A DNA stretch of 64,000 nucleotides from Candidatus Hydrogenedentota bacterium (GTDB taxonomy: Bacteria > Hydrogenedentota > Hydrogenedentia > Hydrogenedentales > JAEUWI01), in the NCBI GenBank assembly GCA_034669905.1, contig JAXMOL010000037.1, positions 18,734 through 82,733 on the forward strand, given 5' to 3'. This document shows positions 1 to 64,000 of the stretch, in pieces. The position numbers and the translations under genes were made by a program. Each line of letters starts with the position of its first letter. Within the stretch, counting starts at the first letter, position 1. The notes below the pieces were generated by a model. That model did not search any database. It was not told the origin of the DNA and was given only the letters and a program-made list of their open reading frames with translations.

Positions 1-138
1 GGAAATGCGGGTTGCCTTGCGGCCCCCTTGCTCTGTGGGTATATGGTGGAATATGGGGGCCTTCGCGTCGCCATGGGGATGGGGGCGCTGTATCCCCTCG
101 TGTTGGCAGCAATGGTCGCGGTGACCGCACGGCGGTAG
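1..138 (+). CDS. 3' end of a membrane protein, probably an MFS transporter (partial)
   Basis: Frame 1 reads GNAGCLAAPLLCGYMVEYGGLRVAMGMGALYPLVLAAMVAVTARR*, two hydrophobic helices resembling an MFS C-terminus. Confidence 0.55.
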   Translation, partial: GNAGCLAAPLLCGYMVEYGGLRVAMGMGALYPLVLAAMVAVTARR

Positions 139-317
139 TGGAGGGACGCGCTTGCCGTTGAGGCCGTTTTCGGGTCGTGGGTGGGATAGTGGGTTGGCGA
201 GGAAGTCTCTTCCTCGGGTGTGCGAGATTTCACCCTTTTGATGCGAATTCTGCTACCATAGTGCGGAACAGGAACTTGGGGTGTGCGAATGGGGGCGGAT
301 TTTTTGGGAGAGAGACT

Positions 318-770
318 ATGTCGACGAAACGCCAGGGATTTACCCTGATTGAAATCATGATTGTGGTGGCCATTATTGCTGTGATTGCCGCCATTGCCAT
401 TCCCAACCTGCTTCGGTCCAAGTTGCAGACCAACGAGGCCTCCGCTGTAAGTGATTTGCGTACGGTCTGTGCCGCCCAGATGGCCTGTTCCACCGCCCGG
501 CTTACCTTCGGTAGTTTCGCTACCCTGGTCGACGAGGTGGATGGGGTCGGCACGGCCTTCCTGGATACCTCGTGGTTTGAAGGCCGCGAGAAGGCGGGTT
601 ACATCTTCACCATGCCCGAGGCGGATGCCGATTCGTTTACCTGTTTTGCAGACCCCATTGCACTGGGCTCCACGGGCAGTCGCTTTTTCCGCATAGATAC
701 GTCGGGGGTCATTCGTTTTTCACCCGGCGGACAGCCCGGACCGGATGCGGCCTCCCTGGGTGAGAGCTGA
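318..770 (+). CDS. Prepilin-type N-terminal cleavage/methylation protein (pilin/pseudopilin-like)
   Basis: KRQG|FTLIEIMIVVAIIAVIAAIAIP class III signal; start moved to ATG 318 behind GGGAGAG. Confidence 0.9.
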   Translation: MSTKRQGFTLIEIMIVVAIIAVIAAIAIPNLLRSKLQTNEASAVSDLRTVCAAQMACSTARLTFGSFATLVDEVDGVGTAFLDTSWFEGREKAGYIFTMPEADADSFTCFADPIALGSTGSRFFRIDTSGVIRFSPGGQPGPDAASLGES

Positions 771-821
771 TAACCGTCCCAGGCGCTTGTGCCGGGTGCC
801 CAGGCTGGGGCAGAATGTCCT

Positions 822-1487
822 ATGCCTGACCGCCATCCAACTGCCGCCCCCCGAGTCATTGCCTTTGATTTTGACGGGGTAATTGCCGATTCACTGGAAG
901 CCTATTTTCCCGTGTTTCAGGCGTGTTGTGCCGAGTTGGGATTTCGGGGTCCGGCGACGCGGGATGCCTTTCTGGATGTCTTCGATCACAATGCGGTGAA
1001 AGGGCTGCTCAAGGCGGGTGTGCCCTTCTACAAGCTCAAGCGGCTGGGTCGCACCCTGGCTCCCCGGGTGGCTGCGTTAAACGAAGACGTGGCGCCCTTT
1101 CCCGGTATTCCCTCCTTAATTCAGGCCCTCGTGGCCCGCCATCCTGTCTATGTCGTCACGTCCAATGTTACCGAAGCCACGGCCCAGTTCATGGCCCGTC
1201 ACGCCATGGACGGTCTCGAAGATGTCATCGGGTCGGACCGGGAAGCCAGCAAGATCAAAAAGCTTCGCCGTATCCGGAAGGGGCATCCCGGCGCGACGGT
1301 CTGGTATATCGGGGATACGCGGGGGGACATGATCGAAGCGCGCCGTGCGGGCACCACGGCGGTAGCCGCGTGTTGGGGCTGGCACAACGAAGCACGGCTG
1401 GCCGGGGCGCAGCCCGATTACCTGGTCAAGAGCCCGGAGGCCTTGGGGCAGCTTTTGTTTCGGGGTGAAGTGGGGACAGGTTTTTAA
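822..1487 (+). CDS. HAD-family hydrolase (phosphoglycolate phosphatase-like)
   Basis: FDFDGVIADS motif I, TSN motif II, IGDTRGD motif IV. Confidence 0.85.
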   Translation: MPDRHPTAAPRVIAFDFDGVIADSLEAYFPVFQACCAELGFRGPATRDAFLDVFDHNAVKGLLKAGVPFYKLKRLGRTLAPRVAALNEDVAPFPGIPSLIQALVARHPVYVVTSNVTEATAQFMARHAMDGLEDVIGSDREASKIKKLRRIRKGHPGATVWYIGDTRGDMIEARRAGTTAVAACWGWHNEARLAGAQPDYLVKSPEALGQLLFRGEVGTGF

Positions 1488-1563
1488 CTGGTGATTCTGC
1501 GGGGAACCTGCTATAACGAAGTTACTTCGGGCTGGGTGAGCATGTGCTACGAGGAAAGAACCA

Positions 1564-2025
1564 ATGGCTTCCCAAGAGAAATATGCCAAGTACGCCGAGA
1601 AGATCCGCATCTTTAATGGCCTCTCTGCCGAGGAGGTGGAGTACATCCTCCACTGTGGCAAGATAGTCCATTTCTACGATGGGCAAACCGTTTTCCATGA
1701 GGGGATGTTGGGCAGCAACCTCTTTATTGTACTCGGGGGAAAAATCGCCATCTACAGTAAGAAGCGGATCATTGCCCGGTGTGTGGTGGGCGACGCCTTC
1801 GGCGAGATGGCGGTACTCAACAGTAAGCCCCGGTCGGCCACGGCGGCAGCGCTGGAAGACGTGAAACTCTTCACCCTGGATGAGCGGGAGATCAATCAGA
1901 TCCTCGATAAGGCGGTGGCGGTAAAGCTCTTGCTCAACATCATCCACGTGCTCAGTGAGCGACTGGAAGCGGCCAATTCCTGGGTGGCCAAACTTCGCGA
2001 TGAAAAGAGTCAGTTCGAATCGTAG
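1564..2025 (+). CDS. Stand-alone cyclic nucleotide-binding domain protein
   Basis: GDAFGEMAVLNSKPRSATA phosphate-binding cassette; no HTH. Confidence 0.88.
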   Translation: MASQEKYAKYAEKIRIFNGLSAEEVEYILHCGKIVHFYDGQTVFHEGMLGSNLFIVLGGKIAIYSKKRIIARCVVGDAFGEMAVLNSKPRSATAAALEDVKLFTLDEREINQILDKAVAVKLLLNIIHVLSERLEAANSWVAKLRDEKSQFES

Positions 2026-2156
2026 GGGGGGCGGGGCTGTCCGCTTATCGGACACCCTGTACTACTGTGGCCCAACATGGCGTTTTTCGCGGACGTGTGG
2101 TATAGTCAAACCACGTGCTTGGGATGGGGCGAGAACCGGGTATGAAGGATTTCCCC

Positions 2157-2621
2157 ATGAGTTCGCAGGATAAGTATGCCAAGTACGCCGAGCGAGTACG
2201 TCTGTTTAAGGGGCTCAAGACGCGTGACGTGGAGGAAGTACTCCACAGCGGCAAAATCATCCATTTTCGCGAGGGGCAAACTATCTTTCACGAGGGCATG
2301 TTGGGCAACAACATGTTTATCGTGCTGGGGGGCAAGGTGGGTATCTACAAAAAGAATCGCCTGATCGGCCATTGTGCCGTGGGCGATGCCTTTGGGGAGA
2401 TGGCCCTCCTGAACAACCGGCCCCGCTCTGCCACGGCCAGTGCCCTGGGCGATGTGAAACTCTTCACCATCGACGAGCGGGAACTGAAACAGGTCCTGCG
2501 CATGCCCATTGGCCGACAGCTGTTGATGAATGTGGTCAATGTGTTGAGCGAACGCCTGGAAGTGGCCAATGGCCGGGTCAGCGAATTGAGTGACACGGTC
2601 GATATGGTGGCTTCCAAATAG
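2157..2621 (+). CDS. Stand-alone cyclic nucleotide-binding domain protein (tandem paralog)
   Basis: GDAFGEMALLNNRPRSATA; aligns end to end with 1564-2025. Confidence 0.88.
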   Translation: MSSQDKYAKYAERVRLFKGLKTRDVEEVLHSGKIIHFREGQTIFHEGMLGNNMFIVLGGKVGIYKKNRLIGHCAVGDAFGEMALLNNRPRSATASALGDVKLFTIDERELKQVLRMPIGRQLLMNVVNVLSERLEVANGRVSELSDTVDMVASK

Positions 2622-2628
2622 CGCGGGT

Positions 2629-3498
2629 TCAGACGTCGCAGGTGTCGATGGAATGGGCCAGGGACGTGACCGGGTCCTTCCTGGGAATGAACTCCTGCGC
2701 CACAAAACCCGTGTAGCCCGTGGCCACGATGGCGCGACAGATGGCGGGGTAGTTCAATTCCTGGGTCTCGTCGATTTCGGCCCGTCCGGGCACGCCGCCC
2801 GTGTGGTAGTGGGCGAAGTAGGGATGGAAATCGGTGATGGTCTGGATGACGTCCCCCTCCATGATCTGCATGTGGTAAATGTCATAGAGCAGCTTGAAGC
2901 GATCAGACCCCACTTCATCACAGAGGGCCACGCCCCAGGGCGATTTGTCGCACTGGTAGTCGGGGTGATTGACCTTGCTGTTCAGTAATTCCATCACGAT
3001 GTTCACCCCCAGTGATTCGGCCAGGGGGGTGATGCGCTTCAGGCCCTTGGCGCAATTCCTGAGTCCTTCGGCGTCGCTGCGTTTACCCCGGTTTCCGGAA
3101 AAGACGATCATGTTGGGCATGCCCGCTTCGGCGATCTGGGGCAGGATCTTCTCCGAGTTCTCCACCAGCGCGTCATGGAGGGACGGGTCGTTCCAGCCCT
3201 TGGTGATGCTGCCAGGTCCGCCAACCATGGGGCACACGAGGCCGTAGGGTTTGATGGTGGGGAGTTCTTTGACCTGGAGGAGGTCGATGCCTGTGATGCC
3301 CAGGGCCACGGCGTGCTGGCAGAGTTCTTCGAGACTCATGTCCTTGTAGCACCACTTGCACACCGCGTGATTGATATTGCCCTTGCGTTTCATGGGTTTT
3401 TCCTCGCTGTGGGCCGTTGTCGCGCCCAGCATCAGGGCACTGGACGTGCCGGCCATGGCCGCCAGGGCCGTACGTCGGGAAAGATCGGGGGATGGCAT
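2629..3498 (-). CDS. Hydroxypyruvate isomerase-family TIM barrel with Tat signal
   Basis: SRRTAL twin-arginine leader; MELLNSKVNHPDY, LYDIYHMQIMEGD, PGRAE, ELNYP motifs. Confidence 0.88.
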   Translation of the reverse strand: MPSPDLSRRTALAAMAGTSSALMLGATTAHSEEKPMKRKGNINHAVCKWCYKDMSLEELCQHAVALGITGIDLLQVKELPTIKPYGLVCPMVGGPGSITKGWNDPSLHDALVENSEKILPQIAEAGMPNMIVFSGNRGKRSDAEGLRNCAKGLKRITPLAESLGVNIVMELLNSKVNHPDYQCDKSPWGVALCDEVGSDRFKLLYDIYHMQIMEGDVIQTITDFHPYFAHYHTGGVPGRAEIDETQELNYPAICRAIVATGYTGFVAQEFIPRKDPVTSLAHSIDTCDV

Positions 3499-3576
3499 GA
3501 CACGCTCTCCTGTTGGGTCAGGTCAGGGGATTATCATGGTGGATAGATGGGGCCGCAGTCAAAAAGAAAGATTTCC

Positions 3577-3735
3577 ACCACGAAGAAACGAAGGGCACGA
3601 AGGATGGGAGGAAATAGTAACCGCGGTTGCTTGCTATGGCCCACGTAATGCCTCGCACATATTTATTTTAACCACAGAGAACGCAAAGAACACAAAGGGA
3701 AAGTCTTTCTGTGTTCTTTGCGTTCTTTGAGGTGG
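3577..3735. repeat. Intergenic repeat A, copy 1 (9-mer-periodic modules plus hairpin)
   Basis: ACCACGAAGAAACGAAGGGCACGAAGG...AACCACAGAGAACGCAAAGAACACA...TGTGTTCTTTGCGTTCTTTGAGGT; direct repeat of 5756-5916. Confidence 0.9.
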
Positions 3736-3796
3736 ATATCAGAAATTTTCCACAAGACGTTCCCTGGTGGCCTGATGCGCTTTCGTCGGGTTGTCC

Positions 3797-3830
3797 GTCC
3801 CACAGGTCCCAACGGTCCCACCCGTCCCAC
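3797..3830. repeat. Four GTCCCAnnn 9-mers in tandem
   Basis: GTCCCACAG GTCCCAACG GTCCCACCC GTCCCAC. Confidence 0.85.
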
Positions 3831-3868
3831 AAAAAAACGACCCCAGAGGAAGCTCCTCCGGGGCCGTC
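3831..3868 (-). terminator. Rho-independent terminator
   Basis: GC hairpin (GACGGCCCCGGAGG...CCTCTGGGGTCG) followed by a T7 run on the minus strand. Confidence 0.7.
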
Positions 3869-3936
3869 GTGTTACTTGGGCTATCGGGCCGCGATAATCT
3901 CAATTTTGCTTACTCTTGACGATCTCTCGGAATTCA

Positions 3937-5475
3937 TCAAGATGCTGGGGCTGGTTGGTTCTTTTCCTGAATTCGCAAATGTCTACGCGACTTTTTGGGT
4001 GGGTTCTTCTCGGGAACTACGCGTGGTTCGTCTACAAACTCGACGACCATGTCCCCTGCCGAGCGGTCCCCACCGTCATCTATCAAATTGTCTCCCACGG
4101 AGTAGAGCAGAAATCCACCATCCACTACCCTGTATTGTAAGAGGTTGGTTACGAAGGGGTCCCCGCCAATTTTCCCAACCACTTCCGGGTCAAGATCGCT
4201 GAGCTGCCGAGGAAGCTCGCCATGCTCCTTTCTATGTATTGCTATCAGCATTGCGACACCAACGCTTCGGTGTTCCAGTTCCCACATTGCGAGCGGACCC
4301 GTCCAATCCGTTGCGTGAAACCACGGATGGCTCATGTATGCGGGGCCACGCATTTCCGGGTGCAGGAGCCACGTCACCATGTCAAAAGGATTGAGTCTCC
4401 TTGAGGTAATCGTTCCATCGGCCTTGGCGATTACCCGACGCCACGAAAACTCCCACTGTTCGACGAAAGGCTGACGTACGGCCGCGCGCAGATAGCGTTC
4501 ATGCCAATCGAGATTCAGACTATCCAAGAGGTCGGTGTCGAACTTCATGCGGTCATAAACTTCCATTCGGGCTAGCCCTCCGATTCCTGGAAGCCAACGA
4601 AGCCGTCTACACCAACGCGTGCGGAAGGGCGCATAATATTCGTGTTTCTGGGGGCTGTCGCCACGATAGTAGGACATTAATTTGTAGGTCCCACGCAGGC
4701 GCTCTCCGGGCAATGAGTGGCGCAAAAATATATCCGGGTCCATTGTTTCGTAGAGCGGGGCCAGTTTTTTATACAACGTCGCTGGCCCTTTTCCTGTCGA
4801 TATGGATCGCTGGACGAGTCTGCGGGCATCTCGAACGATGGTGAGCCCGCGTGTATTCAGTTCGCAGGGCATTGTCTGCAACGAATGAGCAAGGTCGAAA
4901 CTCAGACGCTGACAATCGAGAAAGGTGTCCCAGTCGTCATCCTCCAGTGCGACAAAGCCCTGAATCCACAGGAGATTGGTCAGATCGTACAGGCCCTTGA
5001 TCGCATCGCCATTCCAATCGCCGTCTGGCAGTTCACTCAAATCTATTGGGTAGCGATAGCGGGTATATCCCAGCGCTTCTTTCGCCAATTCCAGTACAGG
5101 CCGTCGTTCCTGTAAATACTCACGGGCCTGGGACAAGGTCTCGAGGGAATACGTGTTCTCTTCGAGTCGGCGCTCAATTCGTCCCGCTTCGGGGTCGAAC
5201 TCTTTTCCTTCGCCGAAGGTGTCCAGAAGTTCCACCGCCCGCAAGTAGACGAGCGCCCCGTTTTCGTGATCAGGAACCGGAGGGTAGGTCGCGTCCAGTT
5301 CCGCAAGCGTAGTCGGTTCGCCCTTGCTTTGGATCTCGGATTCCAGCGCGCGCAGCTTGCGTTCCATCAATATATCGAAGCTCGAACCAGCGACTAGAAA
5401 AAGAAACACCGTAGCCGCGATCAGTCGAAACGTTTTCTTTTTACTTCGCCGCTTACGCGTGTCTTGTGCGCGCAT
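3937..5475 (-). CDS. Membrane-anchored hypothetical protein with GspG/pseudopilin-like C-terminal motif
   Basis: RBS GGAGG before ATG 5475; basic N-terminus plus one TM helix; C-terminal HGELPRQLSDL...DPF...LQY...FLLYSVGDNLIDDGG. Confidence 0.75.
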   Translation of the reverse strand: MRAQDTRKRRSKKKTFRLIAATVFLFLVAGSSFDILMERKLRALESEIQSKGEPTTLAELDATYPPVPDHENGALVYLRAVELLDTFGEGKEFDPEAGRIERRLEENTYSLETLSQAREYLQERRPVLELAKEALGYTRYRYPIDLSELPDGDWNGDAIKGLYDLTNLLWIQGFVALEDDDWDTFLDCQRLSFDLAHSLQTMPCELNTRGLTIVRDARRLVQRSISTGKGPATLYKKLAPLYETMDPDIFLRHSLPGERLRGTYKLMSYYRGDSPQKHEYYAPFRTRWCRRLRWLPGIGGLARMEVYDRMKFDTDLLDSLNLDWHERYLRAAVRQPFVEQWEFSWRRVIAKADGTITSRRLNPFDMVTWLLHPEMRGPAYMSHPWFHATDWTGPLAMWELEHRSVGVAMLIAIHRKEHGELPRQLSDLDPEVVGKIGGDPFVTNLLQYRVVDGGFLLYSVGDNLIDDGGDRSAGDMVVEFVDEPRVVPEKNPPKKSRRHLRIQEKNQPAPAS

Positions 5476-5550
5476 TGGGTGCCTCCAGATTGGGTGATGC
5501 CGTGCATGGAGTGTAGCACAGCACCTCGGGAGGGTCGGCAGGTGTTTTCT

Positions 5551-5916
5551 AAACACAGCGAACGCAGAGGACACCGGGAGTTAATTGCCCGGGGTTGGTA
5601 GTGTTTCCCGTGACGTAAGCGGTGGAACCACGAATGGACACAAATGAACACGAATGGGAAATGGTCGACATGATGCGCGGACAGCGGTATTTTCTACATC
5701 GGTTTTTGACCACAGAAAACGTAACGCAGCCGTTTTCCGTAACGAAATGTTTTTTACCACGAAGAAACGAAGGGCACGAAGGACGGGAGGAAATAGCAAC
5801 AGGCGGTTGCTTGCTTTGGCCGACGTAGTTCCTCGCACCCATTTCTTTAACCACAGAGAACGCAGAGAACACAAAAGGAGAATCTTTCTGTGTTCTCTGC
5901 GTTCTCTGTGGTTAAA
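5551..5916. repeat. Cluster of five 9-mer-periodic modules including repeat A copy 2 with a perfect 28-bp stem
   Basis: Modules start near 5551, 5627, 5708, 5756, 5849; perfect IR 5846-5873/5889-5916. Confidence 0.9.
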
Positions 5917-5956
5917 AACAAAAAAACGGCCCCAGCGCATTGCACCGGGGCCGTCA
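5917..5956 (-). terminator. Rho-independent terminator of transketolase-like gene
   Basis: ACGGCCCCGG...CTGGGGCCGT hairpin followed by a T-run on the minus strand. Confidence 0.7.
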
Positions 5957-5980
5957 TATGTCTCACTTATCGCGGTGGGA

Positions 5981-7879
5981 TTATCCCGCGAGCGTTTTGA
6001 TTTTTGCGAGGATGCTGTCGGGGTCGAGGCCCTGGTGGGCGATGTGTTCGGGGATGCCGCCTTCGCCGGGTTTGTGGACGGCCATGACGCCGAGTTTGGG
6101 GGCGAGGCCCCGTTCGAGGAGCCAGGTGCCGTAGCGGCTGCCGAGTCCGTTATTTTCGTTCTGGGCTTCTACCACGAGGGCGAAGGGCGCGCCGCCGACT
6201 TTCTTCATCATGTCTTCGTCGATGACGTTGAGGGTGGGCTTGTTGATGAGGCCCACGTCGATGCCTTCGGCACGGGCGCGGTCGACAGCGTCGATGGCGC
6301 GGTAGAGCATTTCACCGTAGGAGATGACATACCCGGCGCTGCCTTCACGGACCACTTCGTCTTTTCCGGGCACAAACTGATAGGCTTCGTCGTAGAACTT
6401 GGAGCCGTCTTCCTTCGCGATGAAGGGCACCTTGCTCCGGGTGGTGAAGACGTAGCGGATGCCTTCGTCGTCCCAGATGGTTTCGACGAGGCTCTTGAGC
6501 TGTCCGGCGTCCGCGGCGAAGTAGAGGCGGTTGGTGTCGCCTTCTTTGATGCCGCTGTGGGCCAGCCAGATGTTGATGCCGTAGTGGCAGGTGTTGTCGG
6601 CGATTTCGTCCACACCGGCGTGGGAGAAGTGGCAGATAACGTTGGCTTCGTTGAGGCGGGCCATGGTGGCTTCGGAAATAATCATTTCCAGGAAGGCCGA
6701 GAAGGTGGAGAAGATACCCTGTTTGCCCGGGGCGAAACCGAAACCGGCGGCGGCGGAGAAGTTACCGCGTTCCTGAACGCCACCATTGATGCAGACGTCG
6801 GGGTGGGCGACGCGGATGCCCTTGAGGCCCGTGGAGCCTTCCAGGTCGGAGTCGACCACGAGGACCTTGTGGGCGCGCTCGGCGGCGGGAATCTTGTCGA
6901 GGATGCCGTTGACGATGGTGCCGAACTCGGTGCGGTTGCTGCCCATCTCTTCGGTGGAACCCACGTAGGAGACGGAGGCGCTGGTCTTCTTCACGCCTTC
7001 GAGGAACTTAATGGCCGCGTCCTGTCCTTTGAGGGTCAGGTAGGCAATGGCCGCATCTTTAGGGATGACATCGTGGCCCGCGTGGGTGCCTTCGATGCCC
7101 GGGATGCCGGGTGCCATGGCGCGGCGGTTGACGAGGGCCACAGGGCCGTCGGTCTGGATGGACTTGAGCATGCGGTCAAAGAGGGCGTCGAAGTCTTCGC
7201 CGTCGCCCGTGTCGACCGTGAGGCCGTGGCCTTCGAGGGTCTTGGCCACGTCATAGCCGGGGAGGTAGTCGTTGGGATGGCCGGAGATGGTGACATTGTT
7301 GTCGTCGATGGCGAGCTTCACATTGAGCTGCTGGGCGACCGCCAGGCGGGCCGCCTCGGCGTCGTTACCTTCCATCTGGGAGCCGTCGGAGCCAAACATG
7401 AAGACCACGCCGTCACTGTTGGCCTTGGCCACACCGTTGACGAAGGGCCACATGTGTCCGAGCCGTCCGGAGGCGAACTTCACGCCCAATTCCGGGTCGA
7501 TTTCGGGGTGGCCATAGAGGCCGGCACCGGCGGCGCGGTATTGGAGGAGTTTTTCGAAGGGCATTTCGCCGTTGAAGGCGCTCATGGCGTATTGGATAGC
7601 TACCCGGTGTCCACCTTCGTCGAAATAGGCGGGGTAAACACGGTCACTACCCTTCATAAAGCTATCGGCGATAAGCACTTCCGGCACGATGCTGTAGGCA
7701 CCACCGGTGTGGCCACCAAAACCGCGGATACCGGCCACCGCCGTGAAAAACACGATGGTGTCGCGCACGATTTCGATGTTGGTCAACAATTGGGCTTTTT
7801 GTTCGGGCGTGATGCCCTTCGCGGTGAAGGGGTCAATGGCCACCGGCTTATAGTTGCTTACATCAATGGGAAAAGACAT
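5981..7879 (-). CDS. Transketolase-like ThDP enzyme (single chain, divergent)
   Basis: GHTGG, GHPE, SGRLGH, GSDGSQMEG...DDNN ThDP motif, DLEGST, GVQERG, SHAG, transketolase C-terminal domain; RBS AAGGAG. Confidence 0.85.
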   Translation of the reverse strand: MSFPIDVSNYKPVAIDPFTAKGITPEQKAQLLTNIEIVRDTIVFFTAVAGIRGFGGHTGGAYSIVPEVLIADSFMKGSDRVYPAYFDEGGHRVAIQYAMSAFNGEMPFEKLLQYRAAGAGLYGHPEIDPELGVKFASGRLGHMWPFVNGVAKANSDGVVFMFGSDGSQMEGNDAEAARLAVAQQLNVKLAIDDNNVTISGHPNDYLPGYDVAKTLEGHGLTVDTGDGEDFDALFDRMLKSIQTDGPVALVNRRAMAPGIPGIEGTHAGHDVIPKDAAIAYLTLKGQDAAIKFLEGVKKTSASVSYVGSTEEMGSNRTEFGTIVNGILDKIPAAERAHKVLVVDSDLEGSTGLKGIRVAHPDVCINGGVQERGNFSAAAGFGFAPGKQGIFSTFSAFLEMIISEATMARLNEANVICHFSHAGVDEIADNTCHYGINIWLAHSGIKEGDTNRLYFAADAGQLKSLVETIWDDEGIRYVFTTRSKVPFIAKEDGSKFYDEAYQFVPGKDEVVREGSAGYVISYGEMLYRAIDAVDRARAEGIDVGLINKPTLNVIDEDMMKKVGGAPFALVVEAQNENNGLGSRYGTWLLERGLAPKLGVMAVHKPGEGGIPEHIAHQGLDPDSILAKIKTLAG

Positions 7880-8103
7880 GGGTTCTCCTTCTTACGTGCA
7901 TCCGCATGGGTGATTGGCGATCGAGTATCGAGTCGGCGGGGACGGGACTCGGTCCGTGTAACTGTTGGCTGCACCTCACCCCGACGGCAGGCAAACAGCT
8001 CCCCATGTTCGAAGCGAACAGTATAGCAAAGGTACCGGGGAAAAACTATTTTGGGGTATGGTGGGGGATACCGGCCGCGTCTGGGCATGAAGTCGATGAG
8101 ATT

Positions 8104-8168
8104 GTGGACACCGTGGATCTTGTGGACGGGGTGGACGACGAGATGGTCCACGGAGTCCCACGGCGTCC
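8104..8168. repeat. GTGGAnnnn 9-mer tandem with partial inverted partner
   Basis: GTGGACACC GTGGATCTT GTGGACGGG GTGGACGAC then GTCCAC/GTCCCAC. Confidence 0.75.
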
Positions 8169-8204
8169 TGACAACGTGAAGCGAAACCTGGAGATGGTAA
8201 GCGG

Positions 8205-10307
8205 ATGACACGCAACATGTTCTGGAGGCATATGGCCTCCTTTCGGGGTTTAATGGCTTGTCTGTTCCTCGTAACAGGGGGCTTTGCCTTTGCCGCCGAG
8301 GAGGCCCCGGCGCTTCGAGCCCATGAGCGGTGGATCTGGACCGAGCTCATCGCCTTCGATAACGAGCAGCCCGATCTGGGCGTGGGGCAGTACCTGGAGA
8401 CCACGGGGTTTACACCCACGGCCATCTGTATCCTCATCGGCTCGCCCGATTTCATGCTCTCCCACACCGATATGGAGACCGAAGTGAATCTGCCGGCGGC
8501 GTTCTGCTCCCGGGATGGTCACGAATTCAATCAGGAACGAAGTCGGCAGGCGTGGACAAACCACCAGGTGCGCGCCCTGAATCGGGAATTGCACAAGCGG
8601 GGCGTTGAATCGTACTTGAGTGTCTTCACCAAGTACACCCGGGATCCGACCCACCGCGAGTGGATTACCGACCACCTGGAGGTGCTCCAGGTCCACAAGA
8701 GCAGTGGATTCGTCTGGGCACCCAATCCCCTGGCCCGGTTGAAGGACGGCACCTACTTTGAAGACGTGTTCGCACGGAAAACGGTGAAGACGCTCCAGGA
8801 CTACGAATTCGACGGGTGGCACGGTGCCGATGGCTGGGGTCCCCTGTCCCGGCCCCTTCATCAGCTATCCTTTTCCGATGACATGATCGACCAGTTTGCG
8901 GGTATGCCCGGACTGGAATTGCCCGAGGTTGTGACCCGGGAATGTGTTTACGACGTGCCCAAGCTGGAAGCCCGGGCCGATTTTATTCTCCGCCATCGCC
9001 GCGCGGAATGGAGTGAGTTCTACGCCCAGCGTTGGGCCCGATTCTGGTCGACTATGGTCACGGCGCTCCATGACGCAGGCAAGAAGGCCACCATCAACTC
9101 GGCCTGGGGCCGTGCGCCCTTCGAGGCCTACTTCCGCTATGGGGTGGACTACCAGCGCATCGCCGCCACGGGGGTGGATGCCATCATCGTCGAGACCGTC
9201 GCCGCGGGCCTGGCGATGGACCCCCGTATGGCGGGCACGGATCGGCACGATGATTTCCTCGCCATGTTGATGTTGATGCGGGCGTGCCTGCCCGATACCA
9301 AGCTCATTTTCTTGCACAACGTCCACGACGTGGTGGAGGAATGGGACGCCATTCGCCATATGCCCACTGTGTTGGAGCGCGAGATCTACGCCCTGAACAA
9401 CGTCTTCCACACCCGTCCCGACGGGACCTTGCGGCCGAGCGCCGACGGCTTTCTCGCCTGTCTCGGCGACGGCCTCACCCGGGAAGAATGGGGCTGGCTG
9501 GAGCAGCGCTGGGAGCGGGCCCTGTTCCCCGTGCCGGTCCGTACCCTCGGCGCCACCGTGGTCTGGTCCGATGCTGCGTATCGCGCACAGACCGCCGACT
9601 TCCTGGCCACCCGTACGTGGGATACCCATTACCTCCTCTTTCGCCTCATGGAAGGGGGGGCCACGGTGCAGGGCACGGTCCACGTGAATTCCCTGGAAAA
9701 GTATCGGGGGGCGCTGTTGGTGCCCAACGCCCACCTGTTCCCGCCCGAGGAACTGGCCCGTGTGATGGCCTACGACGGCGGGCCCGTCGTGCTGGTGGGA
9801 CGGAAGATAGACGGGCTGCCAGAACCCGCCATGGAATTCAGCGATGTCTATCCGCCCAATGAACGGTGGTGTGCGGTCTACAACGGGAGTGCGCCGGCGG
9901 TGGAAATTGCGGCGGATGGCGAGGAAATCCCCTTAGGCGACCTCACGGCGATTCCCGGCCCGGAGGGCTTCTGGGATCACATGACCTACCGCAAGGTGTC
10001 CGCCGACTTCGTCACGGCCTGCGCAACGACCCTGCAACGCGTTTCAATGCCCATCACCATCACCGAGCAGGACGAAGACGTGGATATCATGCCCGTGGAG
10101 TTGGCAGATGGCACCCTTCGAATCGCCATTAAAAATCGCATTGCGGCCTATGCCCGTCCGGAAATCGATATGGGGCAGCCGATTGCGTCTGCGGAGGTTC
10201 GCAGTGGCTTTCCCTCCGTGGCGATACGGCCCAACGGCGCAAAATTCGACGTGCGCGTGCCTGGTCGGGGTATCACGGTGGTGGATGTGAAGACCCAGGC
10301 GGAATAA
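8205..10307 (+). CDS. Secreted hypothetical protein, possible glycoside-hydrolase-like TIM barrel
   Basis: Signal peptide ending AFA-A; FDGWHGADG segment; 700-aa ORF with host-like codon usage. Confidence 0.6.
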   Translation: MTRNMFWRHMASFRGLMACLFLVTGGFAFAAEEAPALRAHERWIWTELIAFDNEQPDLGVGQYLETTGFTPTAICILIGSPDFMLSHTDMETEVNLPAAFCSRDGHEFNQERSRQAWTNHQVRALNRELHKRGVESYLSVFTKYTRDPTHREWITDHLEVLQVHKSSGFVWAPNPLARLKDGTYFEDVFARKTVKTLQDYEFDGWHGADGWGPLSRPLHQLSFSDDMIDQFAGMPGLELPEVVTRECVYDVPKLEARADFILRHRRAEWSEFYAQRWARFWSTMVTALHDAGKKATINSAWGRAPFEAYFRYGVDYQRIAATGVDAIIVETVAAGLAMDPRMAGTDRHDDFLAMLMLMRACLPDTKLIFLHNVHDVVEEWDAIRHMPTVLEREIYALNNVFHTRPDGTLRPSADGFLACLGDGLTREEWGWLEQRWERALFPVPVRTLGATVVWSDAAYRAQTADFLATRTWDTHYLLFRLMEGGATVQGTVHVNSLEKYRGALLVPNAHLFPPEELARVMAYDGGPVVLVGRKIDGLPEPAMEFSDVYPPNERWCAVYNGSAPAVEIAADGEEIPLGDLTAIPGPEGFWDHMTYRKVSADFVTACATTLQRVSMPITITEQDEDVDIMPVELADGTLRIAIKNRIAAYARPEIDMGQPIASAEVRSGFPSVAIRPNGAKFDVRVPGRGITVVDVKTQAE

Positions 10308-10567
10308 GAAAACACGCCCTCCGATGCGGCGTTGCTTGTTATTCCTACCTCGTTGTCGTATTGGGGGCGCTTTTTTGCCTCGATTGTTGTCCATATGCTA
10401 CGCTCTCGTCGTGGGAGCCCTTCCCCTTCCTGGGTGGGCCGATGATTACCAACCATCCACTTTACGTCCGTTCTGGCGGCCCATCTGCTGCCCGGCGCGT
10501 TCCCTGGTAACCCTGACTTTCTATTGATAGTTGACGAGTAAGATCCACCCTCAGAAGGTAGTTCGCC

Positions 10568-11329
10568 ATGACGAAACGTCCCATTGGTGCTGTAACGTTT
10601 GACCTGTGGGATTGTCTCTTTTGCGACGATACCGATGAGCCCAAACGGGCGGCGGCGGGTCTATCCCCGAAGCCCATTGCGCGGCGGGAACTGGTCCATC
10701 AGTACCTTCAAAAGGCGGCCCCCATTGCGCGGGAAGAGGTGGATCTGGCCTATGATGTGGCCGATGCGGCTTATCGCAAGGTGTGGCATGATCTGCACGT
10801 CACCATGAGCGTGGCGGAGCGCCTCGAAATCCTGTTGAACGGTCTCGGCCGGGAATTGCCCGCCGCTGAATTTGCGGAACTGGTGCGCCTCCATGAAGAT
10901 ATGGAGTTGGTGCACAGCCCGGACCCGGCTCCCGGTGCGCTGGAAGCCCTGCAGGCCCTTCATGGGAAATACCCGCTGGCCATTATTTCTGATACCATCT
11001 TCAGCCCCGGCACCAATCTTCGGAAGCTCCTGGACGGCGCGGGGATGTTGTCCTACTTTGACCACTTTGTGTTTTCCGATGAGCTCGGCAATTCCAAGCC
11101 CCATCCCCGGGTTTTTGAGTCCGTGGCCGACGCTTTTTCCATTGATGTAAAAGACATCGTCCACATCGGTGACCGCCCCCACAACGACATTGGCGGCCCC
11201 CATGCCGTGGGCGCCCGGGGCGTCTTGCTGACGGTGGTGAAAGACCGTCCGCTCGAAGGCCATGTGCCCGATGCCGTGTGTAGCAACTACGATGACTTGC
11301 CAGAGATTCTTGCGGGCATGACCCCGTAA
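10568..11329 (+). CDS. HAD-family hydrolase
   Basis: FDLWDCL, ISDT, SKPHP, HIGDRPHNDIGG. Confidence 0.85.
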   Translation: MTKRPIGAVTFDLWDCLFCDDTDEPKRAAAGLSPKPIARRELVHQYLQKAAPIAREEVDLAYDVADAAYRKVWHDLHVTMSVAERLEILLNGLGRELPAAEFAELVRLHEDMELVHSPDPAPGALEALQALHGKYPLAIISDTIFSPGTNLRKLLDGAGMLSYFDHFVFSDELGNSKPHPRVFESVADAFSIDVKDIVHIGDRPHNDIGGPHAVGARGVLLTVVKDRPLEGHVPDAVCSNYDDLPEILAGMTP

Positions 11330-11429
11330 CCCCAGCTATTGTCGGGACAGGCGTGTTACGCATCGGCCCGTGCCCCCTGGGGCGCAGCCCCCTTTTTTAC
11401 GACCTTCATTTCAGTAACAGGAGTACGGA

Positions 11430-12275
11430 ATGTCCACCAAGAAGCGTTTTTTGATTCCCGACGGGTACAACGCCGAGAGCCGGGCAAAGTTTGCCGAAGT
11501 GCGGATGCGTCTGGCGTGGGAGTTGTACCGCGATCTGCTCTCGAAACATATGCCCGAGGCCGACTATGAAGTGTGGCTCAGCAGCGACGACGATACCTAT
11601 GATGAGTACCCGCTGGATGCCCTGAAAGAGTTCGATGGTATCTTGTGGCCCGGCTGCAACATGACCATTTACCACGATAAGCCGGAGGTTCAACGCCACA
11701 TCGATCTCTGCGATAAAGGCTTTGAGTTGGGCCTGCCCCAGTTTGGCAGTTGCTGGGCCATCCAGGTGGCGGCCGTGGTGGCCGGTGGGGAATGTGGTCC
11801 CTGTGAACTCGGCCGTGAAATGGGCGTGGGACAGAAGATCCTGCTGAATGAAGCCGGTAAGGCCCACCCCATGTTTGCCGGAAAGCCCCCGGTATACTCC
11901 CACTTCATGAGCCACGATGATGAAGTGAAGCGCCTGCCCGAGGGGGCGACCCTCCTGGCGAGTAATGGCTGGAGTGACGTTCAGGCCGCGTCCTTTACCT
12001 ATAAGAACGGCGAGATGTGGGCGGTCCAATACCACCCCGAATATGACCTCCAGGAAGTGGCCCGTCTCATTGAGGCCCGGGAAGAAAAACTCACCCGCCT
12101 GAATTTTTTTGGACCCGGCGCGGGCATGGCCGACTATGTGGCCCGTCTCGACCAATTGGTGGCTGAGCCCAATCGCAAGGACCTCCGCTGGCAGCTCGGT
12201 ATCGACGACGATATCATGGACGATGGTGTCCGCGAGTTGGAATTCGAGAATTGGTTGAAGCATTATTTCGGTTGA
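11430..12275 (+). CDS. Class I glutamine amidotransferase-like protein
   Basis: FGSCWAIQ nucleophile elbow, SHDDEV, VQYHPEY. Confidence 0.85.
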   Translation: MSTKKRFLIPDGYNAESRAKFAEVRMRLAWELYRDLLSKHMPEADYEVWLSSDDDTYDEYPLDALKEFDGILWPGCNMTIYHDKPEVQRHIDLCDKGFELGLPQFGSCWAIQVAAVVAGGECGPCELGREMGVGQKILLNEAGKAHPMFAGKPPVYSHFMSHDDEVKRLPEGATLLASNGWSDVQAASFTYKNGEMWAVQYHPEYDLQEVARLIEAREEKLTRLNFFGPGAGMADYVARLDQLVAEPNRKDLRWQLGIDDDIMDDGVRELEFENWLKHYFG

Positions 12276-12357
12276 GCCACCGCCAGAATTTTTTTTATTG
12301 ACCACAAACGGACGAAATCCGGGAAGACGGCACCACGCCCTTTAGAAGGAACATCCC

Positions 12358-13485
12358 ATGCAAGCCGCATCGTATAACTACCCCACCCGTATGATTTTTG
12401 GCCCGGGCTCCCGCACGCAGCTCGGAGCCCTGCTGAAGGCCGAAGGCAAGCGTCGCCCCCTTATCGTGACCGACCGAGGTATCGCAGGCCTGCCTTTCGT
12501 GGCCGAGATGGTGGATACGCTGAAGTCCGAAGGGCTCGAGGCCGCTGTATACAGCGAGATCCAGGGGAATCCGGATAAGCCCCAGGTGACCCAGGGGGTG
12601 GATGCCTTCCGGGCGCATCAGGGCGATTCGTTCATCATTCTTGGTGGTGGCGCCGCATTGGATGTGGGCAAGGTCATCGCCCTCATGATCAATCACCCGG
12701 GCGATGTCTTCGACTATGAAGATGGCAACCCCGACGTGCCCCCGGTCGACAAAGAGATTCCCTTTAATATCTGTGTGCCCACCACGGCCGGCACGGGCAG
12801 TGAAGTGGGACGCAGCAGCGTGATTTCCGATGAGCAGCACGTGAAGCGGATTATTTTCGATGCCCGCATGATGCCGCCCCTCGTTGTGGCTGACCCCGAG
12901 CTTACCGTGGGCCTGCCGGCTGGGGTAACGGCGGCCACGGGTGTCGACGCGTTGTCCCACAGTGTGGAAGCCTTCCTGGCCAAGGGCTATCACCCCATGG
13001 CCGACGGTATCGCCCTGGAAGGCATCCGCCTGGTAAAAGAGAACCTGGCCACGGCCGTCAAAGAACCCACCAACATCGTGGCGCGGGGCAATATGCTCAT
13101 GGCCTCGTCGATGGGGGCTACGGCCTTCCAGAAAGGGCTGGGGGTAACCCATTCCTGTGCCCACGCCCTGTCGGCCGTCTGTGATCTACACCACGGCACG
13201 GCCATCGCCCTCATGCTCCCGGCCTGCATGCGGTTCAACGCTGTGGCCCTGCCCGAGCGCATGGTGCGCCTCCAGGGGGCAGTGGATACTACCCTCGCCT
13301 TTGATGCCTGGCTGGAGCAGTTCAACGCCGAGTTGGGCCTGCCTTCCGGCCTCGCCGCCGTGGGTGTGAAGGAAGAGCACCTTGCGTCTCTCGTGGAAAT
13401 TGCCGTCAAGGATGTATGCCACAGCTGTAACGAGCGGGCCGTTTCTGCCGCAGATTTTGAAGCCCTCTTCCGGGAGGCCCTGTAG
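12358..13485 (+). CDS. Iron-containing alcohol dehydrogenase
   Basis: LGGGAALDVGK, PTTAGTGSE, DALSHSVE, HSCAH, LHHG. Confidence 0.93.
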   Translation: MQAASYNYPTRMIFGPGSRTQLGALLKAEGKRRPLIVTDRGIAGLPFVAEMVDTLKSEGLEAAVYSEIQGNPDKPQVTQGVDAFRAHQGDSFIILGGGAALDVGKVIALMINHPGDVFDYEDGNPDVPPVDKEIPFNICVPTTAGTGSEVGRSSVISDEQHVKRIIFDARMMPPLVVADPELTVGLPAGVTAATGVDALSHSVEAFLAKGYHPMADGIALEGIRLVKENLATAVKEPTNIVARGNMLMASSMGATAFQKGLGVTHSCAHALSAVCDLHHGTAIALMLPACMRFNAVALPERMVRLQGAVDTTLAFDAWLEQFNAELGLPSGLAAVGVKEEHLASLVEIAVKDVCHSCNERAVSAADFEALFREAL

Positions 13486-13544
13486 CGGGGGAGGAAGTAG
13501 ATCGGGGTTGCCCGCACCCATCGGACCGTTTCAAGAATGATGGC

Positions 13545-13754
13545 GGGTGTCACCCTCAACCGGAGGAGCGCAGCGGGGGAAGGTTGTGGGTGCGTTGGAT
13601 TCAGGAACACCACGTCAGAAAAGGTGATGCGTGTTGGTTTTTGTGCCGTGGTTGCGGGGAGGCTCCTGCCTCGGCGAAGTCCCATCACCCACAAGCGGTG
13701 CGGCGAGGCCGCACCGCTTGAGGGTCCACGACGCGCCGCAGGTGGGTGGCACCC
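13545..13754. repeat. Inverted pair of REP-like GGGTGCCACCCTCAA..CTTGTGGGTG elements
   Basis: 13545-13592 and inverted 13686-13754; relatives at 40969-41016, 45106-45150, 26242-26311. Confidence 0.8.
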
Positions 13755-13966
13755 CTGGTTCCTCATCTATGGCCGGAGCGTCCCTTAGAAATCACTTTTC
13801 GATACCTGGCTCGGGGAGCTTACCTGAATCCGGTGAGTGGTGGGCCGTCCAGCGCTCCCCTCATGCCCGTCGGTCGGTTGCATCGATGGGGGAGAGGCAG
13901 TACACTTGGGAGTTCCCGGGTGCGTGCGTGATAGTGCGCCCGTGTAATCCATGAGGAAGGGATAGG

Positions 13967-15337
13967 ATGAACGCAATTATCGCCCGAAATGTACCCTCGG
14001 CGCTTCTGATCCTGACGGCGCCCCTGCTTCTCATTGGCTGTGAGACGATGCAGCAGCAGAGCGCCACGGAGAACTACGACGAAGTCCGCAATCAGACCGA
14101 GAAAACCTCCTTCAACGTCATCTTCAATTATGATGACTCCCTGGTGGTGGACGACAGCTACGTGGCCACCCAGTATTACGAAGGCACGGCGAAAGTCGGT
14201 CGGGTAGAAGTTACTTTTCAGGCGGGCTTAAAGGAGCAGGCGGGCGAATTCGCCATGGAAATGGAGCAGCACATCGCCCATGTGGAGCGCCATTTCGGGC
14301 GTGCGCTGGAGACGCCGGTGCGGGCCTATTTGCTGCGGCGGGATACGATGCCCGGTACGGTAACCGGTGGATTTGCACCCACCAACTCGGCGTTTCAGTT
14401 TCCCCTTTTTACTGTCGAGGGCGACGAAGACTTTGAAACGATTCGCTCGGGCAACCCCTTTTACCCCTACATGTTCATCCACGAGCTCACCAAGCTGAGC
14501 CTGGTGGACCCGGCGCGGCCCCCCTTGATCCTGGCGGACCAGAAGACCAGCCCCTTGACGAAGACCAATTACCTTACCCGATGGTTCCGTGAGGGCCTGG
14601 CCAACTATGCCGAATTCCTGGTCTACGAGAAGCTCCGGGAGCGTGTGGTGGAGGGGGACGATAGGACGGCGCTTTCCAGCTTTGAGAGCAACCACGTTTT
14701 TCAGCAGCCCATGAGTGCCCTGGCGACGGTAGGACCCGAGCTCTTTAACTGGAGTCAGTTTGACGATCCCAGTCATGATCGGGATTATCTGAATGCGGCC
14801 ATGGGGCTCTTCATCCTGCTTGAGCATCGCTTTGGTGAGGGGGCGATCCGGAAGGTTATGGATACGCTTGAACAACAGTACTACGTGGATGGACAGGTCA
14901 TTATCAATGCCATCAACTCCACGCTGAACACCGACGTCCAGCAATTGGTCCAGGGCTTTGATCTCATGACGGCCGGAACCCAGGCCAGCCCGCTGACCCC
15001 GGCTACGGCCCGGAATTTTGGCCTGGCGGTGGAGCAGGGCCTCTATGTGAATGCCCTGACAGAGACGGGGGCGGCCCGTGCGGCGGGCGTACAGCGGGGG
15101 GATGTGATCATCGGGGTAAACCGCCGGGATGTGACGAACAACCTGGACTATGAGATGGCGCTCCTGGATGCGCAGGAGCACGGGAACCTGTATTTCACGG
15201 TAGACCGGCTGGGCGAACGCCATACGCTGGGGGTGAAGGTGAACATTCCGACCATCACAGCCACCGGGGCCCTGGGGGGTGTGGGCGGTGGCGGGGTGAT
15301 ATCGGGTGACGTCATGGGCTTCAGTGCTACGGAGTGA
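13967..15337 (+). CDS. Lipoprotein with degenerate gluzincin-like peptidase domain and C-terminal PDZ
   Basis: LLIGC lipobox; FIHELTK ... WFREGLANY; GAARAAGVQRGDVIIGVN PDZ. Confidence 0.75.
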   Translation: MNAIIARNVPSALLILTAPLLLIGCETMQQQSATENYDEVRNQTEKTSFNVIFNYDDSLVVDDSYVATQYYEGTAKVGRVEVTFQAGLKEQAGEFAMEMEQHIAHVERHFGRALETPVRAYLLRRDTMPGTVTGGFAPTNSAFQFPLFTVEGDEDFETIRSGNPFYPYMFIHELTKLSLVDPARPPLILADQKTSPLTKTNYLTRWFREGLANYAEFLVYEKLRERVVEGDDRTALSSFESNHVFQQPMSALATVGPELFNWSQFDDPSHDRDYLNAAMGLFILLEHRFGEGAIRKVMDTLEQQYYVDGQVIINAINSTLNTDVQQLVQGFDLMTAGTQASPLTPATARNFGLAVEQGLYVNALTETGAARAAGVQRGDVIIGVNRRDVTNNLDYEMALLDAQEHGNLYFTVDRLGERHTLGVKVNIPTITATGALGGVGGGGVISGDVMGFSATE

Positions 15338-15371
15338 CCGGGCGCAAAGTAAGAATACTGATGGGAAAAAC

Positions 15372-15400
15372 TTGCGACATCCTGTCTAAAAATGTAACAT
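15372..15400 (+). promoter_or_regulatory. Sigma70-like promoter
   Basis: TTGCGA-N17-TAACAT with TG just upstream of the -10, in an AT-rich island. Confidence 0.6.
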
Positions 15401-15499
15401 TGTCCCCATTAGAATGTATTGTATTCACGCACGGCCTTGCGTTCAGGTGCTGTGTGCTTTCAGAAATAAACAACACGTAAACGAGCTAAGGAGAATACC

Positions 15500-15592
15500 A
15501 TGTTCATCTTCGATTTTATCGGCGACGTCTTCGGATGGATCTTTGACTTCGTAGAAGGAGTCTTCAACTTCCTTTTCGGCTGGATTTTCTAG
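15500..15592 (+). CDS. Small 30-aa Phe-rich amphipathic peptide (absent from ORF track)
   Basis: MFIFDFIGDVFGWIFDFVEGVFNFLFGWIF*; RBS TAAGGAG about 6 nt before ATG; mostly C-ending codons. Confidence 0.75.
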   Translation: MFIFDFIGDVFGWIFDFVEGVFNFLFGWIF

Positions 15593-15625
15593 TCTGGGAT
15601 TTTGACGCAATTTGAGTTATGCTGA

Positions 15626-15665
15626 CAGGCGCTCTGGTCTCTTACCAGGGCGTCTGTTCTAGTTT
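15626..15665 (+). terminator. Hairpin downstream of the small peptide (terminator-like)
   Basis: ACAGGCGCTCTGGT-ctctt-ACCAGGGCGTCTGT followed by TCTAGTTT. Confidence 0.55.
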
Positions 15666-15684
15666 GTGGAGGACACTCGGCCGA

Positions 15685-16929
15685 ATGTTACAGGGTTTGC
15701 CACACTTCCAATTTCAATGTTTCTCCTGTGGCGCGCTGCACACCGAAGTGTCGGTGCCGACGTGCCCCGATTGTGGCGCCCCCCTGAGCCTGGCGCTCTC
15801 GTCTTATCCGGAGGCGTCCGTCCTCACGACCCGACCCCACTCGATGTGGGACTACCAGGCCCTGCTTCCCGTACCTTCCGACGCGGATATCGTGAGTCTG
15901 GGGGAGGGGGCAACGCCCCTTGTTTCGGCGCCTGCCCTGGCCGCGAAGCACCTGCTGGGTGCGGTGGACCTCAAGAACGAGATGGGGAATCCCACGGGCT
16001 CGTTTAAGGATCGGCAGGTGGCGGTGGGTATTAATTGGGCCCGCTCGCAGGGCCATGATACCGTGGCCGTCGTGTCCTCGGGCAATGTGGCCGCCTCTGC
16101 CGCGGCCTATGCGGCCCGCGCCGGGATGAAGGCCATCCTCTTTATGCACGGACAGGCCGACCCCGCCAAAATCGCCCAGGCACAAACCTATGGGGCCACC
16201 GTGATCGCGGTGGACAACCCCTCGCCCCGCGCGGTCTTCGCGCTGTGCATGGCCGCCTGCGAAGCCCACGGATGGTACCACCTTTCCACGGCGGGCATTT
16301 ACGCGCCCTGGAATGTGGAAGGGGCCAAGACGATTGCCTACGAGCTGTTCCAGCACTATGGGGCGACGTTGCCCCATTGGCTGGTCGCCCCGGTGGGCGG
16401 CGGTGGCCTGCTGGGGGGGATCTGGCGGGGCTTCCTGGAACTCAAGGCCATGGGCCTCATTAAAGATATACCCCGACTGGCGGGTGTCCAGGCGGAAGGG
16501 TGCGCTCCCCTGAAAGAGGCCATCGACAACGACTGGTTGTTGGAAGAACACCTGGCCAATCCGTGGCCCCATCCCGACACCATTGCGGGGGCCATTGCGG
16601 ACGACATCCTTTTCGATGGTCACACGGTGTTGCCCGCGATTCGTCAGACCTGGGGCACAGCCATCACGGTGACCGACGAAGAACTGATCGCGGCCCAGCG
16701 TCGGCTCGCGAAAAACTCGGGCCTGCTTTGTGAAATCGCCACGGCAGCGGCCATCGCGGCCCTTTCCAAGCTACCCGTAGTAGACAGGGACACGCGGGTT
16801 TGTTGTATAGTGTCGGGCAGCGGCCTGAAAGATTTGGGTCGTCTGGCGGAAGGGGCGAAGCCAGTTCCCCGAATATCCGCTGATATGGATGCGTTGCAGG
16901 CACTGCTGCGCAAACAAGACGCCGAATAA
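15685..16929 (+). CDS. thrC: Threonine synthase-family PLP enzyme
   Basis: N-terminal CxxC..CPxCG; SLGEGATP, NPTGSFKDR, SSGN, EGAKTIAYE, PVGGGG; start approximate. Confidence 0.8.
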   Translation: MLQGLPHFQFQCFSCGALHTEVSVPTCPDCGAPLSLALSSYPEASVLTTRPHSMWDYQALLPVPSDADIVSLGEGATPLVSAPALAAKHLLGAVDLKNEMGNPTGSFKDRQVAVGINWARSQGHDTVAVVSSGNVAASAAAYAARAGMKAILFMHGQADPAKIAQAQTYGATVIAVDNPSPRAVFALCMAACEAHGWYHLSTAGIYAPWNVEGAKTIAYELFQHYGATLPHWLVAPVGGGGLLGGIWRGFLELKAMGLIKDIPRLAGVQAEGCAPLKEAIDNDWLLEEHLANPWPHPDTIAGAIADDILFDGHTVLPAIRQTWGTAITVTDEELIAAQRRLAKNSGLLCEIATAAAIAALSKLPVVDRDTRVCCIVSGSGLKDLGRLAEGAKPVPRISADMDALQALLRKQDAE

Positions 16930-16956
16930 CGCCGACTTCACCTGGGAGACCTCCCG

Positions 16957-17946
16957 ATGAAACACCTTGTATGGATACTGGCCCTTTTTGTGATGGGCTG
17001 TTCTTCTTCCGATGTCGTGGTGGTATACAGTCCCCACGGTGCCGAGATGCTGGGGGACTACGAAACCCTGTTTGAGACCGCCTATCCCGAGGTGGATGTC
17101 CAGCTCTTGGACATGGGTTCAAAAGAAGTCTACAGCCGCATTCGCGCAGAGAAGAATCGTCCCCAATGTGACGTGTGGTGGGGAGCGCCTTCAACCATGT
17201 TTATGCAGGCCGCGGAAGAAGGCTTACTGGCTTCCTATGAACCCGCCTGGTGCTCCGCGGTAGACGATCAATTCAAGGATGCCGAGGGGCTCTGGCATGC
17301 CACCTACCGCTCTCCCCTGGCCATTTTGTTTAACAACCGTCAGTATACGGCGGAAGACATGCCCACCACATGGGATGGAATGCTGGAAGCGCAGTGGCAG
17401 GGGAGAATCGCCCTGCGCAAACCCCTGGAATCGGGTACCATGCGGACCTTTATCGGTTCCATGATTACCCGGGCCGAAAACGAAGATGCGGGTATCGCCT
17501 GGTTGAAGCAGTTTCATGGCGCGACGGGCGATTATCTCGCTACCCCAAACCTCCTCTTCGACCACATCAAGAAGAATCCCGAGCACATCAGCGTCTGGCT
17601 CATGCCCGATATCGTGATGCAGGCCGTGCGGAATGGTTACCCCTTTGACTATCAGGTGCCGGAGAATACGCCGGTGCTGACCGATGGTATTGCGATTGTG
17701 GCCGGTGCCCCCCACCGGGAGTGGGCGGAAAAGTTCTATGACTTTGTCACCACCGAGGAGGCGTTGCTGCATCAGGCCGAAGCCTATGCCAAGCTGCCGG
17801 CCCGGGGCGATATCGATCCGGGGAAGCTACCACCCAAGCTGGTGACCCAGCGCATTGTGCCCATGCCTATCAACTGGACGGATTTCGCCGCCAACGAAAA
17901 GGCCTGGTGTGACCGCTGGAAAACGGAAGTGTTTGACGCCCCATGA
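16957..17946 (+). CDS. ABC transporter substrate-binding lipoprotein (Fe3+/polyamine/phosphonate class)
   Basis: VMGC lipobox; VVYSPH, RIRAEKNRPQCDVWWG, PLESGT. Confidence 0.85.
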   Translation: MKHLVWILALFVMGCSSSDVVVVYSPHGAEMLGDYETLFETAYPEVDVQLLDMGSKEVYSRIRAEKNRPQCDVWWGAPSTMFMQAAEEGLLASYEPAWCSAVDDQFKDAEGLWHATYRSPLAILFNNRQYTAEDMPTTWDGMLEAQWQGRIALRKPLESGTMRTFIGSMITRAENEDAGIAWLKQFHGATGDYLATPNLLFDHIKKNPEHISVWLMPDIVMQAVRNGYPFDYQVPENTPVLTDGIAIVAGAPHREWAEKFYDFVTTEEALLHQAEAYAKLPARGDIDPGKLPPKLVTQRIVPMPINWTDFAANEKAWCDRWKTEVFDAP

Positions 17947-18674
17947 GCAGTGTACGCCTCGAAAATATACGCCGTGTCTTTGCCGAAGGGGGGGGCATCC
18001 GTGATTTCACCTGCGACATTGCTCAGGGGGAATGCTTTGCCCTGTTGGGCCCGTCGGGCTGTGGCAAGACGACCACCCTCCGGAGTATCGCCGGACTGGA
18101 GACCCTGGATGGGGGCGCGATTTATTTCGGTGACCGGGATGTGACCCACGAGCCACCCGAAACGCGGAAGGCCGCCATGGTCTTTCAGAGCTACGCCCTC
18201 TTTCCCCATATGAACGTTTTCGAAAACGTGGCCTTCGGGCTCCGTGCCCAGAAAATGGATAAGGCCCTCATAGCGCCCCGGGTGGAAGAATCGCTCGCCC
18301 TGGTGCAGCTGGAAGGGTTGGGTAAACGGGCCGTGACGGAGCTCAGTGGGGGACAGCAACAGCGGGTGGCCCTGGCGCGCGCCCTGGCGGTGCAACCGGT
18401 GATTCTGCTGCTGGACGAGCCCCTGAGTAACCTGGATGCGGAACTGCGTTATGCCACCCGGGAGCAACTGGGTGCCCTGCAGAAGAAGCTGGGGATTACG
18501 GCCATCTACGTGACCCACGACCAGGAAGAAGCCCTGGAATTGGCCGATCGCATCGCCGTGCTGAAAGATGGTACCTGCCACCAGATTGGTACGCCCAAAG
18601 AAATCCTTGAATCGCCCGCCACCGAGTTCGTGGAGCAATTCATGCGCCGTCAACGTGCCCTCATGGGCGGCTGA
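17943..18674 (+). CDS. ABC transporter ATP-binding protein (PotA/FbpC-like, short)
   Basis: GPSGCGKT, LSGGQQQR, LLLDEPLSNLD, VTHDQEEA; ATGA overlap with upstream gene. Confidence 0.93.
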   Translation: MSSVRLENIRRVFAEGGGIRDFTCDIAQGECFALLGPSGCGKTTTLRSIAGLETLDGGAIYFGDRDVTHEPPETRKAAMVFQSYALFPHMNVFENVAFGLRAQKMDKALIAPRVEESLALVQLEGLGKRAVTELSGGQQQRVALARALAVQPVILLLDEPLSNLDAELRYATREQLGALQKKLGITAIYVTHDQEEALELADRIAVLKDGTCHQIGTPKEILESPATEFVEQFMRRQRALMGG

Positions 18675-18695
18675 ATTCACCGCGCCACTATCCTT

Positions 18696-18877
18696 GGAGC
18701 TTGGACACTCTTGTCCGAGACAGGGCCTACGTCAGACATGCGTGGCACGTGCCGCTTGTGAAATACTCCTTGAGCCCGCCGATGTTATGCCGGTATGGCG
18801 TTGGAGTTTCCCTGCTTCCAGTTATTGGGTGTAAAGGCCCGCGTGCGCTTTGCCTCGGACAGGAGTGTCCCAGCTCC
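18696..18877. repeat. MITE/REPIN-like element with 24-bp terminal inverted repeats
   Basis: GGAGCTTGGACACTCTTGTCCGAG / CTCGGACAGGAGTGTCCCAGCTCC between convergent genes. Confidence 0.75.
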
Positions 18878-18883
18878 TGGGGG

Positions 18884-20056
18884 TTATTCCGGCAGGTTAT
18901 TGCGCAGGAAATCCCGCACGTTGCCGCCCATCATCTTCCCTATATCTTCTGCGTTGTAGCCCGTTGCGAGCAAGGCTTCGGTGATGAGGGGGAGTCCGGT
19001 CACGTCGAAGGGGGCGTGGATGGCCCCGTCAAAATCAGAGCCGAGCGCCACATGATTGGTGCCGACCCGGTCGGCCACATACTTCATGGCGGCCACCGTG
19101 GCGTCGGCGACGGTGCCACACACCGCGGTCTTCCACAGGCCAATGCCGATGAGGCCGCCTTTCGCCGCGATGGCATCGATGTGCGCGTCGCTCAGATTGC
19201 GGGGGTTGTCACAGGTGCCCCGGACGCCCGTATGGGAGACCACCACGGGCCGGGACGTGAGGGCCAGGATGTCGTCGATCATGGCGGGGGAGACGTGAGC
19301 GAGGTCGATGATGATTTCCCGGGCATCCAACTTCGCGATAATCTCCCGTCCGAATTCACTCAGGCCTTCACCCGATTCCCCATGGGCCGAGCCGCCCATT
19401 TCGTTGTCGAAGAAGTGGGTGGGGCCCATCATGCGGTAACCCGCCTCTATCAATACGTCGAGGTTGTTGGCATTTCCCTCCAGACAGTGGAGCCCTTCTA
19501 TACCAAGAATGGCACCCAGCACGTGGGGATTCTCCGCACGCCGCGAGAGAAGTTCGTCCACATCGCCCCGTGTGCGGAGCAGCAACAAATCCGAATCCTC
19601 CTCTGTGAGTCGGTGCAGCCGTTCGGCCTGATAGAGGGCCCGCTCTTTGAGGGAGCCCCACGTCCGCACGGGCCACCGTTGGGCCATGACGAGTTGGGTA
19701 ATCTTGTCCCGTGCGTCGGAGGCGTTGGCGTGGATGTTTTGTCCCTCGGGGGACTTAGTGACAACGGTAAAGGCCTGGATGGCCACATTGCCTTCGCGGA
19801 GTCGGGGGATATCGACCTGGCCCCAGCGGCCCTTGCGGGAGAGATCCCGGGACCACAACAGGCTGTCGGCGTGGAGGTCGGCTATGACGAGGGACTGGTG
19901 GAGGGTAGTGGCTTCGGTGGAAACCGTGTAGGGAGGGGTAGTGCGAACACCGTTCATGTTTTTGCCCACGCTGCCGGGAAGGATTCCGAAGACATAGACG
20001 GCGGCACCGGCCAGGGCAACGAGGCTGGCGACGAGGAATCGTTTGAACCATTTCAT
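18884..20056 (-). CDS. Membrane dipeptidase (peptidase M19)
   Basis: DLHAD, GIEG, IDLAH, VVVSH, RNLSD, GSDFDG; N-terminal TM helix. Confidence 0.9.
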   Translation of the reverse strand: MKWFKRFLVASLVALAGAAVYVFGILPGSVGKNMNGVRTTPPYTVSTEATTLHQSLVIADLHADSLLWSRDLSRKGRWGQVDIPRLREGNVAIQAFTVVTKSPEGQNIHANASDARDKITQLVMAQRWPVRTWGSLKERALYQAERLHRLTEEDSDLLLLRTRGDVDELLSRRAENPHVLGAILGIEGLHCLEGNANNLDVLIEAGYRMMGPTHFFDNEMGGSAHGESGEGLSEFGREIIAKLDAREIIIDLAHVSPAMIDDILALTSRPVVVSHTGVRGTCDNPRNLSDAHIDAIAAKGGLIGIGLWKTAVCGTVADATVAAMKYVADRVGTNHVALGSDFDGAIHAPFDVTGLPLITEALLATGYNAEDIGKMMGGNVRDFLRNNLPE

Positions 20057-20156
20057 GGGCGGGGCTCCTTGGGGTTGTGTCATGTCTTCATAGCGTGCGG
20101 TAGTTGCAGAGTTCGACTATGGATCGGGGTATCGATTCCTGCCAGCGAAGTTTTAG

Positions 20157-20299
20157 CTGAAGTTTCGGACGATTCCCCTCCTGGGAGGGGTTAGGGGTGG
20201 GTTGCGTCGCCTATTGTGACTTGACCCACCCCCGGCCCCTCCAAGGAGGGGAGTTTTTTACAATATCAATTGCGGTTTTCTCAAAAACTAAATGACCCA
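20157..20299. repeat. 143-bp intergenic element B, copy 1
   Basis: CCCCTCC..GGGTGGGTT / GACCCACCCCCGGCCCCTCCAAGGAGGGGAG; colinear with 30143-30285. Confidence 0.85.
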
Positions 20300-20323
20300 A
20301 CGCTACATATAAATCCGCTACGG

Positions 20324-22216
20324 CTATTGCTGCACAGCAATCTCATGGCTTTCTCCTCCAAAGGTGATGCGCACCGAATCTCTGTTGGAGCTCTCTGCAA
20401 AGAAGGGATTGTCGTAATAGCGACGGGGCGCCAAGTCCACGGGGACACCGTGCTTCCGAGGTACTCGGGCTTCCTTCAGGAAAAGCCCCAGACTGGTCTC
20501 TGTGCCCGAGCGGTCCGGGAAGCGATAGGTCAACTGGCCGTTCTCCATGGCCCACCTGTGGCCGGCAAGGTAGTCCGCGAAATCGTCCAACGTGGCGAAG
20601 GTAGCCTTTCGGCCCGTTACCAGGGCGACAGGGTCGAACGCCGATCCGGTACGAAGCTCGCGGTCGTTCAGCCAGGTGACAGGGTCTTCCGTATGCTGGA
20701 AAATCCGGAGGGCGGCATAGCTGTCGCCTTCTTCCAAGACACGCCAGCCCTTCCGTTCGACGAGGCGGTCTTTCATGCCGGTGGCAAAACAGACCTTCAG
20801 GCCCGTGATGGGGGGATAGTTGCGATTCGCCTGAAGGAGCAGCACGTTTTCATGTTGGACCGCGATGTGTTGCACGTAGGTCGTGGAAACGGCGGGGTCG
20901 TTTTTCGCCACCTTGCCCTCGCACTCGAAATAGATGCGCGCGTCGGGTCCCGTGTTGAAGGTGAGGCCCTGCCACAGGTTCTGGGTCGAAATGGCGGCAT
21001 AGCGCCCATCCGCCCGCTCCGGTTCCGCCGGGTAGATTTGATAGTCCTCCCGCAGGGCCGGGTCGAGGGTGTAGGAGCCCAGGATATGGTCGGGCGTGCT
21101 CCACGTATAGCGGATGAAGCGAGACTCCCGGGCGAAGTGATACCAACAGGAGTGGTCGACTTTGGGGGGCTGGGGGTCCACATGGGTCATGCGGCCAGGA
21201 CGGCGGGACTGGTACGCGTAGCTTCCCCGTTGCTCCGTTTCGGTGGCCAGGCGTGCGATGAGGGGCGGCAGGGTGTAGTCCGAGGTGGCCAGCACGAGGC
21301 CGAAGCCCATGATGGGATGGGTGAAATTGCCCGGTTCGTCCCACCCGTTTTGTTTCAGCAGGAGATTACCCATCATATACCAGCTGTCCCGCGCACCGAA
21401 TTGAGAATACTTGCCCTGATAGCAGCGGGCCTTCGCCCCACCGCGGATACCCTTCAACTGCTCCACCGCCCAGTCTGCCCAGCAGAGATCGAGGAGGGCG
21501 CGGGCATTGTGCTGGAGGCGGGGGTTGTCGGCGAAATCGCGGAGGTTCACCAGTTCGGGGATGAGGTACTTGCCGTAAATCGGCGAGCCGAATTCGATGA
21601 AGAGGCCGTGGCGAAAGCGCTCGATGCAGTAGCGGTTGAAATAGGCCGTCCAGGCGGCGCGGTGATCGGCCAGGGTGAAGCCATCGGAGAGGGTACGCGG
21701 GGCCCATGCTGGTCGTTGGGCCAGGGCCTGAATGGCGAGGAAGGCATTGCCCAGATCCATGAGGTCGTGGTTTTCGCTGCCCTGGATGAACCAGACATAC
21801 TTCGTATCGGCCCGGGCGACCGTGCTTTTTGCGAGGGCATAGTTCCAGAAGAGCGTTTCAATGCGGTCCACGTTGACTTCCGACAGGGCGCCCGGCCGTG
21901 CCGTGCCGTGGGGTCCGAAGAGGTAATAGAGGCGGACCCACGTGCGCATCTGCCATTTGAACTGTTCATCGGCGACGGTGGGGGAAAGGGCGTCGTGATC
22001 CCCGAGGGCTTCCTGGAAGGCCGTCTCCAGGTGGGCGTTCGCAGCGGGGCCATCTTCCTCAAGCACAAAAAGCGCGAAGGCCCGGGCCAGGGGCGAGGCC
22101 TTGGGGGTGTCGCGGAGCTTCTCGAAGAGGGGGTGGTAGTCGGTGCGCAGGGGCTCGGCCCCCTGGGTTGCGAGACTGAACATCAGGAGGAGGGGAAGGA
22201 TAGAACGGGCAATCAT
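20324..22216 (-). CDS. Secreted hypothetical protein (possible alpha-helical lyase/heparinase-like)
   Basis: Signal peptide MIARSILPLLLMFSLATQG; SENH and EFGSPIY motifs; lies directly behind the sulfatase. Confidence 0.6.
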   Translation of the reverse strand: MIARSILPLLLMFSLATQGAEPLRTDYHPLFEKLRDTPKASPLARAFALFVLEEDGPAANAHLETAFQEALGDHDALSPTVADEQFKWQMRTWVRLYYLFGPHGTARPGALSEVNVDRIETLFWNYALAKSTVARADTKYVWFIQGSENHDLMDLGNAFLAIQALAQRPAWAPRTLSDGFTLADHRAAWTAYFNRYCIERFRHGLFIEFGSPIYGKYLIPELVNLRDFADNPRLQHNARALLDLCWADWAVEQLKGIRGGAKARCYQGKYSQFGARDSWYMMGNLLLKQNGWDEPGNFTHPIMGFGLVLATSDYTLPPLIARLATETEQRGSYAYQSRRPGRMTHVDPQPPKVDHSCWYHFARESRFIRYTWSTPDHILGSYTLDPALREDYQIYPAEPERADGRYAAISTQNLWQGLTFNTGPDARIYFECEGKVAKNDPAVSTTYVQHIAVQHENVLLLQANRNYPPITGLKVCFATGMKDRLVERKGWRVLEEGDSYAALRIFQHTEDPVTWLNDRELRTGSAFDPVALVTGRKATFATLDDFADYLAGHRWAMENGQLTYRFPDRSGTETSLGLFLKEARVPRKHGVPVDLAPRRYYDNPFFAESSNRDSVRITFGGESHEIAVQQ

Positions 22217-22244
22217 GAAGGGGGCTTTCGTGCTGTGGGGCGAA

Positions 22245-23657
22245 TCAGGCCTGTCCATCCCAGGCGGGGTTGGGCGTGTGGCGTACTTCCAGGACCGCAT
22301 CGAGATAGGCGTGGAGGTCCGCGAGGAGTTCTTTCGCCTTGTCGGGCATTTTCTCCGCCAGGTTGGTGGTTTCGCTCAGGTCGGCTTCCAAATCATAGAG
22401 GGCCAAATCGACGGGGTCATAGGTTTCGATCAGCTTGTAGCGCCCCTTGCGTATGGCGGCACCGGGCCGCATGGATTTGCTGTGGTAATGGGGGTAATAC
22501 CAGACCTGGGGCTTGCGGGCTACGGTCTTTCCTTCGGTCAGGGTGGGGGTGAGATCATAGCCATCCAGTTGCGTGGGGTCTTGGGGCGTAGCACCTGTGG
22601 CGGCCGCGATGGTGGGGAAGAGGTCGGTGCCCATGGAAAGCTGGTCCGTCGTCTGGTTGGCCGGGATATGCCCGGGCCACTTGACGATCAACGGCACGCG
22701 AATGCCCCCTTCGTAGAGGGTCCCCTTGCCTTCCCGGAGGGGTTTCTGGACGGCGCTGTCCTCCAGTCCGCCGTTATCGGAAGTAAAGATGACGAGGGTG
22801 TTCTCTTCCAGTCCCAGGGATTTCAGGCGTTCCAACACGCGCCCGATGTTGCGGTCCATATTCTCTACCATGGCGGCATAGGCGGGGTGGATGCCCGTGT
22901 CTTTGCCCGCAAATTTCTCGCGATATTTGTCCGCCAGGTTCCCGGGGGCTTCCAGGGGGGTGTGGACCGCGTACAGGGTGAGGTAGAGGAAGAAGGGCTG
23001 CGCTTGCTGCCGCTCGATAAAGCCGATGGCCTCGTCCGTCAGCCGGTCTGTGAGATACTCGCCGGGCTTGCCCTCCGCCAACGTGGGGATGTCGGGATTC
23101 CACTTCTTCTGGGGTTTCTTGTAGGGGTAGTAATAGGTGGGCGGGGAGCCATGGGTCCAGCCACCGATATTTTCGTCGAAGCCCTGGTCTTCCGGCCAAT
23201 AGCCCTCTTCGCCGAGGTGCCACTTGCCGATGCTGGCCGAGACGTAGCCCTGGGGTTTCAGGAGTTCCGCGAGCGACTCTTCCGCGTGGGGGAGATACAT
23301 CTTATCCTGCGGCGGAATGATGCGGCTCTTCTCCGGGTGGCGGTGACGGCCAATGGCGGTGATGTGGCCGGTGAATCCGGTTCGGGCCGGATTCTTGCCC
23401 GTCATGAGGGCGGCCCGGCTCGGCGAGCACACGGGGCAATTGGCGTAGGCCTGGGTAAAGCGCATGCCTTCGGTCGCGAGTTGGTCGATGTGGGGTGTTT
23501 CGAAGAGGTCCCCGCCATAGCAGCCCAGGTCTTTGTAGCCCAGATCATCGATGAGCACGAGGAGCACATTGGGTTTCGTGGGGGCGGCGTGGGATTGCCG
23601 GGTGGCAAGACTGGCAAGCAAGCCGCCCGTGGCGGCCAGGAAGTGTCGGCGATTCAT
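22245..23657 (-). CDS. Cys-type sulfatase (S1) with Tat signal
   Basis: MNRRHFL; DDLG, CSPSRAALMTG, GKWHLG, TSDNGG, GKGTLYEGGIRVP. Confidence 0.95.
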   Translation of the reverse strand: MNRRHFLAATGGLLASLATRQSHAAPTKPNVLLVLIDDLGYKDLGCYGGDLFETPHIDQLATEGMRFTQAYANCPVCSPSRAALMTGKNPARTGFTGHITAIGRHRHPEKSRIIPPQDKMYLPHAEESLAELLKPQGYVSASIGKWHLGEEGYWPEDQGFDENIGGWTHGSPPTYYYPYKKPQKKWNPDIPTLAEGKPGEYLTDRLTDEAIGFIERQQAQPFFLYLTLYAVHTPLEAPGNLADKYREKFAGKDTGIHPAYAAMVENMDRNIGRVLERLKSLGLEENTLVIFTSDNGGLEDSAVQKPLREGKGTLYEGGIRVPLIVKWPGHIPANQTTDQLSMGTDLFPTIAAATGATPQDPTQLDGYDLTPTLTEGKTVARKPQVWYYPHYHSKSMRPGAAIRKGRYKLIETYDPVDLALYDLEADLSETTNLAEKMPDKAKELLADLHAYLDAVLEVRHTPNPAWDGQA

Positions 23658-23786
23658 GAGTTCCTCCAATCATGTTAAGGAGACCATGGTACCGAATGGT
23701 CAGGGTGCGATACACCTTGAAGCGGAAACGTTTATGGGCACCGCGATGGAGAGGGGTCTGTGATGTTCAACCCCGTTGATACCGGA

Positions 23787-23936
23787 CGTGCCGCGCGATC
23801 CCGAGGTACGAGGGTTCGTGCGCTTGGAGCAGCCGCGATGGGCAATGCGGGGGCCCTTAGCGAATTCAGCGGGTCGAGAAACGCACGAACCCGTCAGGAC
23901 GCGTTAAGACTCGCCTTTTGGGGATCGCGCGGCACG
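23787..23936. repeat. Two-stem structured element C, copy 1
   Basis: Outer perfect IR CGTGCCGCGCGATCCC, inner IR GGGTTCGTGCG/CGCACGAACCC; second copy at 47116-47226. Confidence 0.85.
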
Positions 23937-23995
23937 CGTGTTGCCAAATTCGCCATTCCCAGGTGATAAATTCCACTGTTACCCGATGACCCACG

Positions 23996-24026
23996 AAAAA
24001 CGCCCCGCAGGGAGGCTGCGGGGCGT
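23996..24026 (-). terminator. Rho-independent terminator
   Basis: ACGCCCCGCAG..CTGCGGGGCGT followed by a T-run on the minus strand. Confidence 0.75.
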
Positions 24027-24043
24027 CGGGATAGCGCGTCGTC

Positions 24044-25054
24044 TTATTTGACCGGGGGCTCGGTGGCGAAGTTGGCCAGGGCCTCTTTTACCCGTTCGGC
24101 CTGTCCGGGGCTGGCGATGAGGTATTGGTGATTGCCGTCTTTGTGTTCCCGGAAGAAGGTGTAGCCTTCGTCGTCGTAGTGGGCATAGCCCTTTACCGAG
24201 AGGTCAAAGTAACCCCGGTCGGGCCGCACGGCATAGAGTACGCTCGTCAGGTCCCAGGAGGGCTGGTTGGTGTAGGCCTTGTGGTAGTGGCGGTAGGCCA
24301 CATCGAGGATGTGGTCTTTCTCATAGTTGAAGTCGAACTTCATGGCGTCCTGGTAGAGGGCCGTTTCCAGGCCGATTTCGAAGCCGCTGATGATGACGGG
24401 GGTGGGCCATCCCTTGAGCAGCTCTTGGGCCGACGGGATGTCTTTCACCACGTTGTATTCATTGTGGGGGCGGTCGTTGTGGGGCTTGAAGGCGCCCGCC
24501 ATGATGGAGATGAACTTGACCTTCGTGGCGGCCAGGTCCTTGCCACTGAGGGGGGAGTGTTCATCGCCTTTGGAGGCCAGGAGGCGGGCCAGGTTGGTGG
24601 AGAAACCGACCTGGGCAATGACCACGGAATGATCGGGCTGGGCCGCGAGGGTCTGGCGCAGCAGCACCGTCGCGTCGGGTGCATCATCGCCACTCTTCAG
24701 GTCGTGGGGGTACTTCAGGGTGTCCCCGTTCTTGTGTTCGATGATGGGGGTGTAGCGGCTATCCTGCTTCGTGACGCCCCCTTTCACCATGCCGATGGGA
24801 ATGTCGGGGCGGCCGTAGTAGGTATTCACCGCGTCAATAAAGGGGGCCGACTGGGGGTGGTCTTTCGTAATCGTGACGGCAAGCAGTTCGCATTCGCCGC
24901 GATTCTGGAGGGCGTGGATGACCCCGAGGGCGAGGGCGTCGTCCACGTCATTGCCCATATCGGTATCGTAGATAAGCTTGACCGGGGCCGGTACAGGGGG
25001 TTTGTCTTCAATGACGCCCATAGCGAGCAGACCGCATACGAGAAATTCCAACAT
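24044..25054 (-). CDS. Nucleoside hydrolase-family protein, probably secreted
   Basis: DTDMGNDVDD motif, TNLA, MAG, EYN, SWD; hydrophobic N-terminus. Confidence 0.85.
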   Translation of the reverse strand: MLEFLVCGLLAMGVIEDKPPVPAPVKLIYDTDMGNDVDDALALGVIHALQNRGECELLAVTITKDHPQSAPFIDAVNTYYGRPDIPIGMVKGGVTKQDSRYTPIIEHKNGDTLKYPHDLKSGDDAPDATVLLRQTLAAQPDHSVVIAQVGFSTNLARLLASKGDEHSPLSGKDLAATKVKFISIMAGAFKPHNDRPHNEYNVVKDIPSAQELLKGWPTPVIISGFEIGLETALYQDAMKFDFNYEKDHILDVAYRHYHKAYTNQPSWDLTSVLYAVRPDRGYFDLSVKGYAHYDDEGYTFFREHKDGNHQYLIASPGQAERVKEALANFATEPPVK

Positions 25055-25256
25055 GATACTGAGCTTCCTTGGGTTGTCTGGGGTGTGGGCACGCGGGAGC
25101 ACGACCCGCTGCCTTAGCAAAGGTCAGCCTATAGGGTACCTGGGGCATTTTTCAATAGGGAGTGGCACCCTTTCCCGGTGGACCGGGTGGACCAGTTTGC
25201 CTGTCGACGGGAAAGGCCGTTATCATTCCGATTCCACGACCTACAGGAGTTTCTTC

Positions 25257-26207
25257 ATGTCTGCCTCTCATCCCTCGGTTACCTGCATTGACAGCCACTA
25301 CGTGAGCCCGGAAAAAGCCGCGGTGTTTATGGTGACGGAAGGGGACCGTGTCGCCTTTGTGGACAACAACACCAACCGGGCGGTGCCCTTGCTGTTGGAG
25401 GCCCTCACCGCCCAGGGGCTTCGTCCCGAGCAGGTCGACTACCTCATTATCACCCATGTCCACCTCGACCATGCCGGGGGTACGGCGGAATTGTTGAAGC
25501 ATTGTCCCAATGCGACGGTGCTTGCCCACCCCAAGGCCGCGCGTCACCTGGTGGATCCTTCCCGGCTGGTGGCCGGTGCGAAGGTCGTTTACGGCGAGGC
25601 CGAATTTGATGCGCTCTATGGCGTTATCGAGGGGGTTCCCGAGGACCGGGTTCGTATCATGGAAGATGGGGAAAAACTGGACTGGGGGAGCCGAAGTCTC
25701 ACGTTTTTCTATACCAAGGGCCACGCGAGTCACCACTTCTCGATCTACGATTCGGGCAGTGACGGGGTTTTTGCGGGGGATGCCTTCGGGTTGGCGCGAA
25801 CGCCCGAGGCCCGACCGGGGATCCCCTTTACGGTGTGTAGTTCCTCGCCGCCGGAATTCGACCCGGACGAGGCCCGTCTGAGTGTTCAGAAGATACGCGA
25901 TACAGGGGCTTCACGGGTTTTTCTGACCCACTTCGGGGCCTTCGACGATCTGGCGACCCGGGCGACGCATCTGTTGCGCTCTATCGACCAGATGGAGGCC
26001 ATTGGCCGTGAGGCGGCGGCGGGAAATCTGGAGGGCGACGCCCTGGTGGCCTATTGCGACGGGCGGGTGACGGAGGCCTTTCGGGAGCATCTGGTGTGGT
26101 GCGGCGTGGAGGATCCCGAGGCCGACTTTGCCTGGCTCGCACAGGATGCCTTCCTGAACGCCCTGGGGCTGCGTTTCTACGTGGAGCGCTTGCGCAAGGC
26201 GGGCTGA
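25257..26207 (+). CDS. MBL-fold metallo-hydrolase
   Basis: THVHLDHAGG, GHASHH, GDAFG, LTHFG. Confidence 0.92.
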   Translation: MSASHPSVTCIDSHYVSPEKAAVFMVTEGDRVAFVDNNTNRAVPLLLEALTAQGLRPEQVDYLIITHVHLDHAGGTAELLKHCPNATVLAHPKAARHLVDPSRLVAGAKVVYGEAEFDALYGVIEGVPEDRVRIMEDGEKLDWGSRSLTFFYTKGHASHHFSIYDSGSDGVFAGDAFGLARTPEARPGIPFTVCSSSPPEFDPDEARLSVQKIRDTGASRVFLTHFGAFDDLATRATHLLRSIDQMEAIGREAAAGNLEGDALVAYCDGRVTEAFREHLVWCGVEDPEADFAWLAQDAFLNALGLRFYVERLRKAG

Positions 26208-26241
26208 GACGCCATCCCGCTCGTGGAAAAGAGGACCTGGT

Positions 26242-26311
26242 TGTGCCACCCTATCGCATCTGAACCCGCCAAAGGCGCGTCCGGGACGCGATTTGGCGGG
26301 ATCGGGTGGCA
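26242..26311. repeat. Nested REP-like hairpin
   Basis: GTGCCACCC..CCCGCCAAA..CGCGTCC/GGACGCG..TTTGGCGGG..GGGTGGCAC. Confidence 0.7.
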
Positions 26312-26439
26312 CGGCTCTTTCAGAAGCTACGATGCCCCAATGATTTTCCCCGATATGTGCCCACTATCCCCAAAAAAAACTCCCCGAAAACGTCCTTCAG
26401 GACATTTCCGGGGAGGATGTGTAGTGGGTTCGGCCCTTA

Positions 26440-28998
26440 TCAGGCCCAGGTAATCAGGGTCGTCTCATGCTTTTGGGCCAGGTCCGGGTTGTAGGGGATG
26501 ACCCGGACGGTGAAACCCATCTGTCCCGTGTCATCACAGCGGATTTCCCCGGTATAGCGGTAGAAACCATCGCCCACTTCTTTTTCCGATTCCATTTCTG
26601 AAGCGACGCCTTTTTCGATCTGGCCTTGGGCGTTGAGGGTGCCGAAGTAGACCTCCACCGTCACGTCACTGGGGCTCAGTGCGCCCAGGGAGACCTCCGC
26701 CGAAACGGGCAGGGAGGCACCGACGAGGAGGCTATCGGACGCGTTGGCCTCGATGGCGCGAACGCTCACGGTAGACCACTGGGAGTGGACCTTATTCTTC
26801 CAGTCTGAAAGGGCAATGGCCCGGGCGTGGTTGTCTGCCTTGAGGGCCTTGCGCCGGAGGGACGAGGGGATATAACACCGGTCCGTGTATTCCTGAACCA
26901 TGCGATAGGTGTTGAATACGGGGCCGATGGTGCCGATGGCGGATTTCATCCGGTGAATCCATTCCCGCGGCAGGTCGTCATTGCCCCGCTGATAGAAGGT
27001 GGGCACGATTTCTTTTTCGAAGAGTTCATAGAGCGCTTCACTTTCGACCCGGTCCTGTTCGGCCAAATCATCGTAGTGCTCACCCCGGCCGATGCTCCAG
27101 CCGTTGGGACCCAGGTGTTCGGCTTCGCACCACCAACCGTCGGGGATACTGATGTTCAGGGCGCCATTGGCGGAGGCTTTCATGCCGCTGGTGCCACTGG
27201 CTTCCATGGGACGACGGGGGGTGTTGAGCCAGCAATCGACACCCTGGACCATATAGCGGGCCACGTTGATGTCGTAGTCTTCCAGGAAGACGAAATGGCG
27301 GCGAATCTCGGGTTCTTTCGCAAACTGCTGGAGGGCCCGGATAAGTTGTTTGCCTGCGGCATCCTGGGGGTGGGCCTTACCCGCGATAATAAACTGCACG
27401 GGGTGCTCTGCATTGGTGAGGATACGCTTGAGCCGTTCGGGGTCACGGAGGATCAGGGTGGCCCGCTTGTAGGTGGCGAAGCGCCGTGCAAAACCGATGG
27501 TGAGGGCATCGGGATTCAGCACTTCCCGGCAGATCGCAAGCTCGGTGTCGGGGGCACCCCGTTTTTCATATTGGTCGGCCAGGCGGTGGCGGGCGAAGTT
27601 GACCAGGCGCTCCCGACGACGTTCGTGGGTACGCCACAGTTCGGTGTCGGGCACTTCGTCAATCCGCTTCCAAATGCTCTGATCGTCGGGGCTGTTGACC
27701 CAACCGGGCCCGAGATAGCGATCGTAGAGGTCCGAGAGGTCCCGGGAGATGACGCTCCGGGTATGGATACCGTTGGTGATGGAGGTGATGGGCACTTCAT
27801 CGACCGGGACGCCGTTCCACGTGAGGGCCCACATGCCCCGGGCCACTTCGCCATGGAGTTTACTTACGCCATTGGCGCCGGAGGAGAGGCGTAAGGCCAG
27901 GACGGTCATGCAGAAGGGTTCGTGGGCATCGTTGGGGTTTTGCCGACCCAGTTGCAGAAAGCGCTCGAAGGTAATTCCCACTTCGTTGCAATAGCCCCGG
28001 AAATAGCGTTCCACGAGGCCGGGTTCAAACATATCATTCCCTGCAGGCACGGGGGTGTGGGTGGTGAAGAAGCTGCCGGCCTTAACGGTTTCGCTCGCCT
28101 GCTCAAAGGTCATGCCCTCTTCGGCGATCAGTTCCTTGGTTCGCTGCAGGGTCATGAAGGCTGCGTGACCTTCGTTCATGTGGTAGGTCGTGGGCTGGAT
28201 TCCCAGGGCGTGCATGGCCAACACGCCGCCCATACCCAACAGGATTTCCTGCCGTACCCGGGTTTCGTGGTCGCCGCCATAGAGCTGGGCCGTGATGGCC
28301 CGGACGGCGGGGCTGTTGGCTTCGTTGTCGCAGTCCAAGAGGTAAAGGGGTACCCGGCCTACCTGGCAACGCCATATGTTCACCAGAACAGGGCCCTCGG
28401 GGTAGTGGACCGTGATGGTCAGGGGCTTGCCGTCGGCGTCCCGCTCCTGGGAGATGGGCATGTTGTAGAAGTCGTTGTGGGGATAGGTTTCCTGCTGCCA
28501 GCCGTCGGTGCTGAGATACTGGCTGAAGTACCCGCCCCGATAGAGGAGGCCAATGCCTACCAGGGGCAGGCCGAGATCGCTGGAGGCTTTGAGGTGGTCA
28601 CCCGCCAGGATGCCCAGGCCACCGGAATAGATACGCATGGACTCATGCAGGCCGAACTCGGCGGACATATAGGCGACGCGAAAATTCTCCGGGGCCTCGG
28701 GGTTTTTGTTGGTCCAGGGGCTGGATTCCATATAGGTGTTCAGCTTGGTAGCGACCCGGTCCATGTGGGCGAGGAAGCTGTCGTCCTGGGCCAGTTCTTC
28801 CAGGCGCAACTGGCTGATGGAGCCCAGCATTTTCGTGGCGTTCTGGTGTACCTGGGTCCACAGGTCCCGGTCCATCCGGTGAAACATGTCGATGGCATCG
28901 TGGTTCCAGCACCACCACAGATTGTTTGCAATTTCAGAAAGCACTTCCAGTCGTTCCGGCAGGCGGGGCACGACGGTAAACTTGGATACAGTGGCCAT
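26440..28998 (-). CDS. glgP: Alpha-glucan (glycogen) phosphorylase
   Basis: YSGGLGILAGD, HMNEGH, FTTHTP, GFARRFATYKR, EASGTSGMK PLP site. Confidence 0.96.
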   Translation of the reverse strand: MATVSKFTVVPRLPERLEVLSEIANNLWWCWNHDAIDMFHRMDRDLWTQVHQNATKMLGSISQLRLEELAQDDSFLAHMDRVATKLNTYMESSPWTNKNPEAPENFRVAYMSAEFGLHESMRIYSGGLGILAGDHLKASSDLGLPLVGIGLLYRGGYFSQYLSTDGWQQETYPHNDFYNMPISQERDADGKPLTITVHYPEGPVLVNIWRCQVGRVPLYLLDCDNEANSPAVRAITAQLYGGDHETRVRQEILLGMGGVLAMHALGIQPTTYHMNEGHAAFMTLQRTKELIAEEGMTFEQASETVKAGSFFTTHTPVPAGNDMFEPGLVERYFRGYCNEVGITFERFLQLGRQNPNDAHEPFCMTVLALRLSSGANGVSKLHGEVARGMWALTWNGVPVDEVPITSITNGIHTRSVISRDLSDLYDRYLGPGWVNSPDDQSIWKRIDEVPDTELWRTHERRRERLVNFARHRLADQYEKRGAPDTELAICREVLNPDALTIGFARRFATYKRATLILRDPERLKRILTNAEHPVQFIIAGKAHPQDAAGKQLIRALQQFAKEPEIRRHFVFLEDYDINVARYMVQGVDCWLNTPRRPMEASGTSGMKASANGALNISIPDGWWCEAEHLGPNGWSIGRGEHYDDLAEQDRVESEALYELFEKEIVPTFYQRGNDDLPREWIHRMKSAIGTIGPVFNTYRMVQEYTDRCYIPSSLRRKALKADNHARAIALSDWKNKVHSQWSTVSVRAIEANASDSLLVGASLPVSAEVSLGALSPSDVTVEVYFGTLNAQGQIEKGVASEMESEKEVGDGFYRYTGEIRCDDTGQMGFTVRVIPYNPDLAQKHETTLITWA

Positions 28999-29319
28999 AG
29001 CGTCTTTTCCTTATCAGGCGATTACCGGTCCAGAAGGCAGGTAATGAATACGCGGTTTGCGCAGCACAAAAGGCATTCTCGGTCCGGAACGTGTCATACA
29101 AAACGGTCCGGAATACGTAACGGGGATCATGGGCGTTCCTGGCCCGACCGGGGCTGCTTCCGGTGGGAGGTAACGGCATAAAGACCCGCACGGATGTATG
29201 TTAATCCAACGACATGCTTGGGAATCCCATTCTTTTCCCCACTTCCCGACACCAGGGGCGCTTATGCGTTCCAAGCATAGCACCTGTATGTTTTCGGGGC
29301 AAGAAGTGGACGGCATCAC

Positions 29320-30060
29320 TTACATGGGTGATGGGGTGTGGGGCGTGGCCCGTTTGGGGGATGTAACCCGGAACCAGCCGATCGAGGCCAGGCCCGCGAT
29401 AATTGCGGCATCAATGATTTCGACAACGATCCTTCCCAGGTATTGACCGGGCACCAGCATATAGAAAAGCCCAACGGTCAGAAAAAATATCGTGCAAAAC
29501 ACGGCATACAGGGCCACGCCTGGAGTTCGTCCCGGCTGGGCATGGGTGAGGGGCAGGCGGTGGATGCCGACCAGGAGCAGGAACAGGCCCACGACCGTGC
29601 TGCCATGTTGCAGGTATTTGTAAGCGGGCCAACCGAGTAGGGTCGTCTTGAGTTGGGGAAAGGCTTGTACGGCAAATCCGATTCCGTGGGTGAAGCTATC
29701 CCAGACGATGTGGGTCAGGGCACCAATCAGAATGGCTATCGCCGCCACTCCCATGTGCCACAGCCCCCCATGGACGGTGGGAGGTGCGGGCCATCGTCGC
29801 TGTAAATAGACGGGCAGACATTCCGGTAGCGCGGGGAGTATCAGCACCCGGTAGACCCCGTACACCACAAGCCCCACCGGCAGGCAAAAGCCCACGAGGC
29901 CGGGGAGGGTGTGGGAAAAATTGCCCCATGGCTGGAGCCGGAGAAAGTATTCGAAATCCGGGCTCATGCTTCCGATGACGAGGGCGGCAAAGGGCACACC
30001 CTGGTTACGAAGACGATAGCCCGGGAGAACGGCGGCAGGATGGGCGAAGGTCAGGGGCAT
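29320..30060 (-). CDS. DUF4184-family membrane protein
   Basis: MPLTFAHPAAVLP, GSMSPDFEY, HIVWDSFTH, LQHGST. Confidence 0.85.
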   Translation of the reverse strand: MPLTFAHPAAVLPGYRLRNQGVPFAALVIGSMSPDFEYFLRLQPWGNFSHTLPGLVGFCLPVGLVVYGVYRVLILPALPECLPVYLQRRWPAPPTVHGGLWHMGVAAIAILIGALTHIVWDSFTHGIGFAVQAFPQLKTTLLGWPAYKYLQHGSTVVGLFLLLVGIHRLPLTHAQPGRTPGVALYAVFCTIFFLTVGLFYMLVPGQYLGRIVVEIIDAAIIAGLASIGWFRVTSPKRATPHTPSPM

Positions 30061-30142
30061 ACGGTGCTGCTCCAGATTCACAAGGCCACGGGAGTGGGTT
30101 GGCTCAAAGTCAGGAGAAAATTTTTTCGCCAGAAGCCTTCAC

Positions 30143-30285
30143 CTGAAGTGCCCGACGAATCCCCTCCCGGCAGGGGTTTGGGGTGGGTTGGGGACGCTTT
30201 CGTGACTTGACCCACCCCCGGCCCCTCCAAGGAGGGGAGTTTTTTCTGCATTCGGTTACCGTTCTCGTCGTAACTTAATGACCCA
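30143..30285. repeat. 143-bp intergenic element B, copy 2
   Basis: Same length and ends (CTGAAG...AATGACCCA) as 20157-20299. Confidence 0.85.
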
Positions 30286-30303
30286 TACGAAAAAATCAAA
30301 CCA

Positions 30304-31599
30304 CTAGAAGAAGTAACGTCCGAAGAAGGAGCCGATGCCATGCACCACCGTGCCAATGGCGCCACGGCGCACTTCGATGCGTCCATTGCGTGCCGCTGCC
30401 CGGTACTCGAAGCCATGACGCGCCACACCCACCACGGGCGTGAAGGACGACGACTGGACCGGTTGGGGCATGAGGTCAATACCGTCGGGCAGTCCCCGGC
30501 GGGCCGGCACCTGGAAGACCGCTTCGGCCAGCCGCTCCTGATTGCGGATGGCGGCGGCGCCCCCGGTCAGGATGATGCCCCGGACGAGGTGTTTGGAGAG
30601 TCCCCGGGAGTTAATGTATTGGTGGACCTTCTGGAGCAGTTCCCGAGAACGCTCATAGATGATCATTTCGAGCACATCCCGATCCACGATGGCGGGGGCC
30701 CCGTGGACGGCACTCTTGAGCTTAATCTGGGGGGAGCGGCCCGATGTGTTTTCGTCCGTCACGTCGTCGGTGTCGACTTCCTCGTCCATCTCCCGCTGGA
30801 TGAGGGCTTCTGACAGGCCGTATTCGAGGACCAGTTCATCGGCCTCTTCGAAGGAGACATGGAGCCCTGCGGCGACGTCGCGGGTGATATGAAAGCCACC
30901 CCAATCGAAGCACTGGGTGGTGAGGATACGGCGGTCCCGGTACATGGCGAGGCTGGTGGTGCTCCGTCCCATGTCGAGGATGGCGACGCCCAACTCCCGG
31001 TCTTCGGGGGTGAGACACCCGAGGCCAGCGGCGAGGGGCAGGAAGACCATGTCTTCCAGCTCGCGGCCCTGGGATTCGATGCAGGTGACGATATTGTCTT
31101 CGATGACCGAAGGGATTTGTGCGAAGTGGACCCGGGTCTTGAGGATGCTGCCGCGAATGCCCACGGGATCGCTGACCCGCAGGTCGTCGACATACCACTC
31201 CTGCGAGGTAATGGAAGAGATGACGTGTTTGCCCGGCGCGAGGATATCGCGGGACGCGAGATCGAGGGCTTCTTCCAGGTGGGGCAGTTCGACGACGTCT
31301 CGGTCGAGTTTTACGTTACCTTCGCGTATGAAGGATTCCACGTTGGTGCCGCTGAGGCCGCAGAAGAGGGAAGCGACCTTCACACCGGCTTCTTTCTCGG
31401 CAGCGTGGAGGGCTTGTTTCAGGGCACGCTGGGCCGCACTCAGATCCTGGATAAGGCCCTGGGAGACACAGCCGCGCCCCTGGGCAATGCCGTGGCCCAG
31501 AATCTGCACGGTACCGTCATGGCCTTCCAGCGCGATAATGACGCGGACTTCACGGGAGCCGAAATCTACGGCCCCGACAATCTCACCTTTTCTGGCCAC
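30304..31599 (-). CDS. ftsA: Cell division protein FtsA
   Basis: VDFGS, V.DPVGIRG (1C domain), LTPEDRELGVAILDMG, GGFHITRDVA, GIILTGG, C-terminal amphipathic helix. Confidence 0.88.
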   Translation of the reverse strand: MARKGEIVGAVDFGSREVRVIIALEGHDGTVQILGHGIAQGRGCVSQGLIQDLSAAQRALKQALHAAEKEAGVKVASLFCGLSGTNVESFIREGNVKLDRDVVELPHLEEALDLASRDILAPGKHVISSITSQEWYVDDLRVSDPVGIRGSILKTRVHFAQIPSVIEDNIVTCIESQGRELEDMVFLPLAAGLGCLTPEDRELGVAILDMGRSTTSLAMYRDRRILTTQCFDWGGFHITRDVAAGLHVSFEEADELVLEYGLSEALIQREMDEEVDTDDVTDENTSGRSPQIKLKSAVHGAPAIVDRDVLEMIIYERSRELLQKVHQYINSRGLSKHLVRGIILTGGAAAIRNQERLAEAVFQVPARRGLPDGIDLMPQPVQSSSFTPVVGVARHGFEYRAAARNGRIEVRRGAIGTVVHGIGSFFGRYFF

Positions 31600-31680
31600 G
31601 ATGCGGCCCTTTCTTCCTGTTAGGTAGCTGCCCGTTGCCGTGTGGCCTATCGGGTCGGATCACCGGTCACTTCGAGATAC

Positions 31681-33708
31681 TTATTCCCCGTGTTCGTCAT
31701 GTCCATCGTGGTGTTCCCCCGAATCCGACGCCTCTGATTCCGGAGTCTCGGGCCCGTCCTCTGCCGGGGGCTCGCCACCCCCCATGAGGGCAATGGTTTT
31801 TTCAATATCGGCTACCGAGCTTTCCCGGTTGGCGAGTTCTTTGTGAATGGCTTCCAGATCCGCTTCATGGGTGCCGCCACGGGCGTGGAGTTTTTCTACA
31901 CGCTCCCGGGCACTGTCCAGATTCTCACGGGCACCGCCCTCTTCTTCCTGAAGTGCGTCGATTTCAGCCTGCATCCGGCTTTCTTCGGCCAGGGTGTCAT
32001 CGAGGGTGGTTTGTCGTTCGGCCAGGCGCTGGCGTTCTTCTTCGCGACGGGCTTCCAGTTCGGCAATCTGGCGGTCCAGGTCGGCCACGGCACCTTCGAC
32101 GCCGGCCACTTCTTCGCGAAGTTGCTGCACGTGTTCCCGCTTGCCATCGAAATCCTGCTGGGATTGGGCAATCTGTTCTTCGAGTGCGCGGAGCCGCTCT
32201 TCGGCATCGCTCACCGCCTGTTCGGCATGGGTGACTTCTTCCACGTTGGCGTCGATCTGCGCCTTGATATCCTGGGCCTTGGCCGCCACCTGTTCGGCTT
32301 CGAGGCGGGCCATATTGGCGGCCAGCTGGAGGGCGAAGACTTTGGCGTCGGATACATTGCCCAAGGCCATCGCCTGTTGGGCCGTCTTCCAGAGGGCTTC
32401 CGGTGTGCCGGGTTCGGGCTCCGGTTCCGCCGGCGGCGCCGGGGCCACGGGGGCCGCTTCCTCCACAACCGGTTCCGGCGTGATTTCTTCCACGGGGAGT
32501 TCCGCGGCAGGCGCGCTTTCCACGGGTGTTTCCTCTACAGGAGCCTCGTCCGCAGGCGCTTCGTCGATCGGTGTTTCCTCAACGGGGTCGGTCGCGCTTT
32601 CCACGGAAGGTTCTTCCGCTACGGGCGCTTCGACAGCTTCGTCTTGCTCACCGCCAAAGGCCGTGCCGAAAAGCTCGTCTTCGGCCGCGGTGGCCGGCGT
32701 GGCCGGGGACTCTTCCGCATCGAATATAGACGGGGCGTCGGGCGTGTCGGCCGGCTCATCGGCCGTAAAGTCGTTGCTCAGTGAATAGTCGGCTTCCCCG
32801 GTGGGGGCGTCGGCCTGCCCGACGAACTCGTCCAGCTTGGGAGCGGCCGTCAACTCTTCGTCATGGGCCTCGTCGGCCACGGTGCCAAAGGGCGACGGGC
32901 TTTCGGGCGGATCCGAGAAGGGGTCCACATCGTGTGCCGGCATTTCGTCGGAGACCTGATCGAGGGGCGTGGATTCGCCAAAGGTGCCCGCTCCACCCCC
33001 GATCAATTCATCAAAGGCGCTGCCATTGGCACCGGCGGGTTTTGGGGCCGGTTCCGGCGCGGCTTCCTGGGCGAAGGGGTCTGGCGTCTCAAATTCGTGG
33101 CGGGTTAAGTCTTCCACGTCATCGCCCTGGCTTTCCCGATCCCGTGTGGATTCGTCGTCCACGAGGGTCAGGCCCAGGGTGGCGAGATCATTGAGGGCGC
33201 GCTCATAGCGTTCGTGCCATTTTTTCATGACTCCGGAGCGCACGTTGTCTACGATCAGATCACCCACCATCAGGCAGAGAATTTCGTAGCTGTCCTTCAG
33301 GAAGGCGACACAGTCTGCGGCCATTCCTGCGTCTTCATAGGTCTGGAGGACACGGGCCGTATCGGTAAGGGCTTCCTTCACGTCGGCCCATCCCTCATTG
33401 AGGGCGATTTCGATGCCCACGATGAGCTGATTCATACACTCGTCGCACCAGTTTTCCTGGGGGGCACCCTCTTCGGCGCGGTTCACCTGGCGCTGGAAAC
33501 GGCCCAGGGACGTCAAGAGCCGTTGCGTCGGGTCGCCCGCGACCATGGATTCTTCCGGGGCTGGGGGTGTCATGACCATCTCCTCATCATAGGTGTCTTC
33601 CGGCGTCGGGGCCGGGGCCAGGGGGCTGGGGGTGTCGTTCGTGGCACGTTCACCAAAAAAACGACGGCCCGCCGCCGCCAGATTTCGGGTCTTCTTTCCA
33701 AATCGCAC
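31681..33708 (-). CDS. Large acidic protein: helical N-domain, Pro/Glu low-complexity linker, long coiled coil
   Basis: GTG 33708 behind GGAGG and TGTGTTACAAT; heptad-rich C-terminus. Confidence 0.75.
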   Translation of the reverse strand: MRFGKKTRNLAAAGRRFFGERATNDTPSPLAPAPTPEDTYDEEMVMTPPAPEESMVAGDPTQRLLTSLGRFQRQVNRAEEGAPQENWCDECMNQLIVGIEIALNEGWADVKEALTDTARVLQTYEDAGMAADCVAFLKDSYEILCLMVGDLIVDNVRSGVMKKWHERYERALNDLATLGLTLVDDESTRDRESQGDDVEDLTRHEFETPDPFAQEAAPEPAPKPAGANGSAFDELIGGGAGTFGESTPLDQVSDEMPAHDVDPFSDPPESPSPFGTVADEAHDEELTAAPKLDEFVGQADAPTGEADYSLSNDFTADEPADTPDAPSIFDAEESPATPATAAEDELFGTAFGGEQDEAVEAPVAEEPSVESATDPVEETPIDEAPADEAPVEETPVESAPAAELPVEEITPEPVVEEAAPVAPAPPAEPEPEPGTPEALWKTAQQAMALGNVSDAKVFALQLAANMARLEAEQVAAKAQDIKAQIDANVEEVTHAEQAVSDAEERLRALEEQIAQSQQDFDGKREHVQQLREEVAGVEGAVADLDRQIAELEARREEERQRLAERQTTLDDTLAEESRMQAEIDALQEEEGGARENLDSARERVEKLHARGGTHEADLEAIHKELANRESSVADIEKTIALMGGGEPPAEDGPETPESEASDSGEHHDGHDEHGE

Positions 33709-34004
33709 CGTGTGCACCTCCAAACGGCCATTGTAACACAGGCATGATAGGGAGGCAATACATGTTGTGGTTTGGGCCTCCATACCGTAAGCTATCATAC
33801 CAAATAGGCGCGCCGCGATGGTGTGCGTGCCTGCGTCCGGCTCATTGACCCCGTTGGGCTTTCGGCGAGAGGGGCCCGGCAAGGGCACCGTAAGTCCGTG
33901 TCGACCGCGTTTGGAGACCGGTTTGGGGGTCGGTAGTTCGGGCAGTAGGAAGGGGCGTTTGATAGCCTTTTGATCGTGGCGAGGTGGGCGATGGGGAGGG
34001 GAAT

Positions 34005-34034
34005 TTGACAAAGGCGGTGATCAGTCGGTATGAT
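34005..34034 (+). promoter_or_regulatory. Sigma70 promoter of rpsD
   Basis: TTGACA-N18-TATGAT. Confidence 0.7.
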
Positions 34035-34052
34035 ACGCAACTCTTCAAATAT

Positions 34053-34134
34053 GGCAGGGACAAGTATGTCTGATTGCGCCTGCCGAAAACCGATGCATTA
34101 CCGGATCAGACAGGGCGAAACAATTTGTTAGCCC
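34053..34134 (+). promoter_or_regulatory. Candidate S4 autoregulatory leader (pseudoknot)
   Basis: GGCAGG/CCTGCC interleaved with TGTCTGAT/ATCAGACA, then GGGC..AACA/TGTT..GCCC hairpin. Confidence 0.5.
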
Positions 34135-34163
34135 GTCCAACGAAAAGGAAATACGCGAGCGCT

Positions 34164-34772
34164 ATGGGCAAGTATCTTGGACCCAAACACAAACTTTGCC
34201 GCCGCCTTGGATCTTGTATCTGGGGAAGTGCGAAATGCCCCTCTAACAAGCGTCCATACGCCCCCGGACAACACGGTCAGAACATGCGCCGGAAGATGTC
34301 TGTCTACGGTGTGCAGCTGTTAGAGAAGCAGAAAATCCGTACGCACTACGGTCTGATGGAACGTCAGATGCGTAAGACGTTCAAAGAAGCCCAACGTATG
34401 GGTGGTGTTACGGGTACGAACCTGCTGATGCTTCTGGAATCCCGTTTGGATTGCATTTGCTTCCGTCTTGGCTACGCCCCCACCATCTCCGGTGCCCGGC
34501 AGCTGGTCAACCACGGCCACATCCTGGTCGACGGCAAGAAGGTGGACATTCCTTCTTTCCGCGTGAAGCCCGGCATGACGATTGGCATCCGTGAGCGGAG
34601 CAAGAAGGTTCCGGTCATCATGGAAGGCGTGGAGCATCCTCCCGTGGCGATTCCGGAATACCTGGATCGTCCCGCGAAGTCTTTCGAAGGCCGCATGACT
34701 GCCGTACCGAATGCAGAAACCCTCCCCTTCCAGCCGGAAACGGCCGGGGTCATTGGTTTCTATTCCCGCTAA
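34164..34772 (+). CDS. rpsD: 30S ribosomal protein S4
   Basis: MGKYLGPKHKLCRRLG, PGQHG, QLLEKQK, LESRLD, ARQLVNHGHILVDG, FYSR. Confidence 0.98.
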   Translation: MGKYLGPKHKLCRRLGSCIWGSAKCPSNKRPYAPGQHGQNMRRKMSVYGVQLLEKQKIRTHYGLMERQMRKTFKEAQRMGGVTGTNLLMLLESRLDCICFRLGYAPTISGARQLVNHGHILVDGKKVDIPSFRVKPGMTIGIRERSKKVPVIMEGVEHPPVAIPEYLDRPAKSFEGRMTAVPNAETLPFQPETAGVIGFYSR

Positions 34773-34806
34773 TCGGGATTGTCATAGCAGACAGCCATAT
34801 TCCATG

Positions 34807-34842
34807 CGGCGGGCCCCTTATTTGAGTGGCCCGCCGGTTTTT
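34807..34842 (+). terminator. Rho-independent terminator after rpsD
   Basis: CGGCGGGCC/GGCCCGCCG followed by TTTTT. Confidence 0.75.
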
Positions 34843-34898
34843 GTGTGCCCCTACGCGGGTGGAATCGAAATTTGAGCGCGAAGCGCAGAGATCGAAAC

Positions 34899-36173
34899 AT
34901 GAGCATTGACATCGTTGTGGGCGCCAATTGGGGCGATGAAGGTAAGGGGCGGATGGTAGATTACCTCGCCCAGAATGCAGATTACGTGGTGCGGTTCCAG
35001 GGCGGCAACAACGCCGGCCATACCGTGGTCAATGAATTCGGCACCTTCAAGCTTCACCTTCTGCCCTCGGGCGTGTTCAATCCCAAGGTCACCAATATCC
35101 TGGGGCCGGGCATGGTCATCGATCTGCAGGGACTCGCCGAAGAATTGGCGGACCTCAAGTCCCGGGGGATTTCTCCCACGATTCGTGTGTCGGATCGGGC
35201 GACGATCTGCTTTCCCTTCCACCGGCTGCAGGATGGCTGGGAAGAGGAGCGGCTGGGTGCCAAGGCCTATGGCTCGACGCGCCGTGGCATTGCGCCGGCC
35301 TACGGGGATCGCACGGTAAAAAAGGGCATCCAGATCGGCGAATTGCTCTATCCCGAACGCCTGAAAGAGCGTTTGGCCCACATCATCGAATACAAGGAAC
35401 TCCAATCTTCTCTCTATGGGAAGAATGGGGCCATCAGCCTCGAAGAAACCCTCGCCTGGGTCGATAAATATGGGGCGGCCGTCCGCGATATGATCTGCGA
35501 TACCACGGTGCTCCTCGATGACGCCGCAAAAGCCGGCAAAAACATTCTTTTCGAAGCCCAGCTCGGCACGCTCCGTGACCTGAACTTCGGTATTTACCCC
35601 TACACCACCTCCTCCTGCGCGCTTGCCGCCTATGCGCCCGTCGGTGGCGGCCTCTTCGGTCACAATCTTGATCGGGTGCTGGGTGTGGTCAAGGCCTTCT
35701 CGACCTGCGTCGGCGAAGGCCCCTTCGTCACGCGGATGGATGAGAGCGACGGCGATACGCTCCGTGAAACGGCGGAAGAGTATGGCGCGGCAACCGGGCG
35801 TCCCCGGACCATTGGCCATTTCGATTCCGTGGCTACGCGCTATGGCGTGCGCATCCAGGGGGCGACGGAAGTGGCCCTGACCAAGCTGGACAGTCTGAGC
35901 GGTCTGTCGACCCTGAAAATCTGCAAGCAGTATGATTTCAAGGGCGAGAAGATCGACAATTTCCCCATCAATGCCGTGTTGGATGAGTCCACGCCCGTGT
36001 ATATGGAGATGCCCGGCTGGGCGGAAGACATTACCAAGGTACGGACTTTCAGTGACCTGCCCCAGACCGCACAGGACTACGTGCTCGAAATCGAGAAGCA
36101 GATTGCCTGTCGCATTCGCTACGTGTCGGTTGGCCCCGAGCGGGAATCGCTCATCGACCGCGGCGAAGGCTGA
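34899..36173 (+). CDS. purA: Adenylosuccinate synthetase
   Basis: WGDEGKG, RFQGGNNAGHT, GSTRRGIAPAY, EYGAATGRPR, TKLD. Confidence 0.97.
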   Translation: MSIDIVVGANWGDEGKGRMVDYLAQNADYVVRFQGGNNAGHTVVNEFGTFKLHLLPSGVFNPKVTNILGPGMVIDLQGLAEELADLKSRGISPTIRVSDRATICFPFHRLQDGWEEERLGAKAYGSTRRGIAPAYGDRTVKKGIQIGELLYPERLKERLAHIIEYKELQSSLYGKNGAISLEETLAWVDKYGAAVRDMICDTTVLLDDAAKAGKNILFEAQLGTLRDLNFGIYPYTTSSCALAAYAPVGGGLFGHNLDRVLGVVKAFSTCVGEGPFVTRMDESDGDTLRETAEEYGAATGRPRTIGHFDSVATRYGVRIQGATEVALTKLDSLSGLSTLKICKQYDFKGEKIDNFPINAVLDESTPVYMEMPGWAEDITKVRTFSDLPQTAQDYVLEIEKQIACRIRYVSVGPERESLIDRGEG

Positions 36174-36296
36174 GACGACCGGGGATTACGGACACGGGGC
36201 ATTGCGGCGTGGATGCGTTGGCCCCCGGCCCCACCACGGGGGCGTGCGGTCCGTCTGCCATCCGGGCGATGAAACCAGAGACCGGAAACGAAAATC

Positions 36297-39200
36297 ATGG
36301 CGGTAGCCTTACCCACATTCAGTCGGGTGGAAGAGATTGCGCAGCAACTGCGGCGCAACGATACGCCCCATGTCGAAATCGTGGGGCCCTGGGGTTCGGG
36401 TAAGACCCTGATGGCGCTTCAGGTGGCGGCCCAGCTCAAGGCGCCGCTCCTTTTTCTGACGGCGGGGCGACTCGAGGCCGAGGGCATTCATGATGATTTG
36501 AGCACCTTCGGGGACGAAGATGAGTCGGCCCTTTTTCCTGCCTGGGAAGTCCTGCCCAGCGATACCATGAATCCGGCGGACGACATCGTCGCCGAACGCA
36601 TGAACACCCTCAAACGCCTTTCGGCCGCACAGGATGCCGGTACCCCAATGCGCGCGGTAGCGCCCTTGCGTGCCCTGCTCCAGTATGTGGTGAACCGCAA
36701 ACGGCTCGCCGAAGACAGCATGATTCTCGCGGTGGGCGAAGAATACGAATTGGATACCCTGCTGACCCGCTTCGTTTCCATGGGCTACAACCGGGAAACC
36801 ATGGTGGAGCACCGGGGAGATATCAGTGTCCGCGGCGGCATTCTCGATGTCTTTCCCATCTCCAGCGAGCTGCCCTACCGGGTCGAGTTTTTTGGTGATG
36901 AGATCGATTCCATTCGTCGCTTCGAGCCGGAGACCCAGCGCAGTGTCTCTCAGGAAGACGAACTGCAGATTCTTCCCCGTTCGGAAAAGGCCCTGCTCTC
37001 GGGGCATGGTGCGGCGGATCAGTTTACGGCCCTGACGGACTACTTTCCCAAAGAAACGATCATTGTGCTCGATGAGCCCCTGCGCCTCGAAGAGACGGCC
37101 CAGGAGCTGACGGAGCAGTTGCACGGCAGCGCCCACCATCTCCCCTGGGATGAGGCGAAGGAAAAGCTGGCCAAGTTCAAACAGATCCGCATTGCCCAGA
37201 TTGGTTATGAGCGGCAGGATGACGCACCCCGTTTCAACCTGCCCATGCAATCCATCACCGGGTGGGCCGGTCACAGTGGGGACTTCTGGGAGCAACTCAA
37301 GCATTGGGACCTGGAAGGGTTTACGGTGCAGTTGCTGTGTGTAAACACGGGGGAACGCCGGCGTCTGTTTGAGTTGCTTGAAGAGCAGGGTTATCGCCCC
37401 GGCGAGGACGCCTTCGATCTTCGGGTGTCTATCGGGCGACTCCAGGCGGGCTTTACGGCCAACGCGGAGAAGCTCGCCGTCCTCAGTGAACGGGAAATGT
37501 TTGGCCGTCACTATATGCGGCGGAAACGCCGGCGTTTCGAAGCGGGCCAGACCATCACCCAGTTCAGCGACCTCAAAGTGGGGGATTACATCGTCCACGT
37601 GGACAACGGGATCGGGCGCTATGTGGGGCTCCGTCGAATTCAGGGCAAAATGGGCGACTATATGACGATCCAGTATGCGGGGAGCGATGTGATGTACATC
37701 CCCGTATCCCAGATCGACACGGTGCAGAAGTATTCCGGGGGCGACGGGGCCGTGCCCAAGGTAGATCGTCTGGGAGGCAAGACGTGGGCCAAGAAAAAGG
37801 CCAGCGTCAAGAAGGCGGTCAAGGATATGACCGAGGAGCTTGTGAAGCTCTATGCCGCCCGGGAAGAAAACGACGGCCATGCCTTCATGCCCGACACCCC
37901 CTGGCAACGGGAATTTGAAGACGCCTTTGAATACGATGAGACGCCCGATCAGGCCCGGGCCATTGATGATATCAAGCGCGATATGGAGTCCCCCCGGCCC
38001 ATGGATCGCCTGCTTTGCGGCGATGTGGGTTATGGTAAGACCGAAGTGGCCCTGCGCGCGGCTTTCAAGGCGGTGATGGACGGGAAGCAGGTGGCCATGT
38101 TGGCACCCACGACCGTCTTGACCCAACAGCACTTTCAGACCTTCAGCGAGCGCATGGCCGACTTTCCGGTGCGCATTGGTTTGTTGAACCGTTTTCGGAC
38201 GGCCAAGCAGCAGCGTGAAACCATCGACCAGGTGAAGGCGGGCGAGATTGATGTGCTGGTAGGCACGCACCGCCTCACGTCGAAGGATGTAAATTTTAAA
38301 GACCTGGGCCTTGTGATTATCGACGAGGAACAGCGCTTTGGCGTGGCGGTGAAAGAGCGCCTCAAACAGCTCCGGATCCACGTCGACGTCTTGACCCTTT
38401 CGGCCACACCCATTCCCCGTACCCTGCACTTTTCGCTCATTGGGGTGCGTGATATGAGCCTGATCAACACGGCACCCAATGACCGCTTGCCCATCCACAC
38501 CGCCATCGAAGCGTGGGATTCACGGGTGGTGCAGGAGGCCATCACGCGCGAACTGGCCCGGGAAGGGCAGGTATTCTTTCTGCATAACCGGGTCCAGACC
38601 ATTGATCGGGTGGCCGCCCAGATTAACAAGCTGGTCCCCCGGGCGCGGGTGGGAATCGGGCATGGTCAAATGGCCAAGCACGAACTCGAAGATATCATGT
38701 CGGATTTCATCCACAAGAAGATTGACGTCCTCGTGTGCACGACCATTATCGGGTCGGGTATTGATATTCCCAACGCCAACACCATTATTGTGGACCGGGC
38801 CGACACCTTTGGGCTGGGTGAGTTGTATCAGATCCGTGGCCGGGTCGGCCGTTATAAGCACCGGGCCTTTGCCTACCTGCTGATACCGGGGGATAAGGCT
38901 TTGAGTGAAGACGCCCAGCAGCGCCTCAAGGCCCTCGAAGACTTTTCCTCCCTCGGCTCAGGCTTTCGGATTGCCATGCGCGACCTGGAGATCCGCGGTT
39001 GCGGTAACATTCTCGGCGCCGAGCAGAGTGGCAGTATTGCCGCGGTGGGTTACGAGACCTACAAGGACCTGATTGCCGAGGCCATCGCGGAGCACAAGGG
39101 GCAGCCCATCCGCAAGCGGAATCTGCCGCCCTTCGACCTTCAGATTGACACCTATATCCCCGATGCCTATGTGGCGACGGCCCAGCAGAAGATGACCCTC

Positions 39201-39560
39201 TACCGCCGTATCGCCGGGGTCCAGTCGCCCGAAGAAGTGGCCGAGCTGCGCGCCGAGTTGAAAGACCGTTTCGGACCGCCGCCCGGGCCGGTGCGCCGCC
39301 TGCTCGACGTGATGCATGTGCGTGCCCTGGCGGGTGAGGCGGGCATCAAAGGGGTGGTGGCGACCCAGAAGAACGTGGTGCTCCGCTTTGAGGCGAGCCG
39401 CTTTCCCGATAAGCAGATGCAGAATCGGCTCTACCAGAAGTTCGGCGATGCCCTCGAGTTCTCGTGGCGCGATGACCCGGCCATTACCTGTGCGGTCGAT
39501 GAAAGCAGCGGTGACGCCTGTGCCACGGCGGCGGCCCTCCTGACCGAACTGGTGGAGTAG
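36297..39560 (+). CDS. mfd: Transcription-repair coupling factor
   Basis: UvrB-like VRGGILDVF, RID domain, CGDVGYGKT, DEEQRFG, SATPIPRT, QIRGRVGR, DLEIRG, TRCF domain. Confidence 0.97.
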   Translation: MAVALPTFSRVEEIAQQLRRNDTPHVEIVGPWGSGKTLMALQVAAQLKAPLLFLTAGRLEAEGIHDDLSTFGDEDESALFPAWEVLPSDTMNPADDIVAERMNTLKRLSAAQDAGTPMRAVAPLRALLQYVVNRKRLAEDSMILAVGEEYELDTLLTRFVSMGYNRETMVEHRGDISVRGGILDVFPISSELPYRVEFFGDEIDSIRRFEPETQRSVSQEDELQILPRSEKALLSGHGAADQFTALTDYFPKETIIVLDEPLRLEETAQELTEQLHGSAHHLPWDEAKEKLAKFKQIRIAQIGYERQDDAPRFNLPMQSITGWAGHSGDFWEQLKHWDLEGFTVQLLCVNTGERRRLFELLEEQGYRPGEDAFDLRVSIGRLQAGFTANAEKLAVLSEREMFGRHYMRRKRRRFEAGQTITQFSDLKVGDYIVHVDNGIGRYVGLRRIQGKMGDYMTIQYAGSDVMYIPVSQIDTVQKYSGGDGAVPKVDRLGGKTWAKKKASVKKAVKDMTEELVKLYAAREENDGHAFMPDTPWQREFEDAFEYDETPDQARAIDDIKRDMESPRPMDRLLCGDVGYGKTEVALRAAFKAVMDGKQVAMLAPTTVLTQQHFQTFSERMADFPVRIGLLNRFRTAKQQRETIDQVKAGEIDVLVGTHRLTSKDVNFKDLGLVIIDEEQRFGVAVKERLKQLRIHVDVLTLSATPIPRTLHFSLIGVRDMSLINTAPNDRLPIHTAIEAWDSRVVQEAITRELAREGQVFFLHNRVQTIDRVAAQINKLVPRARVGIGHGQMAKHELEDIMSDFIHKKIDVLVCTTIIGSGIDIPNANTIIVDRADTFGLGELYQIRGRVGRYKHRAFAYLLIPGDKALSEDAQQRLKALEDFSSLGSGFRIAMRDLEIRGCGNILGAEQSGSIAAVGYETYKDLIAEAIAEHKGQPIRKRNLPPFDLQIDTYIPDAYVATAQQKMTLYRRIAGVQSPEEVAELRAELKDRFGPPPGPVRRLLDVMHVRALAGEAGIKGVVATQKNVVLRFEASRFPDKQMQNRLYQKFGDALEFSWRDDPAITCAVDESSGDACATAAALLTELVE

Positions 39561-39658
39561 GGGTACTTACAAAATTCGACATCATACCTGCGGTGTAGTA
39601 CTGTATGCGGGGATTGAAAACCGGGTGGAACGCAGGTTCCGAGAGGAGATACTGGCTC

Positions 39659-40792
39659 ATGAAAACGCCTTACCACGCCGCCTGTCTTGGGGCATTTACG
39701 GCTGTGATGCTGCTCAGCACCATCACGGCCTCAGCAGACAAAGGGAACACCATGGGTATCGAAGTGACGCCCTATGGCACCACCAGCGACGGTGTTGCGG
39801 TGCAACAATTCACCCTCACCAACACCAACGGGTTGAAGGCCGTGCTCATCGAATATGGCGCGACCCTCGTCTCCCTGGAAACGCCGGACCGGGATGGCAC
39901 CCTGGCGAACATTACCCTGGGATGTCCGGATCTGGCGAGTTATGAAGCCAACAGCCCCTACTTCGGGGCCATTGCCGGGCGTTGTGCCAACCGGATTGCC
40001 AAGGGGAAATTCACCCTCGAAGGCACGGAATACACCCTGGCGATTAACAACGATCCCAACCACCTCCATGGCGGGGTGAAGGGCTTTGACAAAGTCGTTT
40101 GGGCGGCGGAAGGGTTCACGACGGACAACGGCGTGGGGGTGAGGTTCACCTATGTCAGCAAGGACATGGAAGAGGGCTACCCGGGCACGTTGACGAGTGT
40201 GGTGAAATACACCTTGAGCAACGACAATAAACTGAGCTTTGACTATGAAGCCACGACGGACAAGGCGACAGTGGTCAATCTGACCCAGCACAGCTATTGG
40301 AACCTGGGGGGGCATGGTGCGGGCACGATCCTCGACCATGAGCTCATGATTAACGCGGCGAATTATACGCCTGCCGATGAGACCTTTATCCCTACGGGTG
40401 AGATTGCCCCGGTGGCGGGTACGCCCGTGGATTTCACAGCACCCATTGCCATAGGTGCGCGTATCGATCAGGTGCCGGGGGGCTATGACCTGAATTATGT
40501 GCTGAACGACACCTCCACCGACCTGCACCACGCGGCGACCGTTTCAGACCCGAAGACGGGGCGGGTGATGGAGATTCATACGACGGAGCCGGGGATTCAG
40601 TTTTACTCGGGTAACTTCCTGGATGGCAGTTTCGAAGGTTTAGACGGGGTTATCTATCCCAAGCATAGTGGCTTCTGCCTGGAGACCCAACATTATCCCG
40701 ACAGCATCAACAAGCCCGAATGGCCGACCGTGGTGTTGAAGCCCGGCGAAACCTACCGCCACCACACGGTCCACACCTTCACGACGAAGTAA
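39659..40792 (+). CDS. galM: Aldose 1-epimerase with signal peptide
   Basis: GRCANRI, NHLHGG, EEGYPG, HSYWNL, GFCLETQ. Confidence 0.92.
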   Translation: MKTPYHAACLGAFTAVMLLSTITASADKGNTMGIEVTPYGTTSDGVAVQQFTLTNTNGLKAVLIEYGATLVSLETPDRDGTLANITLGCPDLASYEANSPYFGAIAGRCANRIAKGKFTLEGTEYTLAINNDPNHLHGGVKGFDKVVWAAEGFTTDNGVGVRFTYVSKDMEEGYPGTLTSVVKYTLSNDNKLSFDYEATTDKATVVNLTQHSYWNLGGHGAGTILDHELMINAANYTPADETFIPTGEIAPVAGTPVDFTAPIAIGARIDQVPGGYDLNYVLNDTSTDLHHAATVSDPKTGRVMEIHTTEPGIQFYSGNFLDGSFEGLDGVIYPKHSGFCLETQHYPDSINKPEWPTVVLKPGETYRHHTVHTFTTK

Positions 40793-40817
40793 GGGGCATT
40801 AGCGAAAAGAATTCATC

Positions 40818-40845
40818 GGCAGACGCTTCGGCGTCTGCCTTTTTT
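40818..40845 (+). terminator. Rho-independent terminator
   Basis: GGCAGACGC-TTCG-GCGTCTGCC-TTTTTT. Confidence 0.9.
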
Positions 40846-40847
40846 GT

Positions 40848-41171
40848 GGGGACTGCCTCCGCGCCGCGACGTTTGGTCGGTGGGGTATGCGTGTTGGCGA
40901 ACTCGAGGTCGTCGGATTGGGGTAAAGTGCGTAATAGCGGGGGCCGTCCCCCTCAACAAGAGATACCGGGGTGCCACCCTCAAGCAGAGGAGCGCAGCGG
41001 GGGAACCTTGTGGGTGGGTTGAACCCATGGCCCCTCTTGACAAGGTCAGGGGAGGGGGACAGCCCCGAATAGCCGGTATTCCGTACTGCTGCGGCGCGTA
41101 TTGGTAAACCACGGGGTGTCACGGGCTACGGTGTCGACATCTATTCGGGGCAGTCCCCGGGGCAGTCCCCG
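40848..41171. repeat. Composite of REP-like modules
   Basis: GGGGACTGCC, GCCGTCCCCCTC, GGGTGCCACCCTCAAG..CTTGTGGGTG, GGGGACAGCCCCGAATAG/CTATTCGGGGCAGTCCCC. Confidence 0.75.
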
Positions 41172-41176
41172 TTCCG

Positions 41177-42250
41177 TTATTTCGTGTGCCCGAGAATGGC
41201 CTCTTCCTCAAAGCTGGCGAGCATGACGGTCTTGCGCACATCCGTGGTGTAGACCACGTAGATGGTGCCGTCTTTCGCCTGGATGGCCATGGGGTAGGCA
41301 TAGGTGTTCTTCATGTCCGTGCCGATGTCCCGCTTGTGGGGCCACGTCTTGTCGTTATCCTCGGAGATGGCAATCGTCAGGGGATTGCGGTCGTTCATGT
41401 TGTCGTTGTAGGCCAGGAGCAGGTGGCCGTTCTGCAGCTTGATGAAGCTCACCGCCGCATTGGGGTTGGGGAACTGGGAGTCTTCGCCCTTGCTCCAGGT
41501 CATGCCGCCATCGTGGGATTCCGCGCGAATCATGTAGCGCGTCGTGCTGGGCTCGTAGTCACCCGCCACCCGGCAATAGGCAATCAGGTAGTCGTCCGTA
41601 ATCTGCACCGGCTCGGGCTGGAGGTTACCGATCTTCGAGTAGATCCGCTTCGTCGGGGTCCAGGTCCGCGTCTTGGGATCGTGGACGAGGAAGAAGGACG
41701 CCGTTTCGGCGGTCATCTGTTCCCGATCGCTGCCGGCTTCATGGTAGACGGGGAGGAGATAGTTACCATTGTTCAAGACGATGGGACGTCCCCGGGCCAT
41801 GGTACCCATTTCAAAATCGAGGACCATGGAGTCGGACCAGGTCTTGGCACCGTCTTCGGAAATTTTGGCCTTGATGCGGGTTTCCGACCAGGTGTCGCCG
41901 TAGCGCTGCACGTAGAAAAGCCAGACCAGGCCATCGGGGGCCTGCCACACGATGCCATTGCCTTCACCCCGGAAGGGCGTATCGGCCAGAAGTTGGGGGT
42001 CGGACCACGTTGTCTCGCCCTTCTTGCGACGGATGCCATAGACCTTGGATTCGTCTTCATATTCGCCGCCACCACCATAGTAGGTGATGAAGAGATCGCC
42101 GTTGTCGAGTTCGGTGATACAGGCGGGGTGCTTGTATTCACCCGGGTACTCGGTGCCGATGACCTTTTCGATTTTGACGTCATCGGCCGCATGGGTGGAT
42201 AGGGCGCACAGGCTTAGCGCGAGGGCGGTGAGGAGGGGGGCAGGCCTCAT
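41177..42250 (-). CDS. Secreted BNR/Asp-box beta-propeller (sialidase family)
   Basis: Asp boxes SEDGAKTW, SHDGGMTW, SEDNDKTW; AYP; signal peptide. Confidence 0.88.
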   Translation of the reverse strand: MRPAPLLTALALSLCALSTHAADDVKIEKVIGTEYPGEYKHPACITELDNGDLFITYYGGGGEYEDESKVYGIRRKKGETTWSDPQLLADTPFRGEGNGIVWQAPDGLVWLFYVQRYGDTWSETRIKAKISEDGAKTWSDSMVLDFEMGTMARGRPIVLNNGNYLLPVYHEAGSDREQMTAETASFFLVHDPKTRTWTPTKRIYSKIGNLQPEPVQITDDYLIAYCRVAGDYEPSTTRYMIRAESHDGGMTWSKGEDSQFPNPNAAVSFIKLQNGHLLLAYNDNMNDRNPLTIAISEDNDKTWPHKRDIGTDMKNTYAYPMAIQAKDGTIYVVYTTDVRKTVMLASFEEEAILGHTK

Positions 42251-42477
42251 GGGGATAATTCCTTTTCTAGTGTTAAGGTTAAAAACGATGAAACCTCATG
42301 ATACGGTCTGAACTGGCGGGAGCGCAATGCAGGGAAATTGCTGAAAAGCAGCCGCGCGTGCGCAGCATCAAGATTATGGCGCCTCGACCCCTCGTCTTTC
42401 CGGCCGTTTAGGAGTAGGATAGAAGACAGGACGTGTTGTTGCGGCAGTCAAATGATAGACAATCCAAGGAGAAGATC

Positions 42478-43179
42478 ATGGATATCGCAGGACAGAAAGT
42501 ATTGGTAACGGGCGGCAGTGCGGGCATTGGCAAGGCCACGGCGGCGGCCTTGGTGGCGGCGGGGTGTAAGGTGGTCATCAACGGCCGTAATGAAGAGAGC
42601 CTGAAGGCGGCGGCAGCGGAACTGGGTTGCGTGGGTATTGCAGGGGACGTGGGGGAGGAGGCCGACGCCAAACGCATTGTCTCTGAAACGGTGGACCAAC
42701 TGGGCGGTATCGACGTGTTGGTGAATAACGCGGGCTTTGGGCGTTTTGGCATGTTGGTCGAGCTGGAGGCCCACGATATGGAAACGGTGTGGCGGACCAA
42801 TGTGCTGGGAGCCATGTTCATGGGACGGGAAGTGGCCAAGCGATTGGTGGAGCAGTGTTCCGGCACGATTATTAATATTGCCTCCACGGCCGCAACCAAG
42901 GGATTCGCCGGGGGCACGGCTTATGCCTCCTCCAAGTTTGCCCTTCGCGGCATGAGTGAATGCTGGCGGGAAGAACTGCGCCGTCACGATGTGCGGGTCG
43001 TGCTGATTAATCCGAGTGAGGTCATCACCGAATTCGCTTCTCGTGCAGGACTGAATCAGGAAGCGTCGGAGAAGAAACTCCAGCCCGAAGAGATCGCCCA
43101 TGCGGTCGTGTCCGCCATCGCAATGGATCCGCGCGGATTTGTGTCGGAGCTGACGGTGATTGCGACGAATCCCTTTTAG
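42478..43179 (+). CDS. SDR-family oxidoreductase
   Basis: TGGSAGIG, NNAG, YASSK. Confidence 0.93.
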   Translation: MDIAGQKVLVTGGSAGIGKATAAALVAAGCKVVINGRNEESLKAAAAELGCVGIAGDVGEEADAKRIVSETVDQLGGIDVLVNNAGFGRFGMLVELEAHDMETVWRTNVLGAMFMGREVAKRLVEQCSGTIINIASTAATKGFAGGTAYASSKFALRGMSECWREELRRHDVRVVLINPSEVITEFASRAGLNQEASEKKLQPEEIAHAVVSAIAMDPRGFVSELTVIATNPF

Positions 43180-43189
43180 GGGGTTGTTA

Positions 43190-43221
43190 AACCACGAATG
43201 CACACGAATTTACACGAATAG
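43190..43221. repeat. Single 9-10-mer triplet module
   Basis: AACCACGAATGCACACGAATTTACACGAATAG, similar to 5627-5659. Confidence 0.7.
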
Positions 43222-43355
43222 TGTGTTACTCCGTTTTTTCAGGACAGCTAGTTGTCGTGTCTCGGAACCAAGCGCACGCCTATGATGGGCCACCGGCTCA
43301 GTGGCCCATTCGAAGAATGGAACGAGGTGGGGCATCCCCCGCTATACCTGGAGCG

Positions 43356-45053
43356 ATGATGAACATGCCTGCCAATTGGGTAAAAGGGTGGACGGTTGGG
43401 GCCTTCGCCCTTGTATTGGTTTTCGCGGGCTACGCCGATGAGGTGGAGCCCGCCGATAGTCCGCAGGAGTATGTCACCCAGGACCCCATCGGAAGCGCCT
43501 TCGTCCAACTCTTTGACAGCAGCGTGGCCGAAACCTCGCCGTACGGGCACCACGAGCTAATTGTCATTCCCATCGATATCAATCAAGATGGCCTTTTGGA
43601 CGTTATGGTTTCTGCCAATTTCTACCGCAACGGGAAGCAGGGGCAGATGTGGCGCGTTTTCTTTCGGGTTGATGAAGGCTACGTTAGCTTGGATGGTGAG
43701 TTGTTCAGGAAAAACGGCACTTACAAGGGTATGGGGCTAATTCAATTTTATTACGAAACTGTGCGCGTGCGACCAGACCCGGACAGTCGTTCCACTTCCT
43801 TCTATGCGGTGGGCAATGGCGGTGGCGGATTGGGTCTTCTGGAAGGTACGCGAATCTGGAAATCGGGCATGGAGCAGCAAGCCATTGCCTTACTGGAACG
43901 GCAAGACGAGGAAGATGATGCCCGAATTGCATCATTGGGGGACCGATTCAACGGCCTCGAATCCCAGGTCTATTTCGTGGACTTCGGCCCCCTCCAGGCG
44001 CGTTACGCGGCCCAGCTGCATCGTAAGCCCAAGAAGGGGATGGATGAATCGTTCCGTAACCGCCACCACGCCTTTTATGGAGACCGGTATCTAAAAACGG
44101 TGGACGAGGCCTACGCCTTGCTCGATGGGAAATCGGCGGATTTGTCGGATGGGCACGCTGATTCGGCAAGGCAAGCGTCCATCTTTGACGATGCCGACGC
44201 GGCTCTTGCGCACTATTTGAAAGACGATCAGGGGAATTGGCGACCGGTGCCCGTGGAACCCCTTCTTGGAAGGTTTGATGAGGAAGAACTTGCGGCACGT
44301 CTTTACACTCGGATGGAGCACGCCGAGAGGAACGAGCAGTCCGCCGTAGCAAGCACACTCGCAGCAATCGCAGCGAACAGCACCGACCCTGCCATTCGGC
44401 AGCGATTTGTGGAGCGGGCGCTGTCCGCTGGATGGGGTGGGTATGACGACACAACGACATGGGCGTTGATCAGGCCATTCAAGAATAGCGATTTCAATGA
44501 CGCGTCCAAGGCCCACGTGCTGCGTATTTTGGAAGCATCAAAATCCGAAACCCACCCCTATGTCATCGGACGCGGTGTGGCGCGATGGGTTGGGCTTCTG
44601 GGGCTTGAAGAGGCTATCCCGACTCTCCGGGAGATAAACGCGGTGCAGCGGGGAATCGAACACAGACGTTGGAACCCGCTATTTCAGCGCACGGCCCTGA
44701 TCGCTCTCGGTCGGCTGGGTGACCCCGAGGCCGTTCGAGAGATGATCGCATGCGTCGAGGAAATGGATACGCCCCGGTATCGGGCACTTTCTCTCCAGCG
44801 CCTGGCCCTGCTGCGCACGCCCGAGACAGTCGCCTACCTGAAGGGGTATTTGTTCAGTGATGGGACGTTTGACGAAATGGGTACGAGTTGGCTACCGGTC
44901 AGCGAGGCCCAGTGTGCCGCCGATACGCTTGCGGCGATCCTGGAGGGATTTCCCGAGGAGGGGCTGGATGCACAGCGGCAGTGGATGGAGGCCCAGACGG
45001 AATTCGTGTTTAAACCGAAGGGCAGCGAAGGGGCTTTCGTGGGGATTCATTGA
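43356..45053 (+). CDS. Secreted hypothetical protein with DxNxDG loop and C-terminal HEAT-like repeats
   Basis: Signal peptide; DINQDGLLD; ALIALGRLGDPEAV. Confidence 0.65.
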   Translation: MMNMPANWVKGWTVGAFALVLVFAGYADEVEPADSPQEYVTQDPIGSAFVQLFDSSVAETSPYGHHELIVIPIDINQDGLLDVMVSANFYRNGKQGQMWRVFFRVDEGYVSLDGELFRKNGTYKGMGLIQFYYETVRVRPDPDSRSTSFYAVGNGGGGLGLLEGTRIWKSGMEQQAIALLERQDEEDDARIASLGDRFNGLESQVYFVDFGPLQARYAAQLHRKPKKGMDESFRNRHHAFYGDRYLKTVDEAYALLDGKSADLSDGHADSARQASIFDDADAALAHYLKDDQGNWRPVPVEPLLGRFDEEELAARLYTRMEHAERNEQSAVASTLAAIAANSTDPAIRQRFVERALSAGWGGYDDTTTWALIRPFKNSDFNDASKAHVLRILEASKSETHPYVIGRGVARWVGLLGLEEAIPTLREINAVQRGIEHRRWNPLFQRTALIALGRLGDPEAVREMIACVEEMDTPRYRALSLQRLALLRTPETVAYLKGYLFSDGTFDEMGTSWLPVSEAQCAADTLAAILEGFPEEGLDAQRQWMEAQTEFVFKPKGSEGAFVGIH

Positions 45054-45105
45054 CGTTGTTGGCGGGAAAATCAGCGCTCCTGAAGGGCGCGGGTGCGTGT
45101 TTTGT

Positions 45106-45150
45106 CACCCACAAGCTCCGTCGTTCCTCCTCCGCTTGAGGGTGGCACCC
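45106..45150. repeat. REP-like element (inverted copy of the 40969 type)
   Basis: CACCCACAAG..GCTTGAGGGTGGCACCC. Confidence 0.75.
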
Positions 45151-45200
45151 GGAAATATGGGGATTGAATCCAAAGCAGCCCCCGGCAGTCCCCGGGCCGC

Positions 45201-46973
45201 TCAGGCCAGGTCTTCCAGCTGCACGGCACCGAATTGTTCTTCGCAGAGGGCGCGGTAGGGGCCGTCTTCGTTGATGAGGGCGTCGTGGGTGCCTTCTTGC
45301 ACAATCCGGCCTTCTTCGATGACCACCACGCGGTCACAGTCCACAATCGTCGCCAGGCGGTGGGCGATGACGAGGGTGGTGCGGCCCTTCATGAGGTGGT
45401 CGAGGGCATCCTGGATAATGTTCTCGGCGTGGGAATCGAGGCTCGACGTGGCTTCATCAAGAATGAGGATGGCCGGGTCGCGGAGGAAGGCGCGGGCGAT
45501 GCTCAGCCGCTGCTTCTGTCCGCCACTCAGGGTGACGCCCCTTTCGCCGATGACCGTGTCGTAGCCTTCGGGCAGTTCGTTGACGAATTCATCCACATGG
45601 GCCATGCGGGCCGCTTCGAGCATGTCTTCTTCCGTCGCACCACGACGACCGTAGAGGATGTTCTCCCGGATGGAGCCGCCGAAGAGGATGGCGTCCTGCA
45701 TGACCATGCCAATTTTTTCCCGGAGGGAGTGGAGGGTTACCCCGCGGATGTCTTGTCCGTCAATGAGGATAGCACCACGGTTCACGTCGTAGAAGCGGGG
45801 GACCAGTTTTACCAGGGTGCTCTTGCCACCACCACTACGGCCTACGATGGCCACGGCCTGTCCGGGCTCCACATCGAGGGTGACGCCGTCGATGACGGGT
45901 TGGTCGTCGAGGTAGGAAAAGTGCACGTCTTCGAAACGGATGCGGCCTTCGCTCAGGGTCAGGGGCCGGGCGTCGGGTGCGTTGTCGATATCGGGTGCCA
46001 CATCGAGGATGTCGAAGACCCGGTCCATGCCCGCAAGCTGCATCTGCACGGCGGCGGAGGCATCGGCGAGGCGACGGGTGGGCAGGTAGAGGTGGGAGAG
46101 GATACCGCTGAAGGCCACCAACTCGCCGGGGTCGAGGTCCCCTTTTACCACGAGGTAGGTGCCGAAGCAGATGACCACGATGGGCCCGATCATGGTGAAG
46201 AATTCGCCAAACTGGAACATGGATACGTGGATGCGGACCCGCTGCATGATTTCGTCGAAGTAGCGGCGGTGCTCGGCGAAGAAGCGGAGTCGTTCGGAGC
46301 GTTCGCGGACGAAGGCGATGACCACGCTTTGTCCGGAGAGTTTTTCGTTAATCTCGCCGGAAAGTTCGGACATCTGCTTCTGCACCCGCTGGGATGCCAC
46401 GCGCAGCCGGGGATTGAGGACGCCGAAGACGATGGCATACATGGGCAGGGTCAGGAGACTGACGGCCGCGAGTTTCCAGTTCCAGAAGAGAAAGAGCCAG
46501 GTGACCACGCCCACGAGAAAGATGAGGTCGACGGCCACGGACATGACGCCCCGGTCGAGGATACCCTGGGCGGTGTTGATGTCGTTGGTCAGCCGCGAGG
46601 TGGTGGTGCCGGTGCGTTGATTGGCGTGGTAACTCAGGCTGAGGCGTTGCACGTGGGCGTAGAGGGCGTTGCGGATGTCGAAGATGGTCCGGTTGCCCGC
46701 CAGTTCGGCCCAGTACGAGCGGTAGTAGGAAATGGGAATGCGCCCGATGAACACGACGAGGAGCACGCCCACCACCTGAAAGAGGCGGGTCATCTTTTCG
46801 TCATCGGGGATTTCCGCCAGGATAACGTGATCGATCACGTAGCCGAGGGAAAGGGGGATGAGGAGGGCGAGGGAGAACTTCAGGACGCCGGTCACGACGG
46901 AACCCAGAATATAGGGCCAATAGGGACGGGCGTAGCGAAGGAATCGCCAGAATGTTGCGGAGCCGAACTTCAT
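45201..46973 (-). CDS. ABC exporter, fused TMD-NBD (MsbA/Sav1866-like)
   Basis: Multiple TM helices; GRSGGGKS, LSGGQKQR, ILDEATSSLD, IAHRL. Confidence 0.95.
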   Translation of the reverse strand: MKFGSATFWRFLRYARPYWPYILGSVVTGVLKFSLALLIPLSLGYVIDHVILAEIPDDEKMTRLFQVVGVLLVVFIGRIPISYYRSYWAELAGNRTIFDIRNALYAHVQRLSLSYHANQRTGTTTSRLTNDINTAQGILDRGVMSVAVDLIFLVGVVTWLFLFWNWKLAAVSLLTLPMYAIVFGVLNPRLRVASQRVQKQMSELSGEINEKLSGQSVVIAFVRERSERLRFFAEHRRYFDEIMQRVRIHVSMFQFGEFFTMIGPIVVICFGTYLVVKGDLDPGELVAFSGILSHLYLPTRRLADASAAVQMQLAGMDRVFDILDVAPDIDNAPDARPLTLSEGRIRFEDVHFSYLDDQPVIDGVTLDVEPGQAVAIVGRSGGGKSTLVKLVPRFYDVNRGAILIDGQDIRGVTLHSLREKIGMVMQDAILFGGSIRENILYGRRGATEEDMLEAARMAHVDEFVNELPEGYDTVIGERGVTLSGGQKQRLSIARAFLRDPAILILDEATSSLDSHAENIIQDALDHLMKGRTTLVIAHRLATIVDCDRVVVIEEGRIVQEGTHDALINEDGPYRALCEEQFGAVQLEDLA

Positions 46974-47115
46974 AGGGGCGCAAGTATAGCATGTTGTATG
47001 GGGGTGGATCAGGTGACGGAGGCACTTTTTGCGTCGAAGTCGTAGTTAAATGGTTACGGATTGTCCGGCACATCGTGTGCTTCACCCATCAGGTAGACCT
47101 GCTTGGGATATTTTT

Positions 47116-47226
47116 CGTGCCGCGCGATCCGGTACTCCGGTTCGTGCGATTGCGGTGACTGCGATAACTTACGCACGAACCCGTCAGGATCCGTTGATAC
47201 TCACCTTTTGGGGATCGCGCGGCACG
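47116..47226. repeat. Two-stem structured element C, copy 2
   Basis: CGTGCCGCGCGATCC/GGATCGCGCGGCACG plus GGTTCGTGCG/CGCACGAACC. Confidence 0.85.
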
Positions 47227-47311
47227 ATTGATTCTTGTTGATTTGACCGGTTGATACCGGATAGTTGTATTTCGAATCTCTCCCGGACTGTTCCGGGGCC
47301 CTGCGGGGAAA

Positions 47312-47839
47312 CTACATGGCTTCGTCGCGGAGCAGACCATACATGAGGCCGTCGGTGTATTCGCCGTTTTTACAGAATCGCTCCCGAAGGCAGCCTTCCA
47401 GTTGGAAACCGGCTTTTTCTAGGACGCGCCCTGAGCCGGGGTTCCAGCCGTAGTGCCACGACTCGAGGCGGTGGCAGTCGGTGGCGGTAAAGGCATAGGG
47501 CACAAAGGCACGGAGGACTTCGGTCATATAGCCCTGGCCCCAATAGGATTCGGACAGCCAATAACCCACGGCGGGGGTCCGGGAGAGTACATCATCGCGC
47601 GCGACGACCCCAATCCCGCCCACGACCTCCCCGTCGATTTCGATGGCGAATTCCGTGCAGGGGCCTTCATCGGCGGCACGGGCCTTCAGCCAGCCATCGG
47701 CATCAGCTTCCGTGTAGGGCGACGGAAACACATCGGAGAGGTTCTGGGCGACTTTGGGGTTGTCCGCATGGCGCAACAGGTCGGTCTTGTCTTCCGGGCG
47801 CCAGGGGCGCAATCGGCATCGGGGTGTTTCGATTTCCAC
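47312..47839 (-). CDS. RimJ/RimL-type GNAT acetyltransferase
   Basis: VGYWL..YWGQGYMTE, NPGSGRVLEKAGFQLEG. Confidence 0.92.
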   Translation of the reverse strand: MEIETPRCRLRPWRPEDKTDLLRHADNPKVAQNLSDVFPSPYTEADADGWLKARAADEGPCTEFAIEIDGEVVGGIGVVARDDVLSRTPAVGYWLSESYWGQGYMTEVLRAFVPYAFTATDCHRLESWHYGWNPGSGRVLEKAGFQLEGCLRERFCKNGEYTDGLMYGLLRDEAM

Positions 47840-47910
47840 GGTCTTGTTCCTTTGGTGGTGGGTTGGTGGTGAAAACACTATACCCTTTTGCGGTCCATGC
47901 ATACTGGAGA

Positions 47911-47948
47911 GAATGGTGAATTGAGAATAGTGAATGGAGAATTGTGAA
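47911..47948. repeat. 7-mer tandem GAATnGn x5
   Basis: GAATGGT GAATTGA GAATAGT GAATGGA GAATTGT GAA. Confidence 0.8.
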
Positions 47949-47982
47949 CTTCGTCGCAGGCGAATCGTTGGAAATGGGCGCT

Positions 47983-48155
47983 TTGGCGTGCGGCAGCTTG
48001 CGGTCGCTTATCTCTGGGGAGCTTGCTCCCCGCCCTTGCGTGGGGATGGGGAGACACCGCTGCTTTTCCGGGATCGCGTTGTTGGCCCGCGATTGTGGAG
48101 GTTTCGCCGCAAGCAAGCTTGCTTCACGAAAGCGTAAGCAAGCTTACGCACTCCA
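47983..48155. repeat. REP-like GGAGTGCG..AAGCTT family element
   Basis: GGGGAGCTTGCTCCCC and GCAAGCTTGC..AAAGCGTAAGCAAGCTTACGCACTCC; inverted matches at 54607-54740. Confidence 0.8.
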
Positions 48156-48268
48156 GCGGGTGGGCCTTTCCAGCTCACTTGAACGCCATTCGGTGGGGTG
48201 CCACAATGCGTGTTTGACCGTTACACCGTGGCCGGCCGTGCGTGCGGGCCCATAGATTGAGGATGTGA

Positions 48269-49099
48269 ATGCTACGCGCTTTATTCAAATGGCCTGTGAT
48301 TCTAGGGCGAATTGGCCGTGAAGTGGCCGGACGTCTCCGTAATCATGGTCTCCACTCGGCATGGATCTGCCTGAAGACCCACGCCATCAACGGTAGCCTG
48401 CGCATTCGCCACCGCCTGGGGGCGTCCCACGCGGTGTGTTGCCCCTGTTGCGGATGGGAGGGACCCGATTTTCGCTCCCTGGATTGCGGGCAGTTCATCG
48501 TGCCCCACGCCGAGTGTCCCCACTGCGGTGGACACGAGCGCCACCGCCTGCTCCATCTCTTTTTGACCCGCCGACCCCCTGCGTTTATGTCGGCGCCGGG
48601 GCGTATTCTGCACTTTGCGCCCGAGCAGAGCGTCCGGGCCTTTATCGATGCCAATCCGGCGGCCCGGTGTTTTTCCACCGACTACGCCAAGGGGATTTAC
48701 GAAGAAATACTTTCGGGCGTGCCCAAGCCGGTTTTTATCTCCGACCTGCACCATATGCCCCTGGTGGAAAGCTGCATCGACGGGAGTTTCTGTCTCCATG
48801 TGCTCGAGCATGTGGCCGATGACCGGGAGGCCATTCGCAATCTCTACCGCATCACCGCACCCGGTGGCGAAGCGGTGATCATGGTGCCCTTTATGATGGA
48901 CCAGACCGAGACGGAAGAGTACGACGCCCCCGACCCCGAGTTGTTTGATCACGTGCGGGGCTATTCCCCCGTGGATTTTAAAGAGCGCCTGGCCCCCTTC
49001 GACTATGAAGAGGTGATGCCCAGCACCTTTCTGTCGGAAGAAGAGGTGACACGATTTCGGTTGCCGCCGAGCCAGGTAATTTATCTGTGCCGAAAATAG
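48269..49099 (+). CDS. Class I SAM methyltransferase with N-terminal Zn ribbon
   Basis: CPCC..CPHC..ERHR, ILHFAPE, HVLEHV, PGG. Confidence 0.85.
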   Translation: MLRALFKWPVILGRIGREVAGRLRNHGLHSAWICLKTHAINGSLRIRHRLGASHAVCCPCCGWEGPDFRSLDCGQFIVPHAECPHCGGHERHRLLHLFLTRRPPAFMSAPGRILHFAPEQSVRAFIDANPAARCFSTDYAKGIYEEILSGVPKPVFISDLHHMPLVESCIDGSFCLHVLEHVADDREAIRNLYRITAPGGEAVIMVPFMMDQTETEEYDAPDPELFDHVRGYSPVDFKERLAPFDYEEVMPSTFLSEEEVTRFRLPPSQVIYLCRK

Positions 49100-49110
49100 A
49101 GGAGAATATC

Positions 49111-50367
49111 ATGTTGTTACGGATTGCGTTGGCTTGTCTTGGCTTGGGTGTGGTGTCCGCCATGGCCGCCCCTTTTCCCCCCTTCGAGGAACTGCCCGAA
49201 CGCCCCGAGTTGCCCGCCCCCTTAATGATGCTCAACGGCGATCCGGTGAAGACCCCGGAAGACTGGATGACGAAACGACGTCCCGAATTGAAGGCCCTCT
49301 TTGAGCATTATGTCTATGGTGTGGCCCCGGCCGAGGCCGAGATAGTGGTCTCAGAGACCGCACCCGAGCAGTCGGTCTTGGGTGGCAAAGGCCGCTTGAA
49401 GCAGGTCACCATCGGCTTCAAAAATCTCCCCGGAGCCGACGCGCCGCGCATCCGCCTGGCCCTCTTTCTGCCTGCCGATGCGAAAGGCCCCGTACCTGTC
49501 TTTCTGGGACTCAACAAGTGCGGCAACTACACCGTGACCGACGACCCGGCTGTCCTTCACAACGACGAGACGTGGTGCCATGAGGCTTGTCCAAAGACCG
49601 TTGCCGAGGGTCGGGGAATGAAAAAGGATTTCTGGTGCGTGCCCTATCTGCTGGAGCGGGGCTATGCCTTTGCCACCTACCATGAGAGTGACATCGACCC
49701 CGATAAACATGATTTTAGCGACGGCATCCATGGGGCCTACCCGCCTACGGCAGGGCCTGCGCACCGTTGGGGCACCCTCGCCGCGTGGTCGTGGGGGCTC
49801 CGTCGCTGTATCGATTATCTGGTGACGGACCCCGCCATTGATGCGAAGGGCGTGTGTGTCATTGGTCACTCGCGCCGGGGTAAGGCGGCCCTGTTGACGG
49901 CGGCCTTCGATGAGCGGGTGGCCCTCGTGGTGCCCCATCAGTCGGGCACGGGCGGTATGGCCCTCAGCCGGAACAACGACCAGGAAACGACCGAGCGCAT
50001 CAACCGCGTGTTCCCCCATTGGTTCTGTGATGCCTTTACCTGGTTCGACCACCAGGAGAATCGCCTGCCCGTGGACCAGCATTTACTGGCCGCCATGGTG
50101 GCACCACGTCTGCTCTTTGAGACCGTGGGCCTGCAAGACACGTGGGCCAATTATGAAAGCTCGTTGAAGACCCTGCAGGCGGCGGACCCGGTGTTTAAAT
50201 TTCTCGGTGCGCCGGGCTTGAAGGGCGACGGCATGCTCGAGGGTCCCGTTGCCTTGGGCCCCGAGACGGTGGGCAGCGTGGCCCAGTTCCGCTTGGACAC
50301 GAAGCACACCTTGACGCAGGACTATTGGCAGGGGATACTGGACTTCGCGGATTTGAAGCTTCCGTAG
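49111..50367 (+). CDS. CE15 glucuronoyl-esterase-like alpha/beta hydrolase, secreted
   Basis: WGTLAAWSWG, GHSRRGK, SGTGG, LPVDQH; signal peptide. Confidence 0.85.
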   Translation: MLLRIALACLGLGVVSAMAAPFPPFEELPERPELPAPLMMLNGDPVKTPEDWMTKRRPELKALFEHYVYGVAPAEAEIVVSETAPEQSVLGGKGRLKQVTIGFKNLPGADAPRIRLALFLPADAKGPVPVFLGLNKCGNYTVTDDPAVLHNDETWCHEACPKTVAEGRGMKKDFWCVPYLLERGYAFATYHESDIDPDKHDFSDGIHGAYPPTAGPAHRWGTLAAWSWGLRRCIDYLVTDPAIDAKGVCVIGHSRRGKAALLTAAFDERVALVVPHQSGTGGMALSRNNDQETTERINRVFPHWFCDAFTWFDHQENRLPVDQHLLAAMVAPRLLFETVGLQDTWANYESSLKTLQAADPVFKFLGAPGLKGDGMLEGPVALGPETVGSVAQFRLDTKHTLTQDYWQGILDFADLKLP

Positions 50368-50453
50368 GGGATTGTGAACAGGTTGCCCCAGGCTGAAGCA
50401 CCGGCTCTGCCGATTCGGCGCTCGTTGTTGGTATTCATGCACGCAGCATACTT

Positions 50454-50688
50454 TCAGTCCCGCAGGGACGACATATCGTAGCCCAGGTGTGAGCGAAGCG
50501 AACCCTGGGAGCGCTCGAATACAAACGATGCCAAACCCCGAAGGGGTGGCATAGCGGTGTTGGGAATTTGCACTGAGTTTTCTGTGCCACTCCTTCGGAG
50601 TTCAGTTCTTTGTGGTCCGGTTTACCCAGGGTTTCGCTCGTACCTCGCTTCACCGCTGGGCTACGATATGTCGTCCCTACGGGACTGA
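50454..50688. repeat. Long palindromic REPIN-like element
   Basis: 33-bp arms with 1 mismatch (TCAGTCCCGCAGGGACGACATATCGTAGCCCAG); internal CCCCGAAGGGGTGGCA/TGCCACTCCTTCGGAG. Confidence 0.88.
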
Positions 50689-50866
50689 TTGTTTTGGTCA
50701 GGTACATGCGCAGTTTTACGAATCGGTGCTGTTACCGGTGACTTTTTTGCTGCGGATCTGCCGGTGGTTGTGGATTGTTCCCTCCGCTGCTCAAAATTAA
50801 AATGAACAAGGAAGCCTCTTACTCGTTAGATAGATAGTCGATTGCCAACCGTTGGAGGACCGCGTG

Positions 50867-52066
50867 ATGAAATATCTTCTCTCCAGTGTGCTCGTACTGA
50901 CCGGATGCTTTTCCACTGCCCACGGTCTCTGGGTAGGGCCCGACGACAAGGTGCCCACGGAGCGGCTGCTCGAGAATATGAAGGGCCAGCTGGCGGCCGC
51001 GCCTGACGATGCGGATCTCCTGGCACGGATAGGCCGGGTCTACAGCCTGCGTTACAGCCTCGGCAATCGGGACGTAAACGTTCGCGTGGAGGGAGACGCG
51101 AAAAAGCTCCATCTCTACGAGCACGGCCATGGCTATCCCGCCATCCGCCATGGCATCGACGATGGCGACGTGGTGGCGCGCATCGGTGACCTCTACGAGG
51201 CCCTGGACTACTACCAACGGGCTTCCGCGCTCGCGCCCGACACGGACTACATCGCCCTGGGCTTAGGGTATACCTACGACGAGCTGTCCCACGCCGTGGT
51301 GGTGCTGGCCAAGCCGTTGGGGCCGGAGTTCGACGACCTGCGGACCTCCTTGCGCATCGCGTGGGAAGACAAGGCGCTGGGGGCCTATGAAACTACGCTC
51401 GGCTCTCGGCCCAAGCTCGAAGGGGGATTCCTCACGCCGCCCGTGTCCCTGGAAGCGGCCCGCTACATCCAGGAAATCCTGAAGCAACGCGCCCGTGTGT
51501 CAAGGGCCCATAAGGCGCTCTTGAAACGGGCCGATGCCCATGCCCGCGAAGCAGCACGGATGCCCCGGATGGTGACGCCTATCATTTTTTCGCTCACGGA
51601 CGACCGCCCCATTCATCGGCTCCTCGCACCCGAGACGACCGTGTCCTTCGACCTCGATGGCACGGAGTCTGGCAAGGAGTGGCCCTGGGTACAGCCCGAT
51701 ACGGTGTTGCTCGTGTGGGACGGCGATGGAAAACGGGATGTGCCCAGTGGGCGCCAACTCATTGGCTCGGTCACCTGGTGGCTCTTCTGGGAGCATGGCT
51801 ATGCCGTGTTGGCCGCGCTGGACGATGACCGGGATGGCTGGTTGCGGGGCGGGGAACTTACCCACCTGGCCGGCTGGCGCGATGCCAACGGGAATGGCGT
51901 TTCTGACGCAGGCGAGGTGTTGCCCTTAGAGGCGCTGGGCGTGTCGGGACTGGCTGTATCGGTCGCGGGTCACGTGGACGGCATGCCGATGAACCCCGTG
52001 GGCGTGGCCCTGTCCGACGGCCGACACCTGCCCAGCTATGACTGGATCGTGGCGCCGGTGGAGTAG
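50867..52066 (+). CDS. Secreted TPR-like protein with C-terminal Ca-binding (DxDxDG) domain
   Basis: Signal peptide; ALDYYQRASALAP; FDLDG, LDDDRDGWL, DANGNGVSDAGE. Confidence 0.7.
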   Translation: MKYLLSSVLVLTGCFSTAHGLWVGPDDKVPTERLLENMKGQLAAAPDDADLLARIGRVYSLRYSLGNRDVNVRVEGDAKKLHLYEHGHGYPAIRHGIDDGDVVARIGDLYEALDYYQRASALAPDTDYIALGLGYTYDELSHAVVVLAKPLGPEFDDLRTSLRIAWEDKALGAYETTLGSRPKLEGGFLTPPVSLEAARYIQEILKQRARVSRAHKALLKRADAHAREAARMPRMVTPIIFSLTDDRPIHRLLAPETTVSFDLDGTESGKEWPWVQPDTVLLVWDGDGKRDVPSGRQLIGSVTWWLFWEHGYAVLAALDDDRDGWLRGGELTHLAGWRDANGNGVSDAGEVLPLEALGVSGLAVSVAGHVDGMPMNPVGVALSDGRHLPSYDWIVAPVE

Positions 52067-52193
52067 GTCATCCGTCCCACGACCGGGTGATGGGTCAATC
52101 GTCTAGGTGGTGCTGTATTTGAATGATCCGGTTGCCGACCACGTGACGCCAAGATGTCGCCGTTCGTACCAGGTGGTACCGCGAAAACATGTT

Positions 52194-52398
52194 GCGGGCT
52201 TTCAGCCCTGTGATAACAGCGCCCTGTTTACCCAGGCCTTCAGCCTGGGCTGGTATGTGGCCGCGCCGTTGGCGCTCACAGGGTTGGCAACAGGCGGATT
52301 GGGAGTATCTCATAAGGCCGAAGGCCTGTAAACATACCAGCATGGGCCAACGGCCCATGAACCGGCGTCATACAAGGATTCAAGGGCTGAAGGTCCGC
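52194..52398. repeat. Palindromic REP-like element
   Basis: GCGGGCTTTCAGCCCT/AGGGCTGAAGGTCCGC; GCTGGTATGT/ACATACCAGC; small hairpins. Confidence 0.75.
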
Positions 52399-52637
52399 CC
52401 CCTATCTTGTACTTCTCGGTCATGCTCGCTGGTTTCAAATTTCACACCGGGCGGTAGTAGGAGAGCAGGACTTTCAGAAGCCGAGACGGGCGAAAGAACC
52501 GGTGACAGAAGAACCCTGCCGCGTGTGCCAAAATCTACGCGACCCTTGCTGCGGCGTGCTCTCAAGCCCATTGTATTCTGTCTCGTTCAGGCATTGGCTC
52601 CGTCACCACTCAAGTTCCTCAATGCCAATTCATACCA

Positions 52638-52883
52638 TTAGAATGAACTGTCTATCTGCCATGGCCGTTGGAAAAAGTGCGACCGACTCACGTGCGGCGT
52701 CTCAACCGTGCGGGCGGCACGTGGTCTCCGGGTTCTTTTGAAGGCCTTGATCTCTGCCAGGGCTTTTCGGCTGCAATCCGGGCAATAGGTGTGGCTTGCC
52801 TCATTGTCGATGTGTAACGCGGGCTGCCAGGTGCCATCGCGTTTCGTTCGTTTACAGACACAACATTGAACTTTCATCGCCAT
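52638..52883 (-). CDS. Small Zn-finger protein
   Basis: CCVCK..W..SHTYCPDC; RBS AAGGGAG. Confidence 0.7.
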   Translation of the reverse strand: MAMKVQCCVCKRTKRDGTWQPALHIDNEASHTYCPDCSRKALAEIKAFKRTRRPRAARTVETPHVSRSHFFQRPWQIDSSF

Positions 52884-53038
52884 CACTCCCTTCTACGCTT
52901 CGAGCCGTTTTCGCCTTCGCACCCAGTGTGCCCCAGTTAAATGACAGTAACCCGGCCGTGAACATGACAAAGTTGTAATGTGGCAATTGGTGTCGGGCTA
53001 TGGGAGGGTGATACGGTAGGGTTAATGGGAATTATGGT

Positions 53039-54487
53039 GTGATGACTGATCATGAGCTACTCCGTGCACTGACCCTGCCGCTGGACGAGGATTCGCCCTG
53101 GCAGTGCCACAATCTGAAGCCTTCGGCGACGGCCGACGGCGATGTGTTGTCCTTTCAGGTGCAGAATTCATCGGTAAACGGCCACCTGGATTGCACCATC
53201 ACTGGCGGAGATTGGGCCGGAGGGCGGTTGTCTGTCACCGTTCCGCTATGGGCCGATGAATCCGGACCGGTGGGGGTAAACGTCTATCTCCACCACAACC
53301 CGGATGACCCCTCCGATCGAAAGGTCTATCAACTCCATCATCCCGGCGATGGGGCCTGGCATACCTTGCACCGGGATATCCTGTGTCCCGCCCAGCCCCT
53401 GGCCGAAATACGACTGCTCATCGTGGCCCGTGTCGGGGCGTCGGGCTTTCGCATCGCCGAGCCATCCCTCTGTTTCCGGGACTACGATGGGGATGACCAC
53501 GGCGCGCTGCTCCAGCACAATCAGATTTCACAGGCCTATTTCGAGGCGGTGGAAGCCCTGGTAGATGTCCACCCGTCTGCCGGTGATCCGGCCTTTCGGG
53601 AAAAACTCACGGGGTACCTGCTGGGCACCAACCGCAACGGGATGGCCCATGTGGCGATGGTGGCGGAAGGGCTACGCGTCGAAGATCGGGGCCTCGAAGG
53701 CGGTCGCTTCCTCGACTTGGGCAGTGGTTCGGGAGGCTCGTTGGTGGCAGCGCTGACGGCCGGAGCGGCCTACGCCGAAGGCTGGGAGATCAATGCCGAT
53801 AAACGGCGACTGGCCGAGGTCAATGTGCGCACCTGTGGTGTGGATTCGAATCGGGTTTCCGTGCGGGATGAGAACATGGAAAATCCGGAGGCAGCAGCCG
53901 ATCCCGCCGAAGCCTTCGATCTGGTATTTTGCGAGGAAGTGTTGGAGCATGTGAAAGACCTCGACGGGGCCTTTGCGACCTTGTCCCGGTGTATTCGCCC
54001 GGAAGGGGGTGTGGGCTATGTGACCATTCCCAATGGTTTTGCCCTGTCCAGTGTATACTCCGATCCGCACCTGCAGCTCTTTGGCATCGCCCTCCTCGAT
54101 CGTTTTGAAGCCCAGCCCCTGGCGACGGCCCTGAAGAATCACACCCACTACAGCGACATGATGGGAACGTACTGCCGCTTCGGGGAGTACGTGAGACGTT
54201 TCGAAGAGGTGGGGCTTACGGTGGAATCGGTGGAGGAGAGCGACGGGTCGGTGGAAGGGTGGCGGGAACAGCTGGCTGACCTGGAAGTGCGCCGGGCCAC
54301 GTTGCGCCAGGAATGGGGTGATCGGGTAGACGGTGACACGCTGACGTTGCTGGAGGGGCGGCTTGATGGGTATCTCCAAACAGCCTGGAGACGCCTCGAA
54401 GGGGTGGGGGACTCGACCGATGCGCGGGTAGCCTTCGCGCGGGACTATGGGCAAGGGCATTTTTCCTTTTTAGTTCGCCATCGGTAG
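53039..54487 (+). CDS. Class I SAM methyltransferase with N-terminal beta-rich (CBM-like) domain
   Basis: FLDLGSGSGG, FDLVFCEEVLEHV, TIPN. Confidence 0.8.
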   Translation: MMTDHELLRALTLPLDEDSPWQCHNLKPSATADGDVLSFQVQNSSVNGHLDCTITGGDWAGGRLSVTVPLWADESGPVGVNVYLHHNPDDPSDRKVYQLHHPGDGAWHTLHRDILCPAQPLAEIRLLIVARVGASGFRIAEPSLCFRDYDGDDHGALLQHNQISQAYFEAVEALVDVHPSAGDPAFREKLTGYLLGTNRNGMAHVAMVAEGLRVEDRGLEGGRFLDLGSGSGGSLVAALTAGAAYAEGWEINADKRRLAEVNVRTCGVDSNRVSVRDENMENPEAAADPAEAFDLVFCEEVLEHVKDLDGAFATLSRCIRPEGGVGYVTIPNGFALSSVYSDPHLQLFGIALLDRFEAQPLATALKNHTHYSDMMGTYCRFGEYVRRFEEVGLTVESVEESDGSVEGWREQLADLEVRRATLRQEWGDRVDGDTLTLLEGRLDGYLQTAWRRLEGVGDSTDARVAFARDYGQGHFSFLVRHR

Positions 54488-54572
54488 GGGCTTGACAAGA
54501 ATCCTGCCAACCGTGCCGCGCGATCCGGTATCTCCGCATCGTGCGCTAGGAGAGGCGATGACAGCCGAAACC

Positions 54573-54881
54573 GGCCGTTGGTGCATAGTCAGGGGTCACG
54601 TGTCTTGAGGCGGGGAGCAAGCTCCCCGAATCAGGGTAGCAGCAAGCTGCCACACTCCAAGGAGTGGCTTGTTGTAAGGGTGGGGATTCTTTGGAGTGCG
54701 TAAGCTTGCTTACGCTTTTCTTGAGCAAGCTTGCTTGCGGGATGTATGGAGGTGACGTGCCCCTGCCTGGCCGTTGGTGCATAGACCGGGGGCACTTTTC
54801 CTGGGGCGGGGAGCAAGCTCCCCGAATAAGGGTAGCAGCAAGCGGCCACACTCCAGGGAGTGGCTTGTTGTAAGGGTGGGG
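54573..54881. repeat. Two 113-bp direct repeats (period 196) around a palindromic REP module
   Basis: 54573-54685 matches 54769-54881; GGAGTGCGTAAGCTTGCTTACGC between them. Confidence 0.85.
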
Positions 54882-54999
54882 CGTCGTTCAACACCGCCAC
54901 GGCGCGTCGTCTCTCCTGTTTATCGTTGAACCAACCCCCGCCATATGCCACCATGGTCCTTTCTGTCGTCCCATGTCCCACGTCTCAGAAGGTATTCCC

Positions 55000-57960
55000 A
55001 TGACGCAACGCATCCTTTTCCCCCTGATGGCCTTCCTCGCCATGGCTCCCCTTGCCCTCGCCCAAAGTCTCCACGGTATCCCCCTTAAACCCGACCCGCC
55101 CATTGCCGTCGATGGCGAACTCGGCGACTGGTCTGGCGTGCCCAACACCCTCGTGCTTAATCAACCCGCGCAGGTAGTCTTCGGGAAGGGCTCGTGGACC
55201 GACGCGGACGACATGAGCGGCGTGGTCCAATTGGCCTGGCGGGCCGAGTATCTCTTCCTCGCCGCCACGGTGACGGACGACGCCATCGCCCAGGCCCAGC
55301 GGGGGGCGGGCATCTGGCAGGGGGACCACGTGGAACTCTATATCGACGTCCAGCCCGATGCCGCGCCCGAGAGGGAAGCCTTTGGGGACGGTCAATTTCA
55401 ACTGGCCCTGAGCCCGGGAAACTTCGGCACGACCGGCGATGCCCTGGCCGATACGGCGCCGGAGGCCCTCTTCTTCAAGCCTTCGGGTCATCCCGTGACG
55501 GGTGTGCTCGTGGCTTCGACGAAGACCGCAAACGGTTGGGTCCTGGAAGCGGCCATCCCCTGGACCGTCCTTGGCGTGACGCCCGAAGCCAACCTGCCCC
55601 TCGCCATCGAAGTGGGCTTGAGCGATACGGACAACGTGGAGCCGAAACAAGAGTCCATGCTCACGTCGGACACGGCCGCCTGGGCCCATGAGCGGAGTCG
55701 CCTACGCCCCATGGCGCTGGCCGGCGCCGATGGCGTGGCGATAGCGCAAGCGACCCGCTTCCCGCTCTTTGATGCCGTGGAGCTGGCCCTCGCAGAAAGC
55801 ACGGAGCAGACCTTTGAAGCGGCGCCCCTGCCCGAAGGGCGACAGGCCGTGCTCCGCCTCATGGCGCGGATGGATACCCCCAAGGTGGCGGGCTACACCC
55901 AGGCCTTGCGGCTGGAGTTCAACGGACAGCGGCTTACCGGTGACCGGCTCTTGAACAAGAAGCTCCGCCAGCATTCCCGGGGCGGCCAGGTGTACACCAT
56001 GTATGCCTCAGACCGTATGTCCACCTACTACAGTCCCGATTTCGAAGCGCCCAACCACGACGGCCACTATGGTCTTCTCGATGACGTGGTGCCCTGCTTG
56101 TTCGAGTTCGACATCACGGACTTGCTGGTGGAAGGGACCAACTCCCTGAAGGTGGAAAACGCTGTCGACGACCGGGTGACGAATCCCCTTCATGCCGGCC
56201 AGGCCGAATTGGTCTATCAGGTGCCCGCCGTGGCGGCGAAGGCCAAAGCGCCCGCGCCCACGGGGCCCATCCCCACGATTAGGCCCCGCCACGATCTGCG
56301 CACGGCGTACACGGTGGAGCAGCAACCCGACGCAAAGATTGCCCTCCAGTTTGGCGACACGTCTGTGGTGGTGGAGAGCCGTTTTTCCACACCCGCGCCC
56401 GCGTGGGTCCATGGCAGCAACGACTACTTCCGCCACAGTCGCCGTATCGAAGCACTGGCGGAAGGGGTGGTGGTCTATGACACCTTCACTAATCGGACCG
56501 AAGAAAATCTCGGCATTATGCACCGCCACCAGGCCAATCTGGGCGACCAGGTGAAGAAGCTCTGGATCGCCGGTCTCGAGCAAACGAGCCGCAGTGGCCG
56601 CGCCAGTACGCCCGCGAACTGCACGACCTTTGCGGCGTCGGATAACTGGGGCCTCGGCTTCATTGCCTCCGACGATGTCTTCCGGGTGCACAGCAATAAC
56701 TACGGCGTCGAGGGTTCGGTCGGCGTGGCGGACAACAACCTCGTGTTGCCACCAGGGGCCACCTACACGGCCGAGTGGATTATCGTGCCCGTGGAACAGC
56801 CGGACTACTACCGCTTCATTAATTCGGCCCGGCGCATGATGGGGTCCAACTTCCTCATCGATGGCGGCTTTGCCTTCCTGCGGGCGGGCCCCCTGACCGA
56901 GGCCTGGAGCGACGACCAGATGACCCGCTTCCTGGAATACAAGAATCCCAAGTATATCTGCGCCACCATTCATGCCAGTTACAAGGGACGCTACAGCCAC
57001 GGCACGGCATTCCAACAGGTGGACCACGAGCGCTATCCCGTGGCCTTCGAACGGTGGAAACGCCTCTATCCCGAAGGGGAGTCCATGGTGTATTTCCACT
57101 GCTTCCTGGACACGACGGACGAAGGAGAGACCCTTTTCCACGACGCCCGGACCCTCAAGGCCGATGGCAGCCAGGCCAACTACGGCAAAGAGACCCAGCG
57201 CCTCTACCTGCCCATGACGGACAACACCTATGGCGCGGCCATTCGGAAGAACGTGGATATTATCCTCGATAAATTGGGTGCCGATGGCGTCTATTGGGAC
57301 GAGCACCAATACAGCAACGTCCAATATCACTATGGCGAGCCCTGGGATAGCGTCAGCGGGGACATCGATCCCACGACCATGACTATACGGGGGCTGAAAT
57401 CTTCCGTGACCTTGCTGACGGAAGACTGGCGTGTGCGCCTCGCGAAATACTTCCAGTCCCGCGGTCCCCTGGTGGGCAACGGGTCGCCCTATACCCGCGC
57501 CATGGCGGAGCTGAATTTCCCCTGCTTCATCGAAACCGGGAGCATCACCAACTGCACGCGCGGGCACCTGTATTCGCCCATCGCCCTCGGTGACCACCAC
57601 ACCGAACGGAGTCAGCAGCACGCCTACGAGACCATGCTCGCGGCGCTGGACTACGGCAGCGTCTACCACTGGTACAATGACATGACCGTGACGCCGACCC
57701 ACAAAACCATCACGAGCCAGATGTTCCCCATTACCCCCATGGAGATTCATCAGGGCTACATCCTCGGCGAAGAACGCATCGTGACCAAGGTCAGCGGCGT
57801 CTACGGCTGGGGTGATGCTTCACAGCATGAAGTGCACGTCTACAACGGCCAGGGCGAAGCGGTGACGGAGTTTGACGCGCCCTTCGTGGAGCAAGACGGC
57901 ATCACCACCACCGAACTCCGCCTTGCGGAAGACTGGTCGGCGGTGATTGTGCGGCAATAG
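55000..57960 (+). CDS. Large secreted protein: CBM9-like domain plus putative glycoside hydrolase barrel
   Basis: Signal peptide; IAVDGELGDW, WQGDHVELYID, EAAIPW; ADGVYWDE. Confidence 0.7.
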   Translation: MTQRILFPLMAFLAMAPLALAQSLHGIPLKPDPPIAVDGELGDWSGVPNTLVLNQPAQVVFGKGSWTDADDMSGVVQLAWRAEYLFLAATVTDDAIAQAQRGAGIWQGDHVELYIDVQPDAAPEREAFGDGQFQLALSPGNFGTTGDALADTAPEALFFKPSGHPVTGVLVASTKTANGWVLEAAIPWTVLGVTPEANLPLAIEVGLSDTDNVEPKQESMLTSDTAAWAHERSRLRPMALAGADGVAIAQATRFPLFDAVELALAESTEQTFEAAPLPEGRQAVLRLMARMDTPKVAGYTQALRLEFNGQRLTGDRLLNKKLRQHSRGGQVYTMYASDRMSTYYSPDFEAPNHDGHYGLLDDVVPCLFEFDITDLLVEGTNSLKVENAVDDRVTNPLHAGQAELVYQVPAVAAKAKAPAPTGPIPTIRPRHDLRTAYTVEQQPDAKIALQFGDTSVVVESRFSTPAPAWVHGSNDYFRHSRRIEALAEGVVVYDTFTNRTEENLGIMHRHQANLGDQVKKLWIAGLEQTSRSGRASTPANCTTFAASDNWGLGFIASDDVFRVHSNNYGVEGSVGVADNNLVLPPGATYTAEWIIVPVEQPDYYRFINSARRMMGSNFLIDGGFAFLRAGPLTEAWSDDQMTRFLEYKNPKYICATIHASYKGRYSHGTAFQQVDHERYPVAFERWKRLYPEGESMVYFHCFLDTTDEGETLFHDARTLKADGSQANYGKETQRLYLPMTDNTYGAAIRKNVDIILDKLGADGVYWDEHQYSNVQYHYGEPWDSVSGDIDPTTMTIRGLKSSVTLLTEDWRVRLAKYFQSRGPLVGNGSPYTRAMAELNFPCFIETGSITNCTRGHLYSPIALGDHHTERSQQHAYETMLAALDYGSVYHWYNDMTVTPTHKTITSQMFPITPMEIHQGYILGEERIVTKVSGVYGWGDASQHEVHVYNGQGEAVTEFDAPFVEQDGITTTELRLAEDWSAVIVRQ

Positions 57961-57976
57961 GCGCAGCGGGGAATTT

Positions 57977-58034
57977 TGACATGTCATACGGAGACTGATC
58001 ACAGTTGACCGGCGAAAATGTATAAGCTTATAAC
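57977..58034 (+). promoter_or_regulatory. Promoter with palindromic operator candidates
   Basis: TGACATGTCA (57977-86); TTGACC-N18-TATAAC overlapping TATAAGCTTATA (58021-32). Confidence 0.5.
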
Positions 58035-58091
58035 GAGGTATCGTATGTCGCAGATGAGCACGTAAATTGTGCAGTAAAGGGGCGAAACATC

Positions 58092-59120
58092 GTGAGCGTA
58101 TTTGAATCAGTGCATGGCCTACTGTGGAAGAAGATAAAAAGTGGGTGCCTGGCCGTAGAAGATTTCCCTATTATGGAACTGGATGTCGATGGATTCTTCA
58201 ATACTCCGGCCTTCGATTCTGAGCCATCACTTGTATGCCTGCAAGAAGATTACTTGGGATTCTATGTGGTTCCAATAGCCTTGGCTAATTATTTTCGTTC
58301 TATTAACTTTCTGATTGCAGCGCAGTCAAGCTTAGAACTGAAATTGTATGCCCCGAGTGTGGCGATGTCTTATACCGCAGCCTATCACACCGTCGGAGCA
58401 TTCTTAGCGCTAAACGGAAGGCTTTGGTTAGACGAGCCACCCCTTAGAGTTGAGAATCAAGGCGGACTCTCAAGAGGGCAATCGGGAAAGATATATACTG
58501 GATACAATAAACCCGTTATCGCCAAGCTGACAAAAAGGAACAGATGGGTTTATGAGGATAGAAAAAGGTCGCACAAGGCAAGATGGAGCGAGTTGGGATG
58601 CTTGTTTAGATCGTCCGACTCAAAAATTCCAAAGTCGTTTCAGAACCTTTTCGACTATTCATTTAAGGGGTCACACAAACGCGTTGACGATTTGATAGAC
58701 TATGTGAGGAATCCAGAAAAATATAGACTGGGCATCAGAGATTGCATGACGGATTTCTTTGGCAATATTCCCTTGGCGCGGCATTTTTCACAATATGCGG
58801 GGTTTGGCGGAGACCCCCATGTCCACTCCGCTCTAATGAATGGGGACTATGTTGACCCAGAGCGACTAGGTGATCTTGCGGAAGCTTATTACTCATTCTC
58901 GCACGGTCTAGGGATGGAAGTCTGTAGAGAGTTGTGTGAATTGCAGTCTTCTCTCGGGATTTCATCGGACTTACGGGAGAAGATCATGATACGCGTTCAC
59001 TGGCCGCAACCTGTTGATGAGCCGCGTACTGAGCTTATCGAAGATGATGAACTTAGAGAGCGCTTTTCTGAGCTCTGGGCTCTATTTGCGACTGTCGAGC
59101 GGTCGCCCGAAAGTCGTTGA
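58092..59120 (+). CDS. Low-GC hypothetical protein, HEPN-like
   Basis: AT-richer than flanks; SYTAAYHTVGAFL, RSH, RHFSQY. Confidence 0.6.
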   Translation: MSVFESVHGLLWKKIKSGCLAVEDFPIMELDVDGFFNTPAFDSEPSLVCLQEDYLGFYVVPIALANYFRSINFLIAAQSSLELKLYAPSVAMSYTAAYHTVGAFLALNGRLWLDEPPLRVENQGGLSRGQSGKIYTGYNKPVIAKLTKRNRWVYEDRKRSHKARWSELGCLFRSSDSKIPKSFQNLFDYSFKGSHKRVDDLIDYVRNPEKYRLGIRDCMTDFFGNIPLARHFSQYAGFGGDPHVHSALMNGDYVDPERLGDLAEAYYSFSHGLGMEVCRELCELQSSLGISSDLREKIMIRVHWPQPVDEPRTELIEDDELRERFSELWALFATVERSPESR

Positions 59121-59273
59121 GGCTCCTATGAGTAAGACCGGCGTGCGGGCTAAGGGCATCCTCCTGAATACTGCAGTAAAAGACTCAAGACAGGGCGTGA
59201 AACATCCTGCAAAATTAAGATGAATACGGCAGCGAGAACAAGTCTTGTTGGTTTGAAACCGAGTTGCCAAATG

Positions 59274-59415
59274 GCCGTCCCCCTCTTAAAGAGGACACCG
59301 TTTCAGGGGAGGGGGACAGCCCCCGCTGGCGGATTCGTGATTTCATGCCTGCCGGGCGTCGTGACGACGACGGTAAGCGGCGCTGCACGTGGTGAACCGC
59401 GCGGAGGCAGTCCCC
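59274..59415. repeat. Repeat D copy upstream of the ECF sigma gene
   Basis: GCCGTCCCCTCTT..GGGGAGGGGGACAGCCCCCGC.GGCGGATTCGTGATT.CAT.CCTGCCGGGCGT..GCAGTCCCC; matches 63454-63595. Confidence 0.85.
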
Positions 59416-59494
59416 GAAGCGGCTCCCCGAAAGTTTTTCGTCACAAAAACCCTTCGACCACAGACTATAGTATAAACATCGAGGGAGTTTTGCT

Positions 59495-62400
59495 ATGGAA
59501 TGGTTTCGAAGCACAAACGACGCACGGTTGGTGCGGGATATTCTGCGTGGGCGCACCGATCGCTACGCGGCATTGGTGGAGCGCTACTTGCCGGTTGTGG
59601 AGGCCGTCGCACGGGCCCATGTGGCCAATGCGACGGACGCGGAGGATATCGCGCAGAATACCTTCATTACGGGACTTCAGCGGCTGAATACCTTGCGGGA
59701 ACCCGCAAAGTTCTCCCATTGGATCGTGCGGATTGCGCGGAATAAGGCGTGCGACTGGCTCTCGGGGGAAGCGCGGGAGCGCGAACGACGGGCTGCGGCA
59801 GGGGAGCTTTTATACGACGGGCAGGAATCGGGTGATACCCCGGAATCGCGGGAGCTTCACGCCCTGCTCCATCGGGAATTGGATCGGCTGCCTGCCGAAT
59901 ATCGGGAGGTGTTGGCCCTCTTCTATTTTGCGGACCAGGGCAGCCGGGAAATCGGAGTCATGCTGGAGTTGTCCCATGGGGCCGTCCGGAAGCGCTTGCA
60001 ACGGGGCCGCGAAGTCTTGGGCGAACGGATGCTCCGTCGTCTCGGTGGAGTCACCGAAGGGCGAGATCACCGTGCGAAGCGGGCCAAGGCCATCTATGGC
60101 ATGGCGACGGCCACGCCCCTGGCCTGGGCGGGCAGCGCGGCGGCCACAACGGGTACGGGTGTTGGCGCGCTGCTTTCCGGTGGCGCCTTCGCCCTTATCG
60201 CTGTGACGCTCGTCGCCGTGGGGGCGTGGCAGTGGCGTGAAGCCCCAGTCGCGGCGGTGCCGCCTGAAAACGCTGTTGAAGACGTTGAAACATTGGTTGG
60301 ACCTACCCCGCAAGCGGGTGCACAGGCGATAGGCGCTGCAAGCAAGGATACGGATTCGGAGACTGCTGCGAAAGACATGGTCCGACCATCGGGCGACGGT
60401 GTTCTGTTTGGCACGGTTTACGGCCTGGATGACACCCCCCTCGCGAACGCAACCGTACAGCTGTACCTCAGCAGCCGCAATGCCGGTGTCCCGAATCCAT
60501 ACTTCTTTCCCGCACAGCGGAGCGACGCCGAAGGCAACTTTCGTTTTGAGAACTTACCCCACGACAACGCGCGGTACCACCTGCTTGCGCTCTCGCCAGA
60601 TGGGGACCTTGCCGACGAAGCCAGCGACTTCATAGAACCTGAATTCCTGCTGAATCAACACTTTCTCGAACTGGAGCCCGCCCGGCCCTTCGCGGGGCAG
60701 GTGATTGACGCGTCGGGTGCGCCTGTTGCGGACGCCGTGGTGCAGACCGCCCTGTATCAGGAGCCAGACGACACAACGACATGGCGGTCTGCACCGCAGG
60801 TGCCGCCTGTACGCACCGACGCCGAGGGAAACTTCCGGTTCGCCCACCTGGAACCGGGCGGCTGGCAAGTGGAGGTGACGGCCCCCGGCTGGAGCGCAAC
60901 ACTGGCCCCTCTGGTGGATGGTGGGGAGACGGTAGTGACGATGGGACCGGGTTACACGCTATCGGGAACCTTCGCTACCGAATCGGATGGGGCGCCCCTG
61001 GCAAACCAGCCCCTGTGGCTTGGATTGCCAGCGGTGGGCTTCTATGCGCGAACCACTGCGACGGACGAGGAGGGGCACTTTCGTTTTCCCGACCTCGCCG
61101 TTGGAACCTGGTCGCTACGGTCAATGGGCGGCTGGTTCTCGGAGCCCATGCCGGTGGACATCGGCGAAGCTACCAATGACGTGTCGGTCGTGTTGCGTGG
61201 CAACCCAGGCGGCACGGTGGAAGGCCGGGTGGTGATGGCCGACGGTACGACGGGCGCTTCCGGTGTGGAAGTGAGTACCGTTCCCGGCGTTCCAGGTGCG
61301 GAGGCGACCACGGATGAGGACGGGCGTTTCGTCCTGAGGCATGTACCTGTCATGGAGTCGGTGGCACTGCGGACCGTCCACAAACCCTACGAGCCGGTAA
61401 TGAAGCTCACCCTGACACCCAACGAAGTTCGTTCCGATATCGTCATTGCGCTACCCCAAGGGGAGCGAAGTGTGTCGGGACGGGTCGTGGATGTCCAGGG
61501 CGAACCCATGGCGGGCGTTGAGGTCGAGGCCTTTGGGCGGCGGAATAATATTGTTCCGAAGACGCTCGTGACGGGGCCCGATGGGGCTTTCGCGTTTCAT
61601 GGAATCCAAACCGAAGACTTTTTCTGGATACGGGGCCACCGCGATGGCTGGATCAGCCGGGATATTCAGACTGAGGTAGACCTGAACGATATCGACGGAC
61701 TCGAGCTCATCATGGAGCGCCCTTCCGCCCTCGTGGGGCGCGTCGTGGACCGTCAGGGCAAGCCGGTGTCCGGGGCAAGTGTATCCGCACGGGTGCAAGG
61801 CATTGCGCAATACAGAACGCGCACTAATCGGTCCAGCACACGGGGCCGTTTTGCTTTTCCCAGACTCGTTCCAGGCACCTATATCATCAAGGCGGGGCGT
61901 TCTGATGCCGCGCGTGTGGAACTCGGCGCAGTCACCCTGGTGGCTGGCGAAGAAACCCGTGACATCGTATTGACCATGGGCGAAGGGCCATCGGAGGAAA
62001 TTGCGGGGCGGGTAGTCGATGCCCAGGGCGCGCCACTCCCTTGGGCAGCTATCACGTTCGAAGGTACCCAGAATGCAAGCCGTTCCGGAAACGCCACCGC
62101 CGATGATCGGGGCCGTTTTCATCTGAAAAACCTGGAGGCCGGCCTCTATCAGCTCTGGTTCCACAAGAATGACTATGCCCGCACGGTATTGCCCGACGTG
62201 GCGACCGGTACCCACGATGCCGTTGCGACCATGTTTCCGCCCGCACGGGTTTCTGGCACCGTTCGGTATGGCGCTTCTGGCGCGCCGGTGGAAAACTACG
62301 TGGTTCGCGCCATTGCGGGGGAACGCGATTACTTTTCCCGCAACGATTTGCCGGGCGCGACCAATATTCTGGACCCGTCCGGAAAATTCGCCCTGGACAA

Positions 62401-63331
62401 GGTTAATCCGGGGACCGTTACCGTGGTCGCCTGGGCCGAGGGATACGAACCTGCCTATGAAGTTCTGGAGCTCGGCGGCGGCGAATCGCGAGAGGGTATC
62501 ACGCTCTATCTGGAACCCGAGGAGGCCCCCAGGCCCCGTGCGGCCCAGGGGACAACAACCCTTCGCGGGCTGATAATTACACCCAACAAGGAACCGGTCG
62601 CGGGCGCTTACGTTTACCTGAATTATTTTCCAAACCCCCATGAACGCCGTGGCCGGGCCCTGGGACGCACGGGGGACGATGGCCGCTTCGAGATCTCGGC
62701 GCCCTTGGATGCAGCGCGTCTTTTCGCATGGCATGATGACTACAGTCCGGCGGGTACGGAACTCAAGCTTATCGACAAGCCGGTCAACGAGACGTCTCTC
62801 GTGATGGAACGGGGCCGGACCGTGCAGGGCGTTCTCACGAACAGCGATGGTCCCCTCGCCAAGGTGCGGCTGAGCGTGGGTGCCGATGTACTGGGTTGGC
62901 GGGCCTATCGCAACGCCATGACGGACGCGTCTGGAAAATTTCGAATTCCGCACGGGCCCACGGGCGATACGATGATCAAGGTGGACTACAAGAATCGTTC
63001 GTATAACTTTCCGGTGCCTGCGGGCGACCGCTCGCTATCTATCCGCTTGCAGACGGGCACGGCAACCCTGCGCGGTACGGTTACCCTGAACGGCCAGCCC
63101 GCTTATTGTGTGGTGCGGGTCACTCTTCCTGGTGGCAATGTGGAAGAACGCTTTTCCATCAACACAACGGAAGGCGGCCACTTCTACATTGATTCCCTGC
63201 CCGCGGGCGCGCTGTCGGTGGAGGCCATTTGCGACGGCGACGCCCGGGCGACCTTTTCCGTGGAGACCCGGCCTGACTCGGCGACGTTCGTGGATATTCC
63301 GGTGCTTTCGGGGGAGCCGGAACAGGAATAG
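59495..63331 (+). CDS. ECF sigma-70 factor fused to a TM helix and many carboxypeptidase-regulatory-like beta-sandwich repeats
   Basis: DAEDIAQNTF, FSHWIVRIARN, LPAEYREVL..GAVRKRLQRGR; TM helix; repeated GRVVD..G.P...A.V / TD..G.F. Confidence 0.9.
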   Translation: MEWFRSTNDARLVRDILRGRTDRYAALVERYLPVVEAVARAHVANATDAEDIAQNTFITGLQRLNTLREPAKFSHWIVRIARNKACDWLSGEARERERRAAAGELLYDGQESGDTPESRELHALLHRELDRLPAEYREVLALFYFADQGSREIGVMLELSHGAVRKRLQRGREVLGERMLRRLGGVTEGRDHRAKRAKAIYGMATATPLAWAGSAAATTGTGVGALLSGGAFALIAVTLVAVGAWQWREAPVAAVPPENAVEDVETLVGPTPQAGAQAIGAASKDTDSETAAKDMVRPSGDGVLFGTVYGLDDTPLANATVQLYLSSRNAGVPNPYFFPAQRSDAEGNFRFENLPHDNARYHLLALSPDGDLADEASDFIEPEFLLNQHFLELEPARPFAGQVIDASGAPVADAVVQTALYQEPDDTTTWRSAPQVPPVRTDAEGNFRFAHLEPGGWQVEVTAPGWSATLAPLVDGGETVVTMGPGYTLSGTFATESDGAPLANQPLWLGLPAVGFYARTTATDEEGHFRFPDLAVGTWSLRSMGGWFSEPMPVDIGEATNDVSVVLRGNPGGTVEGRVVMADGTTGASGVEVSTVPGVPGAEATTDEDGRFVLRHVPVMESVALRTVHKPYEPVMKLTLTPNEVRSDIVIALPQGERSVSGRVVDVQGEPMAGVEVEAFGRRNNIVPKTLVTGPDGAFAFHGIQTEDFFWIRGHRDGWISRDIQTEVDLNDIDGLELIMERPSALVGRVVDRQGKPVSGASVSARVQGIAQYRTRTNRSSTRGRFAFPRLVPGTYIIKAGRSDAARVELGAVTLVAGEETRDIVLTMGEGPSEEIAGRVVDAQGAPLPWAAITFEGTQNASRSGNATADDRGRFHLKNLEAGLYQLWFHKNDYARTVLPDVATGTHDAVATMFPPARVSGTVRYGASGAPVENYVVRAIAGERDYFSRNDLPGATNILDPSGKFALDKVNPGTVTVVAWAEGYEPAYEVLELGGGESREGITLYLEPEEAPRPRAAQGTTTLRGLIITPNKEPVAGAYVYLNYFPNPHERRGRALGRTGDDGRFEISAPLDAARLFAWHDDYSPAGTELKLIDKPVNETSLVMERGRTVQGVLTNSDGPLAKVRLSVGADVLGWRAYRNAMTDASGKFRIPHGPTGDTMIKVDYKNRSYNFPVPAGDRSLSIRLQTGTATLRGTVTLNGQPAYCVVRVTLPGGNVEERFSINTTEGGHFYIDSLPAGALSVEAICDGDARATFSVETRPDSATFVDIPVLSGEPEQE

Positions 63332-63453
63332 CGGTGTTCCGCGCCCCGGGTCTTCGCTGGGGACTGCCCTTGCGCTGCGCACCAAGACTTACGGGGGCAA
63401 GCTGCCGTCGCTGCGATCAGTTGAGGGGACTCTCAGGAGATGGGACAGCGGGA

Positions 63454-64000
63454 GCCGTCCCCCTCTTGAAGGGGACGACGATTCGGGGGAGGGGGACAGC
63501 CCCCGCGGGCGGATTCGTGATTGCATACCTGCCGGGCGTGGTGACTACGGTAGTGGGTGTCGCTGTGATTCGCGGACGTCGCGGGTGCAGTCCCCGCGTG
63601 GCGACGTAGTTCTAACGCGGCTCATGCCCCACGGGTCCCACCTGTCTCACCGGTCCCACAAATCAGGTTGCCAGCACCACGGGGAGGGGGACTGCCCCCG
63701 CGGGCGGTTTCGTGATTGCATACCTGCCGGGCGTGGTGACTACGGTAGTGGGTAGCGCTGTGATTCGTTGATGTCGCGGAGGCAGTCCCCGCGTGGCGAC
63801 GTAGTTTCAACGCGACTCATGTCCCACGGGTCCCACCTGTCTCACCGGTCCCACAAATCGGGCCGCCAGCACCACGGGGGAGGGGGACAGCCCCCGCGGG
63901 CGGATTCGTGATTGCATACCTGCCGGGCGTCGTAACTACGGTAGTGGGTGGTGCTGTGCTTCGCGGATGTCGCGGGTGCAGTCCCCTGTGGCGACGCAGT
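63454..64000. repeat. Tandem array of ~195-bp units (repeat D), truncated by the window end
   Basis: Units begin near 63486, 63681, 63877; each has a GGGGAC[A/T]GC..GCAGTCCCC hairpin, and the two complete units also carry a GTCCCAC 9-mer tract. Confidence 0.92.

Follow-up and report, generated by a model that had tools for sequence, protein, structure and literature searches.

An acidic, 11-residue-periodic peptide family of Hydrogenedentota and its probable regulatory tie to a leader-peptide operon

The phenol-soluble modulins (PSMs) of staphylococci are described as short amphipathic α-helical peptides of 20–45 aa, several to a genome, and several unlinked PSMs are moved by PmtCD, an ABC exporter without a single high-affinity site (PMC12623860, PMC9974410); they fall into size classes of 20–26 or about 45 aa (PMC9974410). 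In perilipins, apolipoproteins and α-synuclein, 11-mer repeats have been described as forming 3-11 helices that depend on lipid (PMC5889406).

Here, we describe a 30-aa peptide encoded in a 64,000-nucleotide stretch of a Candidatus Hydrogenedentota genome (assembly GCA_034669905.1, contig JAXMOL010000037.1, positions 18,734–82,733 of the forward strand; hereafter the window). The peptide works most like the modulins or the lipid-binding helices of 3-11 type and is a member of neither group, because no homology was found, basic residues are absent, its length is in between and its C-terminal motif is private. As in the PSM systems, several such peptides occur per Hydrogenedentota genome, with a conserved candidate ABC exporter and an upstream motif that they share. 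The family's 26–37 aa fall between the two PSM size classes, and the predicted helix is amphipathic. Unlike the PSMs, the peptides are acidic, mostly without Lys or Arg, strictly hendecad in pattern and invariant in an FLFGW end, and they belong to another phylum; unlike PmtCD, the candidate exporter is encoded alongside leader-bearing peptides, GNATs and a CPBP protease. Searches of Pfam and NCBIfam (E up to 1) and of PDB sequences (E up to 10) with 16 family members gave no fitting family and no PSM homologue.

A period of 11, a hydrophobic moment at 98° and a predicted surface-lying helix are shared with the 3-11 helices of perilipins, apolipoproteins and α-synuclein. Unlike these, the peptide is bacterial, one third of its residues are Phe and none is basic, it has only 2.5 repeats and its hydrophobic arc is wider; no sign of homology to the 3-11 lipid-binding proteins was seen. 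Class A apolipoprotein helices carry interfacial Lys/Arg, which are absent in 30 of 44 distinct family sequences, including that of the window. The same aromatic 11-residue pattern is found in the phage tape-measure repeat: one of the 16 members matched PF05017 TMP (E 0.0099), and a tape-measure-type match to FtbJ (chain 9j1k_J) was returned at E 1.7, the family profile giving four chance-level rows in the PDB sequence search (E 1.7–3.9). Tape-measure repeats form parts of proteins hundreds of residues long that are encoded in tail gene clusters, whereas the peptides of this family are encoded by free genes of 26–37 aa, with their own signals, among housekeeping genes. Several phage proteins of at least 700 residues (L173–L176, L170) begin with a similar acidic 11-periodic segment.

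No description of the peptide family or of the leader-peptide operon discussed below was found in the literature searched; supplements or databases of small-protein catalogues may list the ORFs unnamed, and PMC13219616 names the phylum in passing only.

The peptide gene and its family

The ORF lies at 15500–15592 on the forward strand and reads as quoted in the first-pass annotation of this DNA. Its translation, the predicted helix (residues 2–26) and the family pattern define an acidic amphipathic hendecad peptide with the C-terminus F-L-F-G-W-I-F. It contains ten Phe, two Trp, three Asp, one Glu and no Lys, Arg or His, and its Phe+Trp fraction of 0.40 is the highest among 1,507 small ORFs of the same genome that are preceded by a Shine–Dalgarno (SD) sequence. 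No paralogue was found in that genome by tblastn. A DNA search gave matches in nine of 41 genomes, and the reading frame, the AAGGAG and the stop codon after F-G-W-I-F were kept in all nine.

Homologues, dN/dS and synteny had been put forward in the first-pass annotation as ways of checking the ORF. With the ORF of the window (G000) as reference, nine non-identical pairs gave dN/dS values of 0.04–0.25, and the pooled pN/pS within the genus was 0.27. Variable columns were distributed over the three codon positions as 15/5/19, second positions varying least. The ORF is under purifying selection, and it is almost certainly a real protein-coding gene. Gene order around it is stable in the genus and the neighbours change outside. 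In G007 (L002/L022) the DNA of the ORF is identical to that of the window, with zero synonymous changes, though the 361-nt region is 86% identical overall; an added constraint at the RNA level or a recent exchange may account for this.

Iterated profiles were run over 135 Hydrogenedentota genomes and the better matches were inspected. Small SD-led ORFs with an F-(G/F)-W end were verified in 19 of these genomes, from eight families, a lower bound given that only part of the weak profile matches was inspected; G012 and G086 hold borderline members in addition. Most genomes have one copy and G022 has two. Weak matches within long ORFs (G041, G130, G038, G005, G029, G108, G119 and others), partly inspected, were dropped, as were two doubtful short frames in G026. 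The member in G015 (L021:615–773) has no stop after FGWIF and continues for 25 residues through the terminator-like hairpin, an extension which, as read from the sequence, may be real or an assembly error.

The members are 26–37 aa long, and the F-(G/F)-W motif is present in 42 of the 44 distinct sequences over the eight families while the remainder of the peptide drifts within the pattern. Two protein collections gave 35 and 15 matches, all of 28–53 aa and with the same motif. The ESM Atlas gave a best score of 0.79, which is of lead level only, and nothing usable for one leader-bearing peptide. Among contig collections, all four viral matches were segments of longer ORFs, and the nine metagenome matches divided into five family members and four segments of long ORFs. 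In their source records, family members are annotated, if named at all, as 'hypothetical protein'. The peptide genes form a real, undescribed small-protein family that has been missed by the family libraries.

The hydrophobic moment of the window's peptide peaks at 98°, a value reached by none of 10,000 shuffles, and its lag-11 identity of 7/19 was reached by 79 of 10,000. Over the 44 distinct family sequences the best moment angle has a median of 98° (range 94–102°); the net charge is 0 or below in all 44, Lys and Arg are both absent from 30, and Lys occurs in eight. Forty-two sequences ending F-L-F-G-W follow one pattern, with polar residues (D/E/G/N) at offsets −23, −20, −19, −16, −12, −9, −8, −5 and −1 from the Trp, that is, at the same four of 11 phases over 2.5 repeats, the other seven being hydrophobic. 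On a 3/11 wheel, seven of 11 spokes carry only Phe, Trp, Ile, Val or Leu, giving a hydrophobic arc of about 230°. The period of 11 noticed in the single peptide is thus borne out family-wide; of the two-faced 11/3 helix proposed with it, the amphipathic character stands, and the two faces proved unequal, a polar stripe of 4/11 against a hydrophobic arc of 7/11.

AlphaFold2 predicted a single helix over residues 2–26 (pLDDT 91.6), for which Foldseek returned no matches in the PDB, and the prediction of a four-copy complex scored 0.01, which speaks neither for nor against assembly. The longest apolar run is seven residues and the best 19-residue Kyte–Doolittle mean is 1.31, which makes a lone transmembrane anchor unlikely; a better fit would be a bundle, or a helix seated deeply in the surface. 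On the strength of the hendecad pattern and the predicted helix, the membrane- or lipid-binding reading is the most likely of the options originally listed for this peptide, and it is likely to be a helix of lipid surfaces.

Expression signals, neighbours and RNA-library contigs

A σ70-like promoter, TTGCGA-N17-TAACAT, is present as first annotated at 15372–15400 on the forward strand (TTGCGA 15372–15377, TAACAT 15395–15400, 17 nt apart). It has eight of 12 consensus bases, which is below the threshold of the promoter scan, where it is unlisted; TTG(C/A) and TAA(C/T)AT are retained at the same spacing across the genus. This single promoter had been the only start signal named. The genus alignment revealed a second promoter-like motif, TGTAAC-N18-TATTGT, at 15393–15422 on the same strand (TGTAAC 15393–15398, TATTGT 15417–15422), the first half of which overlaps the TAACAT box, and RNA folding revealed a 5′ stem-loop at 15426–15457 (+), starting at about the predicted transcription start, 15429. 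Hairpins of differing sequence begin at position 1–2 in G000, G001, G004, G005, G006, G008, G012 and G086, which are eight of the ten folded loci for which the second motif fixed the start. The 5′ stem-loop likely stabilises the mRNA.

The SD sequence TAAGGAG, also named previously, lies at 15487–15493 (+), and its AAGGAG is invariant in nine of nine aligned loci. Its mean unpaired probability was 0.17–0.74 over 16 loci, among which no conserved sequestering stem was found. Downstream, the hairpin noted earlier occupies 15624–15658 (+); it has 15 pairs, was listed as terminator-like and has a weak U-tail in the window. The hairpin scan listed two terminator-like sites against 1.8 expected, a count that alone is not above chance, and the hairpin is retained in nine of nine genus loci at −24 to −36 kcal/mol. 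Since the promoter falls below threshold and the terminator count is at chance, the evidence for both is their conservation. The hairpin is either an intrinsic terminator with a weak U-tail or a 3′-protecting stem that permits some read-through. Rfam gave no match above chance, the one row being PhrS at a chance-level E of 0.21.

The upstream neighbour, outside the unit, is a predicted lipoprotein (13967–15337, +) with a PDZ domain and HELTK in place of HExxH. It also has a later EGLA motif and a Gly-rich tail, and orthologues of about 61% identity were seen at other places in four relatives. A partnership of this lipoprotein with the peptide had been suggested from their adjacency. The two genes adjoin in four of nine genus genomes, are unlinked in all four others tested, and in G020, which has the peptide, the lipoprotein was not found. 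The downstream neighbour (15685–16929, +) is a threonine-synthase-like PLP enzyme with an N-terminal zinc ribbon; it follows the peptide gene always in the genus, and different genes follow outside. Among 41 flanking proteins scanned from about 25 family and look-alike loci, none was a maturase or exporter of peptides and none could be recognised as an antitoxin or immunity protein; no storage-lipid gene was found besides two thioesterases (G049, G060). In these two genomes (G060, L046:553–1097; G049, L068:1501–2523) the member lies directly after smpB and a 4HBT thioesterase gene and abuts or overlaps the stop of the latter. The neighbours do not explain the peptide gene, which is self-standing.

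Contigs from RNA libraries of a close relative cover the peptide gene in runs from four studies. In run X2, one contig identical to G007 takes in 61 nt ahead of the start and 81 nt beyond the stop. An RNA-library contig of a relative continues past the 3′ hairpin into the next gene. This cover is a weak hint only, because the runs were selected by the peptide gene itself, the contigs are unstranded and may contain DNA, and the contig of run X1 starts upstream of both predicted transcription starts. Runs X7 and X8 gave no cover elsewhere on a 10-kb stretch and run X2 gave a depth of 25 against 2–6 for the other listed pieces, neither of which ranks expression; run X6 covered the full length of the stretch in patches and gave a contig of far greater depth elsewhere. 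A 1.9-kb stretch of G007 (L057:8055–9992), flanked on either side by joints and loose ends and reaching a depth of 87 in X6, looks like a multi-copy mobile element.

The shared motif and the leader-peptide operon

The motif TGTAAC-N18/19-TAnnnT, which we take to resemble ECF-type promoters, precedes 12 of 22 family loci: eight of nine in the genus, which are not independent of each other, and four of 13 outside. It precedes 16 of 2,894 ordinary genes of the window's genome, where control spacings gave 5–17; the background gene set was taken from a crude gene-calling model (5,085 genes). Several of the ten family loci that lack the motif, nine of them outside the genus, have σ70-like promoters. 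Genome-wide, TGTAAC-N17-GTA was not enriched (16 versus 6–16 at other spacings). In intergenic DNA, pairs of TGTAAC and TAnnnT numbered 13 and 9 at spacings 18–19 versus 0–5 at others, but also 9 at spacing 23. The motif precedes none of 33 sigma genes, so no autoregulated sigma gene was found. Other intergenic sites precede ClpC-like, short-chain reductase, glycosyltransferase and fatty-acid-hydroxylase-like genes and several predicted lipoproteins, as judged by eye from N-terminal sequences.

A scan of the window's genome for the motif and for acidic amphipathic small ORFs added about ten genes of this kind. With a profile of look-alikes that have neither leader nor FGW end, matches at E up to 0.05 were obtained in 54 of 135 genomes, part of them in long ORFs. 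Inspection of 22 look-alike loci showed an SD-led small ORF in 20, of which 13 are preceded by the motif. The window's genome has seven further free-standing, SD-led ORFs for amphipathic or hydrophobic products of 37–51 aa without a Pfam or NCBIfam family (L074:1688–1810, L075:1630–1740, L076:1548–1700, L077:1551–1673, L078:1504–1650, L079:1495–1638 and L080:1322–1459); one of them carries a leader, relatives of L077 occur in G006 and G030, and L079 has the TGTAAC motif.

On contig C9 of the window's genome (L073:2150–3413 and L081:1011–6838), an array of five leader-bearing amphipathic peptides is encoded behind the motif. After the array come genes for two GNATs, a CPBP/Rce1-like protease, an ABC ATPase and a permease, and for a SPASM-GNAT protein. 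The leader-peptide profile matched in 115 of 135 genomes and the permease in 123, and all five operon genes were found together in 18 of 20 fetched loci. The permease matched no solved structure by sequence. The motif was found before nine of the 20 operon loci and before eight of 12 other leader-peptide loci, and the window's peptide is, on this sequence evidence, probably co-regulated with the operon.

The peptide shares with the operon the phylum, the upstream motif and the amphipathic cores, and one array peptide has an acidic hendecad core. This array peptide, from G116 (L144:2447–2569), joins the operon leader to the acidic core and has seven close relatives in a protein collection; similar leader-bearing acidic cores were found in G018 and G041. 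With the wider leaderless profile, six leader-bearing cores scored 15–26 bits (2–10 bits for reversed decoys); with the FGW family profile they scored 7–15 bits (decoys 2–7 bits). Their link, as far as the profiles tell, is firm to the wider leaderless class and weak to the FGW family; given the low FGW scores, and because tape-measure repeats also match weakly, the likeness to the FGW family may be convergent. Unlike the operon's precursors, the window's peptide is unlinked to the operon, leaderless and without their conserved Lys. The operon leader, MKH...PxxA, is found in none of the 44 family sequences, nor is Cys, and no FGW-type peptide was found inside the 20 operon loci. With no leader, Lys in only eight sequences and no linkage, the window's peptide does not belong to the precursors that this pathway tailors.

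Weighing of explanations

The reading that we favour, tentatively, is an acidic peptide that coats lipid or other hydrophobic surfaces and is co-expressed with, and possibly exported by, the leader-peptide/GNAT/CPBP/ABC operon. Transcription would start near 15429 from the TGTAAC motif, and the resulting short mRNA, shielded by a hairpin at either end, would give abundant peptide. We propose that the peptide, with no leader and usually no Lys, needs no processing and so would escape the operon's tailoring steps. Seven of eleven helix positions (about 230°) would sink into lipid, leaving a thin Asp/Glu/Gly stripe exposed, and the peptide would lie on the surface as a 3-11 helix and not as a single-pass anchor, where it would work as a coat or surfactant, by itself or together with the leader-bearing peptides that the operon modifies. 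It might leave, modulin-like, through the same ABC exporter as these; by this analogy, export by the operon's transporter is possible rather than probable. Several observations weigh against the favoured reading: the invariant F-L-F-G-W end is more readily explained by a specific protein partner than by surfactancy in general, the 20 operon loci hold no FGW member, G022 has two family members and no permease match (in an assembly of 590 contigs), the motif is missing at ten of 22 family loci, and the helix edge has no Lys/Arg of the kind found in class A apolipoprotein helices.

The main rival, which we consider unlikely, is an intracellular small membrane protein on the inner leaflet whose F-L-F-G-W end serves to regulate or stabilise a single conserved membrane complex. 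Conservation of F-(G/F)-W over eight families while the rest drifts would suit such a role, as would the single gene copy in most genomes and the lack of a leader and mostly of Lys, which leaves no substrate for the operon's tailoring; a conserved neighbour pointing to the partner is absent, however, and the patchy range (19 of 135 genomes verified), the motif-less look-alikes in many others and the variable length of 26–37 aa tell against it, the range and the look-alikes suggesting an interchangeable physical function and not a lock-and-key one. An intracellular self-assembling peptide, either coating storage-lipid or polymer bodies or forming a hendecad coiled-coil fibre, is improbable. Its strict hendecad register and hairpin-protected short mRNA, which suggests high abundance, would agree with this, as would the position of the gene directly after the thioesterase gene in G049 and G060; the flanking proteins include no storage-lipid gene besides these thioesterases. 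According to PMC5889406, perilipin 11-mer repeats coat neutral lipid, and Plin4 needs more than 66 residues of repeat for droplet targeting, which counts against a coat of 30 residues, though the window's peptide is far more aromatic.

Still less probable is an anionic leaderless bacteriocin or pore-former, a helix bundle in which the Asp/Glu stripe lines a cation-selective channel: a hydrophobic arc of 230°, a narrow acidic stripe and 30 residues could suit a transmembrane bundle, yet no immunity or transporter gene adjoins, no family matches, and slow purifying evolution with stable genus synteny is not diversification. Known leaderless bacteriocins are cationic. The readings that we rate lowest, as very improbable, include three put forward in the first-pass annotation, namely a type I toxin, a RiPP precursor and a ligand of the PDZ lipoprotein, together with a Phe/Trp-sensing attenuator leader for the PLP enzyme. 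Type I toxins are single transmembrane helices with basic residues, encoded opposite a cis-antisense RNA gene that overlaps the toxin mRNA, and have a sequestered SD sequence. A pattern scan found an antisense promoter-like site at none of 16 loci, and with no basic residue and a longest apolar run of seven the toxin reading was rejected. That of a RiPP precursor was abandoned with neither leader nor Cys in the 44 sequences and no tailoring enzyme or exporter among the 41 flanking proteins. PDZ domains bind hydrophobic C-termini, and the peptide ends W-I-F; the lipoprotein gene is unlinked in all four other genomes tested and the C-terminus varies outside the genus. Attenuator leaders combine regulatory codon runs with an antiterminator that overlaps the terminator. 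The Phe-rich ORF, the hairpin and the threonine-synthase-like gene that always follows in the genus recall this arrangement, which was rejected: the ORF has no consecutive Phe codons, no antiterminator pairing was better than in shuffles at any of nine loci, and the downstream genes differ outside the genus.

The favoured reading of a co-expressed lipid-surface peptide could be extended to a two-tier system under one promoter motif, in which leader-bearing peptides are trimmed, acylated and exported while leaderless hendecad peptides are exported unmodified, both co-assembling into a surface coat, a film or a lipoprotein-like particle. We regard this extension as unlikely; if true, it would be an independent bacterial invention of apolipoprotein- or modulin-type biology. 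Among natural amphipathic helices, a 30-mer that follows the 3-11 pattern almost perfectly, is one third Phe and lacks basic residues is in itself unusual. The main added value here is the leaderless family's probable regulatory tie to a phylum-wide peptide operon: the shared motif links dozens of overlooked small genes to the operon and turns one cluster into a likely regulon. The operon is kept by nearly all sampled Hydrogenedentota and offers a handle on the cell-surface biology of a little-studied phylum.
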